A stretch of DNA of 64,000 nucleotides, from the NCBI GenBank assembly GCA_036785375.1, contig JAWMAR010000048.1, forward strand, positions 10,044,001-10,108,000. The letters are read 5' to 3'. How positions within the stretch are numbered: position 1 is the first letter of the stretch; the number at the start of each line of letters is the position of its first letter. The notes below the pieces were generated by a model. The model made no database searches, had not been told where the DNA came from, and saw only the letters and a list, made by a program, of their open reading frames with translations. This DNA comes from Leucoraja ocellata. Lineage: Eukaryota. The position numbers were made by a program, and so were the translations under genes. Shown piece by piece: positions 1-64,000 of the stretch.

Positions 1-25088: not shown

Positions 25089-25666
25089 GTCATAGAGTCG
25101 TAGAGTGATAGTGTGGAAACAGGCCCTGTGGCCCAAGTTGCCCACACCGAACAACATGCCCCAGCTACACTAGTCTCACCTGCCTGTGCTTGGTCCATAT
25201 CCCTCCAAACCTGCCCTATCCATGTACCTGTCTAACTGTTTCTTAAATGTTGGGATAGTCCCTGCCTCAACTGCCTCCTCTGGCAGCTTGTTCCATAAAC
25301 CCATCACACTTTGTGTGAAAAAGTTACCCCTCAGATTTCTATTAAATCTTTTCCCCTTCACATTGAACCTGTGTCCTCTGGTCCTCGATTCTGCTATTCT
25401 AGGCAAGAGGCACTGTGCATCTACCCGATCTATTCCTCTCATGATTTTATACACCTCTATCAGATCATCCCATCCTCCTGCGCTCCAAGGAATAGAGACC
25501 CAGCCTACTCAATCTCTCCCTATAGCTCCCTCTAGTCCTGGCAACATCCTCGTAAATTAAGCTTGACAATATATTTTCTATAACATGGTGCCCAGAACTG
25601 AACACAATATTCCAAATGTAGTCTCACCAACGTCTCATACAACTTATATATTCTTCTGATGATTAT

Positions 25667-25972
25667 TTTAGTTTAGAGATACAGCGCGGAAACAAGCCCT
25701 TTGGCCCACTGGGACCACGCCGACCAGCGATCCCTGCACTTTAACACTATCCAACACACACTAGGGACAATGTTTACATTTACTAAGCCAATTAACCTAC
25801 AAACCTACATGTCTTTGGAGTGTGGGAGGAAACCGAAGATCTCGGAGAAAACGCACGCAGGTCACGGGGAGAACGTGCAAACTCCGTACAGACAGCACCC
25901 GTAGTCGGGATTGAAGCCGGGTCTCTGGTGCTGCATTCGCAGTAAGGCAACAACTATACCGCTGCGCCACCG
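25667..25972 (-). mobile_element. tRNA-derived SINE, full length
   Basis: Same family; head CCGCTGCGCCACCGT on the plus strand. Confidence 0.88.
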
Positions 25973-26596
25973 TAAGACTTGACGATGATGGTCTTGTATG
26001 CTACAATTTCCATTTATATGTACCTAAACTTCCACCCTTTCAGTGTTTAAAAATAATTTACAGCAAGTCGTGTTCATCCAAGTATTCTGGTTAGAAGAGC
26101 CCATAATTCTCTGTCATTAGCAACGCATTTTGTGATTAAATTGGTGACGACTGAGTTTTGTGCTTTGCACACTGTGTGTTTAATAACAATATGCATCAAG
26201 GATTATGCCATGCAATGTTCTTATTTTATATAGTTTACCCTTTAAAGTTGAGCAATAGCACAAATGATGCACAAGTGATTTATAGCTGCAAGAACATGAA
26301 CATGAATCACAATAACTCCAGCGGATAGTCCTGGCCAAGTGTCCCAGAATTAAAGATGAGACTGAGAGAATTACTTCAATAATTTCATGTTGTTCTTTAT
26401 TGTTGTGTTGTACTTATATTGTATTAAAATGTCCTTCGAGAATGCCAAGTCGTCTTTATCACATGTTAGTTGAGACATTTTGGGATATGCTAATTTTACT
26501 GTTAGTAAAGAGTTGGTTTATAAAGTATCCCTTTCAATGGATTTTAAAGAGCAGGTACATTAGATTAAATGTGTGTGTTTACTCCTGGTTTTGCAG

Positions 26597-26699
26597 TATT
26601 CTACGATGATGACTTGACAGATGCATTCTTTCAGACAATCTACAGAGTTCTGAGCCATTTGAGAAATCCAAGCACTGTATATCTCTCTGTGGAGAAAAG
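26597..26699 (+). CDS. METTL22: METTL22 coding exon 8
   Basis: TTGCAG| acceptor; VFYDDDLTDAFFQTIYRVLSHLRNPSTVYLSVEKR, completing the D-x-x-Y motif across the junction; donor AAG|GTAAGC, phase 2. Confidence 0.95.
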
Positions 26700-28221
26700 G
26701 TAAGCACGGGAAAGACATGGACAACCAGTGATGGTATGGATTGTAAAACCTACATTTTTAGGATTGGAGTGTGTAATAGCCATCAGGTTATTAAACACGG
26801 CAACAAACAAGTTCTGAACTCCAACAGACTATTATTATTATTGCACGATAAAGTGTTTGCTTTTTGAGTATGTGTGTATGTGTATATATACACACACACT
26901 GAACTTGTTTACCTCTCGTTTACTATGTTTACATATTCTGTTGTGCTGCAGCAAGCAAGAATTTCATTGTCCTATCTGGGACACGTGACAAAACTCTCTT
27001 GACTCTTGACATCTTGGAAGGAAATTTTCGAAAGTCCAAGTTCAAGTTACATTTATTGTCACATGCACCAGTCGGTACAGTGAGATTTCAGTTACCATAC
27101 AGCCATACGAATAAAAAAAAAGCACACACTACACGATAGAGTTGAACATAAACACCCCCACACAACGTTTCCCACTGTGAGTTCAGTCATCTTCCTCTTT
27201 GTTCACCCGTGGTCGGGGCCTTTGAGCCCTCTGCAGTCGCCGCTGCCGAAGGCCCTCTCGCTGGGATGAGGGAACTCCAACATCCGATGGAATTGCATCA
27301 GAAACCAATATATAATGCTATTTATTTATTGCTGCTGGTCATAAAAAGTTACCACATCAAGGCAGAGACTGGTTTGATGCTGAGAGTAGTTTATTTGTGA
27401 ATACCACAGTATCCAGTAACCAAGGCGACCATTTAACATCCTTTAACTGACTGGACAGTTTTAAAGCTGCCACTCGCTGATCTGCATCAGCCGGAGCTAG
27501 ATACTATAACTCCAACAGAAGGTAGTTAAGGCCAGTTCATTGGTTATATTTAAGAGGGAGTTAGATGTGGCCCTTGTGGCTAAAGGGATCAGGGGGTATG
27601 GAGAGAAGGCAGGTACAGGATACCGAGTTGGATGATCAGCCATGATCATATTGAATGTCGGTGCAGGCTCGAAGGGCCGAATGGCCTACTCCTGCACCTA
27701 ATTTCTATGTTTCTATGTTTACACTAAGGCTTAGATGTGATGCCAGACCCACTGCAATGTGATTGATTCGTAACCATCCGCAAAAAATTACTCGACTAAT
27801 CTCTCCACTCATGGGGAAATTGAAGATAGGTAATAAATCGGGTTGGAAAGGGTCCCTTTTTCTCCAGCGATTCTGCCTGACCCGCTGAGTTACTTCAGCA
27901 CTTTGTGTCTATCTTTGGTATTAATCGGCCTTGTTTCTACCTAATAAATGACCTTGCCAAAAACCCAACTATCTCCCATTTTAAAAAGTTGACATCACTT
28001 TTCCTCTTTTCTCTATGTCTTTTTTTCACTTATGTTCCTTTATTTCCACAACTCCTGCGGGACAACGTAAGAAACAATAAGGAGTAAGTGAATCAGCTCT
28101 TCACACCAGCTGTGCCACACAATAAGGCCACGGCTGATCAACCCCTGGTCTCTGGGTGACGTTTCCGGTCGGGACCCTTCTTCAGACTAGTCAGGAAGAT
28201 AGGGAAACGTGAGATATAGAC

Positions 28222-28450
28222 AGTGCAGATGTTGAAAGAACAGAGTCTCCTCAGAAAGTATAGACGGCTCTGTCCCTTCTTATGCAGTGCCTCAGCGTTC
28301 CTGGACCAGTCCAGTTTACTGTCCAGGCAAACTCCAGGGTACTTGTACTCCTTGGTAAACTGCACATCCACACCCTTGATGGAGATGGGACAGGGGTGTT
28401 CCTCTCCTCCTAAAGTCCACCACCAACTCCTCAGTCTTGTCGGTGTTGAG
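28222..28450 (-). mobile_element. Rex1/Babar RT fragment
   Basis: ISIKGVDVQFTKEYKYPGVCLDSKLDWSRNAEALHKKGQSRLYFLRRL. Confidence 0.75.
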
Positions 28451-28802
28451 CTATGAGCTCTAATTCTAGACTCTCCCACAAGTGGAAACATCCTCTCCAC
28501 ATTCACTCTATCCAAGCCTTTCACAATTAAAATATATTTTCTAAATTTGGCACCAGGTGTCATGTTTATAATATTATGTTAAGATAAATAAATGGTCATA
28601 TTCTTACAGTATAGGCAAATGTGTGTCTCGTAATTCAAGAGTGAAATGAACTGGACATTCTCATTGTATTCTCATTCCCATTGTATTCTTATTGTATTCT
28701 CAACATTCTGTCCTATTTTAACTATAATGCATCTTCAAAAATACAGCAGCAGCTGTAATATAGCATCAGGATTTGGTAAAACTGAGGTGTGATTTCTTTC
28801 AG

Positions 28803-28971
28803 ACTGAACTTTATGTTGCGAAAACTGGATGTTACATGCGATGCTTATGATCACTTCCGACTGTGTTTGGATGAGTTGGCAAACATGAGTGACGGGAGAA
28901 CTTCATTTGTTGTGGAGCCAGTCAAACTTGCTTTTCCACAGTTCCTGGTTTATGAGCGAGTGGAACAATTG
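28803..28971 (+). CDS. METTL22: METTL22 coding exon 9
   Basis: TTTCAG| acceptor; LNFMLRKLDVTCDAYDHFRLCLDELANMSDGRTSFVVEPVKLAFPQFLVYERVEQL; donor TTG|GTAAGT. Confidence 0.96.
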
Positions 28972-30514
28972 GTAAGTGATTTTGGGAGTTAGGGTTTTTA
29001 AAGAGTTGGTGAAAGAGTTCGGTTGCATAGACTTGTTTCTCAGACTGTCAAATCTAATTGGAGAACTCTCGGAGCAGAATGATCCGTGAAGAGAAATTAA
29101 AACAAATTATCGTGAGGGATGAAGGAATCTTGCAGAGATAAAGAATAAAGAGGAAAGAAGAAATGACAAGTAATGTTTTAACACAGCTGTGGATATTGAT
29201 AAAGGACAGATCAAACATATTCCAGAAAGTATTTAAACAAAAACAAGCCAAAAGCAAAATACAATGGATGTTGGAAATCTGAAATAATAACAGAAAATAA
29301 TCAGATTAACATTTCAAACATTATCTGCAGAGGCGAAAATAAAAATTTAAATTTTTGACAATTCATAAGAAATATTTTCTCTTTTCCTCTCCACAGTTGC
29401 TACCTAACTTGCTGAGCACTTCCATCTCTGTTCCACCTGTAACACTATACTCTGTACTATTTTTGCATTATCTCTACGTGTACGGTGTGACTGTACTTGT
29501 GCATAGTATGATTTGAAGATAGACACAAAATGCTGGAGTGGTGGGACAGGCAACGTCTCTTGAGAGAAGGAATGGGTGACGTTTCAGGTCGAGTCCCTTC
29601 TTCAGAGTCTTCAGACCAGTCTGAAGAAGGGTCTCAACCCGAAACGTCACCCATTCCTTCTCTCAAGAGATGCTGCCTGTCCCGCTGAGTTACTCCAGCA
29701 TTTTGTGTCTTTCTTTGGTTTAAGCCAGCATCTGCAGTTCCTTCTTACACAAATGGTATGATTAGACTGGATAACAGGCAAACAAAGTCTTTCACTGATC
29801 TTGACCACTTCCTGTCTGCGTTGTAATTAAATTTGCGCAAAAACGACCCCCATAGCGCTACGCTTTTTTGCTACCTTACTCACCATTCTCCTCTGCTGCA
29901 AGTCGAATAGGTTTTGTTTTGATCGGTGAAATAGTGCAAAAGTTATGAAGGTTTTGAAGGTTCCCCCTCCCCCACACCCTCACACCCCCCCTCCCCCACA
30001 CACCCCTCCCCCACCCCCCCTCCCCACATCACACCTCCCCCACACACCCCGAAGGGCCTGTTTCCGCGCTGTATCTCTAAACTATAATAAACTAAACTTT
30101 TCTTCATTTTCCTCTTGTCCAATGGAAACAATTTTAAGTATTAGCAAAATTCTTACGTTTTTTGATTTTTTGATTATCTCTATAATGTAGTTCTGTTTTC
30201 AAAATTGCTGCCCTGAATTGCTGAGTCCGTTTTCCTGTGATGGCAGAATCTCCCTCCTCTCCATGTTGTCCACAGATGTGGCCTGACCCGCTGAATTACT
30301 CCAGCACTCCAGATGTGTCCAGTTGTGAACCCAGTGACTGTGTGAGATGTCCACCATGTCCAATACAACTGATCGATCCCTAGTTAGTTTCAGTGGGAAT
30401 GGAGATAAGCTTCACAGGGAGGGGTTTTTATTTTCTGTAGATGCTGCAGCTAAAGCTAGGAATGATCTAAAACCATTTCCTCCTTTTCTAAGATAGACAC
30501 AAAATGCTGGACGG

Positions 30515-31140
30515 ATATTTTTAGAATAATTTCTGAAGTTGAAACTAATAATATTAGGAGTATCAGAACAAAGCCTAAAACTTACAACAAGCCAAAGAAA
30601 CTTCCTTGATTACAGTAAAATAACTGGGAAAAAATTAATATTAACATTCTGGAAAGGTCCTACAACCCCCACAATTAAAATGTGGATTATGGAAATGTCG
30701 GAGACCTTACATTTGGAAAGAACTAGACTTGTCTTAATTGTCAAACAAGAATTATTTGTTAGAATATGGTCTCCATTTATTGACTTTTTGAAAGGGTAAA
30801 TTGGTCCGGCACGGGAATCTGACTGAAGCTCGAACTCAGGATTAGATGAACAGTTATGTTTTATAATCTACGGACCTATCTCTAAAGTTGTATTATTGGT
30901 AAATCACTCCATTGTTTTTTATCGTGTCTTTGTTTTCTTCCTACTTCCTATCTATAAAAAAAACCCAGATAGAAGCAGAGTTAATATACAATTGATAAAT
31001 GAGAACCGCTATTATTTTGATAGTTGGATTCCCATCTATTAGCAATGTGTGATTGATATACAAGATGTGTTTTGATTATGATATGTACATGCTTCTAATA
31101 AAAAAAAATTTAAAAAATAATAAATAAATAAATAAATAAA
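30515..31140 (+). mobile_element. L1-clade LINE 3' end with A-rich tail
   Basis: KKLILTFWKGPTTPTIKMWIMEMSETLHLER...FVRIWSPFIDFL resembles fish L1 ORF2 C-termini; ends AATAAAAAAAAA...(TAAA)n. Confidence 0.72.
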
Positions 31141-31516
31141 TAGATGCTGGAGTAATTCAGCAGGAGAGGCAGCATCTCTGGAGAGAACCAAACCAGCATC
31201 CGGAGTTCCTTCCGACGCCCTTCTTTCATAACTATCCCAAACGGTGTGGCTTTGTTGCCTGGATAACAACGATAACGACTCATTTACTGGTGTACTACAT
31301 ATGCGTGTGTGTGTGTGTGATGTGGAAGGGCCATGTTTGACATTAGACATTATGGCCGAAGAGGCAAGGGTTGAGGCTCCCTCCACAAGCTAAACTGTGG
31401 CTGCTTGTTGAATAATGATTGCCACCTAGTGGTAGTGTGTTGCCAGTGCTTCCAGATATATGTAGAACAAAGGTTAAGGATTGGTGCCAAGGAAATTGCT
31501 GCCAAGGAAATGTCAC

Positions 31517-31938
31517 ACCAAGCCAGCCGGCTGCCTGCCCCTTTTCAGGGGTTACGTCCGTGCCCGGGTGGTGTTAGAAAAGAACTACATGCTGTCCACG
31601 GGCGCCCTGGGGGATTTCCGGGACCACTGGGCACCGCTGGGGGTTGAATACATCCTTGACAAGGAGTGCAAGATAGTTGTATAATAGTTAGTATACATCA
31701 GTCTGAAGAAGGGTCTCGACCCGAAACGTCACCTATCCCTTTGCTCCATAGATGCTGCCTCACCCGCTGAGTTTCTCCAGCATTTTTGTCTACCTTCTAT
31801 TTTTCCAGCATCTGCAGTTCTTCCTTAAACATTGTATAATAGTTTATCATTTGTCGTGTATTATGGTGGTAGGTTCTGTGTTTTTTTACTATTGTATATA
31901 TTATTTTAATATTTGAACAAATAGTTTTGATTTAAAAA
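31517..31938 (+). mobile_element. Tx1-clade LINE 3' end with 13-bp TSD, containing a nested Penelope end
   Basis: CLPLFRGYVRARVVLEK...FRDHWAPLG; TSD AAGGAAATGTCAC at 31504-31516 and 31939-31951; inner insertion flanked by TTGTATAATAGTT. Confidence 0.72.
31703..31730 (+). ncRNA. Minimal hammerhead ribozyme core in a Penelope-derived end (representative of many copies)
   Basis: CTGAAGA-A-GGGT(CTCG)ACCC-GAAA-CGTC = CUGANGA, stem II, GAAA, palindromic ACGT, UC site. Similar cores at about 5318, 12964, 22302, 29621, 35606, 38949, 41008, 42878, 55330, and on the minus strand. Confidence 0.6.
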
Positions 31939-32052
31939 AAGGAAATGTCACTGTCGACTTGAATCCTATTAATAACTCCTTTGTGTAAAGGTTTTGTTTT
32001 TATTGGTCATTGCCATAGAGAATTGACTTTTTTTTTGTGGATTCCCTTACAG

Positions 32053-32106
32053 GAACTGTGGAAAATAATTGTTGAGCCGCACACAGCAATGAAACGGCTA
32101 TTGTAA
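32053..32106 (+). CDS. METTL22: METTL22 last coding exon
   Basis: TTACAG| acceptor; ELWKIIVEPHTAMKRLL-TAA (human ELWKIIAEPVT). The exons sum to 1152 nt, an intact frame. Confidence 0.93.
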   Translation, partial: ELWKIIVEPHTAMKRLL

Positions 32107-32361
32107 CTGAAAACACACGCAAAGCAGGATGGTTTATTGCTGTAGTTCATTTAAAGCTTTAGCCAAAGAAAGAAACGAGGTTATTATTTTAAAATACTAA
32201 GCTACTTTATTCAATATTTTATCTTTAATTGCAGCGTGGAAATTATATGGCGTACAATCACTTAATGTGTTTGGTTTGGATTTAACAGTGAATACGTCAA
32301 TACCTCATTAAAATAATATGGAGCAGAACTTTATGCCTTGAAAGTACAAAAGATTATATTA

Positions 32362-32836
32362 GGCGGCTGCATATGTGGTTTGACCCCTCACAAAATTGTT
32401 ACAAAAGGTTTCTCAACGGGTTTATATAGTATCAGGTGTGCTTAATAACATACAAAACGTCCATCACACTCAGACCACGGGAAAGGTCTAACTTTCAAGA
32501 TGGCCTCCAAATCCTTAAAACGCCCATTATTCCTTCATTATTCATCATAGACAAATAATGTTGCCGTCCAACCCCATGTTTTGTGGGTTTAGAATATAGG
32601 AAATGTTGTTATGAGGCAGACCTATACTTGCACTGGAAAATATTACTTTCTATGCTAATATTACACATAAAATGGATCTTGGACGCCATCTTGAATATTA
32701 GACCTATCCCGTGGTCTGACTGTGGTAGACTTTGGGTATGTTATTAAGCACATCTGATACTACAAAAAACCGTTGAGAAACCTTTTGTAGCAATTTTTTT
32801 AGGGTAAGTTTTTTTTTTGTCATATCTGCGGCTGCC
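32362..32836. mobile_element. MITE with long (about 150 bp) imperfect terminal inverted repeats, downstream of the METTL22 stop
   Basis: Left arm GGCGGCTGCATATG...ACAAAAGGTTTCTCAACGG...TCAAGATGGCCTCCAA; right arm TTGGACGCCATCTTGA...CCGTTGAGAAACCTTTTGT...CATATCTGCGGCTGCC; TA on both flanks. Confidence 0.85.
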
Positions 32837-32954
32837 TATATCAATGTTTTCTCTATTTTAATATTAGTTCTGTTACCATTTCTGATGTAACAGAGAGAAG
32901 TTAAACAAAAGGGCAATATATCTTGATAAAAGTATCCATGATACAATCTTTACA

Positions 32955-32960
32955 AATAAA
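32955..32960 (+). terminator. Candidate METTL22 polyadenylation signal AATAAA (alternative at 33811-33816)
   Basis: AATAAA about 850 nt after the stop, followed by T-rich sequence; the second AATAAA at 33811 is followed by a GT/T-rich tract. Confidence 0.5.
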
Positions 32961-33109
32961 ATGCATTTCCTTTCATTCATCCTCACAGAGTTTCTCGCCT
33001 AAGCAAAATCTAAACTGAAGTATGTACTGTAGATAGGAATTGACGACTTATTTGTGGGACAAAATTAATTTCAAATACTACTAAATTAATATTGTGTATT
33101 CAGAGTATT

Positions 33110-33432
33110 TGGCACAGTGGCGTAGCTTGTAGAGTCACTGCCTCACAGCGACCGAGACCCAGGTTTGATCCTGACCTCGGGTGCTGCGTGAGGTTTGAAT
33201 GTTATTCCTCTGACCGTGTGGGTTTCCATTGGTTCTCCAGTTTCTTCCCATATCCCACAGGTGTGTGGGTTTGTACGTTAATTGGCCTGCGTATAATTGC
33301 CCCTTATGTTTAAGAAGTGGATAAGAAAGTGAAATAACTAGCGTGAATGATTGGGTGATCGATGGTCGGCGTGGATTTGGTGGGCTAAAGGGCCTGTTTC
33401 CATGCTATATCTCTGAAATTAAAACTAACTCT
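33110..33432 (+). mobile_element. tRNA-derived SINE, older copy
   Basis: GGCACAGTGGCGTAGC...GGTTTGATCCTG...GGGCCTGTTTCC. Confidence 0.8.
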
Positions 33433-35004
33433 AAATCCACTGTGCCTTTCCCATCACTTTGAAAGAGCTATTTCTTTCTTTATTCACGCCTTGCTGCTTT
33501 TTGCCTGTGGTGTTTTAATTTATCCGTTTTAAGTTTCTTGCTTTTTATTAGATCTTCCTGCAACATTCTCTTCTCTACAGAAAATAATCCTTGATTCTCC
33601 AGCCTTTTCATGTAGCAATAATTCTTCATCCTTGGTAGATATCAAGTAAATGTTCTCTGCGCCCACTCAAAATCCTTGGCTTAATAGTTACAGCTGATTA
33701 AAAAGTCAAAACTTGCAAGCTAAGTTTAATTTATTGTGATTGAGTTTACATGAAACTGGTTGCTGTATTTTGTAGAAGTATATTTTATGATGCATTGCAT
33801 TTATTTTGATAATAAAGGTTAAAAATTGCAACAATGTGGATTTTTCTGTTATATTTGTCCTTTATATCATCAAACTGGAGGAGCAGAAACTAATTTAATT
33901 CAGTTTAGTTTATTGTTCTGTTTGTCAGAAACTCTATGCGCAGTAAATTGGCGTCATCTGTTTGAAATTGCAGTTTAAATGTAAAGGTTTACTGCAAAAT
34001 AAAGTGCACATCACTTTGTAAATGTGAGTGGGAGTAGTGATATGATTGAGTGGCTTGGTGTAAATTAGGTACATGAATCAGCAGGGGGCCAGAGGAGAAA
34101 CCTGCAAGTACCAGTGTGTACACTTGCCAATGTTTATAATGACAAACGTGTGGTGTACTTTGTGGCTGGAGCGAGTGCAGGCAATGAGACTGACCTGAGA
34201 GAGAGAGAGAGAGATGGCTGTATGGTCTCAGTATACTGAACCATGCACAATGGTGGAGCTGCTGCACACTGCGTGTGGTGTTACAATGAAATAAAGGATA
34301 ATGATCGGCATAGATAGAGTGGAAGTGGAGAGGATGTTTCCATCGGTGGGAGAGTCCAGGACCAGAGGTCACAGCCTCAGAATTAAAGGGCGCTCTTTTA
34401 GAAAGGAGGAGAGGAGGAACTTCTTTAGTCAGAGGGTGGTGAAACTGTGGAACTCATTGCCACAGAGGTCTGTGGAGGTCGAGTTAGTGGATATTTTTAA
34501 GGCAGAGATGGATAGATTCTTGATTAGAACGTGTGTCAAGGGTTATGGTGAGGGCAGGAAAATGGGATTAGGAGGCAGAGATCAGCCATGATTAAATGGT
34601 GTAGAAGACTCGATGGGCCGAATGGCTTAATTCTGCTCCTATAACGTGAACTTGTGGTGTTGATTTATCGCAATGGAACCATTATATCCCATGACAAAAT
34701 GAACATATTGAATACACGTTTAAATCCCCTATTTGCCTACTGTGCCATTAACTTTAGACCAGTTTGATTATTAGACTAATTAATTAGATTAATTTGGATG
34801 GAATTTAACTCAGTCAAGTGGGAGAAGTTACATTTTGGTACGTTAAACCAAGGCAGGCAGGCACAGTAAATGACATGGCCCTGGTGGGTGATGTAGAGAG
34901 AGAGAACTAGGGCACAGCTTTATAATTCCAACAGTGGTGACGCAAGTGGACAAGGTGGAGAAGAAGGTATTTGGCGTGCTTGCCTTCATCGTTTAGGGTA
35001 TTGA

Positions 35005-35600
35005 GTAGACAACAGGTGCAGGAGTAGAGGCCATTCGGCCCTTCGAGCCAGCACCGCCGTTCAATGTGATCATGGCTGATCATCCACAATCAGTACCCTG
35101 TTCCTGCCTTCTCCCCATATCCCCTGACTCCACTATCTTTAAGAGCCCTATCTAGCTCTCTCTTGAAAGTATCCAGAGAACCGGCCTCCACCGCCCTCTG
35201 TAAAAGAGAATTCCACAGACTCACAACTCTCTGTGTGAAAAAGTGTTTCCTCATCTCCATTCTAAATGGCTCGCCCCTTATTCTTAAAATCTGGCCCCTG
35301 GTTCTGGACTTCCCCCAACATCGGGAACATGTTTACTGCCTCTAGCGTGTCCAAACCCTTAATAATCTTATATGTTTCAATAAGATCCCCTCTCATCCTA
35401 AATTCCAGAGTGTACAAACCCAGTCGCTCCATTCACTCAGCGTATGACAATCCCGCCATCCCGGGAATAAATTTTGTGAACCTACGCTGCACTCCCTCAA
35501 TAGCAAGAATGCCCTTCCTCAAATTTGGAGACCAAAACTGCACACATTACTCCAGGTGTGGTCTCACTAGGGCCCTGTACATCTGCAGAATGACCTCTTT
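35005..35600 (-). mobile_element. CR1 LINE fragment nested in an older plus-strand CR1 (about 34790-36375)
   Basis: Reverse-strand LVRPHLE/TYKI motifs; the flanks continue a decayed RT region. Confidence 0.82.
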
Positions 35601-38600
35601 ACAATCTGAAGAGGGGTCTCGACCCGAAACATCACCCATTCCTTCTCTCCAGAGATGCTGCCAGTCCCGCTGAGTTACTTCAGCATTTTGTGTCTACCAC
35701 AGGAGTTAGGACATCATGTTGCTACTGCACAAGTTGTTGGTGAGACCACACACTGTTGCCCAGCTATAGGATGGATGTCATTCAGCTGGAAAAGGTGCAG
35801 AAAAGATTCATGATAATGTTACTGGGATTGGGAGGGAATATTGAGAAACTCGAGAGGCTGGGACCCTATCCCAAAGTGTGGGGTGATCTTAAAGAGGTAT
35901 ATAGAAGTGGCGTGGACCATTAATTAGATGGATGGCCAGTCTTTTTCTCAGGGTAGTGAAGTCTAAAATTAGAGGGCATAGATGTTTATGCAACAGAGGA
36001 AAGATTTAAAGGGATACAGAAACATGTTTTTCACGCAGGGGTTGGTGGGGATGTGGAACAAACTGCCAGAGGAAGATTCTGAAGGAGGGTCTCGACCCGA
36101 AACATCGCCCCTTCCTTCTCTTCAGAGATGCTGCCTCACCCGCTGAGTTACTCAAGCATTTTGTGTCTACCATCGATTTAAACCAGCATCTGCAGTTCTT
36201 TCTTACACAAGCTTCTGAAGTGGATATGATTACAGCTTTTGAAAGTCATTTAGATGGGTACAAGGAAGAAAAGGTTTAAAGGGATATGGGCCAAACCCAG
36301 GCAAATGGGACTGGCTCAGATAGAGAATGGTTGGCATGGATGTTGACCTGAAGGGCTTGTTTCCTTGCTGGATAACATGTAGCTGCCCTTATCGATCAAT
36401 GCACTTGCATACAATGCCATTGCGATCCAATGTCATTGCTCAAGTAATGGCACTACTGATTTCAACTTCTCACTCACAGAAGTTGTCATTTTAATGTAAG
36501 ATTTTAACCCTGGTATATCTCCATTTGTTTTTAATCCTCTAGCAATGTAAACTGGGCATTAATAAATAGTCAGACTAATTTAATTTTTTTCAGGTTCATT
36601 CTCAAGGGTAACTCTTGTCCTCTGAACATCCTGACAAAAAATGAGTTGTGGTGTGGTGTGAGCTCTCTTATGCTCTTAGTAAACTACAACGGGTAAGTCT
36701 TTGAAGTGTATGTTAGTCAAATGTATTTTAGAGATTCATTCTCATTTATGCTACATCAAATAACAATTACTGTCGAGGCCAGTCAGCTGCTACCTTGTGA
36801 TGTTTGAACCCCAAGTACTTTACAAATCTTCGAATGACAGATATTGTCTGTCCTCAGTATTTGCAGTGTGAAGGCATAATTAAGCTACAGAATGGTATGT
36901 TAAGTAGAAAGGACAATTTCTGTGACGGGGATCCCACCTCGATCATTGACAAGCACTAAAGTGCAGATCTGCAAGATCAGCACTAATTTAACCCATGGAG
37001 TTATTCTAACATTTGTTTAGACTTCTGTAGACATGGAATTATGGTTGTTTAATGTGCTAGACATCTGTATAAATCCAAATAAACTATTCCTGGAGCAATC
37101 TCTTCATAATCATTGTGTAGGAAGGAACTGCAGATGCTGGTTTAAACCGACGATAGACACAAAAAGCCAGAGTAACTCAGCGGGACAGGCAGCATCTCTG
37201 GAGAGAAGGAATGTGTGATGTTTTGGGTTGAGAAGAAGGGTCTCGATCCGAAATGTCAGCCATTCTTTCTCTCCAGAGATATTGCCTGTCCCGCTGAGTT
37301 ACTCCAGCATTTTGTGTCTATCTTCAGTGGAAATTAGCATCTGCAGTTCCTTCCGACACTAACCTTAAGTTGTTATACCATGTATTTATTGCTCTTTTAG
37401 TCACACACAACTTTATACTGAGCAATATTCCAGTGAACCTCGGGAGTCTCAGCTATTCAAGTCCCAAGTGATTAGTACTATGCATGGACATTTTTTTTTA
37501 CGATCACTAGCGCCAAAGGATCTGGCACCAAACCATGTTTTCTGAGCAGTATGATTGCTAAAGATTTGTTTAAGAAAAGAACTGCAGATGCTGTAAAAAT
37601 CGAAGCTGGACAAAAATGCTGGAGAAACTCAGCGGGCGAGGCAGCATCTAAGGAGCGAAGGTATAGGTGACGTTTCGGGTCTGAAGAAGGGTCTCAACCC
37701 GAAACATCAGCTATTTCCTTCGCTCCATAGATGCTGCCTCACCTGCTGAGTTTCTCCAGCATTTTTGCCTCCCAGCATGATTGCCAAGTTCATTCCACAA
37801 ATAACATCAGACCTGTACAAACACATTCCGGCTCAACTCGTTTTGAGCAGCATAATCATAGTGTGTCATCCGCTGAATGGCTAAAGTCTGTCAGAGGTGC
37901 ATGGTGCAGGCGGTTTGTGATGTCAGTCTGCGTGCAGCACTGAGTCCTGCCTGGACTGTCATTGTGGAGCTCAGCACCCCAGCCCCAAACCAGTCATGCA
38001 TTAACAAAATCATCAGCCACTTTCAGGTTAGTTGCAAATTCATTGATATCAGCCTTTCCTCCAACTCCACAGGGAGGTTGCTGCTTTCTAGAGTTTTAAA
38101 AAGTGGTTAAAGTCCACGGTTTTATTGTGTGTTGTGGTTGATACTAAAGGATTTTGTCCTGATTTCAAATACTCTGCATAAGCAGCTGCCTCCAGATACA
38201 AGTGTATTGATTAGTTGCCCTAAGAAGAGGGAGTGACTGAAGAGGAAAAGAGGGTGAGACTGTTCCTTGATTATGCTGCCGGCCATACCGAGGTAGCGTG
38301 GTATAGATGGACTCAATGGAAGGGAGGTTGGTTTATGTGATGGTCTGGGCAGCGTCCACAACTTCTTCAGAATGATGGAAGGGTCCCGACCTGAAACGTC
38401 ACCTATCCATGTTCTCCACAGATGCTGCCTGACCCGCTGAGTTACTCCAGCATTTTGTGTCCTTTCTAGGAAGTAGGAGAATACCTTTCGGCTCTTCAAG
38501 CCTACTCTGCTAGTTATCAAGATCACAGCTGATCCTCTTAATAATACTCTCCCAATTTTAAGATTTAAAGCTACAATCAATCTCAGTTTTGAATTATTTA

Positions 38601-38619
38601 AGAAAGAACCGGGACTTTT

Positions 38620-39032
38620 GGCGATCGCTTCGCCCAACACCAACACTCAGTTCGCAATAACCAACCTGATCTCCGTTGACCCAGCACTTCAACTCCCCCT
38701 CCCATACCGAATCCGATCTTTCTGTCCTGGGCCTCCTCCATGGCCAGAGTGAGGACCACCGCAAATTGAAGGAGCAGAACCTCATATTTCGCTTGTGCAG
38801 TTTACACCCCAGCGGTATGGACATTGACCTCAAATTTCAGGTAGTTCTTGCTTTCTCCCTCCTTCCCCTTCCCTTCCCAGCTCTCCCACAGCCCACTGTC
38901 TCTGCATCGTCCTTTCTCCTCCCCCTCCCCCCACACCTCCACATCAGTCTGAAGAAGGGTCTCGACCCGAAACGTTACCAATTCCTTCGTTCCATAGATG
39001 CTGCCTCACCTGCTGAGTTTCTCCAGCATTTT
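38620..39032 (+). mobile_element. Penelope-like 3' fragment, second subfamily
   Basis: QHFNSPSHTESDLSVLGLLHGQSEDHRKLKEQNLIFRLCSLHPSGMDID plus CTGAAGAAGGGTCTCGACCCGAAAC tail. Confidence 0.85.
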
Positions 39033-41260
39033 ACAATACAATATAATACAATCAGTTTTAATCGTCACTTGCACATAAAGTGCAAGTGAAATGAATTTGC
39101 CAGCAGCGGTACACATTTTTGTCAACCTTCAGTTTTGAATTAACTTTCTGATTGAACCTTCAAACTCCCGTTGGAGAGAATTCTAAAGATTCGGCTTCCT
39201 CGGATTGAAAATGTTCTCCTCAATACTGAATGCCCTACTCCCTGTTCTGAAACTGAACCCTGGCTATAAACAACCCCTGCCAGGGAAACATTATCCCTGC
39301 ATCAAGCCTCTATATCCCTGGGAGAGTTTTGTAAGTTTCATTGAGAACTCTCATTCTTATTCATCTCACTCATATAGTCACAGAGCTGTACATAATGAAA
39401 ACAGGCCCTTTGGCCCATCTCATCCATGCTGACCAAGAGGGCATAAGGGACTGCTCCCACTTTACTTTGTTAGGCCCATAGCCCTCCATACCCTTACTCT
39501 TATTATATATCTGTTCAGATGGTGTTTAAAAATCTACATCCACTTCTACAGATTCCTCTGGCAATTCATTTCAGATACAGACTACCCTCTGAGTGAAAAA
39601 AATCCCCCTGTGGTCCCTCTTAAATCTCTCCCTCCCACCTTAAATTGTCGAGCTAACCTGGGTAAGATCCATGCCCCCCTCCTACCATCGTGTTTGTTTT
39701 AATTTTAAGGGCTTGGTGAAAGTGCCTGCATACATTAACCATCAACAATGCAACATATTATTTTTGTTTGGAGAATATTCATCTGTTCAACATGCTTATC
39801 AACATTTTTTGAAGATTGTCGACCAACTGAGTGGTTAGTGAGTGACGTGTTAACTACTGCTGTCTCTGCAGTCACAGGGAGCTACATTGTCTAAATTAAT
39901 CTTGCAATCTAACTCTCGGCAATCTCACTCTCAGCAGGAGTGGAGATTTCCTAAATGCATGGTTAATCATTATGTCTGCAGCGATTCTGCAGTGTGCCTG
40001 ACAACAGACAAATATTCCATCATATTAGTTAGCTTGTGGTCACGAGTTTTTATTGTTTCATCTTACTGTACATTCTACTAAATATTCGACGAGGACTTTG
40101 CTAATTCCTTCCCCTAAGATAGAGAAGGTGAGCTGAAATGTGTAACAAATGGAACTGATCTGTGCCTCCTGCATCTACCAGTGGGAAGAAGGGTCCCTTC
40201 TTCCCACTTACAAAATTCTTAAGGGGTTGGACAGGCTGGATGCAGGAAGATTATTCCCGATGTTGGGGAAGTCCAGAACTAGGGGTCACAGTTTAAGGAT
40301 AAGAGGGAAGGCGTTTAGGACCGAGATGAGAAAATCATTTTTTACACAGAGAGTGGTGAATCTGTGGAACTCTCTGCCACAGAGGGTAGTTGAGGCCAGT
40401 TCATTGGCTATATTTAAGAGGGAGTTAGATGTGGCCCTTGTGGCTAAAGGGATCAGGGGGTATGGAGAGAAGGCAGGGATGGGATACTGAGTTGGATGAT
40501 CAGCCATGATCATATTGAATGGCGGTGCAGGCTCGAAGGGCCGAATGGCCTACTCCTGCACCTATTTTCTATGTTTCTATGTAACACATCATCTGTCCAT
40601 TCCATCTACAGATGCCTCCAGACCCATTGGGTTCCTCCAGCAGTCTGCATTGCTGAAGATTGCAGCATCTGGAGTTCCTGGTCACTAAATGTATCCAATT
40701 CCTTTACTTCCATCTCTCCCTCAGGTTCATTGCTATTGATCTCAACAACAGTGTGTCTCTATTCAGCTCCGTGTGTTGTAACTTTCACTCCAGGATTGCC
40801 TGGTTCATTCTTTGCATTTTTACGATATTTACATTCATTGTTTTTTGGAAAAGCTCCTCGTCACAAAATGAAAAGGGATTCATCCACAAAGTCACCTGAC
40901 CACACCTGAGGTATTTGCAGGGTTGCATGTGAGCAGAATTGCTTTAGCATTGGTGCTGTCGCTAAACCCTCCGTTGACACAGAGGTGCTAAAACAGTGCA
41001 TACTTGTCTGAAGAAGGGTTTCGGCCCGAAACGTTGCCTATTTCCTTCGCTCCATAGATGCTGCTGCACCCGCTGAGTTTCTCCAGCAATTTTGTGTACC
41101 CCATACTTGCTGCATCTTGGATGCGGCATTCAAGCTTGTGGATAAAAAGGGATCCTGTAGCACCATTGTGTGAAACTTACCCCTCAATCGGCATTTCTAA
41201 ACCAGTTTATCTAGTAATTATCATACTGCTATTTACTGTATATGAACTTACTGTGTGCAC

Positions 41261-41808
41261 ATTTAGTTTAGTTTAGAGAGCCAGCGCGGAAACGCCCTTC
41301 GGCCCACTGAGTTCGCACCGACCAGCGATCCCTGCACATTACATAGAAACATAGCAAATAGGTGTAGGAGTAGGCCATTCAGCCCTTCGAGCCTGCACCG
41401 CCATTCAATATGATCATGGCTGATCATCCAACTCAGTATCCTGTACCTGCCTTCTCTCCATACCCTCTGATCCCTTTAGCCACAAGGGCCACATCTAACT
41501 CCCTCTTAAATATAGCCAATGAACTGGCCTCAACTACCTTCTGTGGCAGAGAGTTCCAGAGATTTACCACTCTTATTAACACTATCCTACGCACACTAGG
41601 AATAATTTACACCTATACCAAGCCAATTAACCTACAAACCTGTACGTCTTTGGAGTGTGGGAGGAAACCGAGGAACTCGGAGAAAACCCACGCAGGTCAC
41701 GGGGAGAACGTGCAAACTCCGTACAGACAGCACCCGTAGTCGGGATTGTACCCGGGTCTCTGGCGCTGCATTCGCTGTAAGGCAGCAACTCTACCGCTGC
41801 GCCACCGT
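41261..41808 (-). mobile_element. tRNA-derived SINE interrupted by a CR1 3' end (41341-41573)
   Basis: The SINE halves join at ATT(A)AC around a (CATAGAAA)-tailed CR1 fragment. Confidence 0.85.
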
Positions 41809-42511
41809 GACAACCTCATGACAAGGTTAAGGTTTATCATACAAATGCTTAATAAAGATGAATAAATGTAATCCAAGTTACTAAACATTAGAATAGGAAA
41901 TCATCAATAAATAAAGTTACTTATCAGAGCGAGTACCAAAGATCATACCCGTAATTTGGTGAATCATGAAATTCATGGTGTGGTTGGATAATTTTTATTC
42001 TCTGTGATGCAAGCATTAAGTACAGGAGTTAGTCAGCCTCTCATCCTGTTGTCACCTCCATACCTACATTGCTGTTCCAGTTAAGTTGAATTGGGAAATT
42101 CGCAATAATGTTTTGAATGTCAACGGGAGGTCTATTTTTTCCGTTTGGATGGTCATTTCTTGGTACATGTATGGTCTTCTTCTTTCATGTCCATCTTCCA
42201 TGTTTCAAATGTTGACATCGCTGTCATCGACTGTCCTGAAAAGGACGCAAGCTTCCGGTGACAATCAGATGGAGCCAACACTTGTTGCAGTAGATGATGG
42301 TGGTAGCAGAATTAGCTCAGGATACTCCAGTTCCCAGCCCCGCGACGGGACGCTTCTGCTATGGGGCTGCATGTATGGTGCATGGGTGGCTAACCACACA
42401 TTAGGCTATGCCCCAATGTCGTCAACATCTTGCTGAGTCAGCGCACAGATTGTTTCCTTGTGCCAGGAGTTGCTACAGTGTTCGTTCATCTGCAAAAATC
42501 CCCATTTTGCA

Positions 42512-42967
42512 CGGTGAGACCAAGCGGAGGTTGGGCGATCGTTTCGCCGAACACCTCTGCTCGGTCCGCAATAACCAAGCTGACCTCCCGGTGGCTCAGC
42601 ACTTCAACTCCCCCTCCCACTCCGTCTCCGACCTCTCTGTCCTGGGTCTCCTCCCTGGCCACAGCGAGCAGCACCGGAAATTGGAGGAACAGCACCTCAT
42701 ATTCCGTTTGGGGAGTCTGCATCCCGGGGGCATGAACATCGAATTCTCCCAATTTTGTTAGTCCTTGCTGTCTTCTCCCCTTCCTCAGTCCCCCTGCTGT
42801 CTCCTCCCATCCCCCAGCCTTCGGGCTCCTCCTCCTTTTTCCTTTCTTGTCCCCGCCCACCCCCGCCCCCGATCAGTCTGAAGAAGGGTTTCGGCCCGAA
42901 ACGTTGCCTATTTCCTTCGCTCCATAGATGCTGCTGCACCCGCTGAGTTTCTCCAGCTTTTTTGTGT
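42512..42967 (+). mobile_element. 5'-truncated Penelope-like element with 15-bp TSD
   Basis: Near-identical to 12617-13054; TSD AATCCCCATTTTGCA at 42497-42511 and 42968-42982. Confidence 0.9.
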
Positions 42968-43404
42968 AATCCCCATTTTGCATGTTCGTGAAAAGGCTGA
43001 TGTGGATGCACAGAATATGTTGGAGCAGCTAGTCAGACCTGGCTGTGTGAAGGTAGGAGACAGAGGAAACCATGGAAGAGGCCATCTCTAAAATATCATA
43101 GGAGGTTGTGCAGAGTCAGCATTAAGATCATCGTTGAAAACATCATCGGGCACGGTGCCTTACAATGCTCTGTACGACAGTGATCGCAACTTCTACTGAA
43201 GTGTGGGTGGCCGTTGGCTCACTAGGACCTCATCCGCCCTTTGACAGGTCTTGTTTTTGGTCCTGCTGGGGGGTCCACAGCCCCCTCCTCACCTGGCAAA
43301 CCAGGTGGGGGAGACGGTTTAGTCGCCGACTATCCGACCATGGAGCGGGTAGCACGGGATTACATGGTACCCGTGGCGGGGGGGACTCCTCCCGACCTGA
43401 CCAC

Positions 43405-44320
43405 AAGAGTCAGGATTACAAGAATGATCCCAGGAATGAGTGGGTTAACATATGATGAGTGTTTGACGGCACTGGGCTTGTACTCGCTGGAGTTTATGAG
43501 GGGGGAACCTCATTGAAACGTACAGAATAGTGAAAGGCTTGGATATGGTGGATGTGGAGAGGATGTTTCCACTGGTGGGAGAGTCTAGGACTAGAGGTCA
43601 CAGCCTCAGAATTAAAGGATGTTTCTTTAGGAAGATGAGGAGGAATTTATTTCATCAGAGAGTGGTGAATCTGTAGAATTCCTTGCCACAGAAGCCTGTG
43701 GAGGCCAAGTCAATGGATATTTTTAAGGCAGAGATAGATAGATTCTTGATTAGTACGGGTGTCAGGGGTTATGGGGAGAAGGCAGGAGAATGGGGTTGAG
43801 AAAGACTGGATAGACTCGGTTTGTACTCGCTAGAATTTAGAAGATTGAGGGGGGATCTTATAGAAACTTACAAAATTCTTAAGGGGTTGGACAGGCTAGA
43901 TGCAGGAAGATTGTTCCCGATGTTGGGGAAGTCCAGAACAAGGGGTCACAGTTTAAGGATAAGGGGGAAATCTTTTAGGACCGAGATGAGGAAAACATTT
44001 TTCACACAGAGAGTGGTGAATCTGTGAAATTCTCTGCCACAGAAGGTAGTTGAGGCCAGTTCATTGGCTATATTTAAGAGGGAGTTAGATGTGGCCCTTG
44101 TGGCTAAAGGGATCAGGGGGTATGGAGAGAAGACAGGTACGGGATACTGAGTTGGATGATCAGCCATGACCATATTGAATGGCGGTGCAGGCTCGAAGGG
44201 CCAAATGGCCTACTCCTGCACCTATTTTCTATGTTTCTATGAGAAGGAGAGATAGATCAGCCGTGATTGAATGGTGGAGTAGACTTGATGGGCTGAATGG
44301 CCTAATTCTGCTCCTATCAC
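43405..44320 (+). mobile_element. Nested CR1-in-CR1 cluster
   Basis: Older CR1 end (43405-43800, resuming at about 44241) split by a younger CR1 end. Confidence 0.85.
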
Positions 44321-45139
44321 ATGTCCATGATCTCCAACCTGGGCTGTATGTCTTTGCCAAGTCTGAGCAAGATGCTCTGTGTTTAGCCAGCACCAGTGAT
44401 GGAGGAACATGTGGCCAGTCTCTCTCCTCCTGCGCATTCTCACACAGGTTCAAGCGGAGGTCTGGACTCTAGTCTCCACCCTCTGGGAGCAGATTGAAGC
44501 ATTAAATGGGTATCAAATTGACACCGGGGAGGAACTGATATCCTCATTAACCAGATATAATTGGTCAGGAGATCATTGTACTCGTTGAACAGCAAGAGGC
44601 CACCAGTGAGCAACTCGTTACTCTCTGTGGACAGGGAAGATCATCCATGAGTAACTTGTAACTCTACACCAGATCTACACGAGCCAAAGGGAAGCTGTTT
44701 TCTCCCTGTTTGAACACAGAGATGTCACATACAATGATTTCCCCACAGGAGCAGATATATGGCATCATTAACATGTCTCTCTTCAACCTGAGCATGTCCT
44801 CTGGACACCTACTCCAGGTTCACTCTTCACTTGGTCCTTGTGGTAGTTGGAGATCATCGCACCTTGGTCAAAATCTTCTCAAGAGTTGTCAAGGAATCTG
44901 CACAAACCAAAGAATACGGGAGCAGATTCTCTGCATCCAAACCGAGGCCTGAAGATCATTGTTGTGCCCTGATGCTGGAACATGGCAACTAATGAAAGGC
45001 ATCCAGTGGGAATATGGTCATGTAAAACCTTCCTGACATTTGATGTTGCTTTATTATAGATGATCTCAACACAGCAGCACTGTTAAAATGCGTCTTCTTT
45101 TCAGGTAAATAACATTCTTCCTTGTGCAGAGATGGTCTT

Positions 45140-45651
45140 GCAGGCGTGAGAGCCATTGGCAGTGTGCAGATCCTGCCGTGCCTCAGCTAGGAAGATTACC
45201 AACATTACTAATGTCAAGTCAACATGCTCGAGTTAAGCCTTGATAGCCACTTGACAGCACTGGATAGCCACCAAGTGGTCACAGGAGTGGAAGGCAACCT
45301 CATCTCCATTATACAGCTACATCTCTTCACCAGATAGAAGCTGTCCAGGGTCTGACCTCCCCAGAGGAGCATAGGTGAAGTTCAACAGACTTGGTACTGG
45401 AGTTGGGCGTTTCAATGCCAGCGTGTGGAGATGGGGGCTCCCTCCGACAGAGCCCAGCCTGTGAATGTGGAGCAGAACAACAGACAGCCAACCATGTCAT
45501 CTCTGGGTGCCCACTCTACCACCCACCACATGGAGCTGTGTCAGGGCCTGGCAGACGTTGACGCCAACAGTGACAACAACCTGGCTGCTCAACTCCCGAC
45601 TTGAGATCTAACTATTCCTTTGGTTTATGTTTCATTCGCAAGAAGAAGAAG
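45140..45651 (+). mobile_element. Degenerate 3' end of a Vingi/Ingi-like LINE
   Basis: Disrupted frame *VKFNRLGTGVGRFNASVWRWGL...SPACECGAEQQTANHVISGCP (C-terminal CCHC knuckle of I/Ingi-group ORF2), ending CGCAAGAAGAAGAAG. Confidence 0.7.
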
Positions 45652-47118
45652 CCATTTGACGGCGACCATTTTCAGTTAAACTGTACCAGGAATGTAAATG
45701 AGTCTGAAGTAACTGGATCCATGCCAGGCTGTCATGTTGTTTGGCCACTAACCCACATTTGTCCTCTCAGGCAAAGTTCATTTACCCTGCCTGTTCAGGA
45801 CCACCAATACTAACTGTGGCCAGAGGAGGGACGCGTATAAAAGGCAGAAACATCAGATCAATGCCTGTCGCCATGTGTGTTAGTGTTGCCTTTCACCAGT
45901 AACACAGTCTGTCTGAAAGGAATTCAAAGGGACAGGGAGAGGAATTGTGAAAAGTGATGATTCATGAAGGAGATCATGAGAATCAGTCTGAAGAAAGTCC
46001 CAACCCGGAACGTCACCTATCCATGTTCTCCACAGATGCTGCCTGACCCGCTGAGTTACTCCAGCACTCTGTGAAACGTCACCTATCCATGTTCTCCACA
46101 GATGCTGCCTGACCCGCTGAGTTACTCCTGCACTCTTTCTTAGTACCAAATGTTGCATGGTGAATGAAACACTTATACCACTGGATAGACTCGGCTTGTA
46201 CACGCTAGAATTTAGAAGATTGAGGGGGGATCTTATAGAAACTTACAAAATTCTTAAGGGGTTGGATAGGCTAGATGCAGGAAGATTATTCCCCGATGTT
46301 GGGGAAGTCCAGAACTAGGGGTCACAGTTTAAGGATAAGAGGGAAGGCTTTTAGGACCGAGATGAGAAAATCATTTTTTACACAGAGAGTGGTGAATCTG
46401 TGGAATTCTCTGCCACAGAAGGTAGTTGAGGCCAGTTCATTGGCTATATTTAAGAGGGGGTTAGATGTGGCCCTTGTGGCTAAAGGGATCGGGGGGTATG
46501 GAGAGAAGGCAGGTACAGGATACTGAGTTGGATGATCAGCCATGATCATATTGAATGGCGGTGCAGGCTCGAAGGGCCGAATGGCCTCTACTCCTGCACC
46601 TATTGTCTATGTTTCTAAGTTCTGTTCCATTTGAAATGGCCAATTGATGCAACGGTTTGGAATCCCATGATAGATTTATCATTAATGAATGATTGTTGAG
46701 TAGCCAGCAAGTAGCCCCAGCTCACCGCCCGCGGACGGAGAACTGCCCACTGAAGCTCGGTCTCCGTGAACCGATCATAGCGGACCTACCAGTGGAATGG
46801 GTATGCCCTGCTCGCACATGGCGGACTCCGGACTTGGGGCCCGAGCCACCCGCATTGACCAGATCCACCCCGGCAAGATCGAGGACTGGACGTAGAACAT
46901 CGAGGCCGGAGACACCGGGGGGCCGAGGTGGACGAGCCGTGTCGTAGAGAACAAAGGGGGAACCCGGTGTGGGGGCTGCTGGGAACAAAGGGGGACCTGG
47001 CCTGGTAGGGGGCCCCAAGAACAAGAGGGGCCTGTGGTGGTGAGGAGGGGGGGGGGACGAAGAAGAGACCAACAATATTTAAGGGTACTTTGTAACTTTG
47101 TCGGTGCCTTGTGGCGAC

Positions 47119-47965
47119 TGTGTACAGTGTACTGTACTCTGTACTGTGTACTGTACTGTGCACTGTGTACTATATTGTGTACTCTATACTGTGTACTGTA
47201 TATTGTGTACTGTATACTGTACTGTGTACTGTACTGTGCACTGTGTACTGTATTGTGTACTGTGTACTGTATTTTGTACTGTACTGTATTGTGTACTGTG
47301 TACTGTATATTGTGTACTGTATACTGTGTACTGTACTGTGTACTGTATCCTGTATACTCTGCACTGTGTACTGTACTGTGCACTGTGTACTGTATTTTGT
47401 TCTGTGTACTGTATTTTGTACTGTACTGTATTGTGTACTGTGTACTGTATATTGTGTACTGTATACTGTGTACTGTACTGTGTACTGTATCCTGTATACT
47501 CTGCACTGTGTACTGTACTGTGTACTGTACTGTGTACTGTACTGTGCACTGTGTACTGTATTGTGTACTGTGTACTGTATTTTGTTCTGTGTACTGTATT
47601 TTGTACTGTACTGTATTGTGTACTGTGTACTGTATATTGTGTACTGTATACTGTGTACTGTACTGTGTACTGTATCCTGTATACTCTGCACTGTGTACTG
47701 TACTGTGTACTGTACTGTGCACTGTGTACTGTATTGTGTACTGTGTACTGTATTTTGTACTGTGTACTGTATTTTGTACTGTACTGTATTGTGTACTGTG
47801 TACTGTATATTGTGTACTGTATACTGTGTACTGTACTGTGTACTGTATCCTGTATACTCTGTACTGTGTACTGTACTGTGCACTGTGTACTGTACTGTGT
47901 ACTGTACTGTGCACTGTGTACTGTACTGTGTACTGTGTACTGTACTGTGTACTGTACTGTGTATA
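47119..47965. repeat. Compound (TGTAC/TGTGTAC)n microsatellite with higher-order duplications
   Basis: About 850 bp array; the variant TATCCTGTATACTCTG recurs at 47346, 47488, 47673 and 47846. Confidence 0.95.
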
Positions 47966-47975
47966 CATAAAACCA

Positions 47976-48027
47976 GGGGTGGGAGATTGCAACCTTCACG
48001 TGGTCCGCCCTGTATCGACGAATGCAA
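47976..48027 (+). ncRNA. HDV-like self-cleaving ribozyme fold at the 5' end of a short retroelement
   Basis: P1 GGGGTGG(47976-82)/CCGCCCT(48005-11) with G1.U wobble; P2 TTGCA(47987-91)/TGCAA(48023-27); P3 ACC/GGT; L3 TTCACGT; vestigial P4; J4/2 C-GAA with C48019. Confidence 0.72.
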
Positions 48028-48080
48028 ATAGAACAAGTTGTCCTACAACTTTCGGCTGTGCACGCCACGCGCAAGAAGAT
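47976..48080 (+). mobile_element. Short non-autonomous retroelement (Vingi/Ingi-type), ribozyme head plus GCAAGAAG tail
   Basis: Homologous to the minus-strand copy at 24961-25088; tail shared with the LINE fragment ending at about 45651. Confidence 0.65.
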
Positions 48081-48419
48081 AAAGATGCAAATAACAAAGA
48101 ATGTCTTTGTTCCTACACGGTCCATGTGACAATAAACTATCTCTCTACACTCTGATTTGCAAAACTTCCCAATGCAAAACTGTTCTGGGTAAAAAGGCGA
48201 ACATTCTGCCGGACATTGTCTCCCTATGTATCTTTATTGTCGGTAGCAATCCATCCACAGTGTAGCTTATTGTGCCGACTCAGTATTTGATCACTTTGTA
48301 ATTTTCTGTTGCTACTCACAATGCAGCATACATTTGCATCATGGACAAATCTGGTTGTGGCTTTATATCGTGTCTGAATTATTAATATGTATAATCAATT
48401 ATTGAGGTCCCAATATGTT

Positions 48420-49910
48420 TATAGGGATGATTGGGGCCCAAAGTTTACAAAGTTGAAATCGGACAAAGCTCTTGAGGAATTTACAGGAAGCAGAAAATAA
48501 GTTAAAACACTAAAGGGGCCTCTGACATACCCTTAGCAGGGTGACTTAAGGAGAATCACAAGGCATTGTATTGGTGTATTAGTAGTAAAGGGTAGATCCA
48601 TTCAAGGACAAGCGATGGAATCTATGCCTGGAGCCAGAGTGGGTGAGGCCCTAAATGAGAAGGTGAGATCAGAGAGGGTTATGTTGATATTCAAGGGCAT
48701 GTTGATATAAAGAAGGAGATGTTACATCCGCTGGAGGACTTAAGGTGGATAAGTCCCCAGGGCCTGATGGAATTTATCCCAGGATACTGAGGGAAGCAAG
48801 AGAGGAGATTGCTGGCAGACAAAAGTGCTGGAGAAACTCAGCGGGTGCAGCAGCATCTATAACAGGCAACGTTTCGGGCCAAAACCCTTCTTCATGGGTA
48901 TCGGCCCGAAACGTTGCCTATTATAGATGCTGCTGCACCCGCTGAGCTTCTCCAGCACTTTTGTCTGCCTTCAATTTTCCAGCATCTGCAGTTCCTTCTT
49001 AAACAGGAGATTGCTGGCATTGACCAATATCTTTGTATCCTCCCTAGACACAAGCAAGGTTGCAGAAGACTGGAGAAGATGTTTCCACCTGTGGGAGAGA
49101 CTGGGACTGTAGGTCATAGCCTCAGAATTAAAGGACATTCTTTAAGGAAGGGGTTGAGGAGGAATTTCTTTATTCAGCAGGGGGTGAATCTGTGGAATTC
49201 TTTGCCACAGACGGCTGTGGAGGCAAAATCAGTGGATATATTTAAGGCAGAGTTAGATAGATTATTGATTAGTACAGGTGTCAGGGGTTATGGGGAGAAG
49301 GCAAGAGATTGGAGTTTGGAGGGAGAGATAGATCAGCCATGATTGAGTGATGGAGTAGACTTGATGGGCCGAATGGTCTAATTGTACTCCTATCCCTTAT
49401 GATCTTCTGAAAGGCAACAGGAACAAACCAAATAGGGACAAAGACATTATGCCAGAGATCCTTACTGTAAGGAAGTTACTGGAGAAGATTCTTAGCGACA
49501 GGATTTACTTGTTCTAGCTGTGTGTAAGAGCAGCACAAGTAGATATAATTACCTCCTCAAGTTTATGTAACTGACTAAGGCCCCAGGAATAGTCTCCCCC
49601 TCCACTTCGAATTCCTACTCTGACTAGAGTCCTTGCTGGACTTAGAGGGTGCTCTTTTAGAAAGGGGGCGAGGAGGAACTTATTTAGTCAGAGGGTAGCT
49701 AATCTGTGGAACTCATTGCCACAGAGGGCTGTGGAAGCCAAGTCAGTGGATATTTGTAAGGCAGAGATTGACAAGTTCTTGATTAGAGCAGGTGTCAAGG
49801 GTTATGGGGAGAAGGCAGGAAAATGGGATTAGGAGGCAGAAATCAGCCATGATTGAATGGCAGAGTGGACTTGATGGGCCGAATGGCCTAATTCTACTAC
49901 TATAACTTGT
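48420..49910 (+). mobile_element. Decayed CR1 ORF2 region with nested Penelope palindrome and further CR1 tails
   Basis: DKSPGPDGIYPRILREAREEIA; insertion flanked by duplicated AGGAGATTGCTGGCA (about 48803 and 49005). Confidence 0.82.
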
Positions 49911-51399
49911 AGACTTGGCACCCCATTTACAGTGCAGAGTCCATGTGACCACTCATGATGCGAATCGCAAGTTATCTATCGTGGAACATTGCAGACCTTG
50001 CTTAAAATAAGTAACAGAGATAACTTTCTAGTAATAAAATAAATGCAATAACCTCAGAGATCCTTCAACCTTGGTGATCTCCAGATCAACAGTGTGCATT
50101 ACAAAATGACTTGCACATTATTTGACAAAAAATTAACCGAAATGTAAACTGAGTCCAATATGTCGATACTTGTTTAGAAGGATCGGTTAGCATCATTTCT
50201 AAACAGGTAGCTATGGAGTTACTGACACACTTGAGTGTTTGTTGACTAATGGACTTCCCAAAAAGCCAGTACAGTTTCTTCCCAGCTGTTATCAGGCAAC
50301 TGAATCATCCCACCACAACTAGAGAGCGGTCTTGAACTACAAAATGCAGGAGTAACTCAGCGGGACAGGCAGCATCTCTGGAAAGAGAGAGAGCTAGATA
50401 GGGCTCTTAAAGATGGCAGAGTCGGGGGATATGGGGAGAAGGCAGGAACGGGGTACTGATTGTGGATAATCAGCCATGATCACATTGAATGGCGGTGCTG
50501 GCTCGACGGGCCGAATGGCCTACTCCTGCACCTATTGTCTATTGTCTATTGAATGGATGGGTGACATTTTGGGTCAAGACCCTTATTCAGACTTATGTAG
50601 TCCTGAACTATCTACTTCATTGGTGACCCTGGGACTATCTTTGATCGGAATTGCACTGAATGTTATTCCTTTATCGTGTATCTATACACTGTAAATGGCT
50701 GGATAGTGATCATATATTGTCATTCTGCTGACTGGTTTCCACATTACAAAAGCTTTTCACTGTACCTCTGTACACGTGACAATAAACTAAACTGAACTGT
50801 ACAGGCACTTGGCACATGTAGACACAAGGCACTGTTGGCCAGAATCAGCCTGTGTACTTCCCTGTTGGTATTGGAATGCACCCACCAATGGAATGATCCT
50901 TTATACAAAACTGAAGGTGTTAAGGTCATGTGACAGGAACAGAATTAGGCCATTCGGCCCATCAACTCTACTCTGCCATTCAATCATGACTGATCTATCT
51001 CTCCCTCCTAACCCCATTCTCCTGCCGTCTCCCCATAACCCCTGACACCCGTACTAATCAATAATCTATCTATTTCTGCCTTAAAAATATCCATTGACCT
51101 GGCAACATATCGCGGGTGGCCTCTCACGGCCATCCAGCCTGCATGCTCGTGAGAGGTCTCCAAAGAGTCGTGGCGTCTTTTCTGGTCGCCGCTGAATTTT
51201 CAACATGTTGAAAATTTCGGCGACTTATCACGGGTGCCAGCAGTCGCCTGTAAAGGTCGCGTAAGTGGGACAGGCCCACCACATAAGAACGTCTTTCCTT
51301 GGTGAGTTACTCCAGCACTTTGTGTCTTTCCTCGGTTAACCGGCATCTGCAGTTCCTTGTTTCTTCTGTGAGAGCGCCACATCGTTATGTTGCTTGCTG

Positions 51400-52800
51400 G
51401 CACAGACGGCAATTATACACGGAAGCAGCCCTGTTGAGATGCGCTGACGTGTGGTAGTCATTGTGACATCGCGTGCCCGGCTGTCCCAGTGCCGGTCGCT
51501 GGTCGCTGGTCGCTGTCTGTGGCCGCGATTGTGGCTCAACTTCTGGGGGTGGGGGTGGGGGGTGGGGGGAGGGGGGTCAAGAAGCGGACGTTGCAGCTGC
51601 TGCTACTGGAGGCGAGCTGCTGGTGTTGGAGAGCGGGGCTTTGTGGGGGTAAGTGTGTNNNNNNNNNNNNNNNNNNNNNNNNNNNNNNNNNNNNNNNNNN
51701 NNNNNNNNNNNNNNNNNNNNNNNNNNNNNNNNNNNNNNNNNNNNNNNNNNNNNNNNNNNNNNNNNNNNNNNNNNNNNNNNNNNNNNNNNNNNNNNNNNNN
51801 NNNNNNNNNNNNNNNNNNNNNNNNNNNNNNNNNNNNNNNNNNNNNNNNNNNNNNNNNNNNNNNNNNNNNNNNNNNNNNNNNNNNNNNNNNNNNNNNNNNN
51901 NNNNNNNNNNNNNNNNNNNNNNNNNNNNNNNNNNNNNNNNNNNNNNNNNNNNNNNNNNNNNNNNNNNNNNNNNNNNNNNNNNNNNNNNNNNNNNNNNNNN
52001 NNNNNNNNNNNNNNNNNNNNNNNNNNNNNNNNNNNNNNNNNNNNNNNNNNNNNNNNNNNNNNNNNNNNNNNNNNNNNNNNNNNNNNNNNNNNNNNNNNNN
52101 NNNNNNNNNNNNNNNNNNNNNNNNNNNNNNNNNNNNNNNNNNNNNNNNNNNNNNNNNNNNNNNNNNNNNNNNNNNNNNNNNNNNNNNNNNNNNNNNNNNN
52201 NNNNNNNNNNNNNNNNNNNNNNNNNNNNNNNNNNNNNNNNNNNNNNNNNNNNNNNNNNNNNNNNNNNNNNNNNNNNNNNNNNNNNNNNNGAGCGAGGGCC
52301 CGGGCCGCCCACTCACACACACTCTGTCACACTTGGCTGAGCGCGGCCGGCAGCTAATGATTGAAAGGCAAGCGGCGTATAATAATCGCTGTCTCACACC
52401 TCGCTCGCACACTCTGCTCAATCCCAATGCTGATTCACGGCCACAGGCTCGTCGCCAGGTAAGCGTCGCCCGCTTCAGCACTAGCGCTCGCCCAGTCGGT
52501 ACTGCCCGCTGCCCGGTCCCACCGGCCCCGCGTGTAGCCGGCACCGGGCACCGGGACCAAGGTCCCGAGCAGCTGCATCGCCATCGGGCAGCGGATGTTG
52601 ACAAGTGCCCGCTGCTTGTGTATAGCGGGACCGGCCACAACGTTGCACCGGGCGGCGGGGAGTGAGTGGGAGAGTCCCGCACACTGACCTGTCCGGCCCC
52701 CGACATCTCCAGCCCCAGCACACACAGCTGGCCCGCTGGCCCACCGGCCCCGTTACAATCTTGTCAACTGTATCCAGTGATGCCTTTTGCTAAAAGCCAT
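51400..52800 (+). promoter_or_regulatory. CpG island spanning a gap; probable promoter and non-coding exon 1 of the next gene (ABAT by synteny)
   Basis: CpG-rich on both sides of the gap; TATAATAA at about 52378; consensus donor CAG|GTAAGC at 52458/52459. No ABAT coding exon was found in the window, so the gene identity is inference from human gene order. Confidence 0.55.
51659..52289. other. Assembly gap inside a CpG island
   Basis: N run. Confidence 1.
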
Positions 52801-53517
52801 CCGTGGCCGTAGGGTGGACAGTGATGGTCGGGCATTAGACTGCATACATGCATGTGTGTGTGTGTGTGTGTGTGGCCAGTACACAGGGCGCTGGGCGCAG
52901 ATGTATACAGTGGGGAAATGGTTCCTAGTGTGTTGTTTACTGCAAGCGCGCAGCCTCTCTCACACACACACACACATCATGGGTCTGTCTCACCGCCATC
53001 ACAGTCCATTTGGATCAACACCAAGTCCTCTTCATCAAACACCCGGGACCCCCGAGAATCACGGCGGAGACAAAGGACTGTAGATGCCGGTTTACACCCA
53101 AGATAGACACAGAGTGCTGGAGTAACTCAGCGGGTCCGGCAACATCTGCTCATAAACGATGGGTGACATTTCAGGTCGGCTCTAAAGAAAGGTCCCGATG
53201 TTTCCACCAGTGGGAGAGTCCAGGACCAGAGGGCACAGCCTCTGAATTAAAGGACATTCTTTTAGGAAGGAGATGAGGAGGTATTTCTTTAGTCAGAGGG
53301 CAGTGAATCTGTGGAATTCATTGCCACAGAAGGCCGTGGAGGCCAAGTCAGTGGATATATTTAAGGCAGAGATAGATTCTTGATTAGTACGGGTATCAGG
53401 GGTTATGGGGAGAAGGCAGGAGAATGGGGTTAGGTGGGAGAGATAGATCAGCCATGATTGAATGGCGGAGTAGACTTGATGGGCCGAATGGCCTAATTTA
53501 TTCCTATCTCTTATGAT

Positions 53518-53980
53518 GAAAACGTCACCCATCGCTTATCTCCAGAGATGCTGCCTGACCCGCTGAGTTACTCCAGCACTCTGTGAAACATCACCTATCC
53601 ATGTTCTCCACAGATGCTGCCTGACCCGCTGAGTTACTCCAGCACTCTGTGAAACGTCACCTATCCATGTTCTCCACAGATGCTGCCTGACCCGCTGAGT
53701 TACTCCAGCACTCTGTTAAACGTCACCTATCCATGTTCTCCACAGATGCTGCCTGACCCGCTGAGTTACTCCAGCACTCTGTGAAACGTCACCTATCCAT
53801 GTTCTCCACAGATGCTGCCTGACCCGCTGAGTTACTCCAGCACTCTGTGAAACGTCACCTATCCATGTTCTCCACAGATGCTGCCTGACCCGCTGAGTTA
53901 CTCCAGCACTCTGTGAAACGTCACCTATCCATGTTCTCCACAGATGCTGCATGACCCGCTGAGTTACTCCAGCACTCTGT
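53518..53980 (+). repeat. 66-bp tandem satellite derived from the Penelope tail (6 near-identical units plus a diverged founder)
   Basis: Unit TGTGAAACGTCACCTATCCATGTTCTCCACAGATGCTGCCTGACCCGCTGAGTTACTCCAGCACTC starts at 53582, 53648, 53714, 53780, 53846, 53912. Confidence 0.95.
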
Positions 53981-54828
53981 ATCTCTCCAAAGATCACTGT
54001 TGCCAGACTAAAGGTAACTTTTTTATATAAGGCACTGCCATTAAAGCTGAGCTCCGGAAATCTTTTTGTAGAAACAAGGAATTGCAGATGCTGGTTGATA
54101 AAAAAAAAAGACAACTTGCTGGAGTAACTCAGCGGGTCAGGCAGCATCTGTGGAGAACATGGATAGGTGACGTTTCACAGAGTGCTGGAGTAACTCAGCG
54201 GGTCAGGCAGCACCTGTGGAGAACATGGATAGGTGACGTTTCGAGTTGCGACCCTTCTTCAGATTGAAGTTACTCCAGCACCTTGTGACTTTTTGTGAGG
54301 ATATTATTTAAAGGTTTTTAATGTATCTAATGTCATTCTTTTTTCAAGATGTGTGCAACACCTTAGTTTTTTTAAAACTTTCATTTAAATTGTGAATGTT
54401 TGAGATATTGGGGGACGTTTAATGTTCCTTGTGGTTTTGACATTGGGTAAATTTGTGGATGGATTTGGTGCTTGACATTTCAGTGCAGGTAAAATGCTGG
54501 AGTAACTCATTGGGGCAGGTAGCGTCTCTGGAGAGAAGGAATGGATGATGTTTCAGGTCAAGACCCTTCTTTGGTCTAAAGCAGCATCTGCAGTTCCTTC
54601 CTACACATTTCAGTGCAGGCCAAATGCTGCCAGAGGGTTTGCCATTACACTGACCACTGCGCTCGTGGCTGGAATGCTTCAAGGCAGCACGGTGGACACT
54701 GGATTTGAACAGGCACCCTAGTCATTATACGCGTTAACCCTTGCATTCCCTCACTCTCCGTCCCTCCCCCACCCTAGTCATTGTACTAGTTTCCCTGTCG
54801 TCCTGCTGAGTCTCATTCTCTGTATAAA

Positions 54829-55184
54829 GGGCCTGTCCCATTGTACGAGGTAATTCAAGAGTTCACCGGAGTTTTCCCCTGATTCGAACTCGGAGAATGT
54901 CAGTAGCGGGTCCGTAGGATTTTGTGGATGTCCCGTAGCGGCTCGTAATGCTAACGTTAGGTACTCGGGAAATACGGTAAACTCGTGTCGTTTTTACAAC
55001 ACTGTGAAAAATGTCCACGAGTAAAAAAATACTCGTGATGAAAAAAATTGTTACTTTTTACTCGTACGAGCCGCTACGAGACATCCACGAACTCCTACTG
55101 ATCCACTACGGACATCCTCTGAGTTCGAATCCAGGGAAAATTCGGGAGAACTTTTGAATGACTTTGTACAGTGGGACTAGGCCC
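54829..55184. mobile_element. MITE with the same outer TIR but a different interior (about 120-bp inverted arms)
   Basis: GGGCCTGTCCCATTGTAC...CGTAGCGGCTCGTA / TACGAGCCGCTACG...GTACAGTGGGACTAGGCCC. Confidence 0.82.
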
Positions 55185-58100
55185 TTTACTCATTTTCAAT
55201 GAGCCCAGAGCTAACAATGGCCTGTTTCCTTCATCATCGTTACATTTTTGCAAATCTTTAATTCATTTGTTCTCTATCTCTATATTTCACCGTCTATATC
55301 TCTCCTTTCCCTTTCCCCTGACTCTCAGTCTGAAGAAGGGTCTCGACCTGAAACGTCACTCTCCAGAGATGCTGCCTGACCCGCTGAGTTACTCCAGCTT
55401 TTTGTGTCTGTCTATCTTCGGTTCAGGCCTGGCCTGACTAAGGGCAGCAATCACATGCCAGCACGATCTGGTTTATTAATTGCTCTAGGTGTGTTTGAAG
55501 GCTGCATCACATGAGAACTGGGCATTAAGGGATTAAGACAATCACTGGTGGAGATTGGCACTGTACAGTGTTTGCATGCTTAACTCTTGCCCATTGCTTC
55601 CAGTATAGCAACATCTGTCAGTGTGTGGCCTGTATGATTGCTGCAGGCAGTCAGTGCAAAGTCATGTCCATAAGTGATGAGCAGAATTAGACCATTCCCC
55701 CTCATCTCCTTCCTAAAGGAATGCCCTTTAATTCTGAGGCTGCGACCTCTAATCCTAGACTCTCCCTCTACTGGAAACATCCTCTCCACATCCACTCTAT
55801 CCAAGCCTTTCACTATTCTGTACGTTTCAATGAGGTCCCCCCTCATTCTTCTAAACTCCAGCGAGTACAGGCCCAGTGCTGACAAATTCTCATCATACGT
55901 TAACTCATTCATTCGTGGGATCATTCACGTAAATCTCCTCTGGACCCTCTCCAGAGCCAGCACATCCCAGAATTCCCAAAATTGTTAGTCAGCTCTTCAA
56001 GAACCACTGCCATTTTGATCAAGAGAGTTCCTTAATTCCACTTTTCATATGCTTCCATATTTTTCCTGATCAAACCATCATTAACCTTATTATCATCTAA
56101 GATTTCCTAATCAATACCATCTTTGCTTTTAATCTTTACTGCAACATGTCATCCCGGAGGTATTACTAACTTAAAAGACTCCCACCTCGACCATAAGACA
56201 TAGAAGCAGAACCCAGCCATTAAGCCCATCGAGTCCGCTTCACCATTCTATCATGGCTGATCGATTTTTCCCTCCCAACCCCATTCTCCTGCCTGACACC
56301 CATACTAACCAAGAATATATCACTTTAAATATGCCCATTGATTGCCTCCACAGCCGTCTGTGGCAATTAATTCCACAGATTCACCACCCTCTGGTTAAGG
56401 AAATTCCTCTCCATCTCCATTCTGAAGGTATATCCTTTTATTCTGCAGCTGTGACCTCTTTTTCTAGACTCTCCCATTACTGGTAACCACGTCCATACTC
56501 GGCATTTTATTATCCACAGAGTGCTGGAGTAACTCAGCGGATCCTAAACTCCCACAAGTACAGGCCCAGTGCCTTCAAACGCTCATCATACACTCATCCC
56601 TGGGATCATTCTTGTTAACCTCCTCTGGACCCTCTCCAAAGCCAGCACATCCCACCCCAGATAAGTGGCCCAAAACTGCTCACAGTATTGCCAGATACCA
56701 TCTTTGCCTGCAAACATTTGTTCCCCATTTTCCAGCAGGCAAATGAGAATAGCTCAGACAGGCGTCTTGGCTGGCATGGGAGAGTTGGGCCGAAGGGCCT
56801 GTTTCTGTGCGGCATGGCTCTATGTCTACTTTCGCCAAGTTCTTTCTTGCGCTGTTGAAATCAGCCTTCCCCCAATTGAGGACCTTGACTTCAGGGCCAA
56901 CTTCAGCCCTTTCCATAACTTCCTTTGAAACGTACACATTTATGGTGACTCTCGTCTCAAAGTGTTCGTTCACCAAACACTTCCACCCATCTTCATGGTC
57001 AAAGATAAAGCCGAGTTCTGACTGTCTGCATATCTTCTCAAAACACTCTCCTAATGTACTTAAGATAGACAAAGAGTGCTGGAGTAACTCAGCGGGTCAG
57101 GCAGCATCTCTGGAGAAAAGGAATAGGTGACGTTTTGGGTCGAGACCCTTTAGTTTCTGAAGAAGGGTTTCAGCCTGAAATGTCACATATCCCGTTTCTC
57201 CAGAAATGCAGCCTGACCCGCTGAGTTACTCCAGCACTTTGTGAAATGTCACCTATCCCTTTACTCCAGAAATGCAGCCTGACCCGCTGAGTTACTCCAG
57301 CACTTTGTTGGTGCTGAGGTTAGTGTGTCGTGTTTAAGAGACCCCTGGCTGTGAGGAAGATGCTGCCAGGCAACCCTGAGGTTGCTTTAGTTTACATGTT
57401 GTCTATAGTTTGGTCTATATGATGCACAACATTTAAATAAGATGTCAGGGGCTCTGACAAATTTGGTTTTGAATTGCTACGTGCAAGAAGTCATGCTAAT
57501 GAATAGCTATGTAAAGCAAGGTTTAATGCCAAACTTGCCATAGTCACAGCAGAAGTCAGTGGATCTTTGCACAGAATTTCCAGGTGAGCTTTAAGATTGA
57601 AAGACCCATGTATAGGTAGGTATACTGAGACAAAGACATTTGTCTGTGAATATTGAAATGTAGCAGAAAAGGCAACTGTGTTAAGGGAACATATTGACGA
57701 ATGGCAAAGGCAAGAGGAAAATATTAGATATCAGGAACTGTGAATGTTGGTCAGCAAGAAAAGACAGCGTGCTGGAGTACCTAAGCAAGGATGTGATTGT
57801 ACTGGAGAAGGTGCATCCAGGGTGAGAGATTAGTAGTGATGGTCGGAAAGAAATGAATTCTCGTTGTCTGAGAAGGTTGTTGAAACAGTTTGGAAAAGCT
57901 CGTGTGCTCTGTCATTTTTCTTCACAACTGAACATGTGTATCCGATGCCTTATTCCAAACATTCTGTGAAGAATTGCTCTTCCTTCTGTCATTGCAGCTG
58001 GTGTAAACCTCACCACAATACTCAAGCAATGGTTCCCCAAGGGACCCTCGTCAATTGAATATTGTGAAACGTAAATATGGCGCTGTGTATTTGTGCGCTT

Positions 58101-61061
58101 TTCATTGAGCTTTGGGGCTTATTGAGTCACAAGCCTGCCATCAATGAATGTCCCCATCTTGTGTAACTAGTTCATCGTGAAATCGCTGAGGCATCGCCCA
58201 AGATTTCTCAGTGGATGGATAAATATCAACAATGTTCCAAAGTCCCACCTCAGTCACTCCTTCTCCCTGCTCCTGCCCAGCAGAAGTTACAGAAGCCTGA
58301 AAACAGGCACCACTAGACTCGGGAGTCTATTATCCTCGCTTCCCCTCTGTTATCAGACGTCTGAATGGTCCTTCCATAAGCTGGGACCATTGCAATGTCC
58401 TGCTGTGGACATCGGACTTTGTCTCTGGAACTGATGCGCTACAATGTTGAGAACTATATTCTGCACTCTGTATCTTCCCCTTTGCTCTACCTGTTGGACG
58501 AGTTTGACTTCATTGTATTTATGTGTGGTATTACCCGATCTGTTTGGATAGCGTGCAAAGCAAGGCTTTCACTGTACCTTGGTAAACATGACATTAATAA
58601 ACCTAATCCTTGTAATATTCCAGGCATTCACATTATCCTCTTAATCGCAGCATGTAAGGAAGTTATTTATGTGTTTATTCTTGCATATTAAAAAATGACT
58701 AATTCCTTCGAAATCATCTTATAAATCACTGTGCCATGTCAAAACAAAACAATCCTCTCATATCTTCCCTCAGTTTGAATCTTGAGGCATTACCCCTTAT
58801 TACCTATTTACCAATCATTATTTTTCTTCTCCTAAATTCTTCCCTGGTTTTGAAATCCTCCATTAGAATTAATCTCTGCTCTGAAGAGGTAAAACTAGCA
58901 ATATTCTCAGGTCCTAATAAGAATCTATGTTGCTTTATTCTCAAGAAGAACATATCTGATCTACATTTGAATTATTTAAATAGGCCTGTCATTTTACTAA
59001 TAATGTTGATGTACACATCAGTTGGTTATCTTTGTTTTTGGTGATTTCAAACGTAAACACAAAATCCTGTTTTCCTCCCCACTTCCCCTGGAGCGACAGT
59101 GGCCTAGCCAGTAGAGCCACTGCCTCGCAGTGCCAGAGACCCAGGGATGATCCTGACCTCAGGTGCTACAGTATCTGTGTGGAGTTACTCTCCGTGGCCA
59201 TGTGGGTTGTTCACTGGATGCTCCAGTTTCCCTATAGCAACTGTGTTTCAGTCTGGTGAAAGAAAACAATTCTCATTGTAACACATCAAGAGGTTTTGCA
59301 ACGGGCTCAAGGAAAGAGCGTTCACGTCGATCCACCCATCTTTCCACCACCATGCACAAACAGCACAAGCAGCTACAAGGCAGACACCATTGTGTGCAGA
59401 TGCTGACAAGTGCTTGCAGCTCTGGCTGAACAACCTCTAATCGTGTGTGTGTGTGTGTGGACTCGATAAGAAGAAGAAGGTTTTGCAATTAGATTTCGAG
59501 GTTTAGTCATTCTGAGCAATTGCAATCTTGTGCAGCACAAATTATTTTATAGAATAGCGAGAGGTTGGTTTTGTAATGAAAATGGTTTGAACAGTTGATA
59601 ATGGAGAAAATGTAAAAGCTGACTTTTGTCGCGATTTTCCAGGCAGCTGTCGTGATGCTTGACAACCCGTAACATCTAATTACTAGATCATCTGTGCTAT
59701 GTCTCGCAATAATAAACATGGAACGCTGTGGAGGAGGACCAAGTGGAAGGTCATTCACACCCTCAAGCATGTTTCGTCATTCAGTGAGATCATGCCTGAA
59801 CTGTATTTGGTTCCTTCTGGTCATTCTGGTCATTAACTCTTAATGCCCTCACTTCACAAAAATGTATTGATATCAATGATGATGATATCAAAGATGATGA
59901 TGATGATGATCGGTACACGTGCCAATAACTCAACTGACAATAAACTCGACTTAACTAACACCGAACAGCAATGTCACTCATTCAGATGCAACCTTAAATG
60001 GCCAGTCGAGGCCCACTTCTGCAATTGTCTATGATTCATTTTATTAATGGAACAATGAATCCAATCTCATGGCTTCTCTGTGGATTGTGCTATTGCATGA
60101 AGTTATTTTCGTGCATCCGAAAGTGAATGTTGATGGGCTTTTCCCAAGAGTAGAGGATTCTAAAACTAGAGGGCACAGCTTAAGGTGAGTGCAGAGAGAT
60201 TTAAGGGGGACCTCAAGGGCAACCTTTTCACTCAGAGTGCAGTCCATATCAGGACTGAGCTGCCAGAGGAAGCTGTGGAAGCAGATACACTTACAACTTG
60301 TAAAAGATAAATGGATAGGAAGGATTAGAGAGATAAAGGGCCAAATGAGACTTGCCCAGTATGCTAGCATGATCAGCATGGACAAGGTGGGCCGAAGGGT
60401 CTGTTTCTGAGCTGCACAGTTCAATTACCATCTTATTGAGCCAAGGTAGACCCAAAATGCTGGAGTAACTCAGCGGGACAGGCAGCAACTGTGGAGAGAA
60501 GGAGTGGGTGACATTTCGGGTCGAGACATGACACATTATTTAGCCATGTGTTTAGACATTTTGGGAATTAAAGTACAGACTGGATAATTATATGTTAATT
60601 TTGCGACTAGGACTCATTAAGATTTGATATATCAAGCTCCTTTATTGTGTGTGTCCATTGTAATTGTCTGAATATTTAGCTGATACTAATTAGTTTATAT
60701 ATTATTGTCATGTGTACCGAGGTACGGTGAAAAGGACAGAACAGAGTCAATGTAGTGGCCAAATAGACAATAGGTGCAGGAGTAGAGGCCATTTGGCCCT
60801 TCGAGCCAGCACCGCCATTCAATATGATCATGGCTGATCATTCACAATCAGTACCCCATTCCTGCTTTCTCCCCATATCCCTTGACTCCACTATCTTTAA
60901 GAGCCCTATCTAACTCTCTCTTGAAGCATCCAGAGAATCTGAGGCAGAGAATTCCACAGATTCACATCTCTCAGGGTGAAAAAGTTTTTCCTCATCTCTG
61001 TTCTAAATGGCCGACCCTTACAGTATGTACACGTACAATGAATTTCACTTGGTGCGTTGCT

Positions 61062-61320
61062 CGCACATGGTAAAAACGCTTGCAGTGCCAGAGACCCGGG
61101 TTCGAAGCTGACTACGGGTGCTGTCTGTACGGAGTTTGTATGTTCTCCCCGTGACCTGCGTGGGTTTTCTCCAAGACCTTCGGTTAATTAGCTTGGTATA
61201 AATGTAAAATTGTCCCCAGTATATGTAGGGTAGTATTAGTGTGCAGGGATCGCTGGTCGGCATGGACTCGGTTGGCCGAAGGCCCTGTGTCCGTCCTCGC
61301 TGTATCTGTAAACCAAAATG
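61062..61320 (+). mobile_element. tRNA-derived SINE
   Basis: Same family. An internally deleted copy lies at about 16375-16557 (minus strand). Confidence 0.82.
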
Positions 61321-61479
61321 ATAATATAAAAATGTAAAACTAACGTGCAAGAGGAACAAGGGACAGCTTTGCCATATGTTGCACATGTAGATATCTAAAG
61401 TGCCCTTGGAGAGTTGATAGGTGTTTGGATTACACACCAGTGTGGTGGTGTGGTGTGGTGCAGCTGTGAAGTAGGCCTA

Positions 61480-61745
61480 CAGCTGGTGGCAAGAAGCTGT
61501 TTTTGTGTCTGGGTCGTCCAGAGTCGCCTCTCAGAGGGGAGGACTTCAAAGAGTTTGTGGCCAGGGTGAGAGGGGTCAGAGATGTTCTTGCTGGCTCGCT
61601 TCCTGGCCCTTGCACCCTACGGTTGTCGATGGGGGGGGGGGGGGCTATACCCTTTGCAGCTGAGCAGATGATGTGCTGCGGGTGTCATGAGCTGAAGCAG
61701 ACCATGATGGAGAAGGTGAGCACAGACTCTATGATGGCAGTGTGT
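61480..61745 (-). mobile_element. Rex1/Babar LINE fragment, decayed
   Basis: Reverse complement aligns by eye with 6960-7250. Confidence 0.75.
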
Positions 61746-62027
61746 CATGTGGTATCCAGTCAACAGAGAGACGCTGGATGACCGTTAGTGACACCGTCCA
61801 GTGTACAGATACAGGGTTGAGGGTATGTGTGGTCAAGGGCGATTGTGTGTAGTGTAGTGTAGTGTATTATCACCTCAGGGTGTGACTGAGCTCCAGTTGA
61901 AGCCTCAGTGCATGTGCGAACAATACATGGTGATGTGGAGGAGACTGGCCCTGTGAGATGATGTACAGAGTGCATGGCTCTGGGCTGCTAATCACCAGGA
62001 ACCGCGGGTGCAGAAATCTTGAGCAGA

Positions 62028-62515
62028 ACACAGAGTGCTGGAGTAACTCAGCGGGTCAGGCAGCATCTGTGGAGAACATGGATAGGTGACGTTTCACAGA
62101 GTGCTGGAGTAACTCAGCGGGTGCAGCAGCATCTATGGAGCTAAGGAAATAGGCAACGTTTCGGGCCGAAACCCAGAAGGGTTTCGGCCTGAAACGTTGC
62201 CTATTTCCATAAGGATTTCGGCCCCGAAACATTGCCTATTTCCTTCGCTCCATAGATGCTGCTGCACCATAACTCAGCGGGTCAGGCAGCATCTGTGGAG
62301 AACATGGATAGGTGACGTTTCACAGAGTGCTGGAGTAACACAGCGGGTCAGGCAGCATCTGTGGAGGACATGGATAGGTGACGTTTCACAGAGTGCTGGA
62401 GTAACACAGCGGGTCAGGCAGCAGCTGTGGAGAACATGGATAGGTGACGTTTCACAGAGTGCTGGAGTAACACAGCGGGTCAGGCAGCATCTGTGGAGAA
62501 CATGGATAGGTGACT
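62028..62515 (-). repeat. 66-bp satellite units on the reverse strand, interrupted by a palindromic Penelope end
   Basis: Reverse complement of the same unit. Other arrays at 1-120, about 46010-46135, 54115-54245 and 57180-57310. Confidence 0.9.
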
Positions 62516-63281
62516 CTGGTGAGTGTGAAGAAGGGTCCCAACCCAAAACATCACCTGTTCCTTTTCCCAGCAGAACCTCGAGACAATCAAATATTTGATC
62601 AGGAAATTGGGCTGACATGCCCGTGTCATTGCTGCTTTACGCTGAGCTCCGCTACAGTTTGTTAGGCCATCCCTTTTATTTGTGATGTCTGTTTTACATG
62701 AGTTCCAACTTTAAGTTTATTTACACAGAGGGTGGTGGGTGCCTGGAATGCAGTCAGTGGTGGTGGTGGAGGTAGACAGGAAGGTGGTGTTTAAGAGGCT
62801 TTTGGATAGACACATGGATATGCAGGGATATGGACAGACAATAGGTGCAGGAGTAGGCCATTCGGCCCTTCGAACCAGCGCCACCATTCAATGTGATCAT
62901 GGCTGATCATCCACAATCAGTACCCTGTTCCTGCCTTCTCCCCATATACCCTGACTCCACTATCTTTAAGAGCCCTATCTAGCTCTCTCTTGGAAGTATC
63001 CAGAGAACCGGCCTCCACCGGTCTCTGAGGCAGAGAATTCCACATCATGGAATCGCATTCAGGCAGAGGGGATTACTTTAACTTACCATTGTGTTCAGCA
63101 CGGACATTGTGGGCCGAATGGCCTGTTCCCTTGCTGTACTGTTCTATGTTCTCAGTGAAAATGACTGACGTAGGGATAGAGTACGCGTTCTTCACCAGCT
63201 TCATTGCAAAACAGCCAGGACTCAGTATTTCTTCCACATTGGCATTTGTAGAAGGGAGAATATTGACCAGATTGTTGAGAC

Positions 63282-63490
63282 CAGGGGTTCTCAACCATTT
63301 ACGTCCCGTTTACCCCAGGCAACTTTAATAGCACATCACAATGTTATTTCACTTATTTATGAACAACTAATGATGAACAGATATACCAGAACCAAACACA
63401 GGCAGTCAATTAGAACAAATATGTACAAATCCAGAATCAACACATTTACCCCCTGGGTAGGCGAGATTTGCCCTAGGTTGGGAACACTTG
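63282..63490. mobile_element. hAT (Charlie-like) non-autonomous element
   Basis: TIRs CAGGGGTTCTCAACC / GGTTGGGAACACTTG; imperfect 8-bp TSD GTTGAGAC / GTTTAGAT. Confidence 0.72.
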
Positions 63491-63639
63491 GTTTAGATAA
63501 GCCTCTTGGTGCTTAAGAGGAGACTTTCTTTTCCACTCAATTTGAAAATATTTGATTTCTAAACTTACTGTTCAAAAACTGAAGTTGGAACAAAGTTAGG
63601 GAGCGGGTATTTTTGTAAAATAAGAGAACATCCATTACT

Positions 63640-64000
63640 TATAGCAAAAGGATTTGAGTATAGGAGCAGGGAGGTTCTACTGCAGTTGTACAGGGTATTG
63701 GTGAGACCACACCTGGAGTATTGTGTACAGTTTTGGTTTCCAAATCTGAGGAAAGACATTCTTGCCTTAGAGGGAGTACAGAGAAGGTTCACCAGACTGA
63801 TTCCTGGGATGTCAGGACTTTCATATGAAGAAAGACTGGATAGACTCGGCTTGTACTCGCTAGAATTTAGAAGATTGAGGGGGGATCTTATAGAAACTTA
63901 CAAAATTCTTAGGGGGTTGGACAGGCTAGATGCAGGAAGATTGCTCCCGATGTTGGGGAAGTCCAGGACAAGGGGTCACAGTTTAAGGATAAAGGGGAAA
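63640..64000 (+). mobile_element. CR1 LINE RT C-terminal region running off the window
   Basis: LLQLYRVLVRPHLEYCVQFWFPNLRKDILALEGVQRRFTRLIPG...RGDLIETYKIL. Confidence 0.92.

What the first reader, a model, noticed from the sequence alone, without database searches (positions are those of the whole stretch)
47976..48080. Very compact HDV-like ribozyme heading a ~105-130 nt retroposon
Seen: the first 52 nt of the element follow the HDV nested double-pseudoknot order. P1 is 5'-GGGGTGG/CCGCCCT (7 bp, G.U at the cleavage site), J1/2 is short, P2 is TTGCA/TGCAA, P3 is ACC/GGT closing loop TTCACGT, a G follows P1 (possible single P1.1 pair), P4 is almost absent, and C48019-GAA sits at the catalytic-cytosine position. 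The predicted cut is 5' of G47976, matching the TSD-defined 5' boundary of the sister copy. Established: HDV-like ribozymes process the 5' ends of R2, RTE and L1Tc/Ingi-group retrotransposons. Inference: this is a SINE-like family with no tRNA/Pol III head that frees itself from host read-through transcripts by self-cleavage. I cannot tell whether it is already described for this lineage.
Basis: partly seen in the sequence, partly recalled or inferred. Interest (0 to 1): 0.8.

Follow-up and report, generated by a model that had tools for sequence, protein, structure and literature searches.

The report
Ribozyme-headed mini-retroposon from a Vingi-like LINE
This stretch is one damaged copy of a roughly 136-base jumping element, present at thousands of places in a skate- or ray-like fish genome and built from the two ends of a longer retrotransposon, whose first 54 bases fit the fold of a very small RNA enzyme that likely cuts the element free at its first base.

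Summary
The only HDV-type descriptor hit in the window starts at 47976 (0.03 expected per shuffled window). It is a copy of a family of ~130 nt + (AAG)n with 11-13 bp target-site duplications. The family has 1,986 exact matches to a 32-mer of the head and roughly 1-2 x 10^4 copies. Of 68 copies with a duplication, 54 start within one base of G1.

I found the partner LINE in the same genome: one ORF, AP endonuclease + RT, no RNase H, so Vingi-like. The short element is its first ~80 nt joined to its last ~40 nt, the NARTc/RIME/SIDE design. The ribozyme is 54 nt, lacks a P4 helix and has a CPEB3-type core. There is no two-sided covariation within the family, but P2 and P3 covary across four Vingi-like families. 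Cleavage is untested.

Both window copies are deletion variants: this one has P2 cut to 5 bp, and the sister lost the catalytic C.

Side result: a related Vingi-like LINE head scores 55.6 bits on Rfam's mammalian CPEB3 ribozyme model, pointing to a retrotransposon origin of that ribozyme.

The parts
47976..48080 (+). One copy of the short non-autonomous element, with a 32-nt internal deletion relative to the family
   Evidence: identical copy on another contig (L001)
47976..48027 (+). HDV/CPEB3-type ribozyme fold without a P4 helix; predicted cut 5' of 47976; derived from the LINE 5' end
47976..47982 (+). P1 5' strand, pairs with 48005-48011 (G1.U wobble)
47985..47991 (+). P2 5' strand (7 bp in the family; 47987-47991 pair with 48023-48027 in this copy)
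47992..48004 (+). P3-L3-P3' with U20 (47995), C22 (47997), C24, G25 (48000)
   Evidence: conserved positions as described
48012..48018 (+). G37 (single P1.1 pair with C22), U38, and a five-base loop in place of P4
48019..48022 (+). J4/2 with the predicted catalytic C at 48019; the A at 48022 is also the A of the first in-frame ATG of the partner LINE's ORF
48027..48028 (+). Junction of the 32-nt deletion, between short repeated motifs
48043..48080 (+). 3' part shared with the partner LINE: last codons, stop, 3' UTR and short AAG tail (48073-48079)
24961..25087 (-). Sister copy; ribozyme broken by a 13-nt deletion that removes the catalytic C; antisense in a METTL22 intron
25089..25099 (-). Target-site duplication of the sister copy, 5' side
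24950..24960 (-). Target-site duplication of the sister copy, 3' side

Best explanation
The stretch is a copy of a short element made of the first ~80 and last ~40 bases of a single-ORF, RNase-H-less LINE in the same genome, and its first 54 bases fit an HDV-type ribozyme that likely cuts the RNA just before base 1, after which the LINE's protein likely copied the RNA into new sites. Shown: the two-part build, the partner LINE, target-site duplications, 5' ends at G1, and pairing kept across related LINE families. Inferred: Mg-dependent self-cleavage with C44 as catalyst; transcription of master copies by RNA polymerase II from upstream or internal signals; recognition of the 3' end by the LINE protein and target-primed reverse transcription in trans; assignment to the Vingi clade. 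The family looks old and decayed (median 6.6% from the column majority; no intact LINE copy found). This copy is probably a dead-end insertion whose ribozyme may be weakened by the shortened P2.
For: Partner LINE: 3' fragments end in an ORF with a Cys/His knuckle, a stop and the same ~40-nt tail. Heads identical to the short element run on into an AP-endonuclease frame. Fragments together cover 1,014 of 1,019 residues of homolog P0001 at a median 60% identity. The 30 homologs carry RT and mostly endonuclease domains, none lists RNase H, and host fragments group with P0001 at 99/99, apart from Nimb and CR1. Other, independent internal deletions of the same LINE exist (subfamily C, L233, L235). 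5' ends: 36 of 68 duplications end exactly before G1 and 54 within one base; 62 contigs of another run break off at G1 into unrelated flanks. Structure: in 92 copies the frequent non-CpG-type variants fall at 8 (J1/2), 32 (U5.G or U5-A), 39 (loop) and 45 (J4/2). Three of 24 upstream segments of related LINEs pass a relaxed descriptor, 0 of 24 on the reverse strand. P2 has four different sequences, fully paired in all four families, and P3 has three. One of these heads (L299) passes Rfam's CPEB3 threshold and starts within a base of its duplication.
Against: No cleavage assay and no raw RNA reads; the contigs available cannot show RNA ends. No two-sided covariation in 13 distinct family rows, and shuffles do as well. 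Rfam does not score this family. Only 43 of 92 copies with an intact 5' end pass the strict descriptor. With real upstream flank, P1 competes with other pairings in L008. P1 is imperfect in two of the three outside families, and that four-family table was read off by fitting the structure. No named Vingi or Ingi protein was in the tree, so the clade call is indirect. Precise 5' ends would also follow from an internal promoter starting at +1.
Confidence: 0.85

Rival explanations
1. The head works mainly as an internal promoter that starts at +1, like Pr77 of L1Tc; the ribozyme fold is inherited but slow or dispensable for the short element.
For: Pr77 is promoter and ribozyme in the same 77 nt. 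A +1 start gives the same 5' ends as cleavage. P1.1 is one pair and P4 is missing, which could make the fold fragile.
Against: Pairing and the catalytic C are kept across four families whose P2 sequences share little, which a DNA promoter would not need. Subfamily changes avoid breaking pairs. Minimal HDV-like ribozymes without P4 are active in vitro. This rival can be true alongside cleavage.
Confidence: 0.1
2. The fold is kept as a binding site or protective cap for the LINE protein at the RNA 5' end rather than as an enzyme.
For: In 7 of 22 LINE 3' fragments a piece of the first ~180 nt is joined in inverted orientation, which suggests the head is held near the target during insertion. R2 protein binds its 5' ribozyme region, and the fold protects the RNA end.
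Against: C44, U20/G25 and G1.U are all kept at catalytic positions, and something must still create the 5' end at G1.
Confidence: 0.04
3. It is a degenerate tRNA-type (Pol III) SINE and the ribozyme fit is chance.
For: Weak A-box-like (position 5) and B-box-like (position 38) words lie 33 nt apart.
Against: They carry 3 and 2 mismatches; ARAGORN finds nothing; the head is the LINE's own 5' end; chance rate 0.03 per window or lower.
Confidence: 0.01

Closest known systems
NARTc (from L1Tc) and RIME (from ingi) of trypanosomes
   Same: Non-autonomous element made of the LINE's 5' and 3' ends; HDV-like ribozyme in the first ~77 nt cutting before +1; short shared 3' end.
   Different: Vertebrate host; ~136 nt against 263 nt for NARTc; 54-nt ribozyme without P4; partner lacks RNase H; about 10^4 copies; activity not assayed here.
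R2 SIDEs and R2/R1 SIDEs of Drosophila
   Same: Ribozyme head plus LINE 3' end, mobilised in trans (abstract).
   Different: SIDEs are rare and sit at fixed rDNA sites; this family is dispersed, with 11-13 bp duplications and an AP-endonuclease partner.
Vingi clade LINEs and their deletion derivatives (Vingi-1_EE, Vingi-2_Gav, Vingi-1_Acar)
   Same: Single ORF, AP endonuclease + RT, no RNase H; Vingi-1_EE is reported to have many internally deleted derivatives; the Vingi-2_Gav 5' end printed in a supplement reads almost the same as the L299 head.
   Different: [quoted passage not shown] I found no report of Vingi or of this family in cartilaginous fish.
Mammalian CPEB3 ribozyme (Rfam RF00622)
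   Same: Same L3 as the Rfam consensus, same positions U20, C22, G25, a P1.1 of one G-C plus U-U, and a 4-nt J4/2.
   Different: CPEB3 has a P4 hairpin and is a single intronic locus; this family has other P1-P3 sequences and does not score on the model.
Minimal HDV-like and theta ribozymes of gut phages
   Same: No P4 domain.
   Different: Those were reported almost only in bacteriophages, often beside tRNAs; this one heads a vertebrate retrotransposon.

Membership tests
HDV-like ribozyme | Nested double-pseudoknot order with 7-bp P1, P2, 3-bp P3 | tested here: met
   P2 is 5 bp in this copy and 7 bp in the family
HDV-like ribozyme | G1 paired with a pyrimidine; U and C-G in L3 (U20.G25) | tested here: met
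   G1.U36 in 78 of 92 copies, U20 in 88, G25 in 80; features as listed
HDV-like ribozyme | P1.1 | tested here: met
   C22-G37 in 85 of 92 copies, plus U21/U38 as in CPEB3; one pair only
HDV-like ribozyme | Catalytic C opening a 4-nt J4/2 that ends in A | tested here: met
   C44 in 85 of 92 copies; also in the three outside families
HDV-like ribozyme | P4 helix (absent in the minimal subtype) | tested here: not met
   Five bases only; fits the minimal subtype
HDV-like ribozyme | Covariation supporting the helices | tested here: inconclusive
   None within the family; P2 and P3 covary across four families in a hand-fitted table
HDV-like ribozyme | Mg-dependent self-cleavage lost in the C-to-U mutant | not testable with these tools
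   needs an in vitro assay
Rfam CPEB3_ribozyme or other Rfam family | Score at or above the gathering threshold | tested here: not met
   the related head L299 does meet it
Bipartite non-autonomous LINE (NARTc/RIME/SIDE type) | 5' part matches the 5' end of a LINE in the same genome | tested here: met
   positions 1-77 at 85-94% identity
Bipartite non-autonomous LINE (NARTc/RIME/SIDE type) | 3' part matches the 3' end of that LINE | tested here: met
   last ~40 nt at about 80-98% identity
Bipartite non-autonomous LINE (NARTc/RIME/SIDE type) | Independent insertions with duplications and a simple-repeat tail | tested here: met
   68 of 104 copies with a duplication, 51 of them 11-13 bp
Vingi clade (partner LINE) | Single ORF with AP endonuclease and RT, no RNase H | tested here: met
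   seen from overlapping broken copies and intact homologs, no intact host copy
Vingi clade (partner LINE) | RT phylogeny with named Vingi elements | tested here: inconclusive
   one search had no named reference; the group includes L299, whose head resembles the printed Vingi-2_Gav 5' end
tRNA-derived SINE (SINE2) | tRNA-like head with A and B boxes | tested here: not met
   (box consensus recalled)

The most novel reading that the evidence does not exclude
[quoted passage not shown] This fish family is a ribozyme-headed SINE equivalent, about half the size of NARTc and amplified to ~10^4 copies, with a P4-less ribozyme of a type so far reported almost only from phages. The mammalian CPEB3 ribozyme, tied to memory, is a domesticated Vingi 5' end.
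Probability: 0.55. Interest if true: 0.78.

Novelty: new variant of a known kind. Interest (0 to 1): 0.55.

Why it matters
It would add Vingi to the LINE clades with a 5' ribozyme and give a vertebrate thousands of genomic self-cleaving RNAs, many inside transcripts. It supplies a natural 54-nt HDV-type ribozyme from a eukaryote. It defines a minimal cis unit (~80 nt head, ~40 nt tail) for a clade now used for RNA-based gene insertion, where the review I read mentions no Vingi ribozyme. The frequent capture of the inverted head is a junction type such systems should look for. The match between a Vingi-like head and the CPEB3 model makes the origin of the mammalian CPEB3 ribozyme directly testable.

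Tried and rejected
Rfam on the window, on L008 and on three LINE loci gave no ribozyme hit. Tail-only DNA searches returned only short copies in 60 of 60 loci. The PF14529 search returned an unrelated Nimb/I-type LINE without the head in 30 of 30 loci (clade name from my own knowledge). Patterns for subfamily C and for a guessed LINE continuation gave 4 and 1 hits and no intact LINE. No relative was found in viral contigs. My covariance model found one outside family (top 4 of 8 hits, E 6e-4 to 0.43) but missed L299 and L286. An apparent CA preference before G1 in the first hit set came from my query's flank; overall it is 7 of 68. The idea that the 105-nt form is a subfamily was rejected (4 places). 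Two small RNA-like runs covered only the head, not the LINE body; this is contig data and no evidence of absence. Four key papers were not held: Kojima 2011 on Vingi, Ruminski 2011, Webb 2009. Repbase and Dfam could not be searched, so the family may already have a name. Three look-ups in earlier scan notes returned nothing.

Full report
Observation. I wrote an HDV-type descriptor from my own knowledge of the fold. It hits once on both strands of the 64-kb window, at 47976. One hundred dinucleotide shuffles gave 3 hits in all and none under a stricter rule. Rfam gives no hit at gathering or E-value thresholds, and minimum-energy folding finds P1 and P3 but no unusual stability.

Host and setting. 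The window lies in a 3.44-Gb genome. It holds METTL22 coding exons at 14181-32103(+), whose best protein match is from a skate at 94% over the exon tested, so the host is a cartilaginous fish, probably a batoid (inference). The copy at 47976 lies ~16 kb past the last coding exon on the same strand, next to a microsatellite. The sister copy lies antisense in a METTL22 intron.

The family. A 32-mer of the head has 1,986 exact matches and the reversed control has none. Three of 27 tail-selected copies hold that 32-mer, which scales to ~18,000; three incidental copies in 0.86 Mb of flank (three further hits were targeted or a local duplicate and were dropped) scale to ~12,000. Both are rough and include haplotype duplicates. 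From 127 hits I kept 104 after collapsing near-identical flanks; these sets were ranked by similarity or chosen by pattern and are not a random sample. Sixty-eight have a target-site duplication, 51 of them 11-13 bp; 36 begin exactly at G1 and 54 within one base; 36 copies had no duplication called. The usual element is ~130 nt plus (AAG)n, in at least three subfamilies. Ninety-two copies with an intact head differ from the column majority by a median 6.6%. Nineteen of 23 listed public runs, from eight coded organisms, hold at least half of its words; nine of the listed runs may be the source of this DNA. Both window copies are damaged: a 32-nt deletion here cuts P2 from 7 to 5 bp and occurs at 4 places only, and a 13-nt deletion removes C44 from the sister.

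The partner LINE. A tail-anchored pattern that excluded the normal body gave 156 matches. Three of the loci examined (L148, L158, L159) showed coding sequence upstream. A search with that piece had 965 first-look candidates; the 30 loci fetched end in a Cys/His knuckle, a stop and the short element's last ~40 nt. Heads with a LINE-specific continuation match positions 1-77 of the short element and lead into an AP-endonuclease frame whose first in-frame ATG lies at ribozyme positions 47-49. One near-full-length copy (L267) runs from head to tail but has stops, a deletion in RT and an inserted repeat; no intact copy was found. Fragments cover 1,014 of 1,019 residues of homolog P0001. The 30 homologs are 700-1,031 aa with RT and mostly endonuclease domains, and none lists RNase H. 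That matches the description of Vingi in PMC13708176 (passages). In an RT tree of 38 rows the host pieces group with P0001 (99/99), away from host Nimb and CR1; no named Vingi or Ingi protein was available. So the short element is LINE 5' ~80 nt, a ~13-nt linker and LINE 3' ~40 nt; subfamily C, L233 and L235 are separate deletions of the same LINE.

Is the fold real? Within the family there is no two-sided covariation, and shuffles match the score (13 distinct rows picked from well-kept copies). The frequent variants sit at positions 8, 32, 39 and 45, all unpaired or pairing-neutral; the others are mostly CpG decay. Forty-three of 92 copies pass the strict descriptor. Stronger support comes from outside. 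Among 80 metagenome loci encoding related proteins, I scanned 24 segments upstream of or near the ORF start: 3 pass a relaxed descriptor and 0 of 24 on the reverse strand; many segments are truncated. In these three families and ours P2 has four different sequences, each fully paired, P3 has three, and the catalytic C and J4/2 length are kept; P1 is perfect in two and has mismatches in two (table fitted by hand). L299 is a full-length element whose duplication ends within a base of the predicted cut. The core agrees with published features: G1-Y, the U and C-G of L3 (PMC6326823, passages) and a P1.1 of one G-C plus U-U with U20.G25 as in CPEB3 (PMC4836649, passages). P4-less ribozymes are active and were found almost only in phages (PMC10879173, passages).

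How it likely works. Shown: two-part build, partner, duplications, 5' ends at G1. Inferred: a master copy is transcribed, the head folds and cuts before G1, leaving the ribozyme on the element RNA; the LINE protein binds the 3' end and copies the RNA into a nicked target. Whether transcription comes from host read-through or from a promoter in the head is open; Pr77 does both jobs in L1Tc and NARTc (PMC3383444, passages; PMC4035085, abstract and background). The run data are contigs and cannot show RNA ends.

Comparison with what is known. The design is that of NARTc, RIME and R2 SIDEs (PMC3414825, abstract; PMC6765202, passages). PMC5786205 (passages, one section, supplement search) says that only RTE, Ingi, Vingi and R2 make such two-part elements, and lists six ribozyme-bearing clades without Vingi. 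My searches found no report of a Vingi ribozyme or of this family in sharks or rays (listings only unless named). The original Vingi paper and the two main HDV-ribozyme surveys were not held, and Repbase and Dfam were not searchable, so prior description cannot be excluded.

Two side results. First, the L299 head scores 55.6 bits on Rfam's mammalian CPEB3 ribozyme model (threshold 35, E 7e-13), and the Vingi-2_Gav 5' end printed in the supplement of PMC5786205 reads almost the same as that model's consensus (compared by eye). A search for both words found one paper, where the match was 'Tvingi'; three further searches showed no paper on this link (PMC10919898 passages). A retrotransposon origin of the CPEB3 ribozyme is therefore likely but rests on similarity only. 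Second, 8 of 22 independent LINE 3' fragments have an inverted LINE piece at their 5' break, 7 of them from the first ~180 nt, and 10 of 20 LINE heads abut an inverted 3' part. The inverted arm often runs to within a few bases of G1. This resembles twin priming (recalled), but with the two arms up to ~3 kb apart on the template. One outside locus (L312) also shows an inverted head upstream of a 3' part.

Verdict. A real feature and a new variant of a known kind. The architecture is known; new here are the clade, the vertebrate host, the small P4-less ribozyme and the copy number. Interest 0.55, raised by the CPEB3 link and lowered by the lack of any activity data.

Noticed in passing
L299:3588-3671 (+): 5' end of a full-length Vingi-like LINE (duplication on both sides, CAT-repeat tail) passes Rfam's mammalian CPEB3 ribozyme model at 55.6 bits; the printed Vingi-2_Gav 5' end looks the same. 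Suggests the CPEB3 ribozyme is a domesticated Vingi head.
   Followed up: partly
L176, L178, L191, L192, L194, L195, L196; L210, L216, L218, L219, L222, L225, L226, L229, L234: LINE 3' fragments joined to an inverted piece of the element's extreme 5' end, far more often than to other parts; twin-priming-like, but the arms are kilobases apart on the template. Also seen in L312 from another organism.
   Followed up: partly
window 48022-48024; L209:1500-1569 (-): The first in-frame ATG of the LINE ORF overlaps the last J4/2 base and the start of the P2 3' strand, so translation from it would need the ribozyme to unfold; later in-frame ATGs exist.
   Followed up: no
L286:424-560 (+): Vingi-like head with the same P2/P3/J4/2 plan but an L3 expanded by about 60 nt.
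   Followed up: partly
L213:1431-1615 (-), L215:1455-1639 (+): A 5'-only LINE piece (positions 1-185) that appears flanked by a direct repeat and has no 3' tail.
   Followed up: no
L061-L090: A young Nimb/I-type LINE family with several open frames of 1,100-1,268 aa, unrelated to the short element.
   Followed up: no
window 14181-32103 (+) and 2973-3290 (-): METTL22 coding exons, and a claudin/PMP22-family exon on the opposite strand (TMEM114-like by recalled synteny).
   Followed up: partly
L155:3754-4847 and L267: The same ~1-kb repeat has inserted into a subfamily C short copy and into the near-full-length LINE copy.
   Followed up: no
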